From: a virus | Taxonomy: Duplodnaviria; Heunggongvirae; Uroviricota; Caudoviricetes | DNA: 27,428 nucleotides | IMG/VR virus record: IMGVR_UViG_2802429253_000015 | Reading direction: 5' to 3' (one strand) | Shown here: positions 1 to 27,428 of the stretch, piece after piece | Layout of the letters: every line of letters begins with the position of its first letter | Numbering within the stretch: position 1 is the first letter of the stretch | Made by a program: the position numbers and the translations under genes | The notes under the pieces: model-generated | What the model saw: the letters and a program-made list of their open reading frames with translations, nothing else | What the model was told of the DNA's origin: nothing | Databases searched by the model: none

Positions 1-677
<677 letters not shown>

Positions 678-838
678 ATAAGTCTTTACGTGAAGTTTTC
701 GACGTTACGCGCATGATTCTGTCAGCGAAAGAAGAGTTGGCTAATGAACCGCACCCGATTGATGGTCTGTCCGGTGAATATGCGGAGAAATCCCTTGAAG
801 AATGGGCGGAACAGATTCGCAAAGGAGACAACCAGTGA
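678..838 (+). pseudogene. 3' remnant of a prophage gene interrupted by the IS3-family insertion
   Basis: The open frame continues across the predicted IS end into a 53-codon tail (INKSLREVFDVTRMILSAKEELANEPHPIDGL...KGDNQ) with no plausible start or ribosome-binding site of its own at the IS junction. Its stop overlaps the GTG start of the next gene (GTGA), as expected for the end of a once-intact coupled gene. Confidence 0.35.
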
Positions 839-1089
839 GTGAGTCAAAATGCCAAATTAATGGCAACAAGATAGAACAGTGTACGGCTCTGGCAAAATCC
901 CTTGAGCATGATGCTGAATACACGACGCGAAAAGGTCTGCTGATATACAAAATCTGGAATGAGAGTTTAACTCGCGGCCCTGATTTGGTGATGTTGCGTT
1001 CCGGTGAATTTTCTAAATCACCAGTGCGGGTTTCATTTTGTCCGTTCTGTGGTGAAAGTCTGAAAACGTGGGAGAACAGAAATGAATGA
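835..1089 (+). CDS. Hypothetical small protein (84 aa), GTG start
   Basis: Strong Shine-Dalgarno AAAGGAG at 821-827, 7 nt before GTG 835. Contains a CxxC pair (CPFCGE) near the C-terminus. Its stop overlaps the start of the next ORF (ATGAATGA). Confidence 0.5.
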   Translation: MSESKCQINGNKIEQCTALAKSLEHDAEYTTRKGLLIYKIWNESLTRGPDLVMLRSGEFSKSPVRVSFCPFCGESLKTWENRNE

Positions 1090-1393
1090 AATTAAAGAAA
1101 TACCAGTAGTACGTGATGAATTTGGCTGCTGGACGCATCCTGAATATGAAAAATTCTGTGATGGTAGAGAACATATTTCAACGGAAGAGTTTAATGCCTG
1201 GATGGAGGAAAATAATCTTCAATGGACCATCAGAACTATGGATGAAGATGATTTTAATCTTGATGCAGATGGTCCTGATATTTCCACCTGGGAACCGGAA
1301 CGACCAGAGGGCGATGGATGGTTTATTGGTTCAATACATGACACCGAAGATGGCCCGGTTTGTGTCTGGTTGCGAAATAAGGCTGAAGCGTAA
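1082..1393 (+). CDS. Hypothetical acidic protein (103 aa)
   Basis: ATG 1082 overlaps the upstream stop (translational coupling); coherent acidic protein sequence; no family recognised. Confidence 0.5.
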   Translation: MNEIKEIPVVRDEFGCWTHPEYEKFCDGREHISTEEFNAWMEENNLQWTIRTMDEDDFNLDADGPDISTWEPERPEGDGWFIGSIHDTEDGPVCVWLRNKAEA

Positions 1394-1520
1394 AGGCGAT
1401 AAATCACCTGGCAACAAAACACTGAAAATTTAAATCAGAAGTGATTTTTATTAAATCCTTAACCGGAGGGATTCCTGCACCCTCAAATCATCAGGAGGCC
1501 GCCCGAAAGGGCGGTAAGAA

Positions 1521-1739
1521 ATGACTACATTATTTAGAAAAGAATATCCTCGAAGAAGTAGGGCTATAGAACTCTTGTTTCTCATTCTATTTATCGTGTT
1601 GCTGATACCGATATCCCCGTTAATCCTGGTCTGGGTAATTGGAAAAATAATTGAACCAGTTATTGAGTTATATACCGATGTGACATGGGAATCATTCAGG
1701 GCGCTACACAATAAATTTAATCCGTATAAGGAAAACTGA
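1521..1739 (+). CDS. Small membrane protein (72 aa), hypothetical
   Basis: Central hydrophobic stretch (LLFLILFIVLLIPISPLILVWVIG). AGGAGG at 1493-1498 is separated from the ATG by a GNRA-loop hairpin (CCGCCC-GAAA-GGGCGG, 1499-1514). Confidence 0.45.
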   Translation: MTTLFRKEYPRRSRAIELLFLILFIVLLIPISPLILVWVIGKIIEPVIELYTDVTWESFRALHNKFNPYKEN

Positions 1740-1740
1740 T

Positions 1741-2274
1741 ATGACCACCATTACCAAAGAACGCGCGGAGATTAAATCATTCATCACAGGCTTCCTGAGC
1801 GACCCGGCGCACGATAACCAATCCTCAGACAGCCTGCTTGCCAATGTGTTTCGTATCGCACTGGCTTCGCTGGAAGCAGAGCCAGTGGCGTGGAAGGCAA
1901 CCTTCACGCAAATTGACAATAAATATAATACGTTCACCACTATGTATTCTGACAAAGCAGAAGTCGAACGCTGGGTGCGACTGCATGAAATAGGTGACTT
2001 TCGGGCAGAAATAACACCGCTTTACGCAGCGCCGTCAGCGCCGGTAATTCCGGATGGTTGGATAAGCTGTAGTGAGCGGATGCCTGAAAAGAACCAGAAC
2101 GTGCTTATTTCGGTGAATTTCGATAGCTCTCTGGTTGAACCGCTAATATGCTCCGCACGCTATACAGGAAGCACATTCCGGCGAGGAGAAGCAACGATTA
2201 AGCCGGGTAATGGTATTGAGCAAGCAACTCACTGGATGCCGCTACCAGAACCGCCGCAGGAGGTGAATCAATGA
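1741..2274 (+). CDS. DUF551-like phage protein (177 aa)
   Basis: C-terminal ...ATHWMPLPEPP motif, which I recall as characteristic of the DUF551 family common in lambdoid nin regions; ATG 2 nt after the upstream stop. Confidence 0.65.
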   Translation: MTTITKERAEIKSFITGFLSDPAHDNQSSDSLLANVFRIALASLEAEPVAWKATFTQIDNKYNTFTTMYSDKAEVERWVRLHEIGDFRAEITPLYAAPSAPVIPDGWISCSERMPEKNQNVLISVNFDSSLVEPLICSARYTGSTFRRGEATIKPGNGIEQATHWMPLPEPPQEVNQ

Positions 2275-2354
2275 GCTGGCCTGAAGCGTTCACAACGGTA
2301 GGGATTGCAATGGCGGTGGCGCTGGTGGTGTATTCTATTTGCCGCTGGGGGTAA
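2271..2354 (+). CDS. Possible 27-aa small membrane peptide (MSWPEAFTTVGIAMAVALVVYSICRWG)
   Basis: ATGA overlap with the stop of the DUF551 gene; single hydrophobic helix. Too short for the ORF track. Confidence 0.3.
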   Translation: MSWPEAFTTVGIAMAVALVVYSICRWG

Positions 2355-2515
2355 GGTATTAAAAAACGCCCCGCACACAGACGTTGAGCGCCTGAGATGT
2401 GGGGATAGGGAGTTAGTTTAATAGTTATACAACAATACCTGATTTTATATTGAAGCAAGAAATAGGTTGCTACATATTGAATCATGCGCGTGTACGTCAA
2501 ATATGGGAGGTCATC

Positions 2516-2605
2516 GTGCTGGTTCTGAAATGTGCGCTGGCTATTGCGGCAGTAATGGCAATTTATTGTCTTGTTATCGTTCTTATGAATCACCTCTCTG
2601 ATTGA
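2516..2605 (+). CDS. Possible 29-aa hydrophobic peptide (VLVLKCALAIAAVMAIYCLVIVLMNHLSD), GTG start
   Basis: Shine-Dalgarno GGGAGG (2505-2510) 5 nt before GTG 2516; sequence is almost entirely one transmembrane helix. Too short for the ORF track. Confidence 0.3.
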   Translation: MLVLKCALAIAAVMAIYCLVIVLMNHLSD

Positions 2606-2815
2606 TTTTATATTGGCGAGGTGACGTGAGTTAAGTAGAATTGCTGCGGGTGCTTGAGGCTATCTGCCTCGGGCATGAACACCAACGGCAGATAGAGAAA
2701 AGCCCCAGTTAACATTACGCGTCCTGCAAGACGCTTAATATTAATCTGAGGCCATATCTATGCGACACATAGAGATTAGCCTCTTACGGACCGAAAGGTC
2801 AAGGAGAAGCAGGCT

Positions 2816-2971
2816 ATGAAGCAGCAAAAGGTGATGTTAATCGCCCTGATCGTCATCTGTTTAACCGTCATAGTGACGGCACTGGTAACGAGGAAAGACC
2901 TCTGCGAGGTACGAATCCGAACCGGCCAGACGGAGGTCGCTGTCTTCACAGCTTACGAACCTGAGGAGTAA
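2816..2971 (+). CDS. hokD: Hok/Gef-family type I toxin (51 aa), HokD/RelF-like
   Basis: Translation MKQQKVMLIALIVICLTVIVTALVTRKDLCEVRIRTGQTEVAVFTAYEPEE matches the Hok family essentially residue for residue as I recall HokD. AAGGAGAAG lies just upstream of the ATG. A 19-codon leader ORF (2760-2819) ends in ATGA overlapping the hok start. Confidence 0.85.
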   Translation: MKQQKVMLIALIVICLTVIVTALVTRKDLCEVRIRTGQTEVAVFTAYEPEE

Positions 2972-3150
2972 GAGACCAGGCGGGGGAGAAATCCCTCGCC
3001 ACCTCTGATGAGTCAGGCATCCTCAACGCACCCACACTTAACCTTACTAGCAAGTGGCTTTAATATTATTGTAACATTTTCATGCTCGCATGTGTTTTCT
3101 GTTGTTATGAATTAGGTACAGGGTTCTTATGCTTCTTTATCGCGATGAGC

Positions 3151-3173
3151 TTGCAACTGATTGTTAGTTGCTA
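3151..3173. promoter_or_regulatory. Palindrome TTGCAACT-gattgtt-AGTTGCTA upstream of hicA; candidate operator for HicB autoregulation
   Basis: Near-perfect inverted repeat (core GCAACT / AGTTGC at 3153-3171) about 30 bp upstream of the hicA start. Type II antitoxins with RHH domains usually bind palindromes in their own promoter. Confidence 0.4.
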
Positions 3174-3199
3174 TTGGTGGGGGAAGGGATATACTTTAA

Positions 3200-3448
3200 A
3201 TGAGCAAAAAAGAGAAGTTGAGGTGGCGTCTGAATCAGCTTCCAAAGGATTTTACATGGGATGAACTCGTGACGTTGCTTGGGCATTATGGTTTCGAAAT
3301 GCTTACCGGTTCAGGCTCAAGAAGGAAGTTTACCAATGCTAATGGAAGGCTTGTGGCTTTTCATTGCCCACATCCTGGCAATATTGTTAAAGGATATGTG
3401 CTTAAAGAAGTGAAAAATCTTTTGGATGAGATTGATAGTTATGAGTAA
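3200..3448 (+). CDS. hicA: HicA-family toxin (mRNA interferase), 82 aa
   Basis: Motifs ...LTGSGSRRKF... and ...VAFHCPHPGNIVKGYVLKEV... fit the HicA/YcfA pattern (G-S-H...HxP...G...K). The toxin gene precedes the antitoxin, as is characteristic of hicAB loci. Confidence 0.7.
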   Translation: MSKKEKLRWRLNQLPKDFTWDELVTLLGHYGFEMLTGSGSRRKFTNANGRLVAFHCPHPGNIVKGYVLKEVKNLLDEIDSYE

Positions 3449-3917
3449 TGTGCTGAGTTATAAAGGTTATTTTGGCAGCATTGAGGTTTCACTTGAAGAT
3501 AACATACTTCATGGGAAAATTCAGTGCGTAAACGATGTTGTAACCTACGAAGCGGAAACACTGGATGGGTTAAGGGCGGCGTTTGAAGAAGCTGTTACAG
3601 ATTATCTCGACACATGCAAGCAGTTAGGGAAATCTCCTGATAAACCAATGAGTGGTACTTTTAACATCAGAATTGGTCGCGATCTTCATAAGAAAGCGTT
3701 TTTGGCTGCAATGGCGGATAAGACGACGCTTAATGATTATGTGCGTAAAGCTATCGAAGAAAAGATTGCTGACAAAAAAGAAGTTCATTCTCATTCGGAA
3801 AGCGAAGAAACGACAGATACATTCGTTTGGGAAAAAGCATTCTCTTTTGGTTATGTCATTTCCCCTTCAGCAAGAACAAAAAAGAAAGAGGCTGGTGAGC
3901 GATGGATGCGTCACTGA
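3441..3917 (+). CDS. hicB: HicB-family antitoxin with C-terminal ribbon-helix-helix-like segment, 158 aa
   Basis: N-terminal SYKGYFGSIEVSLEDNILHGKI... is the typical HicB-like fold signature, followed by ...SGTFNIRIGRDLHKKAFLAAMADKTTLNDYVRKAIEEK (RHH-like). ATG 3441 overlaps the hicA stop (ATGAGTAA). An alternative start at 3426 is possible. Confidence 0.7.
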   Translation: MSNVLSYKGYFGSIEVSLEDNILHGKIQCVNDVVTYEAETLDGLRAAFEEAVTDYLDTCKQLGKSPDKPMSGTFNIRIGRDLHKKAFLAAMADKTTLNDYVRKAIEEKIADKKEVHSHSESEETTDTFVWEKAFSFGYVISPSARTKKKEAGERWMRH

Positions 3918-4330
3918 TGTTACAAAATATTAAGTATGCTGGTTTCGATATTGTTTCCAGTAGTTTCAAGGATAACACTAGTGATGATGGAGGGTTTTTT
4001 AAGGTCTCGATCGAGGAAGTTAAATTTTCTTCGGGGCGCGATGATGATGGTACCTGTTGGTTCCGGATTGGATTTTCGCCATCGATAAAAGGGTATCCCG
4101 ATAGAGATGGTGCCGGGGATGAAGAACCCTCTTTTGAGCTAAAGATGGAGCTGATTACGGACTTTGATATCATGAATGGAGAGTTGATCGATGAAAAATT
4201 CTTTGTGAAAAATTCATGGTATTTTGAGAATTTCATGTCGTTGACGTTAAAATTGGCGGTGGACTCTGTTCTTAAGCACACGTCGTTAAGCGATATTTAT
4301 TTCCCCTGGTATTCGCCGGACTCAGCTTAA
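3917..4330 (+). CDS. Hypothetical strongly acidic protein (138 aa), third gene of the hicAB operon
   Basis: ATG overlaps the hicB stop in a TGATG arrangement (translational coupling); no recognisable family; followed directly by an intrinsic terminator. An alternative start at 3902 gives 142 aa. Confidence 0.55.
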   Translation: MLQNIKYAGFDIVSSSFKDNTSDDGGFFKVSIEEVKFSSGRDDDGTCWFRIGFSPSIKGYPDRDGAGDEEPSFELKMELITDFDIMNGELIDEKFFVKNSWYFENFMSLTLKLAVDSVLKHTSLSDIYFPWYSPDSA

Positions 4331-4335
4331 TAATC

Positions 4336-4365
4336 AAGCCCGCCGATGCGGGCTTTGTGTTATTC
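4336..4365 (+). terminator. Rho-independent terminator ending the hicA-hicB-orf138 operon
   Basis: Hairpin AAGCCCGC-cgat-GCGGGCTT followed by a T-rich tract (TTGTGTTATT). Confidence 0.6.
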
Positions 4366-4435
4366 CTGTGTTCTGGTTTACAATTCACATGCCAGCCTGA
4401 ACAACTGGCACCTGCTGCGCCAGCAGAGAAAACAG

Positions 4436-4708
4436 ATGGCGCACAAGACCAAATTACACAATTCTGATACCGATCGTGCCAGCAGGCACGATCGGCGTTC
4501 TCATGCATTCAAATATGACTGGTACCAGCATGACCCATGCACTGCAGAACAGGCCGAATGGCTGATTCATAACTACCGCAGACGTGGATACGAGATTAAG
4601 AAAGCCCTCAGCCTCGATTATCGTCACTGGATAATCTACGTCAGGCTGCCGTACTCCGAGCGCCCACCGCGTCCGTCCCGCACATTCCAGCAACGCATCT
4701 GGAGGTAA
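4436..4708 (+). CDS. Hypothetical basic protein (90 aa) upstream of the ydfU-like gene
   Basis: ATG at 4436; its stop at 4706-4708 is 1 nt before the GTG of the next gene, whose GGAGG ribosome-binding site lies inside this ORF's 3' end. Weak ribosome-binding site of its own. Confidence 0.4.
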   Translation: MAHKTKLHNSDTDRASRHDRRSHAFKYDWYQHDPCTAEQAEWLIHNYRRRGYEIKKALSLDYRHWIIYVRLPYSERPPRPSRTFQQRIWR

Positions 4709-4709
4709 C

Positions 4710-5759
4710 GTGAGGGTATTAGTGACTCCTGAAATTGCTCACCGCCTGGGGATTGTACTTTTCAGGCCCGGTCCTGATGCGATGCCTTTGTTTATGCAGG
4801 GGCGTGTGCTGGTGGAGCCTGAACCGAAAAGCATGCGCGGGCTGCCGTCCGGAGTTGTTCCTGCCGTTCGCCAGCCGCTGGCGGAGGATAAATCATTACT
4901 GCCATTTTTCAGCGATGAGCGGGTGATTCGTGCTGCCGGCGGCGCTGGTGCACTGTCTGACTGGCTCCTGCGTCATGTTAAATCCTGCCAGTGGCCTCAT
5001 GGTGACTACCATCACAGCGAAACCGTCATACATCGTTACGGTACCGGCGCGATGGTGTTGTGCTGGCACTGCGACAACCAACTGCGTGACCAGACCTCAG
5101 AATCACTTGAGCAACTTGCTCAACAAAACCTGACAGCATGGATGATTGACGTCATCCGTCACGCAATAAGCGGTGCGCAGGAGCGGGAATTATCGCTGGC
5201 TGAATTATCTTGGTGGGCGGTCTGCAATCAGGTGGCGGACGCACTACCGGAGGCAGTATTACGTCGCTCTCTGGGGGTACGAGAGGAAAAAATCCGCTCT
5301 GTGTACCGCGAAAGCGACATCGTACCGGGAGAACAGACAGCCACCAGCATACTGAAGCAGCGCACAAAAAATCTTGCGCCGTTGCCTCACGTCCACCAGC
5401 AACAAATCCCGCCACAGGAAAAGACGGTGGTCAGCATTGCCGTTGATCCAGAGTCTCCGGAATCTTTCATGAAGCTGCCTAAACGTCGCCGCTGGGTTAA
5501 GGAGAAATACACACGTTGGGTTAAGACACAGCCGTGTGCTTGCTGCGGTATGCCAGCCGACGATCCGCATCATCTGATTGGTCACGGTCAGGGTGGAATG
5601 GGTACAAAAGCGCATGACCTCTTTGTGTTGCCTTTGTGCAGAAAGCATCACGACGAGCTGCATGCGGATACCGTGGCATTTGAAAAGAAGTATGGCTCCC
5701 AGCTGGAGCTGATATTTCGTTTTATCGATCGTGCGCTGGCAATTGGCGTATTGGCGTAA
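4710..5759 (+). CDS. ydfU: YdfU-like DUF968 prophage protein (349 aa), GTG start
   Basis: GGAGG 4 nt upstream of GTG 4710. C-terminal cysteine/histidine cluster ...CACCGMPADDPHHLIGHGQGGMGTKAHDLFVLPLCRKHHDELH... typical of the YdfU/DUF968 family found just upstream of Q in Qin-like prophages. Confidence 0.75.
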   Translation: MRVLVTPEIAHRLGIVLFRPGPDAMPLFMQGRVLVEPEPKSMRGLPSGVVPAVRQPLAEDKSLLPFFSDERVIRAAGGAGALSDWLLRHVKSCQWPHGDYHHSETVIHRYGTGAMVLCWHCDNQLRDQTSESLEQLAQQNLTAWMIDVIRHAISGAQERELSLAELSWWAVCNQVADALPEAVLRRSLGVREEKIRSVYRESDIVPGEQTATSILKQRTKNLAPLPHVHQQQIPPQEKTVVSIAVDPESPESFMKLPKRRRWVKEKYTRWVKTQPCACCGMPADDPHHLIGHGQGGMGTKAHDLFVLPLCRKHHDELHADTVAFEKKYGSQLELIFRFIDRALAIGVLA

Positions 5760-5772
5760 GTGGAGAACGAGC

Positions 5773-6525
5773 ATGAACCTTGAAGCCTTACCAAAATATT
5801 ACTCCCCAAAATCGCCAAAATTGAGCGATGACGCACCGGCGACAGGCTCAGGTGGTTTAACGATTACGGATGTGATGGCTGCGCAGGGGATGGTGCAGTC
5901 GAAAGCACCGCTTGGGTTTGCCTTATTCCTGGCAAAAGTTGGTGTTCAGGATCCTCAGTTTGCTATTGAAGGCCTGCTCAATTACGCGATGGCACTGGGT
6001 AACCCGACATTGAACAAATTGAGTGAAGAAACACGGCTGCAGATTATTCCTTATCTCGTGAATTTTGCCTTTGCTGATTATTCTAGGTCTGCGGCAAGTA
6101 AGGCTCGCTGTGAACATTGTGCAGGTACGGGATTTCATAATGTATTGCGCGAAGTGGTGAAACACTACAGAAGTGGGGAATCTGTTATCAAGGAAGAATG
6201 GGGGAAGGAACTATGTCAGCATTGCCATGGTAAGGGCGAAGTCAGCACAGCGTGCAGAGGGTGTAAGGGTAAAGGTATTGTCCTGGATGAAAAAAGAACC
6301 CGGCTTCATGGCGTACCGGTTTATAAGTTTTGTGGGCGTTGTAATGGAAACAGGTTTAGTCGTTTACCGACCACACTGGCACGACGTCATGTCCAGAAGT
6401 TGGTACCGGACCTGACAGATTATCAGTGGTACAAGGGGTATGCGGACGTCATTGATAAACTGGTAACAAAGTGCTGGCAGGAAGAAGCGTATGCAGAAGC
6501 ACAACAGAGAAAAGTGACAAGATAA
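5773..6525 (+). CDS. Q: Late-gene antiterminator Q (phage 82/Qin QuuQ type), 250 aa
   Basis: N-terminus MNLEALPKYYSPKSPKLSDD... and zinc-binding cluster CEHCAGTGFH...CQHCHGKGEVSTACRGCKGKG... match the 82-type Q antiterminator. Sits immediately upstream of the moron and lysis region. Confidence 0.85.
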   Translation: MNLEALPKYYSPKSPKLSDDAPATGSGGLTITDVMAAQGMVQSKAPLGFALFLAKVGVQDPQFAIEGLLNYAMALGNPTLNKLSEETRLQIIPYLVNFAFADYSRSAASKARCEHCAGTGFHNVLREVVKHYRSGESVIKEEWGKELCQHCHGKGEVSTACRGCKGKGIVLDEKRTRLHGVPVYKFCGRCNGNRFSRLPTTLARRHVQKLVPDLTDYQWYKGYADVIDKLVTKCWQEEAYAEAQQRKVTR

Positions 6526-7286
6526 AAGATTTTCACCGAACGATGGCGACATAACGATTGTATTTTCTAAGGAAACGTGCAAAGAGTTTTCCAATGATGA
6601 GCCTTATATGCATACCGGTGGAAAATATCAATAAGCCGCGCAGAGTGGTTTTTTTGTGGACATAAACTTTGTGCAGAACGGTAACCATTCTGGTTGCCGT
6701 GAATGCAGTTTTTTTACATTGCTGGCTTTTTTAGATTTGTGTTAGTCATTGATATTAACAAGAAGGGGAAAAGACATGCTAAAACGGCAGGATATGAAGG
6801 AAACGGTTATGCGTGAATGTTCCAGTGTGATTAACCATATCATCTTGGGAAGCCATCCTGATGCAGGGAAGAGGTAACAGTAACGTGCATCAATCAGGCT
6901 GCAAATAAATGGCTTACGCCGGAAATCTGGCTATCGATGTATTACCGGTTTGTTACCCATGAAGAAAATTAAGGTGATAACGAAACTGATTTTATAGGTG
7001 TCTTGTCAGAGTGTTGCGACGAAACTGGTGTTGGCAGTGTAGGGAAAATAGTAGGATGAAAATTATAAATTGCTTTAAATGAGATTGATTTCCCTCATGT
7101 TATGAGATATTTGTCTTATATTGCTGGTTAATTATGAGAATTTTTGTAAATCTACAGCAATAAAATCCATATTAATTAAAGCACTAGATGCGTTTCTGAT
7201 TTGTGCATGAAACATACATACCATAATGATTAATTGCATCTATAATTACAGATACAGCATTGTGCTGTTAAAAAACTGGAGTCCCC

Positions 7287-7394
7287 ATGAATACATTATA
7301 TGTAAGTGATTCAAATGAAAAAACTCATGACAGGAATAAAAACAATGAGGATAGTAAGGGTAAGGATAATAAAAAAGACAACCGGAAAGAGTAA
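7287..7394 (+). CDS. Possible 35-aa hydrophilic peptide (MNTLYVSDSNEKTHDRNKNNEDSKGKDNKKDNRKE)
   Basis: GGAG 5 nt upstream of the ATG; too short for the ORF track; low-complexity charged sequence. Confidence 0.25.
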   Translation: MNTLYVSDSNEKTHDRNKNNEDSKGKDNKKDNRKE

Positions 7395-7429
7395 ATAATC
7401 TTTCCTGCATAAAAATACTAGGGTGGAAT

Positions 7430-7549
7430 ATGTCAGAACATCCAGATTTTGATGACCGTAAGCCTGATGATGAGCCCGTTGAGCGTCCTGATGAGGGGCA
7501 ACCATTGAACCCTTTTTCACCGGATGATAAAAGAGAACCTATTATTTAG
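7430..7549 (+). CDS. Possible 39-aa acidic proline-rich peptide (MSEHPDFDDRKPDDEPVERPDEGQPLNPFSPDDKREPII)
   Basis: ATG 7430 with an upstream GGGTGG; a strong intrinsic terminator follows about 50 bp after its stop. Confidence 0.3.
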   Translation: MSEHPDFDDRKPDDEPVERPDEGQPLNPFSPDDKREPII

Positions 7550-7602
7550 ATATAGCAGAATATAGCCGTTTAAAGTAGGTTGTGTTTTGTTGCTATCCTT
7601 AA

Positions 7603-7628
7603 GCCACCTCCACAGGAGGTGGTTTTTT
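7603..7628 (+). terminator. Rho-independent terminator
   Basis: Perfect hairpin CCACCTCC-aca-GGAGGTGG followed by TTTTTT. Confidence 0.8.
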
Positions 7629-7685
7629 ACTAATGGAACATTAATTGGTAGATGTGATTGTGTACGACTTATGGGAGGCTTAAGA

Positions 7686-7871
7686 TTATTTTCTGCCAAT
7701 AATAAAACCAAGCGTTAACCCTATGCTTAGAGCGACCACCACGCTAGTCAGTGGATAATTTCTAAATTTATCTTTAACGTTTTCTTTGCCTGCCTGCAAA
7801 GCATCGTCAGCACATGATACATATTTTTTGACAGTATTAACTATTTCGTTTTCAGATTGATTTGAAGTCAT
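7686..7871 (-). CDS. DUF883 (ElaB/YqjD/YgaM)-like C-terminally membrane-anchored small protein, 61 aa
   Basis: AGGA 8 nt upstream of ATG 7871. C-terminus ...PLTSVVVALSIGLTLGFIIGRK resembles the ElaB/YqjD membrane anchor. Shorter than typical family members, so the assignment is tentative. Confidence 0.45.
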   Translation of the reverse strand: MTSNQSENEIVNTVKKYVSCADDALQAGKENVKDKFRNYPLTSVVVALSIGLTLGFIIGRK

Positions 7872-8327
7872 GTTTGAAGTCCTGATGTTAAGTGGCTTTT
7901 TAATTATAGCAGATATGCTTTCAATGATAGGGCGGAGAGCTGTTATTGAGGTGATACTATGACCACTCAATCAACATTACATAAAATGACGTTTACTCCT
8001 GTTTGGCACAGTAGCAGAATTTTGCTTCTGCTACTGAAGTCGCTTTAGCACTAGAATATGCTGATGGATAAAGCAGTTCAGCGTATGTACTGCGTCATGC
8101 ATATCGGTCTTGCAGATATGACGAGAAGGGGAGACAAGGTGTGTGTAATGTAGAAGTCTTTAAAGTGCTGCCTGGGATAACTCTATGCTGAAGTGCAATT
8201 GATAAAAGTAACACGATAAAGGTTTTTCAATGAAGATGGCAACGTGATGCTTGCATTTTTCAAAAAATATGGATAAAATCCCCTCAATGATGGGCTTTGT
8301 ATATCTGATGTTTAGAAAGAAAATTAG

Positions 8328-8352
8328 AAAACCCGCTGATGAGCGGGTTTTG
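8328..8352. terminator. Bidirectional-looking intrinsic terminator (AAACCCGCT-gatg-AGCGGGTTT) downstream of the cspF-like gene
   Basis: GC-rich hairpin flanked by an A-run upstream and a T-run downstream. Confidence 0.6.
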
Positions 8353-8643
8353 TGCTTTAAATGGGGCAATGGTGATGTTGAACCTCATCCCGGGACTCAT
8401 GTCTGTTAACTTATTATTTAGCTGGTGACTTAGTTATTTGCCTGATGTTTAAAATGTTTTCTTCCAGTACAATGTCCCTAAACACAATGAGTCTGCTTAT
8501 TATATTATTAGCAGAGCTATTACGGCCAAAGTACAGCATAAGCTTTTAAAGCCAATCAACCAGTCATCAAGGCAGACGGGGTTATTCATAAAAACTCTCC
8601 ATGTGTGATCCGATGGGGCTTAAAGTAAAAGCTTTAATATAGT

Positions 8644-8856
8644 TCATGAAAGATAAACATTGGCAGCTGAAGGTCCACGTAGACCATTGATTCGGCAAAA
8701 TTCCACGCGTAATCCTGTGGTAATTTCTTCTGCATCGCGGAGATTGAGAGCAGAAACGTGCAGCTGGACATCGATACGGCCATCGGATGGTATGATAAGA
8801 CCTTTGCCGCTTTTGTAGTCAAAGGTTTTGACAATTCCTGTCATTTTACGGGACAA
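8644..8856 (-). CDS. cspF: CspA-family cold-shock protein paralog, CspF/CspH-like (70 aa), probable TTG start
   Basis: Translation [27 protein letters not shown]... has the cold-shock-domain layout and the [14 protein letters not shown]-terminus I recall for CspF. AAGGA sits 7 nt upstream of the TTG at 8856. Confidence 0.8.
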
Positions 8857-9156
8857 AAAAATTCCTTAATACTGATAACTTGGCGCACTATACACACGTT
8901 CCTGAAGAAAGCTATAGTTTTTTGATGGGGTTGAAGATGGCTGGATGTCTAAAATAAACATTGCTTCATATGTTCAACTATGAGTTAATGATTGCGTCGG
9001 TTTGAAGAACAGACGATATACGAAGTAGTTTACTAAAGCAGTTCTCATTTCAGGTGTTATTCACTTATTCCTTCTTTGAGTCTCTCCAATTAAGTACGAA
9101 GTCGTTTCTGTTATACAAACCATTTATGCCGAAAGGCTCAAGTTAAGGAATGTAGA

Positions 9157-9372
9157 ATGTCAAATAAAATGACTGGTTTAGTAAAATGGTTTAACGCTGA
9201 TAAAGGTTTTGGCTTTATTTCTCCTGTTGATGGTAGTAAAGATGTGTTTGTGCATTTTTCTGCGATTCAGAATGATAATTATCGAACCTTATTTGAAGGT
9301 CAAAAGGTTACCTTCTCTGTAGAGAGTGGTGCTAAAGGTCCTGCAGCAGCAAATGTCATCATTAATGATTAA
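9157..9372 (+). CDS. cspB: CspA-family cold-shock protein paralog, CspB/CspI-like (71 aa)
   Basis: Translation [38 protein letters not shown]... carries the canonical RNP1/RNP2 motifs (KGFGFI, VFVHF). Divergent from the cspF-like gene across a ~300-bp intergenic region, as in Qin. Confidence 0.85.
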
Positions 9373-9653
9373 AATTCATAGTTTGTCTGTATACGATAAC
9401 GAAGAAGGCTGATGCCTGAGTGGAGATACAGACAGAGTGGCGAATATTGGATCTCTTTAATAAAGAGTAAGGAGGTCCAATACATGAAACAATGGCCAGC
9501 ATATTTGGTAATAACTTAATCAGGAAAAGTATGCTAACCATTGTGGTGAAGTGCAGGTTTGCTGCATGAATAGTTTTACAGCAGAAGCTAACTGCTGGCA
9601 TAGCAAAACAAAGTGCGTAAGTGGATGACTCTCACAAAAAGCACCACAATATT

Positions 9654-9680
9654 AAACCCGCTCAGGCGGGTTTTTTATTA
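9654..9680. terminator. Intrinsic terminator (AAACCCGC-tcag-GCGGGTTTTTT) between the cspB-like gene and the convergent Zn-ribbon gene
   Basis: Perfect 8-bp GC-rich stem followed by a T-run; the A-rich 5' flank suggests it may work in both directions. Confidence 0.7.
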
Positions 9681-9735
9681 TCTGCTTTAAATATATTATT
9701 AAAATATAAAAAATACTTGTTGCGAATAAAATCAA

Positions 9736-9906
9736 TCAGGCTACAGCTTTAAGATTTGTCTGGAATACTTTGTTGCAATGAGGGCAGATCAAAAGGGCAC
9801 CTTTTTGTACTCTTGAAAAACTGTGTTCTGACTCTTGGGTGCAGTTTGGGCAGGAACATTTAACGAGATAATTACGGCGTGATTTTGAGTCTTTACGTTC
9901 TGACAT
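9736..9906 (-). CDS. Small zinc-ribbon protein (56 aa; CxxC...CxxC), hypothetical
   Basis: MSERKDSKSRRNYLVKCSCPNCTQESEHSFSRVQKGALLICPHCNKVF... has two CxxC pairs. The start is taken at the internal ATG (9906) rather than the longer ORF in the track. Confidence 0.45.
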   Translation of the reverse strand: MSERKDSKSRRNYLVKCSCPNCTQESEHSFSRVQKGALLICPHCNKVFQTNLKAVA

Positions 9907-10125
9907 AGGCTTTTCCTGTATAAATGGCCGTATACAGTACACTAAATATGAAAACATTTCTCTTATTATTAATTAATATATGATTTTCTTTCAAAATAAT
10001 TAACCACATTTTTAATGTGTATGTTTTTTTAGCGCCGTTGAGAACAACGTGTGCTGTAAAAACTACCCCGTAGACTCCGATATTTTCAAACATATTGCAC
10101 CATCCGTGTACATCGGGGTGAGGAT

Positions 10126-10341
10126 ATGAAATCAATGGATAAGTTAACAACAGGTGTTGCGTATGGCACATCGGCGGGTAATGCTGGTTTCTGGGCATTG
10201 CAGTTACTCGATAAAGTAACTCCGTCACAGTGGGCTGCAATCGGTGTGCTGGGTAGCCTGGTTTTTGGCCTGCTGACGTATCTGACAAATCTTTATTTCA
10301 AGATTAAAGAAGACAGGCGTAAGGCCGCGAGAGGAGAGTAA
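10126..10341 (+). CDS. S: Class II holin of phage-21 S21 (pinholin) type with dual-start motif, 71 aa
   Basis: [55 protein letters not shown]... shows two transmembrane segments and the two start codons M1 (antiholin, with extra Lys) and M4 (holin). GGTGAGGA ribosome-binding site. Confidence 0.85.
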
Positions 10342-10345
10342 TCCA

Positions 10346-10897
10346 ATGACTCAAGACTATGAACTGGTTGTGAAAGGAGTCCGTAATTTTGAGCATAAAG
10401 TTACGGTAACTTTAGCCTTACAGGACAAAGAACGCTTTGACGGTGAGATTTTTGAGCTGGATATCACTATGGATCGTGTTGAAGGTGCTGCACTGGAGTT
10501 TTATGAGGCAGCAGCCAGAATGAGAATCAGACAGGTATTCCTGGATGTTGCTGCCGGGTTATGTGAAGGGGATGAGCAGTCGCCGGAAAAGCGCCCCATA
10601 ATTTTAGAGGCGCAGAATGTGTGGATAACCTACAAAGGAAAGCTACCGGGAAGAATTACTGGTTCTCTGAAGACGCCACCGACGGCATTGCGGTCAGAAA
10701 AAGATGATATTGAATCGCTCATTGAAAAACTGGAGGGCAGCGTCGCTGATCTGAATAAAAAATTGTCGGTGCTTATTCCTTCTGAAGATGAAAAAAAACG
10801 CCGCGATGAGCAGTTTGCGGCGTTTTACGATTATTGCATTGAAGTTACTCGCAGGAATTTTGTGAAGATTTTTGAGGAGGGTAAATCTCTTCAGTAA
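10346..10897 (+). CDS. Hypothetical protein (183 aa) inserted between holin and endolysin; N-terminal part resembles the YdfR/DUF1327 family
   Basis: Starts 5 nt after the holin stop. Same position as ydfR in Qin-like prophages but clearly longer. The 3' end overlaps a convergent ORF, so the C-terminal extent is uncertain. Confidence 0.45.
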   Translation: MTQDYELVVKGVRNFEHKVTVTLALQDKERFDGEIFELDITMDRVEGAALEFYEAAARMRIRQVFLDVAAGLCEGDEQSPEKRPIILEAQNVWITYKGKLPGRITGSLKTPPTALRSEKDDIESLIEKLEGSVADLNKKLSVLIPSEDEKKRRDEQFAAFYDYCIEVTRRNFVKIFEEGKSLQ

Positions 10898-11096
10898 GCT
10901 TAATGGCGGACGCTGCAATTAATTCAGGAAGGTCCGCAAGGTCATCTGTCAGTGGATATGATGAAAAATCGGCGGCAGTTCTGTTAAGAAGCGCTTTAAC
11001 TAATTCCTTTTCCTTCTCCGGCAACAAGTTGATTAGAGCTACGACTGCTTGCCTGAGTGCGATAAAAGTTTGTTTTGGTAGATTTGTGTAATCCAT
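10845..11096 (-). CDS. Hypothetical protein (83 aa), convergent with and overlapping the preceding gene
   Basis: AGAGGTG Shine-Dalgarno 4 nt upstream of ATG 11096 on the minus strand; acidic sequence with no recognised family. Confidence 0.35.
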   Translation of the reverse strand: MDYTNLPKQTFIALRQAVVALINLLPEKEKELVKALLNRTAADFSSYPLTDDLADLPELIAASAIKLTEEIYPPQKSSQNSCE

Positions 11097-11209
11097 AGTC
11101 ACCTCTGTGTTTATCAGATTGACATCCTCCTCCCGCCAGTGCCCATCACTGGCGAGGTAAGATTTAACATATCCGGGGATTTGAAGCCGATAAATCCTGA
11201 TAAATATCC

Positions 11210-11743
11210 ATGAACGTAAAAATCAGATACAGCCTGTCGGCTGCTGTTCTGGCTCTGATTGCCGCCAGTGCTCCTGCCCCTGACATTCTCGATCAGTTTC
11301 TGGATGAAAAAGAGGGGAATCACACCACTGCATACCGCGATGGCTCCGGCATATGGACCATCTGTCGGGGAGCAACGATGGTGGACGGTAAACCTGTTAT
11401 TCCGGGAATGAAACTGTCGAAGGAAAAATGCGCCCAGGTTAACGCCATTGAGCGGGATAAGGCGCTGGCATGGGTGGAGCGCAATATAAAAGTTCCACTG
11501 ACCGAGCCACAGAAAGCCGGTATCGCGTCATTCTGTCCCTATAACATTGGCCCCGGTAAGTGTTTTCCGTCGACGTTTTATAAGCGGCTGAATGCCGGTG
11601 ATCGTAAAGGCGCATGCGAGGCGATTCGCTGGTGGATAAAGGACGGTGGACGTGATTGCCGCATTCGTTCAAATAATTGTTACGGTCAGGTTATTCGTCG
11701 TGACCAGGAAAGCGTATTAGCCTGTTGGGGGATAGAGCAGTGA
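11210..11743 (+). CDS. rrrD: SAR endolysin (T4-lysozyme-like glycoside hydrolase family 24), RrrD/R21-type, 177 aa
   Basis: N-terminal signal-anchor-release segment ([16 protein letters not shown]) followed by the lysozyme core ...[22 protein letters not shown]...; closely matches my recollection of RrrD. Pairs functionally with the pinholin. Confidence 0.9.
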
Positions 11744-12204
11744 GCAGAGTTGCCGCGATTATTTATGCTCTGGCTATCTGCATCATCGTCTGCCTGTCAT
11801 GGGCTGTTAATCATTACCGTGATAACGCCATCGCCTACAAAGAACAGCGTGATAAAAAAGTCAGTGAGCTGAAGCAGGTGACCGCCAACATTACTGACAT
11901 GCAGCAGCGCCAGCGTGCTGCTGATGCACTCGATGCTAAATACACGAAGGAGTTAGCTGATGCGAAAGCTGAAAATGATGCTCTGCGTGATGATGTTGCC
12001 GCTGGTCGTCGTCGGTTGCACATCAAAGCAGTCTGTCAGTCAGTGCGTGAAGCCACCACCGCCTCCGGCGTGGATAATGCAGCCTCCCCCCGACTGGCAG
12101 ACACCGCTGAACGGGATTATTTCACCCTCAGAGAGCGGCTGATATTGATGCAAAAACAACTGGAGGGGGCACAGCTATATATTAGCGAGCAATGCCTCAG
12201 ATAA
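11740..12204 (+). CDS. Rz: Rz i-spanin (inner-membrane spanin subunit), 154 aa, GTG start
   Basis: GTG overlaps the endolysin stop (GTGA); N-terminal transmembrane helix then coiled-coil-like ...[28 protein letters not shown]... Confidence 0.85.
11960..12142 (+). CDS. Rz1: Rz1 o-spanin lipoprotein embedded in the +1 frame of Rz, 60 aa
   Basis: Lipobox LVVVGC followed by a proline-rich mature region ([15 protein letters not shown]), entirely inside Rz; the classic embedded spanin architecture. Confidence 0.75.
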
Positions 12205-12821
12205 AAAACCGGCCAAGGATAATCCGCTGAAGATTCGCCGGCGGCAAAGGAATGCCAATACATGAGCATAGGCGATTACCTGTGCTCATGCAATGTATTG
12301 CCTTTATGTGGATTGTGGGCAATAGATTTCTGATCTATTTCTGTGCGCCGTATCGTCGCCGTATTCCCCCATTAACAGAGACCGTAGCCCGACGGGGAAT
12401 TCCTTCTGCGCGAGTGTGCGGGAATAATCAAAAACGATGCACACCGGGTTTTTACCGCGTTTATGATTCGCGGGTTTGTCCCTCATGCTCGCCAGCCCTG
12501 TGCGAGGGTGGAAGAAACAGGGCATGTATTCAGGAGCGTGCGGCCACGGTCGCACGGTATCTTTGTCAGGAGGTTGTGATGAAAGAGTCGCAGAAATTTA
12601 ATTCAATAATGGAACGATTCTGTTCTCCTGAGCGAGAGGCTTACATCATGCATTCATTGAGTGCCTGTTGTAATATCGCCAAACATTAATCAGGTGCGCG
12701 AGATGTCGGCTAATACTGACCCTGACGAAATGTGACGCTGCTCTAATCTGAAAGATGGTGCAGACGACCTATAGTTCGCATCCATTCCTGATTACCCTAT
12801 TCAAGTTGATGAGACAGAAAC

Positions 12822-13067
12822 ATGACAGCAGCTAAAGAGCAGATTGAATATGAGCTAAATGAATTCTTCGCGTCCGCCCTTGGTGATGTGTTTAAAAGTT
12901 GCCGACTGGCTGAAAGCGTATCGGATTACCAGATCTCTACTGTTAGTTTTCCAACGGAAAAAAACGCCTGGTTGGAGCTTGGTGAATTACCCGTGATTAT
13001 CGAGTTGTCTAACGGACGTTGCTTTGAGATTAGTGCGTCTGAATGGTTGCAGATCACACCGCTTTAA
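12822..13067 (+). CDS. Hypothetical protein (81 aa) between the lysis cassette and cos
   Basis: ORF with ATG start; no recognised family; sits in the position where lambda carries small unknown ORFs upstream of cos. Confidence 0.4.
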   Translation: MTAAKEQIEYELNEFFASALGDVFKSCRLAESVSDYQISTVSFPTEKNAWLELGELPVIIELSNGRCFEISASEWLQITPL

Positions 13068-13129
13068 ATTAAGCCCGCTGCCCACCTTGGCTACAGGCAT
13101 TCGCTAGTGGCTGGGTCCTTTCCGGCGAT

Positions 13130-13331
13130 CCGGCAGGCTACGGGGCGTCAGACGCGCGGGTTTTCGCTATTTATGAAAATTTTCCGGTTTAAGGCGTTTC
13201 CGTTCTTCTTCGCCGTAACCTAATGTTTTTATTTAAAACACCCCCTGAAAAGAAAGGAAACGACAGGTGCTGAAAACGAGCTTTTTGGCCTCTGTCGTTT
13301 CCTTTCTCTGTTTTTGTCCGTGGAATGAACA
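13130..13331. other. cos: cos site of a lambda-type packaging system: cosN (about 13143-13154) and cosB with Nu1-binding R elements (R3 about 13192-13210; inverted R2/R1 about 13246-13311)
   Basis: Sequence ...ACGGGGCGTCAGACG-CGCGGGTTTTCGCTATTTATGAAAATTTTCCGGTTTAAGGCGTTTCCG... is near-collinear with the lambda left end as I recall it. Inverted R elements AAAGGAAACGACAG / CTGTCGTTTCCTTT are present. Nu1 starts about 190 bp from cosN, as in lambda. Confidence 0.8.
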
Positions 13332-13851
13332 ATGGAAGTCAACAAAAAGCAGCTGGCTGACATTTTCGGTGCGAGTATCCGTACCATTCAGAACTGGCAG
13401 GAGCAGGGAATGCCAGTTCTGCGAGGCGGTGGGAAGGGTAATGAGGTGCTTTATGACTCTGCCGCCGTCATAAAATGGTATGCCGAAAGGGATGCTGAAA
13501 TTGAGAACGAAAAGCTGCGCCGGGAGGTTGAAGAACTGCGGCAGGCCAGCGAGACAGATCTGCAGCCAGGGACTATTGAGTACGAACGCCATCGACTTAC
13601 GCGTGCGCAGGCCGACGCACAGGAGCTGAAAAATGCCAGAGACTCCGCTGAAGTGGTGGAAACCGCATTCTGTACTTTCGTGCTGTCGCGGATCGCAGGT
13701 GAAATTGCCAGTATTCTCGACGGGATCCCCCTGTCGGTGCAGCGGCGTTTTCCGGAACTGGAAAACCGACATGTTGATTTCCTGAAACGGGATATCATCA
13801 AAGCCATGAACAAAGCAGCCGCGCTGGATGAACTGATACCGGAGTTGCTGA

Positions 13852-13877
<26 letters not shown>
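13332..13877 (+). CDS. nu1: Terminase small subunit Nu1 (181 aa)
   Basis: MEVNKKQLADIFGASIRTIQNWQEQGMP... is the lambda Nu1 HTH N-terminus; same length as lambda gpNu1. Confidence 0.95.
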
Positions 13878-17558
<3,681 letters not shown>

Positions 17559-17578
<20 letters not shown>

Positions 17579-18878
17579 TCTCCCGCATATTGCCAGCATG
17601 GCCTTTAATGAGCCGCTGATGCTTGAACCCGCCTATGCGCGGGTTTTCTTTTGTGCGCTTGCAGGCCAGCTTGGGATCAGCCGCCTGACGGATGCGGTGT
17701 CCGGTGACAGCCTGACTGCCGGAGAGGCACCCGCGACGCTGGCGTTAGCCGGTGATGGTGACGGGCCACGACAGGCCCGCAGTTATCAGGTCATGAACGG
17801 CATCGCCGTGCTGCCGGTGTCCGGCACGCTGGTCAGCCGGACGCGGGCGCTGCAGCCGTATTCGGGGATGACCGGTTACAACGGCATTATCGCCCGTCTG
17901 CAACAGGCTGCCAGCGACCCGATGGTGGACGGCATTCTGCTCGATATGGACACGCCCGGCGGGATGGTGGCGGGGGCATTTGACTGCGCTGACATCATCG
18001 CCCGTGTGCGTGACATAAAACCGGTATGGGCGCTGGCCAACGACATGAACTGCAGTGCAGGTCAGTTGCTTGCCAGTGCCGCCTCCCGGCGTCTGGTCAC
18101 ACAGACCGCCCGGACAGGCTCCATCGGCGTCATGATGGCTCACAGTAATTACGGTGCTGCGCTGGAGAAACAGGGTGTGGAAATCACGCTGATTTACAGC
18201 GGCAGCCATAAGGTGGATGGCAACCCCTACAGCCATCTTCCGGATGACGTCCGGGAGACACTGCAGTCCCGGATGGATGCAACCCGTCAGATGTTTGCGC
18301 AGAAGGTGTCGGCATATACCGGTCTGTCCGTGCAGGCCGTGCTGGATACCGAGGCTGCAGTGTACAGCGGTCAGGAGGCCATTGATGCCGGACTGGCTGA
18401 TGAACTTGTTAACAGCACCGATGCGATCACCGTCATGCGTGATGCACTGGATGCACGTAAATCCCGTCTCTCAGGAGGGCGAATGACCAAAGAGACTCAA
18501 TCAACAACTGTTTCAGCCACTGCTTCGCAGGCTGACGTTACTGACGTGGTGCCAGCGACGGAGGGCGAAAACGCCAGCGCGGCGCAGCCGGACGTGAACG
18601 CGCAGATCACCGCAGCGGTTGCGGCAGAAAACAGCCGCATTATGGGGATCCTCAACTGTGAGGAGGCTCACGGACGCGAAGAACAGGCGCGCGTTCTGGC
18701 AGAACCCCCCGGAATGACCGTGGAAACGGCCCGCCGCATTCTGGCCGCAGCACCACAGAGTGCACAGGCGCGCAGTGACACTGCGCTGGATCGTCTGATG
18801 CAGGGTGCACCGGCACCGCTGGCTGCAGGTAACCCGGCATCTGATGCCGTTAACGATTTGCTGAACACACCAGTGTAA
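17559..18878 (+). CDS. C: Head maturation protease/scaffold C (S49 peptidase family), 439 aa, GTG start
   Basis: GTG 17559 overlaps the B 3' end by 20 nt exactly as in lambda; VTAALRNLPHIASMAFNEPLM... is the lambda gpC N-terminus. Confidence 0.9.
18273..18878 (+). CDS. nu3: Scaffolding protein Nu3 (201 aa), in-frame internal start within C
   Basis: ATG at 18273 (MDATRQMFAQ...), same frame and stop as C, at the same offset from the C start as in lambda. Confidence 0.8.
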   Translation: MDATRQMFAQKVSAYTGLSVQAVLDTEAAVYSGQEAIDAGLADELVNSTDAITVMRDALDARKSRLSGGRMTKETQSTTVSATASQADVTDVVPATEGENASAAQPDVNAQITAAVAAENSRIMGILNCEEAHGREEQARVLAEPPGMTVETARRILAAAPQSAQARSDTALDRLMQGAPAPLAAGNPASDAVNDLLNTPV

Positions 18879-18887
18879 GGGATGTTT

Positions 18888-19220
18888 ATGACGAGCAAAG
18901 AAACCTTTACCCATGACCAGCCGCTGGGCAACAGTGACCCGGCTCATACCGCAACCGCGCCCGGCGGATTGAGTGCGAAAGCGCCTGCAATGACCCCGCT
19001 GATGCTGGACACCTCCACCCGTAAGCTGGTTGCGTGGGATGGCACCACCGACGGTGCTGCTGTCGGCATTCTTGCTGTTGCTGCTGACCAGACCAGCACC
19101 ACGCTGACGTTCTACAAGTCCGGCACGTTCCGTTATGAGGATGTGCTCTGGCCGGAGGCTGCCAGCGACGAGACGAAAAAACGGACCGCGTTTGCCGGAA
19201 CGGCAATCAGCATCGTTTAA
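18888..19220 (+). CDS. D: Head decoration protein D (110 aa)
   Basis: [41 protein letters not shown]... is lambda gpD. Confidence 0.95.
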
Positions 19221-19240
19221 CTTTACCCTTCATCACTAAA

Positions 19241-19262
19241 GGCCGCCTGTGCGGCTTTTTTT
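19241..19262 (+). terminator. Stem-loop with T-run (GGCCGC-ctgt-GCGGC-TTTTTTT) between D and E; partial terminator or mRNA-structure element inside the late operon
   Basis: GC hairpin followed by 7 T, directly upstream of the E ribosome-binding site; I recall the same element in lambda. Confidence 0.45.
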
Positions 19263-19275
19263 ACGGGATTTTTTT

Positions 19276-20301
19276 ATGTCGATGTACACAACCGCCCAGC
19301 TGCTGGCGGCAAATGAGCAGAAATTTAAGTTTGATCCGCTGTTTCTGCGTCTCTTTTTCCGTGAAAGCTATCCCTTCACCACGGAGAAAGTCTACCTCTC
19401 ACAAATTCCGGGACTGGTAAACATGGCGCTGTACGTTTCGCCGATTGTTTCCGGTGAGGTTATCCGCTCCCGTGGCGGCTCCACCTCTGAATTTACGCCG
19501 GGATATGTCAAACCCAAGCATGAAGTGAATCCGCAGATGACCCTGCGTCGCCTGCCGGATGAAGATCCGCAGAATCTGGCGGACCCGGCTTACCGTCGCC
19601 GTCGCATCATCATGCAGAACATGCGTGACGAAGAGCTGGCCATTGCCCAGGTGGAAGAGATGCAGGCAGTTTCTGCCGTGCTTAAGGGCAAATACACCAT
19701 GACCGGTGAAGCCTTTGATCCGGTTGAGGTGGATATGGGGCGCAGTGCGGCGAACAACATCACACAGTCCGGTGGCACGGAGTGGAGCAAGCGTGACAAG
19801 TCCACGTATGACCCGACCGACGATATCGAAGCCTATGCGCTGAACGCCAGCGGTGTGATTGATATCATCGTGTTTGATCCGAAAGGCTGGGCGCTGTTCC
19901 GTTCCTTCAAAGCCGTCAAGGAGAAGCTGGATACCCGTCGCGGCTCTCATTCCGAGCTGGAGACAGCGGTAAAAGACCTGGGCAAAGCGGTGTCTTATAA
20001 GGGAATGTATGGCGATGTGGCGATCGTCGTGTATTCCGGACAGTACGTGGAAAACGGCGTCAAAAAGAACTTCCTGCCGGACAACACGATGGTGCTGGGT
20101 AACACTCATGCACGCGGTCTGCGCACCTATGGCTGTATTCAGGATGCGGATGCATTGAGTGAGGGTATTAATGCGTCTCCCCGTTATCCGAAAAACTGGA
20201 AGACATCCGGCGATCCGGCGCGAGAGTTCACCATGATTCAGTCAGCACCGCTGATGCTGCTGGCTGACCCTGATGAGTTCGTGTCCGTACAACTGGCGTA
20301 A
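19276..20301 (+). CDS. E: Major capsid protein E (341 aa)
   Basis: MSMYTTAQLLAANEQKFKFDPLFLRLFFRESYPF... is lambda gpE; start at the internal ATG of the track ORF. Confidence 0.95.
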   Translation: MSMYTTAQLLAANEQKFKFDPLFLRLFFRESYPFTTEKVYLSQIPGLVNMALYVSPIVSGEVIRSRGGSTSEFTPGYVKPKHEVNPQMTLRRLPDEDPQNLADPAYRRRRIIMQNMRDEELAIAQVEEMQAVSAVLKGKYTMTGEAFDPVEVDMGRSAANNITQSGGTEWSKRDKSTYDPTDDIEAYALNASGVIDIIVFDPKGWALFRSFKAVKEKLDTRRGSHSELETAVKDLGKAVSYKGMYGDVAIVVYSGQYVENGVKKNFLPDNTMVLGNTHARGLRTYGCIQDADALSEGINASPRYPKNWKTSGDPAREFTMIQSAPLMLLADPDEFVSVQLA

Positions 20302-20303
20302 TC

Positions 20304-20327
20304 ATGGCCCTTCGGGGCCATTTTCTC
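20304..20327 (+). terminator. Palindromic hairpin ATGGCCC-ttcg-GGGCCAT followed by a T-rich tract between E and FI
   Basis: Perfect 7-bp stem with 4-nt loop, then TTTTCTCTCT. It shows the ATG at 20304 in the ORF track is not the FI start. Confidence 0.4.
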
Positions 20328-20342
20328 TCTGTGGAGGAGTCC

Positions 20343-20741
20343 ATGACGAAAGATGAACTGATTGCCCGTCTTCGCTCGCTGGGTGAGCAACTGAACCGTG
20401 ATGTCAGCCTGACGGGGACGAAAGAAGAACTGGCGCTCCGTGTGGCAGAGCTGGAAGAGGAGCTTGATGACACGGATGACACTGCCGGTCAGGACACCCC
20501 TCTCAGCCCGGAAAATGTGCTGACCGGGCATGAAAATGAGGTGGTATCAGCGCAGCCGGATACCGTGATTCAGGATATGGCTGAACTGGTCACGGTTGTG
20601 GCACTGGTGACGCTGCATACCGATGCACTTCACGCCACGCGGGATGAACCTGTGGCATTTGTGCTTCCGGGAACGGCGTTCCGTGTCTCTGCCGGTGTGG
20701 CAGCTGAAATGACAGAGCGCGGCCTGGCCAGAATGCAATAA
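20343..20741 (+). CDS. FI: DNA packaging protein FI (132 aa)
   Basis: GGAGG upstream; MTKDELIARLRSLGEQLNRDVSLTGTKEELALRVAELEEELDD... is lambda gpFI. Confidence 0.9.
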   Translation: MTKDELIARLRSLGEQLNRDVSLTGTKEELALRVAELEEELDDTDDTAGQDTPLSPENVLTGHENEVVSAQPDTVIQDMAELVTVVALVTLHTDALHATRDEPVAFVLPGTAFRVSAGVAAEMTERGLARMQ

Positions 20742-20752
20742 CGGGAGGCGCT

Positions 20753-21106
20753 GTGGCTGATTTCGATAACCTGTTCGATGCTGCCATTGCCCGCGCCGAT
20801 GAAACGATACGCGGGTACATGGGAACGTCAGCCACCATTACATCCGGTGAGCAGTCCGGCGCAGTAATACGTGGTGTTTTTGATGACCCTGAAAATATCA
20901 GCTATGCCGGACAGGGCGTGCGCGTTGAAGGCTCCAGCCCGTCCCTGTTTGTCCGGACTGATGATGTGCGGCAGCTGCGGCGCGGCGACACGCTGACCAT
21001 CGGTGAGGAAAACTTCTGGATAGACCGGATTTCGCCGGATGATGGCGGAAGCTGTCATCTCTGGCTTGGGCGGGGCGTACCGCCTGCCGTTAACCGTCGT
21101 CGCTGA
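20753..21106 (+). CDS. FII: Head-tail connector protein FII (117 aa), GTG start
   Basis: GGGAGG upstream; MADFDNLFDAAIARADETIRGYMG... is lambda gpFII. Confidence 0.95.
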   Translation: MADFDNLFDAAIARADETIRGYMGTSATITSGEQSGAVIRGVFDDPENISYAGQGVRVEGSSPSLFVRTDDVRQLRRGDTLTIGEENFWIDRISPDDGGSCHLWLGRGVPPAVNRRR

Positions 21107-21117
21107 AAGGAGGAGGT

Positions 21118-21696
21118 ATGTCCATAAAAGGTCTTGAGCAGGCCGTTGAAAATCTCAGCCGTATCAGCAAAACGGCGGTGCCCGGTGCCGCCGCAATGGC
21201 CATTAACCGTGTTGCTTCATCCGCGATATCGCAGTCGGCGGCACAGGTTGCCCGTGAGACAAAGGTACGCCGGAAACTGGTAAAGGAAAGGGCCAGGCTG
21301 AAAAGGGCCACGGTCAAAAACCCGCAGGCCAGAATCAAGGTTAACCGGGGGGATTTGCCCGTAATCAAGCTGGGTAATGCGCGGGTTGTCCTGTCCCGAC
21401 GCAGGCGACGTAAAAAGGGGCAGCGTTCATCCCTGAAAGGTGGCGGCAGCGTGCTTGTGGTGGGAAACCGTCGTATTCCCGGCGCGTTTATTCAGCAACT
21501 GAAAAATGGCCGGTGGCATGTCATGCAGCGTGTGGCCGGGAAAAACCGTTACCCCATTGATGTGGTGAAAATCCCGATGGCGGTGCCGCTGACCACGGCG
21601 TTTAAACAGAATATTGAGCGGATACGGCGTGAACGTCTTCCGAAAGAGCTGGGCTATGCGCTGCAGCATCAACTGAGAATGGTAATAAAGCGATGA
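21118..21696 (+). CDS. Z: Tail assembly/completion protein Z (192 aa)
   Basis: GGAGG upstream; lambda gpZ sequence and length. Confidence 0.95.
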   Translation: MSIKGLEQAVENLSRISKTAVPGAAAMAINRVASSAISQSAAQVARETKVRRKLVKERARLKRATVKNPQARIKVNRGDLPVIKLGNARVVLSRRRRRKKGQRSSLKGGGSVLVVGNRRIPGAFIQQLKNGRWHVMQRVAGKNRYPIDVVKIPMAVPLTTAFKQNIERIRRERLPKELGYALQHQLRMVIKR

Positions 21697-22088
21697 AACA
21701 TACTGAACTCCGTGCAGCCGTACTGGATGCACTGGAGAAGCATGACACCGGGGCGACGCTTTTTGATGGTCGCCCCGCTGTTTTTGATGAGGCGGATTTT
21801 CCGGCAGTTGCCGTTTATCTCACCGGCGCTGAATACACGGGCGAAGAGCTGGACAGCGATACCTGGCAGGCGGAGCTGCATATTGAAGTTTTCCTGCCTG
21901 CTCAGGTGCCGGATTCAGAGCTGGATTCGTGGATGGTGTCCCGGATTTATCCGGTGATGAGCGATATCCCGGCACTGTCAGATTTGATCACCAGTATGGT
22001 GGCCAGTGGCTATGACTACCGGCGCGACGATGATGCGGGCCTGTGGAGTTCAGCCGATCTGACTTATGTCATTACCTATGAAATGTGA
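21693..22088 (+). CDS. U: Tail terminator protein U (131 aa)
   Basis: ATGA overlap with Z; lambda gpU sequence and length. Confidence 0.95.
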
Positions 22089-22095
22089 GGACGAT

Positions 22096-22836
22096 ATGCC
22101 AACACCAAATCCTCTGGCACCGGTGAAAGGGGCCGGAACCACCCTGTGGGTTTATAAGGGGAACGGTGACCCTTATGCGAACCCGCTTTCAGACGTTGAC
22201 TGGTCGCGTCTGGCAAAAGTTAAAGACCTGACGCCCGGCGAACTGACCGCTGAGTCCTATGACGACAGCTATCTCGATGATGAAGATGCGGACTGGACTG
22301 CGACCGGGCAGGGGCAGAAATCTGCCGGAGATACCAGCTTCACGCTGGCGTGGATGCCCGGAGAGCAGGGGCAGCAGGCGCTGCTGGCGTGGTTTAATGA
22401 AGGTGATACCCGTGCCTATAAAATCCGCTTCCCGAACGGCACGGTCGATGTGTTCCGTGGCTGGGTCAGCAGTATCGGTAAGGCGGTGACGGCGAAGGAA
22501 GTGATCACCCGCACGGTGAAGGTCACCAATGTGGGACGCCCGTCGATGGCTGAAGATCGCAGTACGGTGACGGCGGCAACCGGCATGACGGTAACGCCAG
22601 CCAGTGCTTCCGTAGTGAAAGGGCAGAGCACCACGCTGACCGTGGCATTCCAGCCGGAAGGCGTAACCGACAAGAGCTTCCGTGCGGTGTCTTCGGATAA
22701 AACAAAAGCCACCGTGTCGGTCAGTGGTATGACCATCACCGTGAACGGTGTTGCTGCAGGCAAGGTCAACATTCCGGTCGTATCCGGTAATGGTGAACTT
22801 GCTGCGGTTGCAGAAATTACCGTCACCGCCAGTTAA
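22096..22836 (+). CDS. V: Major tail tube protein V (246 aa) with C-terminal Ig-like domain
   Basis: [22 protein letters not shown]... is lambda gpV; start at the internal ATG of the track ORF. Confidence 0.95.
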
Positions 22837-22851
22837 TCCGGAGAGTCAGCG

Positions 22852-23274
22852 ATGTTCCTGAAAACCGAATCATTTGAATATAACGGCGTGACCGTCACGC
22901 TTTCTGAACTGTCAGCCCTGCAGCGTATTGAGCATCTTGCCCTGATGAAACGGCAGGCAGAACTGGCGGGATCCGACAGCAACCGGCTGGTTACTGTGGA
23001 AGACGTCATCAGAACCGGCGCGTTTCTGGTGGCGATGTCCCTGTGGCATAACCATCCGAAGAAGACGCAGATGCCGTCCATGAATGAGGCCGTTAAACAG
23101 ATTGAGCAGGAAGTGCTTACCACCTGGCCCACAGAGGCAATTTCTCATGCTGAAAACGTGGTGTACCGGCTGTCCGGTATGTATGAGTTTGTGGTGAATG
23201 ATGCCCCTGAACAGGCAGAGGACGCCGGGCCTGCAGAGCCTGTTTCTGCGGGAAAGTGTTCGACGGTGAGCTGA
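22852..23274 (+). CDS. G: Tail assembly chaperone G (140 aa)
   Basis: Lambda gpG sequence; the slippery heptamer G_GGA_AAG lies at 23250-23256 near its 3' end. Confidence 0.95.
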   Translation: MFLKTESFEYNGVTVTLSELSALQRIEHLALMKRQAELAGSDSNRLVTVEDVIRTGAFLVAMSLWHNHPKKTQMPSMNEAVKQIEQEVLTTWPTEAISHAENVVYRLSGMYEFVVNDAPEQAEDAGPAEPVSAGKCSTVS

Positions 23275-23690
23275 GTTTTGCCCTGAAACTGGCGCGTGAG
23301 ATGGGGCGACCCGACTGGCGCGCCATGCTTGCCGGGATGTCATCCACGGAGTATGCCGACTGGCACCGCTTTTACAGTACCCACTATTTTCATGATGTTC
23401 TGCTGGATATGCACTTTTCCGGGCTGACGTACACCGTACTCAGCCTGTTTTTCAGCGATCCGGATATGCATCCGCTGGATTTCAGTCTGCTGAACCGGCG
23501 TGAGGCTGACGAAGAGCCTGAAGATGATGTGCTGATGCAAAAAGCGGCAGGGCTTGCCGGAGGCGTCCGCTTTGACCCGGACGGGAATGAAGTTATCCCC
23601 GCTTCCCCGGATGTGGCGGGCATGACGGAGGATGACGTAATGCTGATGACAGTATCAGAAGGGATCGCAGGAGGAGTCCGGTATGGCTGA
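22852..23690 (+). CDS. T: Tail assembly chaperone G-T fusion made by programmed -1 ribosomal frameshift at GGGAAAG (23250-23256)
   Basis: The -1 frame from 23256 is open to 23690 (VFDGELSFALKLAREMGRPDW...) and overlaps the H start; canonical lambda G-T arrangement. Confidence 0.85.
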
Positions 23691-26283
23691 ACCGGTAGGC
23701 GATCTGGTCGTTGATTTAAGTCTGGATGCGGCCAGATTTGACGAGCAGATGGCCAGAGTCAGGCGTCATTTTTCCGGTACGGAAAGTGATGCGAAAAAAA
23801 CAGCGGCAGTCGTTGAACAGTCAATGAACCGGCAGGCGCTGGCTGCACAGAAAGCGGGGATTTCCGTCGGGCAGTATAAAGCCGCCATGCGTATGCTGCC
23901 TGCGCAGTTCACCGACGTGGCCACGCAGCTTGCAGGGGGGCAGAACCCGTGGCTCATCCTGCTGCAACAGGGCGGTCAGGTGAAGGACTCTTTCGGCGGT
24001 ATGATCCCCATGTTCAGGGGGCTTGCCGGTGCGATCACCCTGCCGATGGTCGGTGTCACCTCGCTGGCGGTGGCGACAGGTGCGCTGGCGTATGCCTGGT
24101 ATCAGGGGGACTCAACCCTGTCCAGTTTCAATAAAACGCTGGTCCTTTCCGGTAATCAGGCAGGACTGACGGCAGATCGTATGCTGGTCCTGTCCAGAGC
24201 CGGGCAGGCGGCAGGGCTGACGTTTAACCAGACCAGCGAGTCACTGACGGCGCTGGTGAATGCCGGTGTGCGTGGTGGTGAGCAGTTTGAGGCGATCAGC
24301 CAGAGTGTGGCGCGTTTCTCCTCTGCATCCGGCGTGGAAGTGGACAAGGTCGCTGAAGCCTTCGGGAAGCTGACCACAGACCCGACGTCAGGGCTGACAG
24401 CGATGGCACGTCAGTTCCATAACGTGACGGCGGAGCAGATTGCGTATGTTGCTCAGTTGCAGCGTTCCGGAGATGAAGCCGGGGCATTGCAGGCGGCGAA
24501 CGAGGCCGCAACGAAAGGGTTTGATGACCAGACCCGTAAACTGAAAGAGAACATGGGCACGCTGGAGACCTGGGCAGACAGGACAGCGCGGGCATTCAAA
24601 TCCATGTGGGATTCGGTGCTGGATATTGGTCGCCCGGACACAGCCCAGGAAATGCTGGAGAAAGCAGAAAAGGCTTTTGATGAGGCGGACAAAAAATGGC
24701 AGTGGTATCAGAGCCGGAGCCACCGACGCGGTAAAACCTCAGCATTTCTTGCCAATCTCCGGGGAGCATGGGAGGACAGAGCGAATGCGCAACTTGGGCT
24801 TTCAGCCGCCACGTTGCAGGCCGATCTTGAAAAGGCCAGAGAGATGGCAGCAAAGGACTGGGCCGACTCTGAGGCATCACGGCTGAAATATACCGAAGAG
24901 GCGCAGAAGGCTTACGAACGTCTGCAGACGCCGCTGGAGAAATATACCGCCCGTCAGGAAGAACTGAATAAGGCACTGAAAGACGGGAAAATCCTGCAGG
25001 CAGATTACAACACGCTGATGGCGGCGGCGAAAAAGGATTATGAAGCGACGCTGAAAAAGCCGAAACAGTCCGGCGTGAAGGTGTCTGCGGGAGAGCGTCA
25101 GGAAGATCGAGCACATGCAGCTCTTCTTGCGTTACAAGCTGAACTAAAAATGCTTGAGCAGCATAGCGGAGCGAATGAAAAAATCAGCCAGCAGCGCCGG
25201 GATTTGTGGACAGCCGAAAGCCAGTATGCCGTGTTGCATGAGAAGTTGTCTGCTGACGTTCTGGATGGACAGAAGAAATCGCTAAGTATCGAGGAAAAAT
25301 CTCTTCTTGCTCATGAAAAAGAGACGCTGGAGTACAAACGTCAGCTGGCTGAACTTGGCGATAAGGTTGAACACCAGAAACGGCTGAACGAACTGGTACA
25401 GCAGGCGGATAAATTCGCACAGCAACAACGGGCAAAACGGGCAGCCATTGAGGCGAAAAGCCGGGGACTGACTGACCGGCAGGCAGCGCGGGAAGCCATG
25501 GAACAGCGCCTGAAGGAACAGTATGGCGATAATCCGCTGGCGCTGAATAACGTCATGTCAGAGCAGAAAAAGACCTGGGCGGCTGAAGACCAGCTTCGCG
25601 GGAGCTGGATGGCAGGCCTGAAGTCCGGCTGGAGTGAGTGGGAAGAGAGCGCCACGGACAGTATGTCGCAGGTTAAAAGTGCAGCCACGCAGACCTTTGA
25701 TGGTATTGCACAGAATATGGCGGCGATGCTGACCGGCAGTGAACAGAACTGGCGCAGCTTCACCCGCTCCGTGCTGTCCATGATGACAGAAATTCTGCTT
25801 AAGCAGGCAATGGTGGGGATTGTCGGGAGTATCGGCAGCGCCATTGGCGGTGCTACCGGTGGCGGCGCATCCGCGTCAGGCGGTACAGCCATTCAGGCCG
25901 CTGCGGCGAAATTCCATTTTGCGACCGGGGGATTTACGGGAACCGGCGGCAAATATGAGCCAGCGGGGATTGTTCACCGTGGTGAATTTGTCTTCACGAA
26001 GGAGGCAACCAGCCGGATTGGCGTGGGGAATCTCTACCGGCTGATGCGCGGCTATGCCACCGGCGGTTATGTCGGTACACCGGGCAGCATGGCAGACAGC
26101 CGGTCGCAGGCGTCCGGGACGTTTGAGCAGAATAACCATGTGGTGATTAACAACGACGGCACGAACGGGCAGATTGGACCACAGGCGCTGAAGGCTGTGT
26201 ATGACATGGCCCGCAAGGGTGCCCGTGATGAAATTCAGGCACAGATGCGTGATGGTGGCTTGTTCTCCGGAGGTGGACGATGA
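23683..26283 (+). CDS. H: Tail tape measure protein H (866 aa)
   Basis: ATG overlaps the T-frame end; long alpha-helical protein with a glycine-rich C-terminal region; lambda gpH-like. Confidence 0.95.
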   Translation: MAEPVGDLVVDLSLDAARFDEQMARVRRHFSGTESDAKKTAAVVEQSMNRQALAAQKAGISVGQYKAAMRMLPAQFTDVATQLAGGQNPWLILLQQGGQVKDSFGGMIPMFRGLAGAITLPMVGVTSLAVATGALAYAWYQGDSTLSSFNKTLVLSGNQAGLTADRMLVLSRAGQAAGLTFNQTSESLTALVNAGVRGGEQFEAISQSVARFSSASGVEVDKVAEAFGKLTTDPTSGLTAMARQFHNVTAEQIAYVAQLQRSGDEAGALQAANEAATKGFDDQTRKLKENMGTLETWADRTARAFKSMWDSVLDIGRPDTAQEMLEKAEKAFDEADKKWQWYQSRSHRRGKTSAFLANLRGAWEDRANAQLGLSAATLQADLEKAREMAAKDWADSEASRLKYTEEAQKAYERLQTPLEKYTARQEELNKALKDGKILQADYNTLMAAAKKDYEATLKKPKQSGVKVSAGERQEDRAHAALLALQAELKMLEQHSGANEKISQQRRDLWTAESQYAVLHEKLSADVLDGQKKSLSIEEKSLLAHEKETLEYKRQLAELGDKVEHQKRLNELVQQADKFAQQQRAKRAAIEAKSRGLTDRQAAREAMEQRLKEQYGDNPLALNNVMSEQKKTWAAEDQLRGSWMAGLKSGWSEWEESATDSMSQVKSAATQTFDGIAQNMAAMLTGSEQNWRSFTRSVLSMMTEILLKQAMVGIVGSIGSAIGGATGGGASASGGTAIQAAAAKFHFATGGFTGTGGKYEPAGIVHRGEFVFTKEATSRIGVGNLYRLMRGYATGGYVGTPGSMADSRSQASGTFEQNNHVVINNDGTNGQIGPQALKAVYDMARKGARDEIQAQMRDGGLFSGGGR

Positions 26284-26609
26284 AAACCTTCCGCTGGAAA
26301 GTGAAACCCGGGATGGATGTGACATCGGCTCCTTCCGTCAGGGAGGTGCGCTTTGGTGATGGCTATTCCCAGCGTGCGCCTGCCGGGCTGAACGCTGACC
26401 TGAAAACGTACAGCGTGACGCTTTCTGTTCCCCGTTGGGAGGCCACGGCGCTGGAGTCGTTTCTGGCTGAGCACGGGGGCTGGAAGGCCTTTCTGTGGAC
26501 GCCGCCTTATGGTTACAGGCAGATAAAGGTGACCTGCGCAAAATGGTCGTCGCAGGTCAGTATGTTGCGTGTTGAGTTCAGCGCAGAGTTTAAACAGGTG
26601 GTGAACTGA
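26280..26609 (+). CDS. M: Tail tip protein M (109 aa)
   Basis: ATGA overlap with H; MKTFRWKVKPGMDVTSAPSVREVRFGDGYSQRAP... is lambda gpM. Confidence 0.95.
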   Translation: MKTFRWKVKPGMDVTSAPSVREVRFGDGYSQRAPAGLNADLKTYSVTLSVPRWEATALESFLAEHGGWKAFLWTPPYGYRQIKVTCAKWSSQVSMLRVEFSAEFKQVVN

Positions 26610-27307
26610 TGCAGGATATCCGGCAGGAAACACTGAATGAATGCACCCGTGCGGAGCAGTCGGCCAGCGTGGTGCTCTGGGAAATCGATCTGACAGAGGT
26701 CGGTGGAGAACGTTATTTTTTCTGTAATGAGCAGAACGAAAAAGGTGAGCCGGTCACCTGGCAGGGGCGGCAGTATCAGGCGTATCCCATTCAGGGGAGC
26801 GGTTTTGAACTGAATGGCAAAGGCACCAGTACGCGGCCCACGCTGGCAGTCTCTAACCTGTACGGCATGGTCACCGGTATGGTGGAAGATATGCAGAGTC
26901 TGGTCGGCGGAACGGTGGTCCGGCGTAAGGTTTACGCCCGTTTTCTGGATGCGGTGAACTTCGTCAACGGAAACAGAGACGCCGATCCGGAGCAGGAGGT
27001 GATCAGCCGCTGGCGCATCGAGCAGTGCAGCGAACTGAGCGCAGTCAGTGCCTCTTTTGTACTGGCCACGCCAACGGAAACGGATGGCGCTGTTTTTCCG
27101 GGGCGTATCATGCTGGCCAACACCTGCACCTGGACCTATCGCGGTGATGAGTGCGGTTATAACGGTCCGGCTGTTGCGGATGAATATGACCAGCCGACGT
27201 CCGATATCACGAAGGATAAATGCAGCAAATGCCTGAGCGGCTGTAAGTTTCGCAATAACGTCGGCAACTTTGGCGGCTTCCTTTCCATTAACAAACTTTC
27301 GCAGTAA
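26609..27307 (+). CDS. L: Tail tip protein L (232 aa)
   Basis: TGATG overlap with M; lambda gpL sequence with its C-terminal cysteine cluster (CSKCLSGCKF). Confidence 0.95.
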   Translation: MQDIRQETLNECTRAEQSASVVLWEIDLTEVGGERYFFCNEQNEKGEPVTWQGRQYQAYPIQGSGFELNGKGTSTRPTLAVSNLYGMVTGMVEDMQSLVGGTVVRRKVYARFLDAVNFVNGNRDADPEQEVISRWRIEQCSELSAVSASFVLATPTETDGAVFPGRIMLANTCTWTYRGDECGYNGPAVADEYDQPTSDITKDKCSKCLSGCKFRNNVGNFGGFLSINKLSQ

Positions 27308-27351
27308 ATGTAATGAACGCATCCCCAATCATCAAATCCGGAGCGCGGTGA

Positions 27352-27428
27352 TGGATGGGGAGAATATCGGGAAGGTGTGGAACCTGGCAGATTTCCGGCA
27401 TCATAGTGCCCAATACGGGATGCAGAAA
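27352..27428 (+). CDS. Possible 5' end of the next tail gene (K homolog expected here), running off the window
   Basis: Open frame from ATG 27352 to the window edge (MDGENIGKVWNLADFRHHSAQYGMQK...); in lambda, K follows L after a short gap. The start is not verified. Confidence 0.25.

What the first reader, a model, noticed from the sequence alone, without database searches (positions are those of the whole stretch)
2271..2605. Two tiny hydrophobic ORFs between the DUF551 gene and hok
A 27-codon ORF (2271-2354) is coupled to the DUF551 stop. A 29-codon ORF (2516-2605) has GGGAGG 5 nt before its GTG start. Each encodes essentially one transmembrane helix. Peptides of this kind next to a hok gene could be additional type I toxin-like or membrane-modulating peptides, or remnants of the relBE/hok neighbourhood. 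Neither would be picked up by standard ORF callers.
Basis: seen in the sequence. Interest (0 to 1): 0.45.

Follow-up and report, generated by a model that had tools for sequence, protein, structure and literature searches.

The report
Two small prophage membrane-protein genes beside hok
Both tiny ORFs look like real, conserved genes for one-helix membrane peptides carried by E. coli prophages, overlooked by standard annotation, but nothing shows that they are extra Hok-type toxins or leftovers of other genes.

Summary
Both ORFs exist exactly as described. They are the only two ORFs in the window that combine a strong Shine-Dalgarno (SD) site, 20-40 codons and a transmembrane-grade hydrophobic stretch. 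Random sequence gives 0.05 such ORFs per 27 kb.

ORF1 (2271-2354, 27 aa) is a mobile cistron:
- It occurs in 1726 of 5426 complete E. coli genomes and is always 27 codons.
- It is ATGA-coupled to at least five unrelated upstream genes.
- pN/pS is 0.13-0.5 in frame and mostly 0.8-3 in the other frames (the antisense frame that shares its wobble positions also scores low).

ORF2 (2516-2605, 29 aa) is a self-contained cassette:
- Its promoter hexamers (TTGAAG, 17 nt, CATATT) are conserved around unrelated spacers, followed by SD, GTG and 29 codons.
- It occurs in 1903 of 5426 genomes.
- Its BL21 homologue has published Ribo-RET initiation and footprint signals and belongs to a catalogued microprotein cluster.

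Neither ORF matches Hok or any Pfam, NCBIfam, PHROG or PADLOC family. No conserved antisense RNA was found. Each ORF occurs without hok, and hok occurs without either. RefSeq annotates neither.

Verdict: these are genuine but uncharacterised small membrane proteins of the prophage accessory pool. ORF2 almost always travels fused to one hok promoter variant. Their function is unknown, and the finding is of modest interest.

The parts
1741..2274 (+). DUF551 gene. In this window it is the upstream partner to which ORF1 is translationally coupled.
   Evidence: Pfam PF04448, 9.1e-23. Its stop TGA at 2272-2274 overlaps the ORF1 ATG.
2258..2263 (+). Shine-Dalgarno AGGAGG for ORF1, inside the 3' end of DUF551 and 7 nt before the ATG.
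   Evidence: Read directly from the sequence. A GGAGG-type SD is kept across at least five unrelated upstream gene ends.
2271..2354 (+). ORF1: a 27-aa single-pass membrane peptide, MSWPEAFTTVGIAMAVALVVYSICRWG. It is the terminal, translationally coupled cistron.
   Evidence: - 116 of the 122 copies with enough flank have the ATGA overlap with an upstream ORF of at least 40 codons.
- pN/pS is 0.13-0.23 in frame and 1.3-2.2 in four of the five other frames. The fifth, the antisense frame that shares wobble positions, scores 0.20-0.28.
- Homologues at 75-78% nucleotide identity keep 27 codons and the YSICRWG end, with pN/pS 0.17-0.5.
- It is present in 1726 of 5426 complete E. coli genomes.
2361..2404 (-). 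GC-rich hairpin followed by U6 on the minus strand. It is terminator-like for leftward transcription and marks the end of the ORF1 module.
   Evidence: Terminator scan. The minus-strand fold is -22 kcal/mol with z = -2.2. Other ORF1 copies carry different GC hairpins or terminators at the same place.
2450..2478 (+). Inferred sigma-70 promoter of ORF2: -35 TTGAAG (2450-2455), a 17-nt spacer, and -10 CATATT (2473-2478). The start site is predicted at about 2484-2486.
   Evidence: The hexamers and their spacing are conserved in three locus families whose spacers are unrelated. The -35 is TTGAAG/T in about 90 of 100 loci and CATATT is present in all of them. This is an inference from conservation. 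The site matches the consensus at only 8 of 12 positions and was not reported by the consensus scan.
2505..2510 (+). Shine-Dalgarno GGGAGG for ORF2, 5 nt before the GTG.
   Evidence: An SD (CAGGAGG, GGGAGG or CAGGAG) is kept in all variants although the surrounding leader diverges.
2516..2605 (+). ORF2: a 29-aa single-pass membrane peptide, (M)LVLKCALAIAAVMAIYCLVIVLMNHLSD, with a GTG start.
   Evidence: - 100 intact copies (26 unique sequences) carry no stop or indel.
- pN/pS is 0.13-0.17 for codons 2-19 and 0.85 for codons 20-29. Third-position diversity is 0.118, against 0.043 and 0.049 at positions 1 and 2.
- It is present in 1903 of 5426 genomes.
- The BL21 homologue (26 of 29 residues identical) has Ribo-RET TIS count 13 and RPF count 38, and belongs to the Entero67K predicted-coding cluster Escherichia_98807 (PMC11188072 Table S4).
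2613..2641 (+). hok promoter (TTGGCG, 17 nt, TAGAAT). Its -35 belongs to the ORF2 module. The block shared by all hok loci starts only at GAGTTAAGTAGAAT.
   Evidence: Promoter scan. Comparison of ORF1-type and ORF2-type hok upstream regions.
2648..2818 (+). hok mRNA leader with the mok/sok region. This is context, not part of the two ORFs.
   Evidence: Rfam RF01794, 103.3 bits, E = 1.1e-22.
2816..2971 (+). hok toxin gene (51 aa). This is context.
   Evidence: Pfam HOK_GEF, 2.7e-23. PHROG 251, 2.6e-32.

Best explanation
Both ORFs are genuine, translated genes for small single-pass inner-membrane peptides. They belong to the accessory gene pool of Escherichia/Shigella lambdoid and P1-like prophages. 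They are two unrelated, independently mobile cassettes that happen to lie in tandem in front of a hok/sok module.

ORF1:
- It is a 27-codon cistron with no promoter of its own.
- It is expressed by termination-reinitiation coupling (ATGA plus an SD) from whichever gene lies upstream.
- It usually closes its operon: a hairpin, a hok promoter or the next operon gene follows its stop.
- Its charges (E5 near the N terminus, R25 near the C terminus) predict an N-out/C-in topology.

ORF2:
- It is a self-contained unit: a sigma-70 promoter (TTGAAG, 17 nt, CATATT), a leader of about 30 nt, a strong SD, a GTG start and 29 codons.
- It can be expressed from a silent or decayed prophage.
- No terminator separates it from hok, so its transcript probably runs on into the hok locus.
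- K5 and the acidic tail predict an N-in/C-out topology.

Shown here or in the cited paper: the anatomy, conservation at the protein level, modular behaviour, lack of family membership, and ribosome-profiling signal for an ORF2 homologue.

Inferred: membrane insertion and topology, promoter activity, read-through into hok, and the biochemical role. The most likely role is to bind and tune a host or phage membrane protein, as other bacterial small membrane proteins do, rather than to kill the cell.
For: - Anatomy.
- Beyond chance: (2 observed against 0.05 expected).
- ORF1 coupling: the ATGA overlap is present in 116 of 122 copies, behind at least five unrelated genes.
- ORF1 integrity: 27 codons are kept from 99% down to 75% nucleotide identity.
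- ORF1 coding signal: pN/pS is 0.13-0.5 in frame and mostly 0.8-3 off frame; the antisense frame that shares wobble positions is the exception.
- ORF1 module boundary: a variety of hairpins, or the hok promoter, follow directly after the stop.
- ORF2 integrity: the frame, GTG start and SD are intact in all 100 full copies.
- ORF2 coding signal: codons 2-19 give pN/pS 0.13-0.17, with an excess of third-position diversity.
- ORF2 promoter: the hexamers are conserved around unrelated spacers.
- ORF2 independence: it persists as the first gene of a decayed prophage remnant next to chromosomal genes and in a lineage where hok has been replaced.
- ORF2 translation: initiation and footprints in BL21, and membership of a predicted-coding microprotein cluster (PMC11188072).
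- Hydrophobicity.
- Prevalence.
Against: - There is no direct translation evidence for ORF1. It was absent from the held supplements of three EHEC Ribo-seq papers and of the microproteome paper.
- ORF2's published signal is weak (13 initiation reads) and comes from a homologue, not this allele.
- ORF2 codons 20-29 show no purifying selection (pN/pS 0.85-1.0).
- The sampled copies are closely related and not phylogenetically independent, so the pN/pS contrasts overstate the significance.
- Part of the ORF2 sample was fetched with a protein-degenerate pattern.
- ORF2 is deleted in about a third (47 of 147) of loci that carry the same hok promoter variant, so it is dispensable.
- The ORF2 promoter is inferred from conservation only.
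- Both families are confined to Escherichia/Shigella.
- No function was demonstrated.
Confidence: 0.72

Rival explanations
1. One or both peptides, ORF2 especially, are additional type I toxins. Their RNA antitoxin is unrecognised, for example a minus-strand RNA of about 240 nt running from a promoter at 2634-2605 to the terminator at 2361-2404 and fully antisense to ORF2.
For: - Both are short, very hydrophobic peptides next to a type I toxin gene.
- A minus-strand promoter-like site, TTAACT-18-TAAAAT, lies at 2634-2605 in the window and in L005.
- A minus-strand hairpin with a U6 run lies at 2361-2404.
Against: - The putative -10 reads TGAAAT, losing the key A2, in about half of the variants. 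The site is absent in BL21.
- The minus-strand terminator exists only in the window-type family. L005 has none, and in BL21 the corresponding region is a coding gene.
- Promoter-like hits in the window region are no more frequent than in shuffles (3 found, 2.8 expected).
- There is no Rfam hit other than sok itself.
- There is no match to Hok or to any toxin model in Pfam or NCBIfam.
- Sok shows no special complementarity to either translation start region.
- The ORF2 leader is short and its SD is not locked in structure.
- The homologue is translated in growing BL21.
Confidence: 0.12
2. ORF2, and ORF1 where it abuts hok, acts mainly in cis. Transcription and translation running up to or through the hok promoter would set hok/sok expression by promoter occlusion, 5'-extended hok mRNA or protection from Rho. 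The peptide sequence would then matter little.
For: - Both ORFs end 7-8 nt before the -35 of the hok promoter in their respective arrangements, and each module supplies that -35.
- No terminator lies between ORF2 and hok.
- About 92% of ORF2 copies sit directly in front of hok.
- The C-terminal third of ORF2 is unconstrained.
Against: - Amino-acid-level constraint on ORF2 codons 2-19 and on all of ORF1 is not expected for a purely cis-acting ORF.
- ORF1 commonly occurs with no hok nearby.
- hok loci with ORF2 deleted retain the promoter.
Confidence: 0.1
3. The ORFs are not functional genes. They would be chance or decaying frames conserved by hitch-hiking with hok and neighbouring genes, or remnants of larger genes such as the relBE neighbourhood.
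For: - RefSeq annotates neither.
- They have a narrow taxonomic range.
- ORF2 is often deleted and its ribosome signal is weak.
Against: - There is an in-frame excess of synonymous change.
- Length is invariant, with almost no stops or indels, across dozens of unique sequences and down to 75% identity.
- SD and start codons are kept while the flanks diverge.
- Recombination breakpoints fall at the ORF edges.
- There is no similarity to any larger protein family.
Confidence: 0.06

Closest known systems
Entero67K microprotein cluster Escherichia_98807 (Fesenko et al., 'The Cryptic Bacterial Microproteome', PMC11188072)
   Same: ORF2 is this family. The BL21 member, VLVLKCTLAIVAVMAIYCLVIVLMDHLSD, is identical at 26 of 29 residues. 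It also starts at GTG and also sits in front of hokD.
   Different: The paper lists it only in a table row (predicted coding, TIS 13, RPF 38, dN/dS 0.46). It does not describe the promoter, the tie to hok or any function. ORF1 was not found in the held supplements.
Hok/Gef type I toxins (Pfam PF01848) with mok/sok control
   Same: They are small single-pass membrane peptides, physically adjacent here, and ORF2 shares the N-in charge pattern.
   Different: - There is no HMM match.
- They are about half the length and lack the periplasmic domain.
- There is no overlapping mok-like frame, no sok-like RNA and no long folded leader.
Short chromosomal type I toxins (Ibs, ShoB, TisB, DinQ, ZorO, Ldr); the comparison is from general knowledge
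   Same: They are hydrophobic peptides of 19-35 aa whose overproduction typically damages the membrane.
   Different: - No antisense or divergent sRNA is conserved here.
- There is no match to NCBIfam toxin models.
- Translation signals are exposed rather than sequestered.
- ORF1 is simply coupled to an upstream gene.
Regulatory small inner-membrane proteins of E. coli (AcrZ, MgtS, CydX, KdpF and similar); from general knowledge and review PMC12648545
   Same: They are of similar size, have a single helix and are missed by annotation. The likely mode of action, binding a larger membrane protein, is also shared.
   Different: There is no sequence relationship (KdpF only at E = 0.23). These ORFs are prophage-borne and mobile, and their partner is unknown.
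Prophage morons (autonomous promoter-gene-terminator cassettes such as lambda bor and lom); from general knowledge
   Same: ORF2 has its own promoter. It is expressed from a cryptic prophage (BL21) and is gained and lost as a unit between conserved phage genes.
   Different: It has no terminator of its own and is fused to the hok promoter. ORF1 has no promoter and is not moron-like.

Membership tests
Hok/Gef toxin family (PF01848) | Significant match to the HOK_GEF profile | tested here: not met
   Neither ORF gave a PF01848 hit at E up to 10 (HMMER's filters drop most matches above about 0.1), while the neighbouring hok scored 2.7e-23. Pairwise scores against Hok were no better than shuffles.
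Hok/Gef toxin family (PF01848) | About 50 aa, with a periplasmic C-terminal domain after the helix, an overlapping mok frame, a folded leader and a Sok antisense RNA | tested here: not met
   The ORFs are 27 and 29 aa and end just after the helix. The only RF01794 match above threshold is at 2648-2818.
Type I toxin-antitoxin system (generic) | Small hydrophobic membrane peptide | tested here: met
   Hydrophobic windows score 2.11 and 2.92.
Type I toxin-antitoxin system (generic) | Cognate antisense or partly complementary small RNA, conserved together with the toxin gene | tested here: inconclusive
   A minus-strand promoter-like site and a terminator exist in this window, but they are not conserved across ORF2 families. 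There is no Rfam family. No RNA-seq data were available.
Type I toxin-antitoxin system (generic) | Toxicity on expression, with translation normally repressed | not testable with these tools
   Only indirect evidence is available: the SD is not strongly paired and the homologue is translated in growing BL21.
Translationally coupled terminal cistron (ORF1) | Start codon overlapping the upstream stop, with an SD inside the upstream gene, conserved across contexts | tested here: met
   The ATGA overlap is present in 116 of 122 copies, behind at least five unrelated genes, and GGAGG is kept.
Moron-type autonomous cassette (ORF2) | Own promoter | tested here: met
   TTGAAG/T, 17 nt, CATATT is conserved around unrelated spacers. 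The cassette is the first gene of a prophage remnant. Promoter activity itself was not measured.
Moron-type autonomous cassette (ORF2) | Own terminator downstream | tested here: not met
   No credible terminator lies between 2605 and the hok promoter.
Entero67K cluster Escherichia_98807 | Sequence identity to the cluster member and the same genomic setting | tested here: met
   26 of 29 residues are identical to the BL21 entry, which also lies in front of hokD.
Remnant of relBE or another larger gene | Similarity to a larger protein family, or a decayed or variable frame | tested here: not met
   There are no family hits. Length is invariant. Annotated features under 1903 genome matches were none or DUF977, and never relE. 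RelB and RelE sequences were not compared directly.

The most novel reading that the evidence does not exclude
The small peptides may be functional partners of prophage hok/sok rather than neighbours. ORF2 would be made from a transcript that runs into hok, and ORF1 would do the same in the alternative arrangement. The peptide could modulate Hok in the membrane, as an immunity or potentiator peptide, or act as a second toxin held in check by read-through antisense transcription ending at the 2361-2404 terminator. Many prophage hok loci would then be three-component systems.
Probability: 0.1. Interest if true: 0.6.

Novelty: new member of a known kind. Interest (0 to 1): 0.3.

Why it matters
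Roughly a third of complete E. coli genomes carry each of these genes, yet RefSeq annotates neither, so they are a concrete example of the missing small-membrane-protein annotation in prophages. ORF2 has already been flagged by a large-scale microproteome survey. This analysis adds its promoter, its cassette structure and its near-obligate position in front of one hok promoter variant. ORF1 appears not to have been described: a mobile 27-codon cistron that re-couples to whatever gene precedes it. If either peptide modulates Hok, membrane potential or phage-host interplay, it would be relevant to prophage maintenance and to Stx-phage biology. As things stand, they are ordinary uncharacterised accessory genes.

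Tried and rejected
I replaced them with degenerate DNA pattern scans and with a 42-aa extended version of ORF2.
- A full-text search for the peptide strings found no paper.
- Supplements of three EHEC Ribo-seq papers hold neither peptide. The UPEC small-protein preprint has no supplements held.
- The phrog_4612 hit for ORF1 (E = 0.014-0.02) was not reproduced by other family members and is treated as noise.
- The longer 51-, 48-, 42- and 34-aa versions of ORF2 annotated by some submitters were rejected. Their starts are not conserved, and the TTG at 2450 is the conserved -35 hexamer.
- ORF1, ORF2 and Hok are not detectably related. Alignment scores fall within the shuffles.
- Sok-like RNA pairing to either start region is no better than shuffles.
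- The weak minus-strand RF01794 hit at 2561-2705 (17 bits, E = 0.29) was dismissed.
- An ORF1 homologue between yfdS and yfdT in K-12 CPS-53 was sought and not found.
- PADLOC gave no hits.
- The plus-strand 'terminator' inside ORF2 (2540-2559, 3 GC pairs) is judged spurious.
Full report
**Setting**

The window is an early/nin-type region of an E. coli lambdoid prophage. Its features, in order, are:
- a truncated IS3-family transposase (1-654, rve domains);
- two small genes of unknown function;
- DUF4014 (1521-1739) and DUF551 (1741-2274);
- the two ORFs in question;
- a hok/sok module, with the hok leader at 2648-2818 (Rfam RF01794, 103 bits) and hok at 2816-2971 (Pfam PF01848);
- a HicA/HicB pair (3200-3917) and a DUF968 gene.

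**Observation**

- ORF1: the ATG at 2271 overlaps the DUF551 stop (ATGA), with AGGAGG 7 nt upstream.
- ORF2: the GTG at 2516 is preceded by GGGAGG at a 5-nt spacing.
- Each peptide is dominated by one hydrophobic stretch. The best 17-residue Kyte-Doolittle windows score 2.11 and 2.92.

I scanned the whole window on both strands for 20-40-codon ORFs with an SD core at the right spacing and a hydrophobic window of at least 2.0. The scan returned these two ORFs and nothing else. Random first-order Markov sequences of the same composition averaged 0.05 hits.

**ORF1 is a conserved, mobile, translationally coupled cistron**

- A blastn search finds it in 1726 of 5426 complete E. coli genomes. There are 3298 places, up to seven per genome, and 163 are on plasmids, which include P1-like phage-plasmids.
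- It is also present in Stx phages of the 933W type.
- In 120 IMG/VR loci fetched with a degenerate pattern, plus the annotated loci, there were about 50-60 distinct nucleotide versions. Nearly all are 27 open codons.
- In 116 of the 122 copies with enough flank, the ATG overlaps the TGA of an upstream ORF of at least 40 codons, with a GGAGG-type SD.
- The upstream genes belong to at least five unrelated types: DUF551 (ending PPQEVNQ), a family ending SVEDILR, a 131-aa protein ending EQKVNQ, an 87-aa protein, and a dATP/dGTP pyrophosphohydrolase.
- Homology between contexts starts about 15 nt before the ATG and stops at the stop codon.
- Downstream there are three arrangements. The hok promoter and leader may follow (leader 41 nt after the stop, the commonest case). 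One of several different GC-rich hairpins or terminators may follow. In integrase-proximal operons, the next gene (DUF4222) follows 4-5 nt later.
- I restricted the codon analysis to codons not fixed by my search pattern. There, mean pairwise pN/pS is 0.13-0.23 in the ORF frame and 1.3-2.2 in the other frames. The antisense frame that shares wobble positions is the exception.
- Homologues at only 75-78% nucleotide identity keep 27 codons. They also keep W3-P4-[ED]-A, G11 and the [YF]S[IL][CF]RWG end. Examples are MSWPDAIVTLGMVFAVAFVVYSICRWG, MNWPEAFTAVGVAIAVAFILYSLFRWG and the P1-like MSWPEAFTTVGIVMAAALGLYSICRWW. Their pS is 0.4-0.65 and their pN is 0.08-0.25.

This is the signature of a protein-coding gene. 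No ribosome-profiling record for ORF1 was found.

**ORF2 is a self-contained cassette**

- It occurs in 1903 of 5426 complete E. coli genomes, with nothing annotated by PGAP under the matches.
- It also occurs in phages such as Tritos, mEp460 and HannyBb.
- Protein-database relatives are all from E. coli or E. albertii.
- To avoid selecting on the peptide, I anchored a scan on the hok-promoter variant that follows ORF2. Pooled with the earlier loci, this gave 147 places. In 100 of them ORF2 was full length, as 26 unique sequences with no stop, no indel, and the GTG start and SD always present. In 47 it was truncated by recombination. Of those, 44 keep only the last 21 nt and 3 have a junction in mid-ORF.
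- Among intact copies, pN/pS is 0.13 for codons 2-8 and 0.17 for codons 9-19, against 0.7-1.9 in most other frames. It is 0.85 for codons 20-29.
- Nucleotide diversity is 0.043, 0.049 and 0.118 at codon positions 1, 2 and 3. It rises to 0.19-0.44 in the upstream DNA.
- Upstream, three locus families share TTGAAG/T, exactly 17 nt, then CATATT at a fixed distance from the GTG. Their spacer sequences are unrelated: cactgacgagacagcct, caagaaataggttgcta and taacgagcacgaagaca. I read this as a sigma-70 promoter (window 2450-2478).
- This reading also disposes of the longer 34-51-aa ORFs that some submitters annotated, because the TTG at 2450 is the -35 hexamer.
- In a widespread decayed prophage remnant, ORF2 is the first surviving gene next to a chromosomal MFS transporter gene. 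It must therefore rely on its own promoter there.

Published evidence comes from Fesenko et al. (PMC11188072, Table S4). They list the BL21 homologue VLVLKCTLAIVAVMAIYCLVIVLMDHLSD, which is identical to ORF2 at 26 of 29 residues:
- location NC_012971.2 1591437-1591524, minus strand;
- retapamulin TIS count 13 and RPF count 38, with 90% coverage;
- predicted-coding set Entero67K, cluster Escherichia_98807, 389 members;
- dN/dS 0.46.

In BL21 that ORF also lies just in front of hokD, and it overlaps the end of a DUF977 gene by 40 nt.

**Relation to hok**

The block shared by all these hok loci begins only at GAGTTAAGTAGAAT, inside the promoter spacer. The -35 element is supplied by whichever module lies upstream: TTGCGG after ORF1, or TTGGCG after ORF2. 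In the window both modules are present in tandem. They are separated by a segment (2355 to about 2449) found in only about two dozen complete genomes. That segment carries a hairpin with a U6 run on the minus strand (2361-2404).

About 92% of ORF2 copies sit directly in front of hok. One lineage has other cargo instead. Most hok loci lack ORF2. Many ORF1 copies have no hok within 2 kb. The association is therefore strong for ORF2, but neither element requires the other.

No terminator separates ORF2 from the hok promoter. ORF2 transcripts probably read into hok. This is an inference.

**What they are not**

- Neither peptide matches Hok/Gef or any other model in Pfam, NCBIfam, PHROGs or PADLOC. 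The only hits are noise-level.
- ORF1, ORF2 and Hok do not align better than shuffled sequences.
- For a type I toxin reading, I looked for an antisense RNA. A minus-strand promoter-like site (TTAACT-18-TAAAAT, 2634-2605) and the minus-strand terminator could delimit an RNA of about 240 nt antisense to ORF2.
- That reading is weak. The -10 is TGAAAT in about half of the variants. The site is missing in BL21. The terminator is confined to the window-type family. Promoter-like hits in the window region are at the shuffle expectation.
- Rfam finds nothing but sok. Sok has no special complementarity to either start region. The ORF2 leader does not sequester its SD.
- The 'remnant' idea fails because both frames are intact and length-invariant, and both are bounded by recombination joints.

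**Mechanism (best reading, about 0.7)**

There are two unrelated small single-pass inner-membrane proteins.
- ORF1 is made in step with whichever gene precedes it, normally during early or lytic transcription. It closes that operon.
- ORF2 is made from its own promoter, including from silent or decayed prophages.
- The charge distribution predicts N-out/C-in for ORF1 and N-in/C-out for ORF2.

Their targets are unknown. By analogy with other bacterial small membrane proteins, they probably bind and tune a larger membrane protein. A weak membrane-perturbing or Hok-modulating role is not excluded.

**Caveats**

- The sequence samples are closely related prophages.
- Part of the sample was retrieved with protein-degenerate patterns. 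I excluded those codons for ORF1 and used an independent anchor for ORF2.
- Promoter activity, membrane insertion and function are all inferred.

**Novelty and verdict**

- ORF2 is already catalogued as an uncharacterised microprotein, and a few GenBank records call it 'membrane protein'.
- ORF1 exists only as scattered 'hypothetical' or 'bacteriophage protein' entries.
- Both are new, uncharacterised members of a familiar class, so the interest is modest.

Noticed in passing
window 2613-2650, compared with L001, L002 and L007: The sequence shared by all these hok loci starts inside the hok promoter spacer, at GAGTTAAGTAGAAT. The -35 hexamer is supplied by whichever upstream module is present: TTGCGG after ORF1, or TTGGCG after ORF2. 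Different hok copies may therefore have different promoter strengths.
   Followed up: partly
window 2361-2404 (minus strand): A GC-rich hairpin followed by U6 on the minus strand lies between ORF1 and the ORF2 promoter. Its right arm is better preserved in related loci such as L122. It could stop leftward read-through from the hok/sok side. The transcript it terminates is unknown.
   Followed up: partly
window 3200-3917: A HicA toxin (3200-3448) and a HicB antitoxin (about 3441-3917) lie directly after hok/sok, so two toxin-antitoxin modules are stacked here. In related prophages this slot holds Doc, RelE/ParE or other cargo.
   Followed up: partly
window 1-654: A truncated IS3-family transposase (rve integrase core domains) abuts the prophage genes at the left edge of the window. 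This suggests that an IS insertion or deletion removed the upstream part of the prophage.
   Followed up: no
window 8996-9388: There is an Rfam cspA thermoregulator match (155 bits). This indicates a prophage-borne cold-shock protein gene with its 5' UTR thermosensor.
   Followed up: no
IMG/VR loci such as L244 and L279 (44 loci); also L272: In about a third of loci with the ORF2-type hok promoter, ORF2 is cut by recombination. Only its last 21 nt (ATGGATCACCTTTCTGATTGA) remain. They are preceded by a new AAGGAG sequence, which creates a 6-codon mini-ORF, MDHLSD.
   Followed up: partly
L303 (NZ_JPLE01000323.1, a 431-nt contig of a Xanthomonas pisi assembly): The contig carries the Stx-phage-type ORF1 followed by a hok leader that is near-identical to the E. 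coli sequence. This is almost certainly E. coli or phage contamination of that assembly.
   Followed up: no
L299 (BL21(DE3), NC_012971.2 1591437-1591524): In BL21 the ORF2 start and the first 40 nt of its coding sequence overlap the 3' end of the annotated DUF977 gene in another frame. The ORF2 promoter hexamers lie inside that gene.
   Followed up: no
window 1521-1739: The DUF4014 protein (72 aa), just upstream of DUF551, also contains a long hydrophobic stretch (LLFLILFIVLLIPISPLILVWVIG). This short region therefore encodes four small membrane proteins in a row: DUF4014, ORF1, ORF2 and Hok.
   Followed up: no

Follow-up and report, generated by a model that had tools for sequence, protein, structure and literature searches.

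A stretch of 27,428 nucleotides of Caudoviricetes DNA from IMG/VR (record IMGVR_UViG_2802429253_000015; hereafter the window), which is a lambdoid prophage, very probably carries at 2613-3043 a complete type I toxin–antitoxin cassette of the hok/sok type (hokD/hokW-sokW), placed in the prophage nin region. The cassette is ordinary and already known in public genomes, either as hokD or as hokW-sokW. A 461-bp region spanning it (2600-3060) was matched in 4726 of 5426 complete Escherichia coli genomes, with a median of 2 and a maximum of 10 copies per genome, and in 79 phage records; the best E. coli genome matches were 96–98% identical and annotated as hokD. Its subfamily was assigned from an identity of 92.7–97.7% over 96% of the query to E. 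coli genomes and phages, together with the nin/Q location. The result labels a small toxin gene that had been missed by a 60-aa open reading frame (ORF) filter, and indicates that this prophage holds a full hok/sok cassette, not the truncated hokD form of K-12. The elements assigned within the cassette are as follows.

2613-2641, + strand: putative hok mRNA promoter from a promoter scan, with -35 TTGGCG (2613-2618), a 17-nt spacer and -10 TAGAAT (2636-2641)
2648-3033, + strand: full-length hok mRNA core, its 5' end placed by homology and its 3' boundary set at the end of fbi
2648-2659, + strand: tac (translational activator), GGGTGCTTGAGG, pairing in predicted folds with fbi (full-length RNA) or with ucb (3'-trimmed RNA)
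2660-2695, + strand: inner 9-bp helix of the tac stem-loop, found in MFE folds and lying within the Rfam consensus structure
2698-2766, - strand: predicted Sok-type antisense RNA of 69 nt, positional homologue of the annotated 71-nt sokW of phage 933W
2700-2708, + strand: ucb (upstream complementary box, anti-SD), AAGCCCCAG, pairing in MFE folds with the mok Shine-Dalgarno (SD) sequence (closed form) or with tac (open form)
2748-2751, + strand: mok SD, GAGG, 8 nt 5' of the mok ATG and invariant in 61 of 61 aligned copies
2760-2819, + strand: mok-equivalent leader ORF of 19 codons, starting at -56 from hok, ending in a TGA that shares ATGA with the hok start codon
2773-2802, - strand: candidate Sok promoter, with -35 TTGACC (2802-2797), an 18-nt spacer and -10 TAATCT (2778-2773), from the minus-strand reading and sokW homology
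2779-2783, + strand: dcb (downstream complementary box), GCCTC, pairing with the mok SD in the predicted 3'-trimmed RNA
2801-2806, + strand: hok SD, AAGGAG, lying within the leader ORF, read from the sequence and kept in all copies including K-12 hokD
2816-2971, + strand: hok toxin gene, 51 aa, from a Pfam HOK_GEF match and an exact peptide match in NCBI
2954-2957, + strand: TACG motif at Tyr47, putative TadA A-to-I site (Tyr to Cys), as in hokD-type mRNAs
2979-3000, + strand: stable 3' stem-loop (-18.8 kcal/mol, z = -3.8), at which the active, processed mRNA is presumed to end
3021-3033, + strand: fbi (fold-back inhibition), CCTCAACGCACCC, pairing with nt 1-12 through 12 bp and a single bulge (-21.1 kcal/mol)

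The toxin ORF at 2816-2971 (+) translates as MKQQKVMLIALIVICLTVIVTALVTRKDLCEVRIRTGQTEVAVFTAYEPEE. This peptide matched Pfam HOK_GEF (PF01848) with E = 2.7e-23 over profile positions 2-42 of 42, and the NCBI entry with exactly the same peptide is named “type I toxin-antitoxin system toxin HokD [Escherichia]”. Hok/Gef proteins are membrane peptides of ~50 aa with an N-terminal transmembrane helix and a conserved RKxLCE motif, and by these two matches the product belongs among them. A preliminary description of the same DNA had proposed this 51-codon Hok/Gef ORF, which translation and the Pfam match bore out. It had also called the gene unannotated, a label that reflects only the 60-aa cut-off of the ORF list; RefSeq routinely annotates it as hokD. 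A disrupted hok frame was ruled out: the ORF is intact, and its product differs from K-12 HokD by a single change, A6V. The editing site listed above was assigned by analogy with K-12 hokD mRNA, where TadA editing is reported at the Tyr47 codon (PMC5630033, PMC12214031). NCBIfam, which holds only generic Hok and HokA models, gave matches under the cut-offs and was of no use for naming the subfamily.

Next to the toxin gene, the non-coding parts of the cassette match what is expected of a hok mRNA. Both 933W and E. coli ChlosBP-23-1 share the -10 box of the putative hok promoter and the sequence downstream of it, and the promoter-like site ends 7 nt 5' of position 1 of Rfam model RF01794 (window 2648). 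This model, which is named “sok” yet describes the hok leader on the sense strand as far as the AUG, matched 2648-2818 over all of its length (positions 1-157 of 157) with 103.3 bits (gathering score 59) and E = 1.1e-22. The 386-nt RNA 2648-3033 folded at -158.9 kcal/mol, with z = -7.8 against dinucleotide shuffles. In RNAfold predictions for this RNA, nt 1-12 (GGGUGCUUGAGG, tac) paired with nt 374-386 (CCUCAACGCACCC, fbi, 3021-3033) in both the MFE and the centroid fold, and the mok SD region (2746-2752; nt 99-105) paired with ucb GCCCCAG (2702-2708; nt 55-61). When the RNA was cut after the 3' stem-loop, its 5' end (nt 1-8) paired instead with AAGCCCC (2700-2706; nt 53-59), and the mok SD (nt 101-105) with dcb GCCUC (2779-2783; nt 132-136). 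In this way, the predicted MFE folds reproduce the published two-state model of hok mRNA (PMC9841398). Loss of tac or fbi, both of which were found, was ruled out. For the tac/fbi duplex we used a 12-nt 5' probe; duplex folding of long segments over-extended and was uninformative.

The preliminary description had also reported a 9-bp stem with an 18-nt loop upstream of the toxin gene. The two arms, CTATCTGCC (2660-2668) and GGCAGATAG (2687-2695), are present in the sequence and were recovered in the MFE folds, but the structure is not an additional element: within the conserved tac stem-loop it makes up the inner helix, in which one compensatory pair, A-U to G-C, was seen in 4 sequences. At the other end of the RNA, the stem-loop at 2979-3000 is analogous to the 3' stem-loop of R1 (PMC9841398), and its pairs vary among G-U, A-U and G-C across the aligned copies.

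We evaluated the conservation of these structures in an alignment of 61 prophage copies, all distinct, drawn from IMG/VR loci, 933W and one E. coli chromosome, with a mean identity of 97%. Standard pairs occupied 97% of the full-length-structure cells, and double changes were found at five pairs, where 1.9 were expected from shuffles, with compensatory changes in the tac, Sok-hairpin and mok helices. The hok coding sequence was near-invariant, with a mean column entropy of 0.02 bit. Since tac and fbi were invariant among these close copies, and the copies 97% identical, the power of covariation within the clade is low, and the comparison was extended to more distant loci from other genera. There, tac/fbi reads GGGUGC/GCACCC in Escherichia and Kluyvera, GGGCGC/GCGCCC in Photorhabdus and Pantoea, and GGCGC/GCGCC in an R1-like plasmid locus (L084), and the end pairs likewise change together (GAGG/CCUC, GAGA/UCUC or GAAG/CUUC). 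These sequence comparisons support selection on the end-pairing of tac and fbi, a pattern to which the window conforms.

On the minus strand, the predicted Sok RNA consists of a 13-nt 5' tail, a long hairpin ending GGGGCUUUU, and a U tail, with a predicted fold of -30.3 kcal/mol (z = -5.7). The 5' tail complements the mok SD and start codon. Reading along the minus strand, the -10 box of the candidate Sok promoter is followed by 6 nt and then by the G at 2766, an arrangement that aligns with TTGCCT-17-TAACCT and with the 5' end annotated for the 933W sokW; in the sokW system, mutation of the promoter abolishes antitoxin activity (PMC8621323). The candidate Sok promoter of the window went undetected in a generic sigma-70 scan, because its -10 fits only 3 of 6 consensus positions. 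The candidate for an antisense promoter of the kind that the preliminary description had suggested looking for is this sokW-like TTGACC-18-TAATCT, which is followed by the predicted hairpin. By homology with sokW, we infer that the window copy makes an active Sok.

The leader ORF comprises an ATG and 18 further codons (MRHIEISLLRTERSRRSRL) and is present, with its ATGA overlap, as first described. By sequence, it has the features of mok: an SD of its own, which corresponds to the GAGG mok SD of R1 (PMC9841398), a start ~19 codons upstream of hok, and a frame that spans the hok SD. The preliminary description had taken the shortness of this ORF, which merely abuts hok, as a sign that regulation may differ. 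This is unsupported, since mok starts at -56, -57 or -58 in relatives and since tac, fbi, ucb, dcb, the 3' stem-loop, a candidate Sok promoter and a predicted Sok hairpin are all in place. The leader is instead the positional homologue of mok, with SD and start as in mokW of 933W. Compared with the 933W leader, the loop following the mok ATG is 2 nt shorter and there is an extra T at 2799, a net difference of -1 nt; hence mokW, starting at -57, is in frame with hokW (70 aa), whereas the window start at -56 gives 19 codons up to the ATGA stop.

We compared mok frames across 80 IMG/VR loci together with the window, 933W and E. coli ChlosBP-23-1. In this set, mok lay at -57, in frame, in 61 copies, and at -56 in 12 loci, namely the window, ChlosBP-23-1 and 10 IMG/VR prophages. 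Six copies missed by the mok search pattern were in frame when read by eye, and the whole leader was absent from 3 copies, of which two have the relE flank of K-12. In distant loci, the mok start was always at -56, -57 or -58. A start at -57 is in frame, one at -58 opens an overlapping frame of 55–69 codons, and one at -56 gives 19 codons; the last form is seen again in E. ruysiae and E. whittamii, at loci of the hokC type. As hok begins with ATGAAR, any -56 mok frame must stop at ATGA. In R1, mutagenesis showed that mok has to be translated as far as the region where hok initiates, and that stop codons past the hok start are without effect (PMC9841398). Given the recurrence of the -56 form, the ATGAAR constraint and the R1 mutagenesis, the short leader is a normal variant of mok.

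One of the other readings considered is that the short mok changes regulation qualitatively, by strict termination–reinitiation in place of ribosome-mediated unfolding, so that Hok level or Sok dependence would differ from that of the -57 and -58 copies. We regard this as unlikely. It could draw on the frame shift of net -1 nt relative to mokW, on the confinement of the allele to only 12 leader-keeping loci of the sampled set, and on the fact that the same 1-nt difference turns the Sok -35 from TTGCCT into TTGACC and lengthens the spacer from 17 to 18 nt. However, the positions of the mok SD and start are unchanged and translation would still span the hok SD; the -56 form has recurred independently in the hokC-type loci of two Escherichia species and is therefore tolerated; and its stop at ATGA is obligatory from the way hok begins.

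A mechanism can be proposed for the complete cassette by homology with R1 hok/sok and Sp5 hokW-sokW. An mRNA of ~390 nt would start near 2648 and would at first be shut by pairing of tac (2648-2659) with fbi (3021-3033), a closed form in which ucb (2702-2708) would mask the mok SD (2748-2751). Slow 3' trimming to the stem-loop at 2979-3000 would release tac, and the freed tac would bind ucb and open the mok ribosome-binding site. Ribosomes translating mok (2760-2819) would then cross the hok SD and end on the UGA of AUGA, leading to translation of hok (2816-2971), and the 51-aa Hok peptide would enter the inner membrane and depolarise it. Meanwhile, a constitutive and unstable 69-nt Sok RNA (2766 to 2698, minus strand) would pair over the mok SD and start, blocking mok and hence hok, with RNase III cleavage to follow. 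Hok would be made only upon Sok decay, for instance on prophage induction or loss. It is by analogy with these systems that we infer transcription, processing, toxicity and a biological role for the window copy. In Sp5, HokW is toxic and is neutralised by sokW RNA, partly via RNase III and Hfq; HokW is made on prophage induction, and deletion of the locus halved phage release (PMC8621323). The window cassette probably has a similar role, either faster host lysis on induction or stabilisation of the prophage.

The closest of the known systems compared is hokW-sokW of the Stx2 phage 933W / Sakai Sp5, whose DNA is 92.7% identical over window 2628-3048 and whose homologous region is annotated mokW, hokW and sokW. 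The two have in common the promoter -10, tac, ucb, the positions of the mok SD and ATG, the hok SD, the 3' stem-loop, fbi, the position and predicted hairpin of Sok, and a lambdoid prophage setting, and 933W, like the window, is without the CCCGCTTCGGCGGG terminator. They differ in the toxin C-terminus (…VFVDYESEK in HokW, …VFTAYEPEE in the window) and at residue 6 (A in HokW, V in the window), in the mok frame as above, in the Sok promoter (TTGCCT-17-TAACCT against TTGACC-18-TAATCT), and in the Sok 5' tail with its target segment, where the window is unlike 933W. In the 933W record, the cassette also lies near the end of the linear genome, while that of the window precedes a DUF968–Q block.

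More distant systems share the layout. R1 hok/mok/sok (parB) has the same architecture and spacing: in the R1-like L084, the hok ATG falls at +169 and the end of fbi at +391, against +169 and +386 in the window. Both have tac/fbi and ucb/dcb, 19 codons of mok ahead of hok, a 3' stem-loop and, inside mok, a Sok promoter, which in the window is a candidate. R1 Hok is 44% identical to HokW, the close relative of the window peptide (PMC8621323), the R1 tac/fbi pair is GGCGC/GCGCC where the window has GGGUGC/GCACCC, and the R1 mok runs for 70 codons, overlapping hok, where that of the window has 19. R1 is also plasmid-borne, with post-segregational killing demonstrated. Chromosomal loci of the hokC (gef)/sokC type belong to the Hok/Gef family as well and have the leader layout of the window; those of E. 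ruysiae (L096) and E. whittamii (L097) have a 19-codon mok ending in ATGA, as in the window. Their peptides are ~78–80% identical to that of the window, their leader is shorter (5' end at about -149), and they lie in the core chromosome, in contrast to the prophage setting of the window.

The comparison with hokD (relF) of the K-12 Qin prophage bears on the history of the locus. Besides a peptide that is the same but for A6V and the same TACG editing site, K-12 hokD has DNA near-identical to the window from the hok SD to ~3043, beyond fbi, the alignment opening with AGGAGAAGCAGGCTATG at 2802, and is syntenic, with ydfU (DUF968) and the Q homologue ydfT downstream of it. Missing from K-12 are the promoter, tac, ucb, mok and sok, elements that the window sequence contains, sok as a predicted RNA; they are absent because relBE abuts the hok SD. 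Downstream, K-12 hokD keeps the terminator and rem, whereas the window has hicAB. K-12 hokD is regarded as inactivated by rearrangement (PMC12214031). Taking K-12 as the reference, the preliminary description had considered the window locus remodelled; the direction is the reverse, K-12 being truncated and the window complete, with only the 3' flank of the window differing from the majority. A loss of relBE from the window locus was ruled out, K-12 representing the derived state. Copies of relBE-hokD with V6 do exist (L143). In alignment with hokD/relF and hok loci, a comparison that the preliminary description had proposed, the window keeps an intact hok frame along with mok, tac and fbi.

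Around the cassette, the window contains the following features, in order.

1-654: IS3-family transposase fragment
between this fragment and hok/sok: DUF4014 and DUF551 genes
3044-3199, + strand: divergent 3' flank leading into hicA, the usual terminator CCCGCTTCGGCGGGTTTT absent; homology ends at 3046
3200-3448: hicA
3426-3917: hicB
4710-5759: DUF968 gene
5731-6525: Q antiterminator
8996-9388: cspA-type 5' UTR, followed by lysis genes and further large ORFs

The slot occupied by hok, between DUF551-like genes and DUF968–Q, is the same as that of Qin hokD and of other prophages with an identical peptide. In most copies, CCCGCTTCGGCGGGTTTT follows nine bases after fbi. In the window, a scan of the plus strand over 2972-3200 found no terminator-like site, and only a weak 5-bp hairpin of -3.3 kcal/mol was predicted. 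As the usual terminator after fbi is missing, the timing of fbi removal is uncertain. By analogy, the terminator is not essential, since 933W has no canonical one and hokW-sokW of Sp5, to which it is near-identical, is functional (PMC8621323).

The replaced terminator could also mean that hok mRNA reads through into hicAB, so that a type I and a type II module are co-transcribed and functionally coupled. Beyond the scan just described, this improbable reading could appeal to the hok-hicA junction, which is kept at 99% identity in L068, there with a different mok/Sok allele, and is present in 11 complete E. coli genomes. Against it, hicA has a promoter-like site of its own (TTGCTA-16-TATACT, 3168-3195), the adjacency is rare (11 of 5426 complete genomes), and in other prophages the slot 3' of hok is occupied by unrelated cargo (Rem, Fic or hypothetical genes), which points to simple mosaicism.

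Very unlikely is that the cassette is a decayed relic whose toxin is unexpressed or non-toxic, as suggested for most K-12 chromosomal hok loci: hokA, hokC, hokD and hokE of K-12 are considered inactivated (PMC12214031, PMC5630033), earlier trials of chromosomal hok loci gave no post-segregational killing (cited in 10.1101/2025.08.07.668861), and the window lacks the terminator and has a weak Sok -10, but the K-12 copies were inactivated by IS elements or upstream loss, whereas the window cassette has no IS and all elements intact in sequence, its hok coding sequence is near-invariant across the 61 copies, and 933W/Sp5 functions without a canonical terminator (PMC8621323).

Within the complete cassette, one short segment stands apart in its diversity. 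Positions 2753-2772, which cover the spacer between the mok SD and ATG, the mok start and the first codons, and at which the Sok 5' tail is directed, vary more than any other part of the transcription unit. Mean column entropy there is 0.76 bit, as against 0.02 bit in the hok coding sequence, and 18 distinct versions were found among 93 loci while the rest of the RNA is 97% identical. Copies residing together in E. coli ECMA0423 and in S. flexneri SFBU1023 all differ from one another at 2753-2772. We tentatively suggest, from these sequence patterns, that the segment may hold specificity alleles under diversifying selection, so that each of the several hokD-type cassettes in one genome would be silenced only by its own Sok, with recombination shuffling alleles between prophages, a reading we consider somewhat less likely than not. 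If true, the mok frame (-56, -57 or -58), including the 19-codon ATGA form, would be a free by-product of Sok-target diversification. For toxin–antitoxin specialists, a point of interest may be a mok whose frame is free and whose start position is fixed, next to a Sok 5' tail target that is the most variable part of the unit.

Sequence diversity in the hok RNA is concentrated in a hot spot at the start of mok, the leader ORF of hok, with the rest of the RNA 97% identical in alignment A3.

2753-2772 (alignment A3 columns about 106-131): diversity hot spot

This segment spans the spacer between the mok SD and ATG, the mok start and the first mok codons, and as a whole it is the predicted target of the 5′ tail of the antisense RNA Sok. 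Overall, 18 distinct versions of the segment were found among 93 loci, and in two genomes with co-resident hok copies it was different in every copy. Variation at 2753-2772 may represent Sok/hok specificity alleles. When the window (mok start at 2760) was compared to loci L084-L130, the position of the mok start was constant, i.e., -56, -57 or -58 relative to the hok ATG, and the mok frame varied freely, being in frame, long and overlapping, or 19 codons long with an ATGA end. Two hokC-type loci, L096 of E. ruysiae and L097 of E. whittamii, show an independent recurrence of the ATGA form.

Several independent copies (L037, L041, L082, L088, L110, L126, and L143) lack the whole hok leader and share one breakpoint directly 5′ of AGGAGAAGCAGG (the hok SD), corresponding to window position 2802. 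The breakpoint looks like a recurrent recombination joint. Most leader-less copies are flanked by relBE, and L082 has a different flank.

Two further features lie within hok and just 5′ of its promoter.

2954-2957: TACG motif at the Hok Tyr47 codon
2450-2605 (+): 51-codon ORF with a hydrophobic product (…VIVLVLKCALAIAAVMAIYCLVIVLMNHLSD)

In K-12 hokD, this TACG is a reported TadA A-to-I editing site, changing Tyr to Cys (PMC5630033). The 51-codon ORF, for which no Pfam or NCBIfam match was obtained, may either specify a small membrane protein or have arisen by chance.

While most hok copies are followed by a terminator and then by rem or other cargo, this slot (3044-3917) is occupied in the window by a second module.

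3200-3448 and 3426-3917: HicA/HicB type II toxin-antitoxin pair, directly 3′ of hok

Since HicA/HicB directly follows hok in the usual terminator position, two toxin-antitoxin modules are adjacent without a terminator between them. L068 has the same junction, as do 11 of 5426 complete E. coli genomes.

Outside this region, three features were detected.

1-654 (+): IS3-family transposase, C-terminal part (NCBIfam transpos_IS3, E = 1.3e-73)
5731-6525 (+): Q antiterminator homologue including a CXXCXGXG zinc-finger segment of the DnaJ type (Pfam matches Antiterm and DnaJ_CXXCXGXG)
8996-9388 (+): cspA thermoregulator (Rfam, 155 bits vs gathering score 78)

The transposase ORF continues beyond the left end of the window, and an IS element is inserted within the prophage's early region or adjacent to it. 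K-12 YdfT carries the same type of zinc-finger segment as the Q homologue. The Rfam match points to a prophage-borne cold-shock protein gene 3′ of Q, as in Qin, where such a gene lies downstream of Q.

Follow-up and report, generated by a model that had tools for sequence, protein, structure and literature searches.

A probable HicAB-type toxin-antitoxin-chaperone module in a moron cassette of a lambdoid prophage

A catalogue of 2012 (PMC3581621) lists SecB-like chaperones that accompany HigBA and MqsRA pairs and, more rarely, HicAB pairs of the RHH type. [quoted passage not shown] In addition, CmdTAC, MqsRAC and HigBAC of E. coli are anti-phage systems (Vassallo et al. 2022, PMC9519451; Mets et al. 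2024, bioRxiv 10.1101/2024.02.24.581848). [quoted passage not shown] Gerdes' survey of HicA contexts makes no mention of SecB or chaperones.

Here we analysed a three-gene locus in a stretch of viral DNA of 27,428 nucleotides (IMGVR_UViG_2802429253_000015), which is called the window below. The first-pass annotation had put this locus forward as something undescribed. This view had to be given up: TACs combining HicAB with a SecB-like protein are known (PMC3581621, PMC5105189), and the homologue of the third gene in phage mEp234 is annotated as 'HicC chaperone' in GenBank (PV340539, a 2025 record). The same annotation had rightly stated that canonical hicAB loci are two-gene units; the exception with three genes, however, is already a known class. 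We searched the literature for HicC, HicABC and the mEp234 annotation and found no relevant paper, and the name HicC is a database annotation alone.

The locus combines hicAB, a long HicB tail and a coupled SecB-like gene. Therefore, we consider it very likely to be a HicAB-type TAC module, acquired by a lambdoid prophage as a moron cassette.

Described systems and the layout of the locus

The Mmet-TAC of M. methanica MC09 (Metme_2813/2812 plus the chaperone gene) has the same gene order, the same HicAB warhead and the same RHH-type HicB as the locus in the window. Its ChAD consists of HicB residues 119-159 (PMC5105189), and the tail in the window consists of residues 119-158 of a HicB of 158 residues. 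The Mmet-TAC chaperone is needed for toxin control and is a recognisable SecB homologue, whereas HicC escapes the Pfam SecB model. In addition, Mmet-TAC lies in the chromosome of a methanotroph, whereas the window locus lies in an enterobacterial prophage. It should be noted that the two were likened by published description.

The phages mEp234, mEp506 and HK106 (PV340539, PV340542; phrog_19522) carry members of the same HicC family (32% identity, HMM E-value 9e-38). Like the window locus, they stand in a lambdoid context, and they have the same operon with the same operator palindrome, placed at -48. However, their copies take the rexAB slot behind cI, whereas the copy in the window is located between hokD and DUF968.

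Other TACs have a different warhead. HigB1-HigA1-SecB(TA) of M. tuberculosis (Rv1955-1957, 5MTW) belongs to the HigBA family instead of HicAB, with a sequence identity of 7-10%. Unlike the window locus, it is described as stress-responsive and is not prophage-borne. Meanwhile, HigBAC (NT1F31), CmdTAC and MqsRAC are E. coli prophage-encoded TACs like the window locus, and HigBAC follows cI, in the variable locus of a lambdoid prophage. In these three systems the chaperone is the phage sensor, and warhead and sensor are modular, which matches the natural swap of tail and chaperone found here. Their toxins differ from HicA, being the RNase HigB in HigBAC, the ADP-ribosyltransferase CmdT in CmdTAC and MqsR in MqsRAC. 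Furthermore, the ChAD of HigA has 96 residues with four repeats, whereas the HicB tail here has 40 residues. Finally, the two-gene HicAB systems of E. coli, B. pseudomallei and Y. pestis belong to the same families and share the RHH autoregulation, but they have no tail and no chaperone.

The locus includes three co-directional genes (hicA, hicB and a third ORF) in the order toxin, antitoxin and chaperone, with a single promoter region before them and a single terminator behind. The features are as follows (positions are those of the window).

3044-4347, plus strand: entire insertion as compared with the common hokD-DUF968 backbone of the prophage, from the empty-site alignment
3122-4337, plus strand: core mobile block with promoter/operator and three genes, shared with locus L002
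3153-3171, no strand: operator-like palindrome GCAACT-N7-AGTTGC, a probable HicB (RHH) site overlapping the core promoter
3168-3195, plus strand: site resembling a sigma-70 promoter (TTGCTA-16-TATACT), with TTGCAA at 3151-3156 as another possible -35 element
3200-3448, plus strand: hicA, HicA-family toxin of 82 aa, pI 9.17 (PF07927 and phrog_8887)
3441-3794, plus strand: core domain of hicB (PF05534, phrog_9151, AF2 model, Foldseek)
3782, no strand: breakpoint of recombination that separates the toxin-antitoxin half from the half with tail and chaperone, window compared with L002
3795-3917, plus strand: C-terminal tail of hicB (residues 119-158) and stop codon, putative ChAD region
3917-4330, plus strand: hicC, predicted divergent SecB-like TAC chaperone of 137 aa, pI 4.3
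4336-4365, plus strand: intrinsic terminator, whose 3' half belongs to the prophage backbone

The genes are tightly packed. hicA overlaps hicB by 8 nt (ATGAGTAA), and the entire hicB (3441-3917) encodes 158 aa. A3917 is common to the TGA of hicB and the ATG of hicC, giving TGATG at 3915-3919 (a 1-nt overlap). A second possible ATG of hicC lies upstream at 3902, and the relatives begin at the ML... of position 3917. The coordinates of the three ORFs and the TGATG overlap on the hicB stop had been given correctly in the first-pass annotation, except that the third protein has 137 aa instead of 138. We also noticed an antisense ORF at 3856-4281, which was taken as mechanical only.

The genes around the cassette are hokD, DUF551, DUF968 and antiterminator Q, and thus the surroundings are those of a lambdoid (Qin-like) prophage. 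The GC content of the cassette is 0.409, against 0.48 in the left flank and 0.52 in the right flank. The block had been called more AT-rich than the flanking genes, and this is correct for the flanks. The part of the window between 6.5 and 10.1 kb is still richer in AT than the cassette.

The three proteins

HicA matched the Pfam family HicA_toxin (PF07927) with 39.7 bits (E = 5.4e-10, cut-off 27) and the PHROGs family phrog_8887, labelled 'toxin' (E = 4.6e-26). RefSeq annotates the product as a HicA family toxin. As is typical of the family, the protein is small, basic (82 aa, pI 9.17) and dsRBD-like, and it is encoded upstream of hicB. HicB matched PF05534 with 63.9 bits (E = 1.3e-17, cut-off 21). 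Thus, the profile searches by which the hicA and hicB assignments were to be checked placed both above the Pfam cut-offs.

In B. pseudomallei HicA (BpHicA), His24 is essential and lies in a conserved G-S-H motif (PMC3969222). Canonical HicA has this motif; in the window HicA, the G-S-H motif with the essential His is absent, and the sequence is G39-S40-R41, with Arg41 at the place of His24. The RNase activity of HicA is therefore not guaranteed. In addition, Arg occupied the His24-equivalent position in 61 of the 73 members of the HicA subfamily, two-gene systems included, and an H-x-P-H-P motif was invariant in the subfamily. Its second His, His58 here, corresponds to residue 40 of BpHicA, which was reported to be close to His24 (PMC3969222). 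The catalytic site of this subfamily may simply be different from the canonical one.

The PHROGs family phrog_9151 ('HicB-like antitoxin') covers only residues 1-118 of HicB and thus leaves a tail of 40 residues. The AF2 model of HicB was confident for residues 1-110, which include the HicB domain and the RHH helices: a beta-rich N-domain is followed by helices at 80-92 and 97-109. The best Foldseek matches of this model were the B. pseudomallei HicB structures 6g26 and 6g1n (probability 1.0). Residues 122-158 had a pLDDT below 50 and no secondary structure in the model, so the tail of about 40 residues is predicted to be disordered. It is rich in aromatic residues, six in number (F128, W130, F134, F136, Y138 and W155). 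Two-gene HicBs are without such a tail, and short HicBs stop 4-15 residues past the RHH core. The tail is a putative ChAD region; the earlier advice to follow up the long C-terminus of HicB was a good lead, since the feature is the one expected of a ChAD region.

For the third protein, the profile and structure searches that had been recommended gave different answers. We found no match of HicC in Pfam, NCBIfam or PADLOC, and its only PHROGs match was a family of unknown function. HMMER, run exhaustively over 1.84 billion representatives, returned just 46 relatives. The Pfam SecB model (PF02556) matched none of 43 HicC-family members, the 43-member family profile had no match among the PDB sequences, and an hhalign comparison with E. 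coli SecB gave a probability of 0.2, which is not significant. Iteration of the HMM in a small database connected the HicC family with the loci L064 and L048. However, the confident structure model of HicC had the SecB fold and not the architecture of a DNA mimic. From the predicted fold and the gene position, HicC appears to be a very divergent SecB-fold chaperone. The hicC gene had a dN/dS of 0.10-0.17, which indicates purifying selection.

The third protein had been described as strongly acidic, and this is so: HicC has a pI of 4.31, with 25 D+E against 13 K+R. E. coli SecB is as acidic as HicC (pI 4.26). Thus, the acidity gives no evidence for a DNA mimic.

Pairing, operator and exchange of the cassette

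To estimate how often a long HicB tail and a third gene occur together, we collected 80 HicB loci from reference genomes of many phyla and added the loci fetched before, which gave 84 non-redundant loci. For each HicB locus, the tail length was measured and a gene beginning at the HicB stop was sought. With a long tail defined as at least 35 aa, 34 non-redundant HicBs were long-tailed and 50 were short-tailed. A coupled third ORF (101-182 aa, overlapping the HicB stop) was found behind 33 of the 34 long-tailed HicBs, and 26 of these 33 ORFs were recognisable as SecB-like by the HicC-family HMM or Pfam SecB. No SecB-like neighbour was found behind the 50 short-tailed HicBs. The association between tail and third gene gave a Fisher p of about 5e-15, uncorrected for phylogeny, and the loci are not phylogenetically independent.

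In the equivalent position, the third gene of a Verrucomicrobia MAG (L040) was above the Pfam SecB threshold (5e-8), and those of L048 and L053 gave sub-threshold Pfam SecB matches. Furthermore, all nine diverse representatives of the HicC family (down to 23% identity) had HicB immediately upstream. One locus, P0062 (83% identity), was taken as a tail-less relative and proved to be a frameshifted TAC locus; it was left out as a short-HicB control. The third gene therefore recurs beside hicAB homologues, which answers the neighbourhood check suggested earlier. The idea of a tripartite module likewise agrees with the coupling and with the co-occurrence of tail and third gene.

A 6-bp inverted repeat is present in 34% of 130-nt segments of this DNA, and thus the palindrome alone means little. 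However, it occupied -47/-48 relative to the start of hicA in each of the 11 diverged loci that we examined, with the sequence around it unconserved. In addition, GCAAC-N9-GTTGC was found upstream of hicA at the same distance in 41 of 97 non-redundant HicAB loci, with just two other matches in 475 kb, which is far above chance. The loci with this motif range from Enterobacterales to Geobacter, Verrucomicrobia and Clostridia. Comparison among loci thus lends strong support to GCAACT-N7-AGTTGC as a probable operator, to which the RHH domain of HicB presumably binds. The first-pass annotation had spoken of a near-perfect palindrome that could be the HicB operator. The repeat itself is modest, but its operator-like character and its conserved position bear out the second part of this statement.

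The sigma-70 consensus scan of 3168-3195 gave 9 of 12 matches, which is not above the shuffled expectation. This match was set aside, as it would also start transcription at the ATG; the promoter hexamers are placed only tentatively in relation to the conserved palindrome. At the other end, the intrinsic terminator noticed earlier is real. Its stem (4336-4355) has 8 bp, six of them GC, and is followed by a T-rich run (TTTGTGTTATT); the hairpin had a z of -3.3 against shuffles. The alignment with the prophage backbone starts again at 4348, within the terminator stem.

The empty site L107 aligned to 2700-3043 and 4348-4800 of the window, with 7 nt between them. Of 5426 complete E. coli genomes, 13 contained the cassette, and a query that joined the two flanks found them contiguous (an empty site) in at least 2294. 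No phage genome was matched by the cassette in a megablast search. By blastn, 3122-4337 of the window matched 5001-6222 of L002 (NZ_CP148427) at 89%, and this copy has a different location, in another prophage, immediately after cI, where lambda has rexAB. The block had been read as an acquired moron, and a rare AT-rich insertion with empty sites and a second location in L002 fits this reading. Distant versions were also found in the slot downstream of cI, namely in mEp234, HK106, mEp506, a Rahnella plasmid prophage and metagenomic prophages. Other distant versions adjoin an integrase, an IS481 transposase or DUF968. The window copy, next to the addiction-type toxin gene hokD, is not in the cI-rex slot.

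The two halves of the cassette have different histories. Between the window and L002 there were 4 mismatches in 3182-3781 and 122 in 3782-4337, and dS rose from 0.03-0.04 to 0.47-1.09 at about residue 115 of HicB. The jump in mismatches and dS falls at the junction of HicB core and tail, and thus tail and chaperone were exchanged by recombination as a unit, independently of the toxin and the antitoxin core. The HicB tail had a dN/dS of 0.55-0.98, which means almost free evolution, and the hicB core was under purifying selection. In addition, the HicC-family HMM found mEp237 gp34 (E = 3e-20) and HK639 gp47 (E = 1e-17). Their genes come after an unrelated pair, a toxin and an antitoxin of the HTH-Xre type, which lies downstream of cI. 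The HicC family thus stands behind both HicAB and a toxin-HTH pair, so that one chaperone family serves at least two warheads. Such reuse behind different toxin-antitoxin pairs looks like the modular pattern typical of TAC chaperones.

Proposed mechanism, other explanations and meaning

The locus has the gene order and coupling of a TAC system, a type II HicAB family, a disordered extension in the model, a predicted SecB fold and the pairing of tail and chaperone. The one character of TACs that was sought and not found is sequence homology of HicC to SecB (PF02556).

On this basis we propose the following mechanism. HicA would be the toxin, by family a translation-independent mRNA interferase with a presumed RNase activity. 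The N-terminal domain of HicB would neutralise HicA, and its RHH domain would repress the operon at GCAACT-N7-AGTTGC. The tail would act as the ChAD and may make the antitoxin prone to aggregation or degradation unless HicC binds it. As long as HicC holds the tail, HicB would keep HicA silent. On the model of HigBAC and CmdTAC, an incoming phage protein would probably compete with the tail for HicC, and the HicA set free would lead to abortive infection. By analogy with HigBAC, CmdTAC and MqsRAC, and with the relatives in the cI-rex slot, the cassette is probably a prophage defence moron, although PADLOC contained no model that fits it.

The same module could instead serve stress-responsive growth control or stabilisation of the prophage (addiction), and we consider it rather unlikely that such a role takes the place of defence. 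The founding TAC, HigBA1-SecB of M. tuberculosis, was described as stress-responsive (PMC3581621), the window cassette adjoins hokD outside the cI-rex slot, and our literature searches found no phage-defence experiment on a HicAB-type TAC. However, the E. coli TACs tested so far (CmdTAC, MqsRAC and HigBAC) protect against phage, and close relatives of the cassette occupy the rexAB defence slot downstream of cI. Moreover, the half with tail and chaperone has been swapped and is diverging far more quickly than the half with the toxin, as would be expected from an arms race. One role does not preclude the other.

The remaining explanations have little probability next to the TAC reading. The locus might be a decaying remnant in which at least one of the three genes is non-functional, since frameshifted or split copies exist elsewhere (a tail frameshift in P0054/H11, and L023 and L030) and HicA is without the equivalent of the canonical His24. 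But none of the three reading frames is broken here or in 12 other E. coli genomes, selection on hicC and on the hicB core is purifying, the signals of operator and coupling are preserved, and the change from His to Arg is subfamily-wide and no local lesion; decay is thus very unlikely. That the prophage provides HicC as a general SecB-like chaperone, for the export or folding of its own proteins or those of the host and with no specific link to HicB, is highly improbable in our judgement, even though its fold is that of a housekeeping chaperone and solitary phage SecB homologues exist (PhiCD119, mentioned in PMC3581621). The first-pass annotation had compared the acidic third protein with DNA mimics and anti-defence proteins. 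HicC as independent cargo of this kind, riding behind hicAB, would suit a strongly acidic protein that matches no known family model. But HicC is modelled with the SecB fold, SecB equals it in acidity, hicC is start/stop-coupled to hicB and co-recombines with the tail, and the family was seen only behind long-tailed antitoxins. We dropped the DNA-mimic reading on the fold, the coupling to hicB and the co-occurrence with the tail, and we regard independent cargo as extremely improbable.

We return to the TAC module. Its class is known, and what the analysis adds is an unrecognised chaperone lineage, a natural swap of the sensor module and a pan-phylum operator. As a tentative suggestion, which we hold to be less likely than not, the HicC family could be a distinct SecB-fold lineage of phage sensors that serves at least two warheads and is swapped together with the tail as a plug-in cassette, and HicA would cleave RNA with its catalytic His relocated from the canonical G-S-H to P-H-P. 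If this is true, the locus would be a small system with a natural modularity, in which one could study how the specificity of the chaperone sets the range of phages that a TAC detects.

For annotation, a 'hypothetical protein' of 13 E. coli genomes and several reference phages becomes a predicted TAC chaperone, and searches for TACs with the Pfam SecB model or PADLOC overlook the whole HicC lineage. In addition, the conserved GCAAC-N9-GTTGC is a simple handle to find and study this HicAB subfamily. The breakpoint between HicB core and tail is natural evidence of a modularity that until now had been demonstrated only with engineered constructs, by ChAD grafting and hybrid TACs. Thus, the picture of how TAC systems work is extended and not changed.

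Surroundings of the hicA-hicB-hicC cassette

In the empty-site alignment, the cassette is inserted where the hok region ends. This alignment picks up again at 4348, within the terminator stem (4336-4355), whose 3′ half is backbone sequence. The frames next to or opposite the cassette genes were as follows.

2816-2971, hokD (type I toxin), just 5′ of the cassette
4346-4708, ORF between the cassette and DUF968, with a match to phrog_1212 (unknown function)
3856-4281, minus strand, antisense ORF of 141 aa opposite hicC, an open frame only

The phrog_1212 match is limited to the last 66 residues of its ORF, and the RefSeq annotation of relatives has a shorter, 90-aa version. The antisense frame was rejected as a gene: openness is its sole support, and both conservation and fold belong to the plus-strand frame.

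In addition, the palindrome GCAAC-N9-GTTGC (3153-3171 in the window, and 5′ of hicA in comparison loci L004-L106) keeps a constant spacing to hicA. It is retained in HicAB loci from very distant phyla, in two-gene and three-gene loci alike. No description of such an operator was found in the literature searched.

Elsewhere in the window, the most AT-rich part is 6526-10125 (GC 0.373), and there is no ORF of more than 110 aa in it. The following genes in this stretch and just past it were named by reading their translations.

7686-7970, minus strand, DUF883/ElaB-like ORF
8644-8856, minus strand, cold-shock-protein-like gene
9157-9372, plus strand, cold-shock-protein-like gene
9736-9957, minus strand, small zinc-ribbon-like ORF
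10126-10341, holin-like gene just past the stretch

The gene layout of the stretch together with the holin-like gene is similar to that of the Qin prophage. The family names used here come from translations alone.

Putative active-site motifs of HicA

Two motifs of the window HicA are relevant here.

3314-3322, G39-S40-R41
3362-3376, H55-C-P-H58-P

Canonical HicA has an essential His in the G-S-H motif. However, Arg occupies this position in 61 of the 73 members of the window HicA subfamily, and Gly, Tyr or other residues are sometimes found. The H-x-P-H-P motif is invariant across the subfamily in place of the G-S-H His, and thus the catalytic residue may have shifted elsewhere.

The hicB tail and its partner genes

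Comparison of the window with L002 (5001-6222), the cI-linked E. coli copy, showed a sharp mosaic boundary at 3782, about codon 115 of hicB. The hicA and hicB core 5′ of this point is ~99.3% identical, whereas the hicB tail and hicC, 3′ of it, are only ~78% identical. The hicB tail and the chaperone gene were swapped together as a single unit.

Meanwhile, decayed copies were found: the HicB tail is frameshifted in one E. coli genome (P0054, NZ_CP148426, match H11), and HicB is frameshifted in a metagenomic contig (L023 2501-3091) and split in Citrobacter murliniae (L030 2501-2960).

Furthermore, behind certain long-tailed HicBs the coupled third gene is neither HicC-family nor Pfam SecB.

L033 1044-1391; L041 1863-2168; L084 2973-3299
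L034 3001-3435; L037 2970-3401; L042 1851-2276; L105 3001-3438 (further cases)

They include a family of ~100-115 aa with a common 'LKEL.E..VKH...HEG'. These genes could encode additional divergent chaperones or different partners.

Trios in phages mEp237 and HK639

Downstream of cI, both phages carry a toxin-antitoxin-chaperone (TAC)-like trio.

L006 2173-3414, mEp237 gp36-gp35-gp34
L007 2131-3222, HK639 gp49-gp48-gp47

In each trio, the candidate toxin has no match in Pfam, the HTH-Xre antitoxin is extended at its C terminus, and the chaperone belongs to the HicC family. They represent a second TAC-like arrangement using the HicC chaperone family.

Follow-up and report, generated by a model that had tools for sequence, protein, structure and literature searches.

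The window analysed here, a stretch of 27,428 nucleotides, contains an interval of 3,600 bp (positions 6526-10125) between the gene for the antiterminator Q (5773-6525, + strand) and that for a P21-type holin, which starts at 10126. Its GC content of 0.373, against 0.531 in the remainder of the window, bears out a preliminary description of an AT-rich region of about 3.6 kb, whose listed genes and three hairpins were all recovered in place or nearly so. As in Q-controlled late operons, intrinsic terminators precede the late and lysis genes. The proposed assignment, to the Q-to-S moron locus in a lambdoid prophage, is supported. No tRNA genes were found and stx is absent too, the ORFs and annotation of the interval giving csp and ynf genes only, so that a cargo of the Stx-phage type was rejected. 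For the right-hand 1.9 kb (8162-10125), the orthologue is the quuQ-essQ interval of the K-12 prophage Qin, which measures 1,903 bp; this part of the window holds, in order, a pR'-type promoter, a sigma pause element, a leader of about 66 nt, tR', ynfS and cspF (- strand), cspB (+ strand), a bidirectional terminator and ynfU (- strand). The left-hand 1.7 kb (6526-8161) is lineage-specific, and at its boundary the Q 3' end and late module recur as a second copy that has diverged. The interval is thus probably the Q-to-S cargo (moron) region of a Qin-like lambdoid Escherichia coli prophage under lambda-style control. Its kind is already known and annotated; the one twist is that the late promoter module is present twice. 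A literature search on quuQ, ydfT, essQ and the phage names yielded nothing usable.

The Q protein, 250 residues long in its annotated form, is of the QuuQ/YdfT type. It matches the Pfam family Antiterm (PF03589) with an E value of 6.6e-54 and 180 bits, the cutoff being 26.7, and carries an extra DnaJ-like CXXCXGXG segment (Pfam DnaJ_CXXCXGXG, E 5e-8). Its identity is 94-97% to K-12 QuuQ and to the Q proteins of SfV and 2H10, and 42% to lambda Q, relative to which it has a 47-residue insertion. Under the family definitions and accessions of PMC9388147 (PF03589, PF06323, PF06530), neither the Q82 family (PF06323) nor the Q21 family (PF06530) gave a match at E <= 0.01. Judged by these matches, Q is an antiterminator of the lambda-Q family, not of the phage 82 family, and for this reason phage 82, which had been suggested as a comparator for positions 6526-6780, is the wrong one; the analogy was dropped.

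Downstream of the late module, the cargo genes are close relatives of their K-12 counterparts. On the - strand lie ynfS (8500-8589; 29 aa, Pfam YnfS E 5e-23, 29/29 residues identical to K-12), cspF (8644-8856; CSD E 3e-21, 68/70 identical to K-12 CspF) and ynfU (9736-9906; a 56-aa zinc-ribbon protein, Pfam YnfU E 5e-31, 55/56 identical). The + strand carries cspB (coding sequence 9157-9372; CSD E 1e-31, 69/71 identical to K-12 CspB), which together with a cspA-type thermoregulatory 5' UTR spans 8996-9372; the cspA thermoregulator of Rfam (RF01766) matches 8996-9388 on this strand with 155.3 bits against a gathering score of 78. The divergent cspF-like and cspB-like genes and the Zn-ribbon gene noted earlier are therefore present. 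A promoter-like site for ynfU, TTGAAA-18-AATAAT, was found at 9994-9965 in a promoter scan. The first late gene (10126-10341, + strand) encodes a class II, P21-type holin (Pfam Phage_holin_2_1, E 4e-34) identical to K-12 EssQ at 71/71 residues. The interval from Q to the holin thus carries orthologues of the Qin-type cspF-cspB-ynfU cluster, with order and orientation preserved. Late transcription runs in the sense direction of cspB alone. For cspF, ynfS and ynfU it is antisense, so the late transcript cannot express them. The idea that the csp morons are placed for expression during late transcription as well as independently could accordingly apply to cspB but not to cspF.

Between the two module copies lies a 1.7-kb insert of morons and debris, which occurs in 40 of 5,426 E. 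coli genomes. It includes a 33-codon ORF (6776-6877, + strand) that matches, in its ribosome-binding site and opening ~10 codons, the phrog_331 gene 3' of the late leader in SfV and Ayreon; the homology stops near 6806, and the ORF is probably a truncated phrog_331 remnant. Two small hydrophilic ORFs of 35 and 39 codons follow on the same strand (7287-7394 and 7430-7549), each with a ribosome-binding site and preceded by a perfect TATAAT at 7241-7246; from this layout, 7287-7549 is a candidate self-contained moron unit. None of these three ORFs had a recognizable Pfam or PHROG family. On the - strand, 7686-7871 encodes a tail-anchored small protein of 61 aa (phrog_11629, PHROG E 4e-45), labelled a hypothetical protein in RefSeq and with only 5 relatives among 1.8 billion representative proteins. 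This is the gene previously called DUF883-like; the gene is there, but its likeness to DUF883_C is weak and below the cutoff (E 0.13, 12.4 bits against 27), and in three remote homologues (P0004-P0006) DUF883_C is likewise a sub-threshold top match (E 0.005-0.2). The insert also holds debris, a frameshifted 5' fragment of about 60 codons of a rha-family gene (7959-8150, + strand).

Terminator-like sites are frequent here, with 14 in 5500-11500 against 4.6 +/- 1.9 in shuffled sequences. The terminators previously placed at 7603-7628, 8328-8352 and 9654-9680 proved to be well-folding hairpins on the + strand, each matched by 0/200 shuffles. The first (7601-7628, -17.3 kcal/mol) closes the small-ORF unit and is unidirectional, the - strand having no T tract. 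The second, tR'(B) at 8328-8352, is bidirectional (-17.2 kcal/mol on the + strand, -14.0 on the -) and also terminates the cspF-ynfS transcript on the - strand. The third (9654-9680) serves the convergent cspB and ynfU in both directions (-15.5 and -15.4 kcal/mol on + and -); with 8 pairs and a U6 tail it is the final strong obstacle ahead of the holin. Two + strand hairpins with U tracts just past Q had escaped the first reading: a weak one belonging to module A (6633-6657, followed by U7; -7.8 kcal/mol, z -1.6), and a strong second one (6672-6715, followed by U7; -20.1 kcal/mol, 0/200 shuffles as good), which is homologous to the segment 3' of tR' in SfV, mEp460 and Ayreon, as aligned to SfV and Ayreon.

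The module composed of the Q 3' end, pR', sigma pause element and tR' occurs as copy A at 6468-6657 and copy B at 8162-8352, and a direct repeat joins 8162-8259 to 6468-6566 (74% identity over 99 nt, E 2e-12). Copy B opens with the decayed remains of the final ~19 codons from a Q gene (8162-8218, + strand); this relic contains an in-frame stop and retains the old TAA at 8216-8218. Its core, the probable pR' (8251-8294, + strand), consists of a -35 hexamer TTGCAT (8251-8256), the conserved spacer TTTTCAAAAAATATGGA (8257-8273), a -10 hexamer TAAAAT (8274-8279), and a sigma-dependent pause element, AATGAT with GGG after it (8286-8294), whose first position, 8286, is the inferred +1. Written as TTGCAT-17-TAAAAT-6-AATGATGGG, it is homologous to, and can be aligned with, lambda pR', TTGACT-17-TAAATT-6-AACGATGGG, where AACGAT occupies +1 to +6 and is followed by GGG (PMC4005639). 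Soon after the pause site comes the hairpin at 8328-8352, giving a predicted late leader RNA of about 66 nt (8286-8352, + strand) that ends at tR'(B). In a survey of 86 related loci, with Q proteins 94-98% identical, 82 had this architecture as a single B-type module 32 nt past the Q stop; their spacer, TTTTCAAAAAAT(A/C/T)TGG(A/T), is near-invariant. Almost all of the related loci have a leader of 63-65 nt, and the sequence of the terminator stem takes at least 7 different forms. By analogy with lambda, the spacer is a candidate for the Q-binding element of this Q subfamily. The -35 hexamer of module B matches at only 3/6 positions, and a generic promoter scan did not list the module. Other Rfam families gave sub-threshold matches only, such as an RsmY-like one over 8230-8351 (22.8 bits, gathering score 57), and these were taken as terminator-driven chance.

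Which of the two copies drives late transcription? Module A (6558-6657, + strand), identified by pattern match and alignment, sits 33 nt past the Q stop. In every related locus pR' lies 32-33 nt past the Q stop, and it was in this segment that the preliminary description looked for the late promoter and qut. If they were those of module A (6558-6600), Q-modified polymerase would have five + strand terminators to cross on its way to the holin, and copy B would be either a relic or a second loading site without need. Module A indeed has a -35 hexamer TTGTAT (6558-6563), a 17-nt spacer (6564-6580), a pause-element-like AATGAT (6593-6601 with the following triplet), the 63-nt leader geometry and the U7 tract. 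However, its -10 position reads AAAGAG (6581-6586), a 2/6 match that lacks the final T; its spacer is without the CAAAAAA block kept in 82/86 relatives; GAG replaces GGG after the pause element; and its hairpin is the weak one described above. Measured against the consensus of 46 distinct related modules, the core of module A differs at 15/44 positions, that of module B at 6 and those of all other modules at 6 at most, which leaves B within the range of variation of its relatives. The 3' end of Q shows the reverse, with 6 differences in A, 14 in B and at most 7 in the others (5 alignment-start gap columns left out for A and B). Read from these counts, the copies have decayed in complementary ways: A retains the Q C-terminus, B the promoter, spacer, pause element and terminator beside a wreck of Q.

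The distribution of module A also argues against its being the late promoter. A motif scan found A-type modules only with a B-type module about 1.7 kb downstream, in the window, in three related loci (L001, L007, L011) and in PhiR63_1, and HannyBb, by full-length identity of 97%, likewise has A with B downstream. The A-type sequence occurs at >=95% identity in the 40 E. coli genomes, all others reaching <=80% and none falling at 80-95%; as sole late module it was not found in 80 IMG/VR loci or in the 5,426 genomes, and a scan of species-representative genomes with the A spacer returned 11 matches, chance hits in unrelated taxa, and nothing else. Nor was a residue found that is specific to the Q proteins beside A, and co-variation of Q with module A was rejected. 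A separate candidate, the inverted repeat past the Q stop (TCGCC-N6-GGCGA; lambda TTGCCA-N4-TGGCAA), was rejected as a conserved structure since its right arm varies in relatives while the left arm shows no compensating change. Late initiation from module A is thus unlikely, although it might conceivably retain a weak, non-canonical function. A pR'-like module does exist in 6526-6780, where none could be identified confidently at first, but in degenerate form, and the canonical copy lies at 8251-8352. Most likely, the late transcript starts near 8286, with copy B as the working promoter.

The model that we favour, with reasonable confidence, is therefore a Qin-like Q-to-S region with lambda-type control in which the downstream copy B acts as the late promoter; the activity of the promoter, the pausing, the binding of Q and the read-through are here all deduced from homology. 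RNA polymerase would start constitutively near 8286 and pause at AATGAT. Without Q, it would terminate at 8328-8352 and release a short leader RNA comparable to lambda 6S or StxS. Once Q is bound to the spacer element, the polymerase would become resistant to termination, pass ynfS and cspF in antisense, cspB in sense, the 9654-9680 terminator and ynfU in antisense, and enter the holin, endolysin, Rz/Rz1 and structural genes. Starting at 8286, the late transcript would cross only two strong terminators, tR'(B) and 9654-9680. On this model, the earlier view that all three terminators have to be read through would stand for these two; if module B works, 7601-7628, like the hairpins at 6633-6715, lies upstream of the late start and is irrelevant to late read-through. 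These upstream hairpins would rather serve as insulators, stopping early-operon read-through past Q and closing the small moron units.

Strict dependence of lysis on Q, as first proposed, is plausible. It would fail if the strong, cold-inducible and Q-independent promoter of cspB, which with its thermoregulatory UTR lies 3' of tR'(B) and has the single terminator 9654-9680 before the holin, or the promoter-like site at 9973-10000 (a 9/12 match), leaked into the holin gene. That terminator is strong, however, and promoter-like matches are no commoner in the region than chance allows (14 found, 14.5 expected); the promoter scan gave no convincing promoter beside the holin apart from that one match, and uncontrolled holin expression would presumably kill the lysogen. 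We regard such leakage as highly improbable.

Somewhat less remote, but still quite improbable, is that the cassette is a cryptic remnant like K-12 Qin, in which neither module drives late transcription and the region merely carries host-expressed csp, ynf and small genes. Its right-hand part is orthologous to the cryptic Qin, and the insert holds debris in the form of the rha fragment, the Q relic and the truncated phrog_331 ORF. Against this, the genes for Q, holin, endolysin and Rz/Rz1 are intact in the window, its head and tail ORFs make up a full set, module B lies inside the variation of related modules, and the arrangement of A, insert and B recurs in PhiR63_1 and HannyBb, records deposited as phage genomes that match 72% of the stretch compared (window 1-25000) at ~97% identity.

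How the two copies arose is a more tentative matter. Recombination may have duplicated the late module, whereupon complementary decay put 1.7 kb between Q and the sole site at which it still loads and left the old site as a promoter-less pause and terminator relic, insulating a moron pocket between Q and pR', a cargo position not described for lambdoid phages. Alternatively, the module A relic might still load Q weakly, in a two-tier late programme. No new mechanism is opened by the duplicated module, but it offers a small worked example of how lambdoid phages acquire cargo: recombination takes place at the conserved late leader, and the two copies then decay in complementary ways. For annotation, the late promoter should be put at about 8251-8291, not beside Q, in a lineage that includes O121:H19 and O103 strains, and the antiterminator taken as lambda-type rather than 82-type; cspB alone can ride the late transcript.

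The closest known system is K-12 Qin, whose quuQ(ydfT)-ynfS-cspF-cspB-ynfU-essQ segment agrees in gene order and orientation (proteins 97-100% identical, Q 94%) and shares the promoter, pause and terminator module after Q as well as the cspB terminator. In Qin the late module is single and immediately follows Q, whereas here an extra 1.7 kb, with module A, small ORFs, the gene for the 61-aa membrane protein, the rha fragment and the Q relic, comes between Q and the canonical module; unlike Qin, the prophage here keeps its structural genes. The Q/pR'/qut/tR' system of lambda, with its 6S RNA, likewise combines a PF03589 Q with a downstream intrinsic terminator (PMC4005639, PMC9388147), and the promoter cores align in -35, 17-nt spacer, -10, the following 6 nt and AACGAT or AATGAT before GGG; in one related contig (L080), a Qin-type promoter is joined to the lambda leader exactly at AACGATGGG. 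The lambda leader is 194 nt long and the one here about 65 nt, the -35-like TTGACT beside the lambda pause element is absent here, the present Q has the 47-aa DnaJ-like zinc-finger insertion in its 'arm', and the module is duplicated. Stx phages also hold cargo between Q/pR' and the lysis genes (pR'-tR'-stx), and the B-type module is found in Stx2c phages too, at ~77% identity. As with the small RNA StxS, lysogens would be expected to make a short terminated leader RNA constitutively (PMC7547250); unlike theirs, the cargo here includes no stx or tRNA genes and lies mostly on the strand opposite to late transcription. The Q-S regions of SfV, mEp460 and Ayreon, finally, share the Q type and the post-Q module, the whole post-Q segment of SfV being collinear with module A as far as the beginning of the phrog_331 gene, and in Ayreon a repeated tR' hairpin flanks inserted ORFs. 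They differ in that their module beside Q is canonical, the duplicated piece is the terminator only, and the cargo comprises a methylase and other genes instead of csp genes.

The window is a lambdoid prophage, in which a hok/sok module, rem, ydfU and Q are followed by the interval 6526-10125, the holin, a DUF1327 gene, the endolysin, Rz/Rz1 and the head and tail genes. On the plus strand, the Q reading frame ends at 6525 (annotated 250-aa form, 5773-6525), and the holin, of P21-type class II, occupies 10126-10341. The DNA between them has a GC content of 37.3%, compared with 53.1% in the remaining window, and carries ynfS (8500-8589), cspF (8644-8856) and ynfU (9736-9906) on the minus strand and cspB (9157-9372) on the plus strand, the latter with a cspA-type thermoregulatory 5' untranslated region (Rfam RF01766, 155 bits). 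The preliminary description of this region was accurate, as its named genes and three hairpins are all present, and its general reading, with morons between Q and S and the lysis genes behind terminators, was right. Its 'Zn-ribbon' gene is confirmed as ynfU (Pfam YnfU, E 5e-31), while the gene it called DUF883-like (7686-7871, minus strand) encodes a 61-aa tail-anchored membrane protein (phrog_11629) for which the Pfam match to DUF883_C is sub-threshold (E 0.13); three remote homologues have the same top match, likewise sub-threshold. A tRNA search of the region found no tRNA genes.

Three further features touch on this anatomy. Upstream of rem-ydfU-Q, a type I toxin-antitoxin module of the hokD/sok kind, as in Qin, the cryptic prophage of E. 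coli K-12, is indicated by an Rfam match to the sok antitoxin RNA (2648-2818, plus strand), which scores 103 bits where the gathering score is 59. The DUF1327 (YdfR-like) gene 3' of the holin (10346-10897, plus strand) encodes 183 aa and matches phrog_2091 over its full length; the YdfR-like gene of K-12 and strain FHI_NMBU_03 measures 312 nt, and the window version has a C-terminal extension. Finally, cspB is followed by an untranslated stretch of ~280 nt (9373-9653, plus strand) ahead of its terminator, which is common to K-12 Qin and folds better at ~9400-9550 than mononucleotide shuffles do (z about -4.4).

Which type of Q acts here? The protein matches Pfam PF03589 with an E-value of 6.6e-54, and the Pfam search returned no match to PF06323 or PF06530. 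These are the families of lambda Q, Q82 and Q21, respectively (PMC9388147), placing the window Q in the lambda-Q family and disqualifying phage 82, the comparator proposed before. With lambda Q it shares 42% identity, and relative to that protein it has a 47-residue insertion (residues ~113-160) where the zinc-ribbon 'arm' begins, which adds two CXXCXGXG motifs (Pfam DnaJ_CXXCXGXG, E 5e-8). In lambda, this arm makes contact with the Q-binding element in its distal part, and the insertion may change the reading of the DNA site.

In phage 2H10, SfV and K-12 Qin, a segment made up of the final ~58 nt of Q and the ~130 nt that follow aligns with window 8162-8352, away from the window Q; its match to the 3' end of the window Q and the adjoining DNA is weaker. 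The two segments form a direct repeat within the window, 6468-6566 versus 8162-8259, with 74% identity over 99 nt (E 2e-12), and extending this alignment with MAFFT to the hairpins delineates copy A, adjoining the Q 3' end, and copy B, ~1.7 kb downstream. The core of the relatives, TTGCAT, 17 nt, TA(A/G)(G/A)AT, 6 nt and AACGATGGG, aligns with that of the lambda late promoter pR', in which TTGACT, 17 nt, TAAATT and 6 nt lead to the same AACGATGGG. By this homology, the module can be read as a -35 element, spacer, -10 element, start with pause element, short leader and tR' terminator. In lambda, AACGAT at +1 to +6 is a sigma-70-dependent pause element and the subsequent GGG a discriminator-like sequence (PMC4005639), and the spacer between -35 and -10 is the site of the Q-binding element, for which the window spacer is a candidate by homology. 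On the plus strand, copy B consists of TTGCAT (8251-8256), TTTTCAAAAAATATGGA, TAAAAT (8274-8279), CCCCTC, AATGATGGG (8286-8294) and the hairpin 8328-8352, and copy A of TTGTAT (6558-6563), TTTCTAAGGAAACGTGC, AAAGAG (6581-6586), TTTTCC, AATGATGAG (6593-6601) and a weak hairpin (6633-6657). The -10 position of A lacks the last T, with two of six consensus matches, and GAG stands in place of GGG; the Q fragment of B contains an in-frame stop. A natural hybrid is seen in the related viral locus L080 (IMGVR_UViG_2565956633_000004, 5751-5905), where a Qin-type post-Q promoter continues, precisely at AACGATGGG, into the 6S leader of lambda (GTTAATTCGCTCGTTGTGG...), so that the pause element would be a point of recombination between late modules of the lambda and Qin types.

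A single B-type module lies 32 nt past the Q stop in 82 of 86 loci (80 viral contigs with this Q at 96-98% identity, plus reference loci), which are close relatives, so that the counts reflect few lineages and not 86 independent events. Their spacer is nearly invariant (TTTTCAAAAAAT.TGG.), and their -10 element is TAAGAT, TAGGAT or TAAAAT. The leader, counted from the inferred start through the last base of the T tract, spans 63-65 nt in nearly all B-type loci, and its stems fall into at least seven different sequences, which indicates that both the hairpin and its spacing from the start are under selection. Besides the window, the A-type core was found in only four of the loci compared (L001, L007, L011 and PhiR63_1), and each of these five has a B-type module 1.69-1.73 kb downstream; HannyBb has the whole interval in common with the window at 97% identity. 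The full 4-kb stretch is found at 97-99% identity in 40 annotated genomes among 5,426 complete E. coli genomes, and HannyBb and PhiR63_1, deposited as phage genomes, are as close to it as those 40; its carriers include O121:H19 and O103 strains. The A segment is found in the same 40 genomes at 95% identity or more and in no other of this collection above 80%, and a search of 185,579 species representatives did not find the A spacer in related genomes, its 11 matches all being to unrelated taxa.

Measured against a consensus of 46 distinct modules, copy A differs at 15 of the 44 nt from the -35 to the pause element, B at 6 and the others at no more than 6. At the Q 3' end, counted without five alignment-start gap columns for A and B, the differences are 6 for A, 14 for B and at most 7 for the others. 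Together with the in-frame stop in B, these counts argue that the decay is complementary: the 3' coding part of Q survives in A, and the promoter, spacer, pause element and terminator survive in B. A comparison of related Q proteins found no residues distinguishing those adjacent to A from those next to B-only modules, and hence nothing to suggest that DNA specificity has shifted to match the different spacer of A. Judged from sequence comparison, B probably serves as the late promoter and as the site of Q loading, A being a relic. The late promoter, previously sought within 6526-6780, thus probably lies at 8251-8291, and the module copy in the former segment is degenerate.

The three hairpins described previously (-17.3, -17.2 and -15.5 kcal/mol on the plus strand, none of 200 shuffles being as stable) are strong plus-strand terminators, in a region where terminator-like sites are three times commoner than in shuffles (14 versus 4.6 +/- 1.9). 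With two additional U-tract hairpins directly 3' of Q, the weak one at 6633-6657 (-7.8 kcal/mol, z -1.6) and another at 6672-6715 (-20.1 kcal/mol), the plus strand of the interval has not three but five terminators, of which only two lie downstream of the probable late start, and their roles differ. As the hairpins at 6633-6715 and 7601-7628 are upstream of this start, they more likely serve to stop early-operon read-through after Q and to close a small-ORF unit. The other two act on both strands: 8328-8352 doubles as the minus-strand terminator of the cspF-ynfS transcript, and 9654-9680 serves cspB and ynfU alike.

In the late transcription we envisage, polymerase would initiate constitutively at ~8286 and pause at AATGAT. 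Without Q, it would terminate at 8328-8352 and release a leader of ~66 nt that resembles lambda 6S RNA or the StxS precursor of Stx phages (PMC7547250). With Q, a termination-resistant polymerase would cross this terminator, tR'(B), traverse ~800 nt antisense to ynfS and cspF, transcribe cspB in sense, cross the bidirectional terminator 9654-9680, pass ynfU in antisense and finally transcribe the holin, endolysin, Rz/Rz1 and structural genes. Unmodified polymerase leaking past tR'(B) would face a long untranslated stretch, a likely substrate for Rho. Only cspB could be expressed from the late transcript, on which both csp genes were previously placed; cspF is antisense to it. The strict dependence of lysis on Q that was proposed before is plausible. 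A scan found no convincing promoter adjoining the holin, its one 9/12 match (9973-10000) being of a kind that occurs at chance rate; a single terminator separates the cspB promoter from the holin.

Moron units and recombination debris make up the 1.7 kb between the copies, a patchwork of a typical kind. Module A runs collinear with the entire post-Q segment of SfV, the second hairpin, the ribosome-binding site and the first ~10 codons of the phrog_331 gene included; the homology ends near 6806, and ~400 nt without ORFs follow. Two small hydrophilic ORFs of 35 and 39 codons (7287-7394 and 7430-7549, plus strand), each with a ribosome-binding site and rich in D, E, K, N and P, form a candidate compact transcription unit (7241-7628, plus strand) with a perfect TATAAT upstream (7241-7246) and the strong terminator 7601-7628; neither matches a family in Pfam or PHROGs, and the unit is unannotated in RefSeq. 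Beyond the oppositely oriented 61-aa gene, a frameshifted 5' fragment of rha (7959-8150) and the Q relic (8162-8218) follow on the plus strand. Inside the rha fragment, 8009-8036 is a perfect 11-bp inverted repeat, CAGTAGCAGAA-N6-TTCTGCTACTG, with a structure z-score near -5 for either strand and without a T tract after it; the intact rha of PhiR26_1 lacks it, suggesting that it was born of substitutions and a 1-nt deletion in the window fragment. With respect to the minus-strand 61-aa gene it lies upstream, and it may serve as an operator or form an RNA stem.

Related phages offer parallels to this arrangement. Ayreon has the tR' hairpin and following sequence twice (1302-1345 and 1981-2019), on either side of inserted ORFs that span ~650 bp. 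Both matching segments also occur, ~850 bp apart, in mEp460 and in Stx2c phages such as LC727876 (15402-15587 and 16254-16417). Insertion at the conserved late leader, with leader pieces repeated around the cargo, thus seems recurrent in phages with this Q type. From 8162 onwards, the window sequence is far more widely distributed than the full stretch and orthologous to the quuQ-ynfS-cspF-cspB-ynfU-essQ interval of K-12 Qin, with identities of 68/70 for CspF, 69/71 for CspB, 55/56 for YnfU, 29/29 for YnfS and 71/71 for EssQ; the distance from Q to the holin is 3,600 bp in the window and 1,903 bp in Qin. The type of system is textbook and its right-hand half already annotated in K-12; the duplicated module with complementary decay, for which literature searches found no prior description, is a small variation on this known system.

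What the first reader, a model, noticed from the sequence alone, without database searches (positions are those of the whole stretch)
10346..11209. Unexplained insert between pinholin and SAR endolysin with convergent overlapping ORFs, a perfect hairpin and an endolysin lacking a Shine-Dalgarno
In phage 21 and DLP12-type cassettes the endolysin follows the holin directly, and Qin carries only the small ydfR there. Here about 0.85 kb separates them. It holds a 183-aa ORF whose N-terminus looks YdfR/DUF1327-like but with an unrelated C-terminal half, and a convergent 83-aa ORF on the opposite strand with a good ribosome-binding site, overlapping the first by about 50 nt. A perfect 8-bp hairpin CGCCAGTG-cccat-CACTGGCG (11134-11154) with no T-run follows, then tandem GATAAAT repeats. 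The endolysin ATG (11210) has no recognisable Shine-Dalgarno. This looks like a cargo insertion into the lysis cassette. An antisense-oriented gene here could influence lysis timing or act as a defence or superinfection-exclusion gene. How the endolysin is translated without a ribosome-binding site is itself a question.
Basis: partly seen in the sequence, partly recalled or inferred. Interest (0 to 1): 0.65.

Follow-up and report, generated by a model that had tools for sequence, protein, structure and literature searches.

The report
Backward accessory gene inside phage lysis cassette
Between the hole-forming and wall-degrading lysis genes of this E. coli prophage sits a small uncharacterised gene on the opposite strand, apparently with its own promoter-like and terminator-like signals; this is an ordinary kind of phage add-on ("moron") found in hundreds of strains, not a one-off insertion.

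Summary
The segment is not unique to this window. The same holin, YdfR-family gene, backward small gene and endolysin arrangement occurs in about 300 of 5426 complete E. coli genomes (CFT073, APEC O1, S88, E. coli B) and in deposited phage genomes (2H10, PhiR63_1, PhiR5_1, PhiR12).

The conserved unit is the minus-strand gene (83 aa here, usually 86 to 93 aa; phrog_2572). It is a small acidic protein predicted to form three helices, under purifying selection (dN/dS about 0.3). It travels with three signals:
- an upstream box, ATTTATCAGGNYTTATC, which gives TTTATC-17-TATGTT
- a strong Shine-Dalgarno sequence
- a GC hairpin plus U-run just past its stop, embedded in the 3' end of the converging YdfR-family gene

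K-12 Qin differs from a relative carrying this unit by one clean 773-nt indel. The "tandem GATAAAT repeats" are this box read on the other strand. The Shine-Dalgarno-less endolysin start is shared by all five other RrrQ-type endolysin leaders examined, with or without the insert, so the insert does not cause it.

No homology, fold or defence-system match gives the small protein a function. Best reading: a backward-facing moron, probably expressed from the prophage. Modest interest.

The parts
10126..10341 (+). Pinholin (S21/EssQ-type class II holin), 71 aa
   Evidence: PF04971, E 4.4e-34. 96% nt identity to Qin essQ.
10346..10897 (+). YdfR/DUF1327-family ORF, 183 aa. Codons 1-69 resemble Qin ydfR. 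Codons 70-112 belong to the common 114-116-aa YdfR type. Codons 113-183 are an extension that runs through the small gene's terminator and 3' end.
   Evidence: - Family matches: PF07041 over aa 1-112, E 5e-41; phrog_2091 1-183/183, E 2e-108.
- The ORF stays open through a +28-codon indel (PhiR5_1) and a -14-codon indel (PhiR12_1).
- dN/dS of the extension does not discriminate between frames.
- PGAP labels it a pseudogene 'missing C-terminus'.
10552..11199 (.). Segment that replaces 92 nt of the 3' end of Qin ydfR
   Evidence: In blastn against K-12 Qin, homology runs 10062-10551 (96%) and 11200-11743 (88%).
10791..10826 (-). Terminator-like hairpin for the small gene. GC stem at 10799-10804 / 10817-10822 with a 12-nt loop. 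On the minus strand it is followed by U8 (10798-10791). On the plus strand it is A8-stem-U4, so it could act in both directions.
   Evidence: - Inverted repeat I2. Folds: -14.6 kcal/mol (minus) and -18.7 kcal/mol (plus), z -4.3 and -4.9.
- It lies 19 nt past the small ORF stop.
- The stems and the flanking A/T runs are identical in 5 E. coli and phage variants; the only differences are one loop base and two bases in the upstream A-run.
- Kept in L015 (same stem) and in L022 with a changed, still complementary stem, ACGCCACC / GGTGGCGT.
- One arm is absent in the 297-aa variant that lacks the small gene.
10845..11096 (-). Small backward gene, 83 aa (usually 86-93 aa). Acidic (pI 4.7), predicted three helices, family phrog_2572. 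Stop codon at 10845-10847.
   Evidence: - phrog_2572, E 2e-48, full length.
- Several in-frame indels among alleles.
- dN/dS 0.29-0.30 between lineages, the lowest of the six frames, with no stops.
- AlphaFold2 predicts helices at 8-24, 27-45 and 53-71, pLDDT 67.8.
10845..10897 (.). 53-nt convergent overlap of the two ORFs' 3' ends
   Evidence: The overlap is 53 nt in the E. coli variants and 59 nt in L015 and L022.
11100..11105 (-). Shine-Dalgarno GAGGTG of the small gene, 4 nt before its ATG
   Evidence: Read directly from the sequence. Anti-SD binding energy -7.1 kcal/mol.
11134..11154 (-). Perfect 8-bp hairpin (CGCCAGTG-N5-CACTGGCG). Under the promoter assignment below, it sits at the 5' end of the small gene's leader.
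   Evidence: -. The leader folds at -29.4 kcal/mol, z -4.35.
- A 7-bp core is kept in PhiR5/PhiR12 despite divergent flanks.
- No sequence-conserved counterpart in L015 or L022.
11166..11205 (-). Promoter-like element of the small gene. Box ATTTATCAGGATTTATC at 11205-11189; -35 TTTATC at 11194-11189; 17-nt spacer; -10 TATGTT at 11171-11166.
   Evidence: - The box occurs once per locus in 29 of 33 fetched loci, in the 28 that carry the small gene upstream of it (the 29th, L010, lacks the gene and has the box in front of the endolysin), including L012-L016 where no endolysin is adjacent.
- Chance expectation in the window is 0.01.
- Hexamers and the 17-nt spacing are kept while the spacer sequence changes.
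- It is below the threshold of the consensus scan.
11210..11743 (+). SAR-type endolysin (RrrQ-like), 177 aa, with an AU-rich leader that has no Shine-Dalgarno
   Evidence: - PF00959, E 2.6e-24. 88% nt identity to rrrQ.
- Anti-SD energy +0.6 kcal/mol. Positions -25 to +15 are 67.5% A+U.
- Unpaired in the centroid fold.

Best explanation
The segment is a backward-facing moron: a self-contained small gene placed between a YdfR-family gene and the SAR endolysin of a Qin-like lysis cassette.

Shown:
- A minus-strand ORF (83 aa here, 86-93 aa elsewhere) encodes a conserved, acidic, helical protein under purifying selection.
- It always carries a strong Shine-Dalgarno sequence.
- About 90-110 nt upstream it always carries the conserved box ATTTATCAGGNYTTATC, which gives TTTATC-17-TATGTT.
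- A GC hairpin follows its stop, with U8 after it in this window.
- Because the unit faces the late operon, the late-strand YdfR-family ORF reads through the terminator and the last 17 codons of the small gene before reaching a stop. That produces the 183-aa 'hybrid' protein and the 53-nt overlap.
- Qin's ydfR-rrrQ ATGA junction corresponds to an L022-type cassette lacking one clean 773-nt block.

Inferred:
- The box is a weak to moderate sigma-70 promoter that starts transcription near 11159, so the 8-bp hairpin would be a 5'-terminal stem-loop on the small mRNA.
- The unit is transcribed independently of Q-dependent late transcription, most likely in the lysogen.
- Late transcription runs over it and silences it during lytic growth.
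- The protein acts by binding another protein, to the lysogen's or phage's advantage. The target is unknown.

The endolysin start is a separate matter. It is an AU-rich, unstructured initiation region without a Shine-Dalgarno, common to RrrQ-type endolysins. It is translationally coupled to ydfR only in the Qin deletion form. Here it presumably initiates on its own by the known S1-dependent route for AU-rich leaders (inference).
For: Distribution:
- The same four-gene order occurs in 303 complete E. coli genomes and in CFT073, RM9088 and ATCC 11303.
- It occurs in STEC-like prophages; the P0005 allele is listed in 1585 index blocks.
- It occurs in the deposited phage genomes 2H10, PhiR63_1, PhiR5_1 and PhiR12_x.

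Coding status of the small ORF:
- Full-length phrog_2572 match.
- In-frame indels of 2-4 codons among alleles.
- Distant homologues at 39-56% identity from an exhaustive HMM search.
- dN/dS 0.29-0.30, the lowest of six frames, with no stops.
- Anti-SD energy -7.1 kcal/mol.

The unit moves as a block:
- In L022 it sits in the same holin / DUF1327 / endolysin slot, but the overlapping DUF1327 C-terminus is unrelated.
- In L012-L016, whose terminase region matches Salmonella Fels-1, it lies between Rz and the terminase genes, facing an unrelated 73-aa ORF. Only the 13 hairpin-encoded residues match.

Signals:
- The upstream box occurs once per locus in 29 of 33 loci. Chance expectation is 0.01. 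The 17-nt spacing is kept while the spacer sequence changes.
- The terminator hairpin is present in all three lineages, with a complementary stem change in L022.
- One arm is missing in the 297-aa variant that lacks the small gene.

Indel structure.

Endolysin leader: no Shine-Dalgarno in any variant.
Against: - No expression data of any kind were available.
- The promoter assignment scores 3/6 and 4/6 against consensus and was not called by the consensus scan.
- The terminator loop is 12 nt, which is long for an intrinsic terminator. The U-run is weak in L015 and L022.
- The antisense 'shadow' frame shows nearly the same dN/dS in one comparison, 0.33 against 0.29.
- The 5' hairpin has no significant counterpart in L015 or L022 (z -1.3 and -1.0).
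- The structural model has low confidence (pLDDT 67.8). No fold or family match gives a function.
- The direction of the indel (insertion or deletion) is not settled.
Confidence: 0.6

Rival explanations
1. The unit is a lysis-control or insulation device. Convergent transcription from the small gene, together with the two-way hairpin inside the YdfR-family gene, would stop non-antiterminated read-through from reaching the SAR endolysin in the lysogen. Such read-through could come from the cold-shock gene upstream of the holin. Alternatively, the antisense RNA could pair with the late mRNA and alter the holin-to-endolysin ratio and so lysis timing. On this view the encoded protein is secondary.
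For: - On the plus strand the hairpin is A8-stem-U4, -18.7 kcal/mol, so it could terminate in both directions.
- A cspB-like gene lies on the plus strand just upstream of the holin.
- PMC13232886 reports that the Qin ydfR cluster is up-regulated under cold stress.
- The unit sits exactly between holin and endolysin in E. coli.
Against: - The protein is under purifying selection and is conserved down to 39% identity, so it matters in itself.
- In L012-L016 the same unit lies after Rz, not between holin and endolysin.
- Most cassettes of this type do without it.
- The predicted small-gene transcript does not cover the endolysin start region.
- Q-modified polymerase is expected to ignore the hairpin (established knowledge of lambdoid Q antitermination).
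Confidence: 0.15
2. The small protein is a prophage-encoded defence, superinfection-exclusion or anti-defence factor. This is a specific functional version of the moron reading.
For: - It has the moron-like architecture and orientation of lambda bor and DLP12 borD (plus established knowledge).
- It is a small acidic helical protein (pI 4.7).
- A profile search gives a very weak match to AcrIIC4 (E 0.22).
- There is repeat-wise similarity to TPR_10 units of a CHAT protein, which hints at a protein-binding role.
Against: - No PADLOC hit.
- The AcrIIC4 match is not significant.
- Pfam TPR models do not hit the family.
- Fold searches are non-specific.
- There is no signal peptide or membrane segment of the kind typical of many exclusion proteins (read from the sequence).
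Confidence: 0.15
3. The minus-strand ORF is not a real gene. On this view it is a shadow of plus-strand coding sequence, such as the 62-aa ORF at 10903-11091, or the region is a decaying remnant.
For: - The plus-strand ORF 10903-11091 starts 5 nt after the 183-aa ORF's stop.
- Antisense ORFs are open over the same stretch in L015 and L022 too, though still counts 3-5 stops in the best antisense frame over the aligned region.
- That best antisense (shadow) frame has dN/dS 0.33-0.51.
Against: - The plus-strand ORF has no Shine-Dalgarno (-0.6 kcal/mol).
- Its start and stop positions and start codons are not conserved between lineages. One search counts 3-5 stops in the best antisense frame (the one most likely to correspond to this ORF) over the aligned region.
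- It has no PHROG hit.
- The minus-strand ORF has conserved ends, a strong Shine-Dalgarno in all lineages, and the lowest dN/dS.
Confidence: 0.05

Closest known systems
K-12 Qin lysis cassette essQ-ydfR-rrrQ-rzpQ
   Same: - The pinholin, the first 69 codons of ydfR and the RrrQ-type SAR endolysin match at 96% and 88% nt identity.
- The gene order is the same.
- The endolysin leader ATAAATATC-ATG lacks a Shine-Dalgarno in both.
   Different: - Qin ydfR is 103 aa and its stop overlaps the rrrQ start (ATGA), so the two can be translationally coupled.
- Here 648 nt replace the last 92 nt of ydfR. The YdfR-family ORF ends 313 nt before the endolysin, and a backward gene lies in between.
- Qin equals the L022-type cassette minus one 773-nt block.
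Lambda bor / DLP12 borD and similar backward-facing morons of lambdoid late regions
   Same: A small gene on the strand opposite the late operon, placed in or next to the lysis cassette. borD lies on the opposite strand right after rzpD. Established knowledge: such genes have their own promoter and are expressed from the repressed prophage.
   Different: - Bor is an outer-membrane lipoprotein with a known phenotype (serum resistance). This protein has no signal peptide, no lipobox and no known function.
- This unit sits between holin and endolysin, and its terminator and 3' end overlap a late gene.
Phage morons in the sense of Hendrix and colleagues (HK97/HK022 comparisons)
   Same: An extra gene flanked by its own promoter-like and terminator-like signals. 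It is present in some genomes and cleanly absent from otherwise collinear ones.
   Different: - Classical morons lie between two genes. This one is embedded so that a neighbouring late ORF is extended through its terminator.
- Expression from the prophage was not tested.
YdfR / DUF1327 family (PF07041)
   Same: The N-terminal part of the 183-aa ORF is a family member (E 5e-41). PMC13232886 reports that residues 1-72 of Qin YdfR bind the catalytic half of RNase E and that the protein co-purifies with RNA.
   Different: The C-terminal parts are mosaic: 103, 116, 169, 183, 211, 243 and 297 aa forms exist. RNase E binding has not been tested for this variant.
Convergent, 3'-overlapping type I toxin-antitoxin pairs (e.g. 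B. subtilis txpA/RatA, bsrG/SR4)
   Same: Two convergent transcription units whose 3' ends overlap, with a shared two-way terminator region (resemblance recalled from established knowledge).
   Different: In those pairs a small hydrophobic toxin is matched with a non-coding RNA. Here both partners are hydrophilic proteins. The late-strand partner is not conserved as a protein. No toxin-like feature is present.

Membership tests
Phage moron (autonomous accessory gene) | Extra gene present in some genomes and cleanly absent from collinear relatives | tested here: met
   - Qin against L022: one 773-nt indel with no other rearrangement.
- L010: 51 nt in place of window 10682-11182.
- L009: no small gene.
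Phage moron (autonomous accessory gene) | Own promoter | tested here: inconclusive
   A conserved TTTATC-17-TATGTT element within the box ATTTATCAGGNYTTATC is found in 29 of 33 loci. It matches only 7 of 12 consensus positions and was not called by the scan. No transcript data.
Phage moron (autonomous accessory gene) | Own terminator | tested here: met
   Met at the sequence level only. A GC stem followed by U8 lies 19 nt after the stop. It is kept in three lineages with a complementary stem change. The loop is 12 nt, and the U-run is weaker in L015 and L022.
Phage moron (autonomous accessory gene) | Expression from the repressed prophage | not testable with these tools
   Needs strand-specific RNA-seq or reporter fusions.
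YdfR / DUF1327 (PF07041), for the 183-aa ORF | Pfam model match above the gathering score | tested here: met
   139.2 bits against a cut-off of 25, aa 1-112.
YdfR / DUF1327 (PF07041), for the 183-aa ORF | Binding of the RNase E catalytic domain, as reported for Qin YdfR residues 1-72 | not testable with these tools
   Only sequence identity of the N-terminal 69 codons to Qin ydfR is shown. The binding result comes from PMC13232886.
phrog_2572 (small backward ORF) | Full-length profile match | tested here: met
   E 2.3e-48, residues 1-83 on profile positions 1-86 of 86. The L015 homologue scores E 1.4e-28.
DUF1823 (label used in the PhiR phage records) | Pfam model match above the gathering score | tested here: not met
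   Best score 12.7 bits against a cut-off of 25. Best E among 10 members is 0.024.
Known anti-phage defence systems (PADLOC-DB 2.0) | Match to any defence-protein model | tested here: not met
   No hit at E up to 1 for either ORF.
TPR repeat proteins | Match to a Pfam TPR model | tested here: not met
   No TPR family hit at E up to 1 in 10 members. The only link is pairwise similarity of residues 22-72 to TPR_10 units of one CHAT protein.
Pinholin / SAR-endolysin lysis cassette (phage 21 type) | Class II S21-type holin plus a lysozyme with an N-terminal, uncharged, Ala/Gly/Leu-rich signal-anchor segment, followed by Rz/Rz1 | tested here: met
   - PF04971, PF00959 and PF03245 hits.
- The endolysin N-terminus reads [24 protein letters not shown].
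- An Rz1-like lipoprotein ORF at 11960-12142 is embedded in Rz.
- Release and activation behaviour was not tested.

The most novel reading that the evidence does not exclude
The backward unit is a functional part of lysis or immunity control rather than passive cargo. Two versions are not excluded.
1. Its promoter physically overlaps the endolysin's translation start, and its two-way terminator sits between holin and endolysin. Together they could gate SAR-endolysin expression in lysogens, for example against cold-induced read-through, or set lysis timing.
2. Its small acidic, TPR-like helical protein could be a new exclusion or anti-defence factor, or a partner of the RNase E-binding YdfR-family protein.
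Probability: 0.15. Interest if true: 0.6.

Novelty: new member of a known kind. Interest (0 to 1): 0.3.

Why it matters
The module is common in pathogenic and laboratory E. coli (CFT073, APEC O1, S88, STEC-like prophages, E. coli B), yet it is annotated only as 'hypothetical protein' next to a 'pseudogene'.

This work does four things:
- It defines the real unit: gene, promoter-like box and embedded terminator.
- It corrects the pseudogene call for the 183-aa ORF.
- It shows that Qin's coupled ydfR-rrrQ junction corresponds to the loss or gain of one block.
- It removes the apparent puzzle of the endolysin start, because the lack of a Shine-Dalgarno is shared by every RrrQ-type leader examined.

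If the small protein turns out to have a lysogen phenotype, it would add one more family to the list of prophage accessory genes. The overlap of its promoter with the endolysin start would then be a neat case of two expression programmes sharing the same DNA. As it stands, this is a tidy example of phage mosaicism rather than a surprise.

Tried and rejected
1. An upstream mini-ORF coupled to the endolysin start. The frame ending in the TGA at 11211-11213 is open from 11082, with possible GTG (11139) and TTG (11181) starts. PhiR5/PhiR12 carry a 1-nt insertion and change TTG to TTC there. It is not conserved, so it was rejected.

2. An endolysin promoter in the gap. A perfect TTGACA lies at 11119-11124, but no acceptable -10 follows at 16-18 nt. 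The scan found none.

3. A conserved 'C-terminal domain' paired with the small protein, an idea held midway through the work. BLASTP shows that only the 13 hairpin-encoded residues are shared with the L015 partner, and nothing with the L022 C-terminus. Rejected; the overlap is a by-product of the arrangement.

4. Function by homology. Pfam, NCBIfam, PADLOC and PDB profile searches gave nothing significant.

6. Rfam. Only a sub-threshold GcvB match (18 bits against 42), treated as noise.

7. Literature. Nothing on the small protein accessions or on this module.

8. dN/dS for the 113-166 extension of the 183-aa ORF does not separate the frames.

9. One genome-contig scan with a degenerate N-terminal pattern returned only one E. 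coli locus, so the taxonomic spread beyond Escherichia rests on the IMG/VR loci.
Full report
**1. What is at the coordinates**

The window carries a Qin-like lambdoid lysis cassette.
- Pinholin: 10126-10341 (PF04971, E 4e-34).
- 183-aa ORF: 10346-10897, matching DUF1327/YdfR over residues 1-112 (E 5e-41).
- Minus-strand ORF: 10845-11096, 83 aa from its ATG.
- RrrQ-type endolysin: 11210-11743 (PF00959).
- Rz: PF03245, with an embedded Rz1-like lipoprotein ORF.

The two central ORFs converge and overlap by 53 nt. The 8-bp inverted repeat at 11134-11154 and a second one at 10795-10826 were both found by the repeat search, and both fold stably.

The endolysin's upstream 20 nt have no complementarity to the anti-Shine-Dalgarno sequence: +0.6 kcal/mol, against -7.5 for the holin, -9.5 for the ydfR-like gene and -7.1 for the small ORF. 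The 8-bp hairpin alone is not statistically remarkable, because 8% of shuffles contain one.

**2. Relation to Qin and to other cassettes**

Against K-12 Qin (annotation), homology runs 10062-10551 (96%) and 11200-11743 (88%). So 648 nt here replace the last 92 nt of Qin ydfR.

In Qin the ydfR stop overlaps the rrrQ start (ATGA). In DLP12 the endolysin start overlaps the holin stop by one base.

The interval between holin and endolysin is a mosaic hot spot. DUF1327 genes of 103, 116, 169, 183, 211, 243 and 297 aa occupy it.
- Residues 70-112 of the window's ORF belong to the common 114-116-aa type, which is found in about 2400 complete genomes.
- The full arrangement with the backward gene occurs in 283-303 of 5426 complete E. 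coli genomes. These include CFT073, APEC O1, S88, RM9088 and E. coli B ATCC 11303.
- It occurs in STEC-like prophages with nanS-p upstream.
- It occurs in eight deposited phage records, of which six name a laboratory E. coli strain (E. coli C, K-12 or ECOR13) as host.

I infer that these are lysis-competent phages, so the arrangement is compatible with normal lysis.

PGAP annotates the 183-aa ORF as a pseudogene 'missing C-terminus' and the backward ORF as a hypothetical protein.

**3. Are both ORFs coding?**

Small ORF:
- It matches phrog_2572 full length.
- Its alleles differ by in-frame indels of 2-4 codons. The window's allele lacks three codons (ADL).
- A word-indexed search found only E. 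coli relatives. The exhaustive HMM search added homologues at 56% and 39% identity.
- Between the three lineages dN/dS is 0.29-0.30, the lowest of all six frames, with no stops.
- The plus-strand ORF at 10903-11091 is a shadow of it. It has no Shine-Dalgarno, its ends are not conserved, and it has no PHROG hit.

183-aa ORF:
- It matches phrog_2091 end to end.
- It stays open through a +28-codon indel and a -14-codon indel in PhiR5_1 and PhiR12_1.
- Substitution patterns in residues 113-166 do not single out its frame. Translation of the extension is likely, but its constraint is weak.

**4. The conserved unit**

Loci holding the distant homologues were decisive.
- In L022 the order is again holin, DUF1327 gene (243 aa), backward small ORF, endolysin, with a 59-nt overlap. 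The DUF1327 protein shares only its N-terminal 74 residues with the window's protein.
- In L012-L016, whose terminase region matches Salmonella phage Fels-1, the small ORF lies between Rz and the terminase genes. It converges on an unrelated 73-aa ORF. That ORF shares only 13 residues with the window's ORF, EKKRRDEQFAAFY against EQKRRDENEAALY.

Those 13 residues are encoded by the hairpin at 10795-10826. So what is conserved is the small gene plus flanking nucleic-acid signals, not a protein partner. Three signals travel with it.
- Hairpin after the stop. In the window it is ACGCCGC-N12-GCGGCGT followed by U8. L015 has the same stem. L022 has ACGCCACC-N8-GGTGGCGT, changed on both sides and still complementary. 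The 297-aa variant without the small gene lacks one arm.
- Strong Shine-Dalgarno sequence.
- Upstream box ATTTATCAGGNYTTATC. It is present exactly once in 29 of 33 fetched loci, with a chance expectation of 0.01 in the window. It contains TTTATC-17-TATGTT (CTTATC-17-TATTGT in L015). The spacing is kept while the spacer sequence changes.

The box also survives in front of the endolysin in L010, which has lost or never had the small gene.

**5. Indel structure**

Qin equals the L022-type cassette minus one clean 773-nt block. That block holds the DUF1327 extension, the small gene, its leader and most of the box. The Qin junction reads CGTCCTCATC|ATAAATATC. The last four codons of Qin ydfR, and its ATGA overlap with rrrQ, are made from the remaining part of the box.

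L010 has 51 nt in place of window 10682-11182. L009 is homologous only up to 10836, 9 nt short of the small ORF's stop.

I cannot tell insertion from deletion with certainty. The box also occurs with the small gene where no endolysin is adjacent, and this favours the view that the Qin and L010 forms are deletion derivatives.

**6. The endolysin start**

All RrrQ-type leaders examined lack a Shine-Dalgarno: Qin +1.2, L010 +0.6, L009 +0.4, L005 and L022 +0.6 kcal/mol. This holds whether a gene ends at the start codon (Qin), 36 nt upstream (L009), 63 nt upstream (L010) or 313 nt upstream (this window).

The region from -25 to +15 is 67.5% A+U and is unpaired in the centroid fold. From established knowledge, AU-rich unstructured leaders can recruit 30S subunits through ribosomal protein S1 without a Shine-Dalgarno. 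I infer that this is the route here.

A coupled upstream mini-ORF was considered and rejected, because it is not conserved.

**7. Function of the small protein**

It is acidic (pI 4.7) and predicted to form three helices, with low confidence (pLDDT 62.7 and 67.8).
- There is no significant match in Pfam, NCBIfam, PADLOC or PDB sequences. The 'DUF1823' label used in some phage records fails the Pfam threshold.
- Fold searches are non-specific.
- The only lead is that residues 22-72 resemble single TPR_10-type repeat units of a CHAT-domain protein, at 30-38% identity to each of eight repeats. This suggests a helical protein-binding module but does not establish homology.
- The only functional study of the neighbouring family reports that residues 1-72 of Qin YdfR bind the catalytic half of RNase E and that the protein co-purifies with RNA (PMC13232886). 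The window's ORF shares those codons at 96% nt identity.

**8. Verdict**

The best-supported reading is a backward-facing moron, analogous in layout to lambda bor and DLP12 borD. It has its own promoter-like box, a 5' leader hairpin and a terminator embedded in the 3' end of the converging YdfR-family gene.

Expression from the prophage and silencing by late read-through are inferred, not shown.

The uniqueness, the link to the endolysin's missing Shine-Dalgarno, and the defence or lysis-timing suggestions are not supported.

This is a new, uncharacterised member of a known kind of element, of modest interest.

Noticed in passing
window 10346-10897; L001 4247-4582: PGAP annotates the YdfR-family gene in CFT073, RM9088, ATCC 11303 and others as a pseudogene ('incomplete; missing C-terminus', 336 nt). 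The ORF is in fact intact at 183 aa, matches phrog_2091 full length, and stays open through in-frame indels. This looks like an annotation artefact caused by comparison with the shorter YdfR type.
   Followed up: yes
window 10396-10414: A perfect 9-bp palindrome, TAAAGTTAC-G-GTAACTTTA, lies inside the N-terminal coding part of the ydfR-like gene, which is also the part shared with Qin ydfR. Its purpose is unknown.
   Followed up: no
window 11064 region (small ORF codons 12-14): The window's allele of the small gene lacks 9 nt (codons for A-D-L) that are present in CFT073, 2H10, PhiR5_1 and PhiR12_1. Only 4 complete genomes match the segment at 99% or better.
   Followed up: partly
window 9157-9372 (+) and 9736-9957 (-): A cspB-like cold-shock gene and a backward ynfU-like zinc-binding ORF lie between the antiterminator region and the holin, as in Qin and CFT073. 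This region therefore carries other accessory genes. Read-through from the cold-shock gene into the lysis genes is a possibility raised by PMC13232886.
   Followed up: no
window 11743/11744 onward: Homology to the CFT073/Qin cassette stops at the end of the endolysin. The best hits cover query positions 1-1644 only. The window's Rz is a PF03245 'Phage_lysis' protein, whereas Qin and CFT073 have the DUF2514 RzpQ. This is another mosaic joint exactly at a gene boundary.
   Followed up: partly
L008 1919-3132; L028 3459-4672; L002 6423-7651: IS3-family elements have inserted into or next to the module in several strains. In L008 one lies just after the 183-aa ORF and removes the small gene. In L028 one lies inside the DUF1327 gene.
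   Followed up: no
P0018 (975-aa CHAT/TPR_10 protein) against small ORF residues 22-72: The exhaustive search scored this unrelated repeat protein at E 5e-10 because each of its 45-residue TPR_10 units resembles the small protein at 30-38% identity. This could be remote homology or just a helical-repeat likeness.
   Followed up: partly
L015 4224-4445 (-): A 73-aa ORF with no PHROG match overlaps the Rz stop codon by 8 nt and runs through the small gene's terminator and 3' end. It is unclear whether it is a real late gene or a read-through by-product.
   Followed up: partly
window 10790-10967 (-): A sub-threshold Rfam match to GcvB (18.1 bits against a gathering score of 42, E 0.39) covers the small gene's 3' end and terminator. 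Treated as noise.
   Followed up: no

Follow-up and report, generated by a model that had tools for sequence, protein, structure and literature searches.

The DNA that we analyzed (the window) is a 27,428-nt stretch from a tailed phage (Caudoviricetes; IMG/VR record IMGVR_UViG_2802429253_000015), and our subject is the interval 12205 to 13331, which separates Rz from Nu1. All the features that a preliminary description had named in this interval were found in its sequence. The interval is an accessory ("moron") slot, running from the lysis cassette to cos, in which short modules have been joined by recombination. Among these modules, only the one at 12344 to 12527 looks functional and also widely conserved. 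The features are as follows.

11740-12204, plus strand: Rz (i-spanin), which contains Rz1 at 11960-12142; the lysis cassette ends with this gene, which anchors the interval on the left
12205-12343, plus strand: spacer with hairpin(s), in a bor-less arrangement
12261-12290, plus strand: hairpin whose core is the previously described repeat, inside imperfect arms at 12246-12305
~12321-12339, plus strand: second spacer hairpin
12252-12689, plus strand: 145-aa ORF, spurious
12344-12527, plus strand: conserved, putatively structured noncoding RNA element, ~180 nt
12528-12634, plus strand: truncated phrog_2571 cassette (RBS and first ~18 codons), the front of the 36-codon ORF
12537-12556, plus strand: GC-rich terminator-like hairpin at the 5' end of the phrog_2571 cassette
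12579-12689, plus strand: chimeric 36-aa ORF, a real start and N terminus fused to unrelated sequence
12641-12797, plus strand: HK97-like phage debris, in which a truncated tRNA-like RNA gene follows an inverted-repeat/promoter unit
12641-12676, plus strand: degenerate inverted-repeat and extended -10 unit (intact form, TTACAGCAGGCATTCACTGAGTGCCTGTGATAATG)
12688-12797, plus strand: truncated tRNA-like RNA gene (pseudogene), with its acceptor stem AAUCAGG/CCUGAUU (inverted repeat I6) kept
12806-13112, plus strand: intact cassette of an 81-aa orphan gene (CDS 12822-13067)
13113-13331, plus strand: lambda-type cos region, the right anchor (cosQ side from 13113, 12-nt cosN overhang at 13143-13154, then cosB), followed by Nu1 at 13332-13877

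The interval had been proposed to be a mosaic containing one lineage switch. Local BLAST maps bear out the mosaicism, with at least six joints (12195/96, 12343/44, ~12527, 12634, ~12806, and 13112/13). A switch does lie inside the interval, at ~12400 to 12500 within the conserved element, but it is not the only joint. No single reference accounts for the sequence: none of 311 matching phage records covered ≥80% of 12150 to 13350, and 2 of 5426 E. coli genomes did so, both from 12344 onward only.

On the left side, Rz is 89.7% identical to lambda Rz and 88.9% identical to DLP12 rzpD, with homology stopping at 12195, and the endolysin is Qin-like (88%). With Rz equally near lambda and DLP12 and the endolysin closest to Qin in type, calling the lysis cassette 21/DLP12-like as opposed to lambda-like was too simple. 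No bor lipoprotein gene was found on the minus strand after Rz, and the window gave no alignment to lambda 46428-46866 or to DLP12 borD. The spacer at 12205 to 12343 adjoins Rz also in E. coli A10 and HH97 and in phage PhiR5_1, all of which are strongly divergent across 12250 to 12343 (15 to 26 mismatches per 50 nt); over the whole spacer, the window is nearly identical to IMG/VR contig L118. The 8-bp inverted repeat reported here is real (CATGAGCA at 12261-12268 and TGCTCATG at 12283-12290), and it extends into imperfect 27-nt arms (inverted repeat I1; 12246-12272 and 12279-12305). The interval contains two perfect 8-bp repeats, a number not clearly above chance (shuffles had a mean of 0.32, and 7% reached 2). 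The folding of 12205 to 12345 beats that of its own shuffles (z = -2.8).

The preliminary description had also raised the possibility of decayed or novel accessory genes or a small RNA. A decayed phrog_2571 gene and RNA elements are indeed present, but the site of the candidate RNA is 12344 to 12527, beneath the spurious 145-aa ORF, rather than the inverted repeat. The second RNA site is the decayed tRNA-like gene at 12688 to 12797.

Decayed genes, an orphan gene, and cos

The 36-codon ORF has a genuine start: its ATG at 12579 is preceded, 5 nt upstream, by a Shine-Dalgarno sequence (AGGAGG, 12568-12573), and it ends with the TAA at 12687-12689. Across 12344 to 12634 the window is 93% identical to AR_0089 and 91% identical to PhiR46_1, in which annotated genes of 104 and 286 aa, respectively, begin at the equivalent ATG; their products match phrog_2571 with E values of 1.9e-61 and 6.7e-164. 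DNA homology to this cassette breaks at 12634, and the 36-aa product matches positions 1 to 20 only of the 291-position phrog_2571 profile (E = 0.068). Judged from these alignments, the ORF is a decayed accessory gene, the remnant of a longer member of the phrog_2571 family. Its stop codon sits where the acceptor-stem remnant of the tRNA-like gene begins.

Phage mEp390 has an unannotated stretch with 77.8% identity to the window segment from 12641 to 12796. The first part of this segment is a degenerate copy of a unit that marks cassette boundaries in HK97-like phages, the core pattern of which occurs in >120 IMG/VR contigs; the extended -10 suggests that this unit is a promoter. The second part derives from a tRNA-like gene of ~125 nt, intact copies of which are present in mEp390 and, as 14 further distinct sequences, among 23 matching IMG/VR loci. 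The intact copies have a 7-bp acceptor stem and a T-arm whose loop is UUCGAAU; most of them end in ACCA, after which comes an intrinsic terminator, and 9 of 38 predicted pairs show compensatory changes. The window copy has lost, through a 15-nt deletion, the T-stem's 5' strand together with some of the long arm; it also has a mutated T-loop, ends in ACCC rather than ACCA, and has no terminator. The intact relatives thus resemble tRNAs and the tRNA-like domain of tmRNA in their acceptor stem, canonical T-arm, discriminator and CCA, and terminator, but they differ in their length, in having extra arms, and in lacking a recognizable anticodon arm and G3·U70. ARAGORN found no tRNA or tmRNA in the window or in the intact relatives, and the Rfam tRNA and tmRNA models reject the RNA, with the tRNA model matching the T-arm only (13.8 bits). 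This decayed gene points to a separate RNA family in HK97-like phages that is unannotated in mEp390 and has no Rfam match.

The 81-aa ORF at 12822 to 13067 is present as described and corresponds to the RefSeq hypothetical protein WP_000122986.1. Its family comprises 10 protein clusters, and every cluster with a named source is from Escherichia; relatives at 74% identity have no indels and share 46 invariant columns. The gene belongs to a real, small family. The cassette moves as a unit, 12806 to 13112 being 77% identical to positions 3985-4291 of L193, a phage of a different type (HNH/Terminase_4), where it lies near an Acb2/Tad1-like gene. The only promoter-like site found for the cassette (12748-12775, 9 of 12 matches) is within chance expectation, and no terminator was found. 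Pfam, PHROGs, and NCBIfam gave no informative family match for the protein, and a Foldseek search of its AlphaFold2 model (pLDDT, 82.5) against PDB and BFVD gave nothing at E ≤ 0.001. For all the ORFs of the interval, the same three family databases returned only the phrog_2571 link and a spurious match to PHROG 6954, described below.

The proposed collinearity with lambda to the right holds from 13113, with 90% identity over the 30 nt left of cosN and 97.6% from 13155 on; from 13113/13155 the cos region is 97% identical to those of DLP12, Qin, and lambda. The cosN overhang, GGGCGTCAGACG, differs at 5 positions from GGGCGGCGACCT, the overhang in lambda and most of the loci fetched. This putative cos combines flanks that are 90 to 97% lambda-like with a diverged overhang.

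The conserved element and its predicted fold

The segment from 12344 to 12527 is not protein-coding. The 145-aa ORF that covers it had been suspected of being no real protein, and the homologues agree. Only 34 of 86 homologues keep its frame open across the element; between 12344 and 12450, a net -1 indel is seen in 46 of 85, and 1-nt indels are common. In this frame the summed variability at codon positions 1, 2, and 3 is 3.73, 3.39, and 2.07; that is, the third position is the least variable. A Pfam search of the ORF gave no match. A match to PHROG 6954, "Rz-like spanin," is spurious; it covers only residues 32 to 69, which correspond to the conserved element.

The window contains one copy of the element (200.7 bits by nhmmer). 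Counterparts are found in lambda at 46868-47033 and in the cryptic prophage DLP12 at K-12 coordinates 579009-579175, between borD and ybcV. The element is present in 4592 of 5426 complete E. coli genomes (~85%), at 11793 places, and in 425 phage records, nearly all of which are named as Escherichia, Shigella, Enterobacteria, or Stx-converting phages and which include lambda and short-tailed Stx phages. Among five E. coli places listed, four have no annotated feature and one lies under a hypothetical protein. The element has never been annotated, at the lambda and DLP12 loci or elsewhere. All real matches in the analysis as a whole were in lambdoid and Stx phages of Escherichia or Shigella, leaving aside a set from a scan of genome contigs. 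In that scan every real match outside Escherichia had a non-enterobacterial title, most with an identical 124.1 bits and several on contigs of ~3.5 kb or 48.5 kb, and these are taken to be lambda control DNA contaminating the assemblies; with ~69 chance matches to the 18-mer expected, the scan says little about host range. Rfam 15, at the gathering score and at E values up to 5 to 10, gave nothing in the element from the window, lambda, phage 86, PhiR5_1, Kati, or PhiR46_1. We found no report of the element in the freely accessible literature that was searched, and its sequence strings were absent from the bacterial and phage papers searched.

The surroundings of the element are diverse and its ends are sharp: 125 loci fell into 22 upstream and 24 downstream classes. 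In the commonest arrangement (27 of 125 loci, lambda and DLP12 among them) the next gene is ybcV, on the opposite strand, with its end 8 nt away from the element. Several phage types have the start of the small terminase gene 110 to 320 nt downstream; in Stx2 phage 86, for example, the element lies 116 nt beyond the start of bor and 115 nt ahead of the small terminase gene. Three loci (L010, L022, and L050) have two copies each; in L010, which is PhiR46_1, plus-strand cargo genes follow the first copy, and the second is found immediately ahead of cos and Nu1. The lambda and DLP12 elements are homologous to that of the window over its full length and occupy the same position after the lysis genes, but they have bor on the left and a minus-strand ybcV-type gene on the right.

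A structure was predicted from a homologue alignment (A1) with RNAalifold, and pairs were counted on the same alignment. Its parts are as follows.

12350-56/12434-40, plus strand: 5' domain, P2
12362-72/12416-26, plus strand: 5' domain, P3
12382-87/12406-12, plus strand: 5' domain, P5
12388-90/12395-97, plus strand: 5' domain, P6 (tip hairpin)
12455-59/12469-73, plus strand: variable middle hairpin, closed by P7 (12446-48/12480-82)
12488-92/12502-06, plus strand: S1 of the predicted 3' H-type pseudoknot
12495-501/12517-23, plus strand: S2 of the pseudoknot
12507-16, plus strand: pseudoknot loop L3, GGUGGAAGAA

Overall, 96.8% of the pair cells were paired, compared with 34 to 62% when the partners were slid. 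Fourteen pairs changed on both sides, a value reached by none of 500 shuffles (7.6 ± 1.5), although the shuffle control ignores relatedness, and the covarying pairs stem from a handful of sequence classes and so represent few independent events. Read as plus-strand RNA, 97.4% of cells were paired, versus 87.9% as minus-strand RNA, and G·U occurred in 408 cells versus 34 for A·C. Because of this asymmetry, an RNA from the minus strand, such as the bor 5' UTR, was rejected. The element thus appears to keep its fold in plus-strand RNA, which has the same sense as the late transcript.

In the pseudoknot, the S1 loop pairs downstream as S2, and both stems are supported across homologues, as an H-type pseudoknot demands. 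S1 is 94 to 97% paired, and its three outer pairs all covary (GU43/CG29/UG3/AU1, UA45/UG21/CG13, and CG69/AU8); S2 is 94.6% paired, with changes on both sides in four of seven pairs, among them pair 174-200 (GC40/UA24/GU12). In the Kati type, S1 is formed by another sequence (GCCAG/CUGGC) with the register unchanged. The middle hairpin has been swapped for unrelated sequences that likewise form a hairpin, and in the 933W type a 9-nt gap in A1 takes out the tip hairpin P6 plus adjacent bases. Lambda and DLP12 differ from the window in both the middle hairpin and S1, and lambda S1 has a mismatch. Some ~108 of the ~185 positions are ≥90% conserved, the unpaired AAUCAAAAACGAU, CACACCGGG, and GGUGGAAGAA included, but the element is not better conserved than Rz in some pairs of phages; window and lambda, for example, share 79% in the element and 89.7% in Rz. 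The folding energy of the single sequence is ordinary (z = -0.19). A programmed -1 frameshift signal was considered, as GGGTTTG lies 9 nt before S1 in the window, and was rejected: the heptamer is absent in other classes and there is no conserved ORF.

The lineage switch from the left to the right side of the window falls within the element. L118 is 97.6% identical to the window over 12100 to 12524, with a single mismatch before 12400, and AVS0969 and 30859 match the window from 12344 rightward. Among the homologues, the type of the 5' half follows the upstream flank (AMI, 0.54 versus 0.37) and that of the 3' half follows the downstream flank (AMI, 0.67 versus 0.32), and the half-types occur in 40 combinations. 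At the DNA level, the invariant core of the element is probably the shared homology at which lambdoid phages swap cargo and packaging modules.

Possible roles of the element

The account of the locus that we favor, with some confidence, is a modular accessory slot containing a conserved plus-strand RNA element that acts in cis and serves also as a recombination linker. The element would have no promoter of its own and would be transcribed within the Q-antiterminated late (pR') transcript. How it might act on the late RNA is a more tentative matter. Where the lysis segment ends, it may fold into a barrier or serve as a site of processing, the form of cis action that we consider likeliest; the stability of the upstream lysis mRNA would then depend on the element, which would also define the 5' boundary of the downstream cargo and packaging mRNA.

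No canonical terminator was found after the pseudoknot and no conserved promoter before the element, which argues against a classical sRNA but does not by that prove a role in cis. A trans-acting sRNA gene of the classical Hfq type was rejected, as the upstream flanks are unrelated up to the first base and no conserved U-tract follows S2. An internal promoter at 12438-12467, the sole promoter-like site, was rejected too; it falls within the variable hairpin and lacks conservation. The element might nevertheless be cut from the late transcript, or made from an unrecognized promoter, and then function as a stand-alone RNA, either a ribozyme that cleaves itself and so divides the late mRNA or a decoy that binds protein or RNA, such as an anti-defense RNA. 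We think this unlikely. Its multidomain fold with a pseudoknot and its many conserved positions, unpaired ones included, are more typical of ribozymes and of ligand- or protein-binding RNAs than of a simple stabilizer, and it occupies an accessory slot that in a related phage holds an Acb2/Tad1-like gene. On the other hand, no Rfam ribozyme or sRNA family matched even at E values up to 10, neither a conserved promoter nor a conserved terminator was found, and the only Hfq-bound phage sRNAs reported by the lambda RIL-seq study are PreS, LPR2, and 6S RNA, none of which is at the element. There is a correspondingly small chance that the late transcript of lambda and Stx phages yields a new class of functional RNA, whether a self-processing RNA or ribozyme that parts lysis from packaging mRNA or an independent pseudoknotted RNA with a host or defense factor as its binding partner; if so, an overlooked player exists in the best-studied phage.

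Still less probable is a role as the 5' leader or translational operator of the next genes, namely, the cargo or, where no cargo has been inserted, the small terminase. A plus-strand gene that has a strong RBS begins ~55 nt past the pseudoknot in the window as well as in AR_0089 and PhiR46_1, and such a role would suit both the terminase genes that closely follow the element in several phage types and the two copies in PhiR46_1. It would not suit the commonest arrangement, in which the next gene is on the opposite strand, and the downstream genes belong to many unrelated families, with at least three terminase types and no common regulated gene or regulator evident. The possibility to which we give least weight is that the element has no RNA function and serves only as DNA, either as a "linker" that frequent homologous recombination maintains or as a binding site, its pairing being a by-product of shared ancestry. 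Recombination does occur within it, its folding energy is ordinary, and the covariation comes from few independent lineages. Such a role leaves unexplained, however, why paired positions show G·U 12 times as often as A·C, as well as the compensatory changes in both stems of the pseudoknot, and the replacement of the middle hairpin by unrelated hairpins.

The RNAs already described in these phages lie elsewhere. PreS/LPR1, LPR2, and 6S of lambda are not at the position of the element, svsR is in cI, and AgvB and AsxR are just after pR'; the Pas sRNAs have been described beside the holin/lysozyme operon and Q genes, none at the site of the element. A CRISPRi essentiality map of lambda and a deletion study of Sp5 contain nothing on this site.

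A role in cis within the late transcript has parallels in other phages. The put antitermination RNAs of HK022 and the pseudoknot operator of T4 gene 32 mRNA are cis-acting folded RNAs in phage operon transcripts. The put RNAs are positioned just after early promoters; the T4 operator, which like the 3' domain here is an H-type pseudoknot, lies upstream of a structural/replication gene, has its own protein partner, and regulates just one gene. Neither has sequence or structural homology to the element. In having a conserved, covariation-supported fold in phages or prophages and no assigned function, the element is like the ROOL, GOLLD, and raiA-type motifs of Rfam, although it is much smaller (~180 nt) and has no Rfam match. 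The modular theory of lambdoid phage evolution by Susskind and Botstein reportedly included "linker" or boundary sequences, and the Hendrix laboratory is said to have described mosaic joints. The element resembles such linkers in being a short conserved stretch between exchangeable modules where crossovers fall, whereas classical mosaic joints mostly have no conserved sequence and the element is long, widespread, and under apparent RNA-structure constraints.

Should the fold prove real, an unannotated structured RNA sits where the lysis genes meet the packaging genes in lambda, in the Stx-converting phages, and in most E. coli genomes. The element would then offer a concrete way into the partitioning or stabilization of the 25-kb late transcript, as well as a physical reason for the frequent exchange of cargo and packaging modules at the lysis-cos site. 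The ORFs called over the element, the "Rz-like spanin" of PHROG 6954 and scattered "hypothetical proteins," are artifacts.

Mosaic structure between the lysis genes and cos

Local BLAST comparisons with lambda, DLP12, Qin, and eleven other loci divided the interval into segments of different affinity.

Segments of the lysis-to-cos interval (window positions)
11210-11743: endolysin, Qin-like (88%)
to 12195: homology to Rz, 89.7% lambda-like and 88.9% DLP12-like
12196-12343: spacer, also in the bor-less prophages A10, HH97, and PhiR5_1 and nearly identical in IMG/VR contig L118
12344-12527 (plus strand): conserved element, starting at one and the same base position in every locus regardless of the left flank
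12528-12634: 5′ end of a cargo gene, with an equivalent ATG and the same ribosome-binding site in AR_0089 and PhiR46_1
12641-12796: HK97-like debris, 77.8% identity with unannotated sequence of mEp390, an HK97-like phage
12641-12676: degenerate inverted repeat plus extended −10 unit
12688-12797: truncated tRNA-like RNA gene
12806-13112: 81-aa gene cassette, 77% identity with part of L193, a phage of another type
13113 onward: lambda-type cos

The lysis cassette, described earlier as 21/DLP12-like, is thus only partly so, and the window has no bor gene. The expected collinearity with lambda on the right was borne out, starting at 13113. No phage record spans the interval or covers at least 80% of 12150-13350; among 5,426 complete E. 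coli genomes two reach that coverage, both from 12344 onward only.

The features named in the preliminary description are all present: a 145-aa open reading frame (ORF) at 12252-12689, a 36-codon ORF starting at 12579 with AGGAGG (12568-12573) 5 nt upstream, an inverted repeat (CATGAGCA, 12261-12268, and TGCTCATG, 12283-12290), and an 81-aa ORF at 12822-13067. The inverted repeat extends into 27-nt imperfect arms, and 12205-12345 folds better than its own shuffles (z = −2.8). Two perfect 8-bp inverted repeats, as found in the interval, are only marginally unusual, since 7% of shuffles have as many. The preliminary observation is thus confirmed, and its interpretation was right in part. A mosaic junction containing decayed genes is in itself ordinary; what stands out, and lifts the interval above that, is a conserved pseudoknotted element beneath the spurious 145-aa ORF.

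The 36-codon ORF is one of the decayed genes. The equivalent ATG opens an annotated gene in AR_0089 (104 aa) and in PhiR46_1 (286 aa); both match the cargo family phrog_2571 (E = 1.9e-61 and 6.7e-164, respectively), and the match of the window's 36-aa product is confined to profile positions 1-20. The ORF is therefore a beheaded gene whose tail runs into foreign sequence.

A conserved noncoding fold ending in a pseudoknot

As had been suspected, the 145-aa ORF is not a real protein. Among 86 distinct homologues of 12344-12527, its frame is open in only 34; a net −1 indel lies in the best-conserved half of the block in 46 of 85; and the third codon position varies least (2.07 versus 3.73 and 3.39). 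The ORF has no match in Pfam. Its one PHROG match (residues 32-69) is to 6954, "Rz-like spanin," whose members are ORFs predicted on the same noncoding block. An "Rz-like spanin" feature is also annotated beneath the element in NC_049923.1 (22943-23121); this and PHROG 6954 look like spurious ORF calls with a misleading label.

When the homologues were aligned by sequence only with MAFFT, RNAalifold gave a long 5′ hairpin domain (stems P2 to P6), a middle hairpin, and a 3′ hairpin. We extended the last to an H-type pseudoknot with stems S1 (CUCGC/GCGAG) and S2 (GCCCUGU/ACAGGGC) and a purine-rich, near-invariant third loop, GGUGGAAGAA. On this alignment 96.8% of pair cells are paired, versus 34 to 62% with partners slid. 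Fourteen pairs are changed on both sides, versus 7.6 ± 1.5 in shuffles (0 of 500), a count to be read knowing that covarying classes are few and that the structure comes from the very alignment used for counting. All three outer pairs of S1 covary (GU 43, CG 29, UG 3, AU 1; UA 45, UG 21, CG 13; CG 69, AU 8), as does S2 pair 174-200 (GC 40, UA 24, GU 12). In the middle hairpin, unrelated sequences stand in for each other across classes and still form a hairpin, and in the 933W type a 9-nt gap takes out P6, the tip hairpin, together with bases next to it. Because G·U cells far outnumber A·C cells (408 versus 34; 97.4% of cells are paired if the plus strand is read, versus 87.9% for the minus strand), the RNA runs in the same direction as the late transcript. 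The single-sequence folding energy of the element is ordinary (z = −0.19). A heptamer that fits the slippery pattern X XXY YYZ, GGGTTTG (12471-12477), lies 9 nt before S1; since it is absent from the other classes and no ORF is conserved, we regard it as a coincidence.

Rfam 15 gave nothing at the element in the window, lambda, phage 86, PhiR5_1, Kati, or PhiR46_1. Published lambda and prophage small RNAs (sRNAs) map elsewhere, and the element's sequence strings are absent from the openly accessible bacterial and phage papers searched. The pseudoknotted element, carried by lambda itself, appears to be undescribed.

Distribution, recombination, and possible roles of the element

The element occurs in 4,592 of the 5,426 complete E. 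coli genomes, which together have 11,793 such sites (median, two per genome); of the five sites listed, four have no annotated feature, and one lies beneath a hypothetical protein. Among phage records, 425 carry it; almost all of these bear the names of Escherichia, Shigella, Enterobacteria, or Stx-converting phages, and short-tailed Stx phages are among them. The lambda copy is at 46868-47033, and that of DLP12 is at K-12 579009-579175, between borD and ybcV; in phage 86 it lies 116 nt past the start of bor and 115 nt ahead of the small terminase gene. The flanks of the 125 loci compared, from IMG/VR and reference genomes, sort into 24 classes downstream and 22 upstream, and in all loci the element lies on the late strand after the lysis genes; three loci have two copies.

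In several phages, among them PhiR5_1 (about 2860-2885 of the fetched locus, L013) and those of downstream flank classes 7, 8, and 12, a Fur-box-like sequence (AATGATAACCATTATCATT or TGACAATCATTATCATT) directly follows the pseudoknot, immediately ahead of the cos or terminase region. Identical lambda sequence (124.1 bits each) turned up in assemblies titled Cohnella, Pedobacter, Flavobacterium, Polaromonas, Shewanella, Pseudomonas, and others (L137, L143, L146, L149, L162, L168, L169, L175, L178, L189, and others), with several of the contigs about 3.5 kb or 48.5 kb long; we take these to be lambda control DNA contaminating public genomes.

Recombination falls inside the element. Contig L118 is 97.6% identical to the window over 12100-12524, with one mismatch before 12400 and divergence afterwards, and AVS0969 and 30859 match from 12344 to past cos. 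The two lineages overlap in the element alone, where the crossing of their mismatch profiles, at about 12400-12500, places the lineage switch predicted for 12205-13130. Among 120 loci there are 40 combinations of half-types, the 5′ half-type following the upstream flank (AMI, 0.54 versus 0.37) and the 3′ half-type the downstream flank (0.67 versus 0.32). From the crossing profiles and the half-types tracking their own-side flanks, we conclude that the element is a recurrent crossover site.

A role as a recombination linker is one we rather favor. That the element is purely a DNA linker with no role as RNA is very improbable, being weakened by the G·U asymmetry. No conserved promoter or terminator was found for the element, so it is probably transcribed within the Q-dependent late transcript; a stand-alone or self-cleaving RNA seems unlikely. 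Action as a leader or operator for downstream genes is more doubtful still, given that ybcV, the gene most often found downstream, is encoded on the opposite strand. Our best guess, a tentative one, is that the element would act in cis, its fold serving as a barrier or a processing point where the lysis segment gives way to the cargo/packaging segment.

Neighboring sequences

The unit at 12641-12676 is a degenerate copy of an inverted repeat that precedes a TGnGATAAT-type extended −10 (ACAGGCATTCACTGAGTGCCTGTGATAATG), the core pattern of which is on more than 120 IMG/VR contigs (copies include L221 to L300 and more). In L213 and L220 the tRNA-like gene is followed by this unit instead of a terminator, as though the unit marked cassette boundaries. 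Intact tRNA-like copies, of about 125 nt, are found in mEp390 (L197, about 2548-2672) and 14 further distinct viral sequences; the family, from HK97-like phages, is represented by loci L197 to L220. They have a 7-bp acceptor stem, a canonical T-arm, and extra arms, mostly with an ACCA end and then a terminator; 9 of 38 predicted pairs show compensatory changes, and neither ARAGORN nor Rfam recognized these copies. We read the window's copy as a pseudogene: a loss of 15 nt has removed the 5′ strand of the T-stem along with other bases, the end is ACCC, and no terminator follows. One viral contig with the tRNA-like gene, L198, has four matches to the STnc100 sRNA in one 13.9-kb stretch (3800-5227 and 12723-12906).

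The family of the 81-aa protein is small, comprising 10 protein clusters, and all clusters with a named source are from Escherichia. Alignment with relatives at 74% identity shows no indels, and 46 columns are invariant; the structural model is confident (pLDDT, 82.5), and searches gave no informative fold or family match. In L193, a phage with HNH and Terminase_4 genes, the 74%-identical homologue (4001-4246) is two genes after an Acb2/Tad1-hairpin family gene (2979-3272), in the same post-lysis slot; this neighbor is only a hint of an antidefense neighborhood.

The cohesive end at 13143-13154, GGGCGTCAGACG, is 12 nt long and differs at five positions from the canonical GGGCGGCGACCT carried by lambda and most of the fetched loci; the flanks of the variant overhang on the cosQ and cosB sides are still lambda-like. 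AVS0969-type prophages have a third variant, GGGCGGAAGGCG. Upstream, matches at Rfam gathering score to the cspA thermoregulator (8996-9388, plus strand; 155 bits) and the sok antitoxin RNA (2648-2818, plus strand; 103 bits) indicate that the same prophage has a cold-shock gene leader and a hok/sok-type module.

Follow-up and report, generated by a model that had tools for sequence, protein, structure and literature searches.

Can a prophage whose terminase genes are nearly those of phage lambda be packaged when the sequence of its cohesive ends is not that of lambda, and by whose terminase? The question is raised by the cos region of a Caudoviricetes genome from IMG/VR (record IMGVR_UViG_2802429253_000015), of which a stretch of 27,428 nucleotides, hereafter the window, was analysed. 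Throughout, a lambda-like cos site is one with 12-nt 5' cohesive ends, in the sense of Feiss et al. 2015.

Anatomy of the cos site and the adjacent terminase genes

Alignment of the lambda genome (NC_001416) to the window by megablast placed lambda base 1 opposite position 13143. The window has the features of a lambda-like cos, namely a cosQ at the proper distance, CG flanks, a cosB of the R3-I1-R2-R1 type and adjacent intact terminase genes of the Nu1/gpA type:

13113..13119, + strand: cosQ, GGGTCCT; the exact lambda heptamer, at offset -30 to -24 from cohesive-end base 1 as in lambda
13120..13140, + strand: cosQ-cosN spacer; of lambda length, with three substitutions (-17 T>C, -10 A>G, -5 T>C)
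13141..13156, + strand: cosN, 16 bp, consisting of CG, the 12-bp cohesive-end sequence and CG; aligned to lambda, N15, phage 21 and HK225
13143..13154, + strand: predicted 5' cohesive end GGGCGTCAGACG, of the alternative class GGGCG-K-M-A-G-R-C-G; lambda has GGGCGGCGACCT
13155..13191, + strand: cosN-to-R3 spacer (I2 region); identical to lambda bp 13-49
13192..13207, + strand: R3, the critical Nu1 binding site (lambda bp 50-65 according to PMC9026076); identical to lambda
13212..13246, + strand: R3-R2 interval, the counterpart of the lambda I1 (IHF) region; of lambda length, with five substitutions (bp 71, 73, 78, 97 and 102)
13247..13262, - strand: R2, an inverted R element; the 16-mer GAAAAGAAAGGAAACG, identical to lambda bp 105-120
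13296..13311, + strand: R1; the 16-mer CGTTTCCTTTCTCTGT, identical to lambda bp 155-170, 1 bp nearer to R2 than in laboratory lambda
13332..13877, + strand: Nu1 (small terminase subunit, TerS), 181 aa; 178 of 181 residues as in lambda Nu1; PF07471
13852..15777, + strand: A (large terminase subunit, TerL; ATPase and cos nuclease), 641 aa; 634 of 641 residues as in lambda gpA; PF05876 and PF20454

The window shares with lambda the cosQ element, the CG flanks, bp 13-70, all three R elements and the distances from cosN to R3 and from R3 to R2; it differs at five cohesive-end positions, by a few SNPs between R3 and R2, the first of them at bp 71, and in having one base fewer between R2 and R1. Both cosQ, the packaging-termination element (PMC4669245, PMC9026076), and the CG flanks are conserved among lambda-like phages (PMC4669245). 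In the window the CG dinucleotides at 13141-13142 and 13155-13156 lie 12 bp apart and flank both predicted nicks, which by alignment to lambda would fall between 13142 and 13143 on the top strand and between 13154 and 13155 on the bottom strand. The sequence-only reading that drew attention to this locus had described the flanks, the cosB R elements and the spacing as lambda-like, and this description is accurate save for the single missing base. A strict IHF consensus pattern, run on the window only and without lambda as a yardstick, found no match in the R3-R2 interval.

The missing base, lambda bp 138, is the only length difference between the two cos regions. An extra G is present at this position in the laboratory lambda reference (bp 133-143 compared with window 13275-13285), and the window lacks it, as do Kati, PhiR46_1, YDC107_1 and an Stx1a phage (alignment A1). 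Since natural relatives lack the base, it is the R2-R1 spacing of reference lambda that is atypical.

That the terminase genes are nearly identical to those of lambda had also been proposed, and the residue counts above confirm it. The first 74 residues of Nu1, including the wHTH DNA-binding domain, are the same as in lambda. The gpA proteins differ by N9D, S21A, M234L, V377L, A379V, I459V and D640N; all seven substitutions are conservative, and most of them are also found beside the lambda allele of cosN. At the nucleotide level A differs from its lambda counterpart by 7 nonsynonymous and 38 synonymous changes (dN/dS ~0.05). In the contig from which the window comes (GCA_002965125.1, PTSB01000035.1), Nu1, A, W, B, C, D, E, FI, FII, Z, U, V, G, T and H are all of full length, and all head and tail ORFs from Nu1 to H have lambda-like lengths. 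Elsewhere in the window (positions 1-654 and 3426-3917), the left edge holds a truncated ORF for an IS transposase, and the stretch upstream of the Q antiterminator includes a gene for a HicB-like antitoxin.

The cohesive end itself, GGGCGTCAGACG at 13143-13154, was compared without gaps to bases 1-12 of NC_001416, which read GGGCGGCGACCT, just as the initial reading had given them. Its claim of a divergent core is correct as well: five of the 12 positions mismatch (bp 6, 8, 9, 10 and 12), with bp 1-5 (GGGCG), 7 and 11 unchanged. The window therefore falls outside the group of phages with the identical end GGGCGGCGACCT, to which lambda, 21, 434 and phi80 belong; a sequence check showed the lambda allele in phage 21 and in an Enterobacter phage. 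The changes are clustered, since four to five of them within bp 6-12 compare with divergences of 3.9% over bp 13-190, 2.0% for Nu1 and 2.3% for A (Fisher p = 2e-5). The dS of Nu1 and A relative to lambda is 0.065-0.093, and the probability of at least five changes at seven neutral sites is ~2e-4, or ~3e-3 if four events are counted. The clustering in bp 6-12 exceeds both chance and synonymous divergence.

Natural variation in cosN's right half is frequent in lambda-like phages (Feiss et al. 2015, PMC4669245). N15 and HK225 carry GGGCGGCGTCCG, a right-half variant with T12G that differs from lambda at two positions (bp 9 and 12), which we confirmed in both sequences; phiD326 differs from lambda in the same way (PMC4669245). 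N15 is set apart from the window by a different, single-R cosB and a TerL that is only ~65% identical. Gifsy-1, known here from the description in PMC4669245, resembles the window in having multiple right-half changes within a lambda-like cos, at other positions (bp 8, 9 and 11). In that work the left half (bp 1-6) was described as being under selection and bp 7-12 were interpreted as unselected. A survey of natural cosN sequences (Vahanian et al. 2017), as represented in a paper that cites it, found these sites to be conserved in their first 4 bp and in the 2 bp that flank each nick, and the window has both of these features as so reported. Its bp 6 is T where lambda has G; bp 1-5 are alike, so the four-base rule holds, but bp 1-6 are not fully identical.

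The alternative cosN class and its carriers

An initial scan, in which the flanks were anchored and the 12-mer left free, was skewed to E. coli in its sampling; among the matches listed, the lambda allele occupied 126 of 133 sites and minor alleles the remainder. From the census an alternative class, GGGCG-K-M-A-G-R-C-G, was defined, with A8, G9, C11 and G12 constant, bp 6, 7 and 10 variable, and lambda-type cosQ and I2 flanks as part of the definition. GGGCGTCAGACG, with T6, C7 and A10, fits this class. Targeted scans found the class in more than 15 left-flank contexts across 71 IMG/VR contigs, and it was also found in 47 metagenome contigs. The alleles were distributed as follows:

All loci, including the 71 IMG/VR contigs: GGGCGGAAGGCG 53, GGGCGTCAGGCG 16, GGGCGGCAGACG 3, GGGCGTCAGACG 2, plus singletons
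The 47 metagenome contigs: GGGCGGAAGGCG 31, GGGCGTCAGGCG 9, GGGCGGCAGGCG 3, GGGCGGCAGACG 2, two other singletons

A probe able to seed only on T6-type alleles matched 69 of 5,426 complete E. coli genomes, and further complete E. coli genomes carry GGGCGGCAGACG. Only two deposited phages carry an allele of the class, in both cases GGGCGGAAGGCG; GGGCGTCAGGCG had no match among 50,697 deposited phages, although the same probe design did match E. coli genomes. Exact GGGCGTCAGACG was found in the window's own contig (L160) and in one other IMG/VR genome (L144), and was absent from the 50,697 deposited phages, from all 5,426 complete E. coli genomes and from the metagenome contigs searched. Within a widespread class it is a rare allele, confined to a single prophage lineage.

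Two commoner alleles are each one base away from GGGCGTCAGACG, namely GGGCGTCAGGCG (bp 10) and GGGCGGCAGACG (bp 6). T6 is present in the former and A10 in the latter, and at bp 6 and 10 all four combinations have been seen. Among near relatives that resemble the window in left flank, cosB and lambda-type gpA, three alleles occur, GGGCGGAAGGCG in L216 and L217, GGGCGTCAGGCG in L145 and GGGCGTCAGACG in the window, so the cosN core turns over even among nearly identical prophages. Position 6 is variable beyond the class: GGGCGACGACCT, a lambda-class allele with A at bp 6, occurs in the lambda-type E. coli locus L086 (IMG/VR) and is printed for PICI-G of Pluralibacter gergoviae (PMC9026076 Table S1), which means that G, T and A all occur naturally at bp 6, a position assigned to the conserved left half.

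The class is linked to its surroundings. C at lambda bp 71 was found in 47 of 52 alternative-class loci compared with 7 of 61 lambda-class loci, and C at bp 97 in 50 of 52 compared with 8 of 61; the window has this linked cosB haplotype (C71 and C97). In the spacer upstream of cosN, the -10G/-5C haplotype is enriched in the alternative class. The linkage of the cosB SNPs indicates that the class is a cos lineage with occasional recombinants. Three further IMG/VR loci (L139, L142 and L146) combine a satellite-type left flank (…GATGAAATTAGGGCC…) with a lambda-type cosB downstream of GGGCGTCAGGCG; judged by these flanks, they appear to be satellite/phage cos recombinants with a junction at or near cosN.

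Carriers of the class include lambda-type prophages, phage-plasmids of ~46 kb, the phage PhiR46_1 and PICI satellites. The extrachromosomal elements are YDC107_1 (CP025712) and the 46.9-kb plasmid pAH01-1. Both of them, as well as PhiR46_1 (PV340565), have GGGCGGAAGGCG and a lambda-type terminase. Their cos sites are of the same class as that of the window, with identical flanks, lambda-type cosB, Nu1 and gpA; they differ from it at bp 6, 7 and 10, which are G, A and G in GGGCGGAAGGCG and T, C and A in the window, GGGCGGAAGGCG being the common form and that of the window a rare one. The PhiR46_1 record names ECOR13 as the propagation host, and judging from these record metadata the phage was apparently propagated and would form plaques; a search for a publication on the origin of the PhiR phages gave none.

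The closest printed sequence is GGGCGGCAGACG, given for PICI-B and PICI-C by Murialdo & Feiss 2022 (PMC9026076 Table S1) and present also in the E. coli islands L150-L152. It agrees with the window at 11 of 12 bases, including A8, G9, A10, C11 and G12, and cosQ and the CG flanks are as in the window; bp 6 is G there and T in the window. These sites belong to satellites whose cosB is not of the lambda kind and which have an Rpp or a satellite TerS, whereas the window is a full prophage with a lambda cosB. Sequences of the alternative class were therefore already in the literature, though not discussed as a class; none of the four alternative 12-mers was found in a phage context in the searchable open-access literature. 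Nor did the core of the window coincide with a known functional lambdoid cosN, an outcome that the sequence-only reading had allowed for: the nearest printed sequence is 1 base away and the nearest in a deposited phage 3 bases away.

Window positions 13145-13155, which include the C following the cohesive end, form an 11-bp palindrome, GCGTCAGACGC (GCGTC-A-GACGC), centred on cohesive-end bp 8. Its symmetry partners include T6 and A10, the two bases that distinguish the window from sister alleles. The palindrome was considered as a shifted symmetry centre and judged probably coincidental, the commoner alleles of the class having only 4/5 arm matches.

Packaging and the origin of the variant end

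The locus is most likely the cos site of a lambda-type prophage that has the lambda packaging apparatus, differs only in the middle and right-hand bases of the cohesive end and would be packageable with lambda specificity. By analogy with lambda genetics, Nu1 would bind R3, R2 and R1 and place gpA on cosN; gpA would then nick at the two positions given above and leave 12-nt 5' ends, GGGCGTCAGACG and its complement, which would pair with one another upon injection. With its position set by Nu1 and cosB, gpA would read mainly the left-half bases and the CG flanks. As these are conserved in the window, the changed bases should have little effect on cutting. In lambda, mutations at bp 7-12 have minimal effect (C11G has none), G2C is severe, and TerL-lambda uses cosN-N15 at full yield (PMC4669245). 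That the site works is suggested by its conserved elements, by the recurrence of its class and by the lack of co-variation in the terminase. We infer efficient cleavage and tolerance of G6T, and expect its own terminase, and probably that of lambda as well, to be able to package the prophage. The combination of T6 and A10 might nevertheless carry a mild defect, as GGGCGTCAGACG is private to one lineage.

In line with the sequence-only reading, the ends are predicted to match those of lambda poorly. The predicted duplex energies of window with lambda ends are -8.3/-10.3 kcal/mol, compared with -17.4 kcal/mol for self-pairing in the window and -19.0 kcal/mol in lambda; for the lambda-N15 mismatch, known to be viable (PMC4669245), the prediction is -15.3 kcal/mol. 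On these energies, the ends of the window should self-anneal but pair poorly with lambda ends. An end mismatch of 2 bp is viable with a ~4-fold loss of yield (PMC4669245). The further suggestion that the divergent core bears on packaging specificity did not hold up, specificity in lambda-like phages being set by Nu1 and cosB, which here are those of lambda; going by this analogy, the variant ends leave it unaffected. The doubt that had been cast on whether the prophage is still packageable is likewise countered by the minimal effect of changes at bp 7-12, and by alleles of the same class standing beside a gpA that is 98.9-99.8% identical to that of lambda, in numerous prophages, in phage-plasmids and in the deposited phage with a listed propagation host.

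Could the nuclease have changed together with its site, so that the variant cosN is read by a gpA of altered specificity? The window and L145, both with T6 alleles, share the gpA substitutions S21A and V377L, which would be in keeping with such co-evolution. The two substitutions also occur with the lambda allele, however, and the alternative-class locus L216 lacks V377L. The gpA of the window is 99% that of lambda, none of its seven conservative changes is class-specific, and TerL-lambda is insensitive to right-half changes (PMC4669245). Comparison of 23 unique gpA sequences of the alternative class with 34 of the lambda class revealed no residue associated with the class and no position differing by more than 0.4 in frequency; co-variation of gpA or Nu1 with cosN class was also sought across all loci with complete gpA, and no linked residue was found. 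A new packaging specificity of this kind is largely refuted and highly improbable. The lack of gpA co-variation is accounted for if bp 7-12 are tolerant and TerL is positioned by Nu1 on cosB, which fits published lambda genetics. Decay of a cryptic prophage, with the changes in the 12-mer being damage at a poorly cut site of an element that can no longer be packaged, we regard as distinctly unlikely. It would accord with the restriction of the exact allele to one lineage, with G6T lying in the half reported to be under selection (PMC4669245) and with the IS transposase at the left edge, given which the prophage may be disrupted elsewhere. But decay would not have spared cosQ, the CG flanks, bp 1-5, bp 13-70 and R3, R2 and R1, all of which are perfect, nor does it agree with full-length genes from Nu1 through H and the low dN/dS of A; moreover, the changes match a recurrent allele class and not random hits, each of them being present in other elements. 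A sequencing or assembly artefact at a GC-rich site has next to no likelihood: rarity alone speaks for it, while the same 12-mer is present in L144, which over 14.9 kb departs from the window at 1 base, so that the allele is not such an error, and sister alleles that differ from it at one base recur across dozens of independent assemblies.

Two aspects of the pattern are not fully explained by bp 7-12 being unconstrained: the near-invariance of the lambda allele across very different phages, and a difference between the classes that is greater than synonymous divergence, along with the polymorphism within the alternative class. They could be explained by recombination having moved an old allele, by a multi-base event or by selection for compatible ends. 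If the last applied, the lambda 12-mer would be kept constant by end-matching, and the alternative class would be a second, partly isolated and diversifying group. This explanation, to which we give a small but real chance, draws on the near-monomorphism of the lambda allele among the matches listed and on its identity in phages as divergent as lambda, 21 and the Enterobacter phage, despite bp 7-12 being called mechanistically free. The excess of the between-class difference over synonymous divergence, the three alternative-class alleles in near-identical prophages and the linkage of the class to cosB SNPs in spite of existing recombinants point the same way, as do the lower yield from mismatched ends (PMC4669245) and the weak pairing predicted between window and lambda ends. 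The same pattern could also result from an old allele moved by recombination together with relaxed constraint, or by a single multi-base event; flank-anchored sampling over-represents E. coli, and Feiss et al. read bp 7-12 as unselected (PMC4669245). That the ends act as labels among elements with a lambda terminase, which must match whenever packaging, end-joining or recombination joins two elements, and that the allele of the window is a recombinant of GGGCGTCAGGCG and GGGCGGCAGACG, is similarly a rather unlikely proposal. Under it, bp 6, 7 and 10 of the alternative class would turn over fast, possibly via heteroduplex ends between elements with differing alleles. Heteroduplex cohesive ends survive until replication (PMC4669245) and are a plausible source of mosaic alleles such as that with T6 and A10.

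Returning to the preferred reading of a working lambda-type cos, the window adds one rare allele to a described phenomenon, the natural right-half variation of lambda-like cohesive ends, and a second major sticky-end class coexists with that of lambda beside essentially the same terminase. Annotation and terminus-prediction tools that seek the literal lambda 12-mer will miss such sites, and a prophage of this kind is not to be dismissed as unpackageable. Where a lambda end is combined with an end of this type, the ends of a hybrid chromosome or cosmid would match poorly, and a hybrid chromosome would cyclise poorly. The census can be used to ask whether the cohesive-end sequence is neutral, as is now assumed, or selected for compatibility.

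Satellite islands and other cos-bearing loci

The small islands that carry the alternative class adjoin yejO/narP or thiM and contain an Icd-like gene, a D5-type primase, SSB, a gpE-like capsid protein, a gpD-like decoration protein, AlpA, cos and a TerS of the Nu1 family; they are EcCICFT073-type PICIs as in Fillol-Salom et al. 2018. Four such islands (L150-L153, from E. coli EC43, RM11911, QML220601 and C21, respectively, with cos at ~6000 in each locus) have an alternative-class cosN and a non-lambda cosB, and cos is followed by a full-length Nu1-family TerS of 180 aa, not by a short Rpp. This TerS is 35% identical to lambda Nu1, its C-terminal half being better conserved. It was also considered as an Rpp and rejected, as it matched no PDB or Rpp sequence and is a full-length Nu1 homologue. 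Its sequence suggests that the islands may use, in a cos system, the 'own TerS' redirection strategy known from SaPIs. In L151 a fusion of a ClpP-like protease with the major capsid protein replaces the separate capsid and decoration genes.

The record of ev243 (LR597639; L155 and L156 are the record ends) starts with GGGCGGCGACCG-CGGGTTTTCGC and has 2 bp fewer at the cosN/I2 junction than lambda does. With its base 1 aligned to the cosN of the window, GGGCGGCGACCG was considered as an allele of the alternative class and rejected, since it is probably an artefact of assembly or trimming at the record end. Finally, a lambda cos fragment of ~400 bp, corresponding to lambda 48300-48502 plus 1-199 and 98.5-99.5% identical to it, is present in the assemblies of Raphidiopsis brookii D9 (L133), Aeromicrobium sp. 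(L134) and the Alicyclobacillus fastidiosus plasmid unnamed3 (L135). In these non-enteric assemblies the fragments are almost certainly leftover cosmid or fosmid vector.
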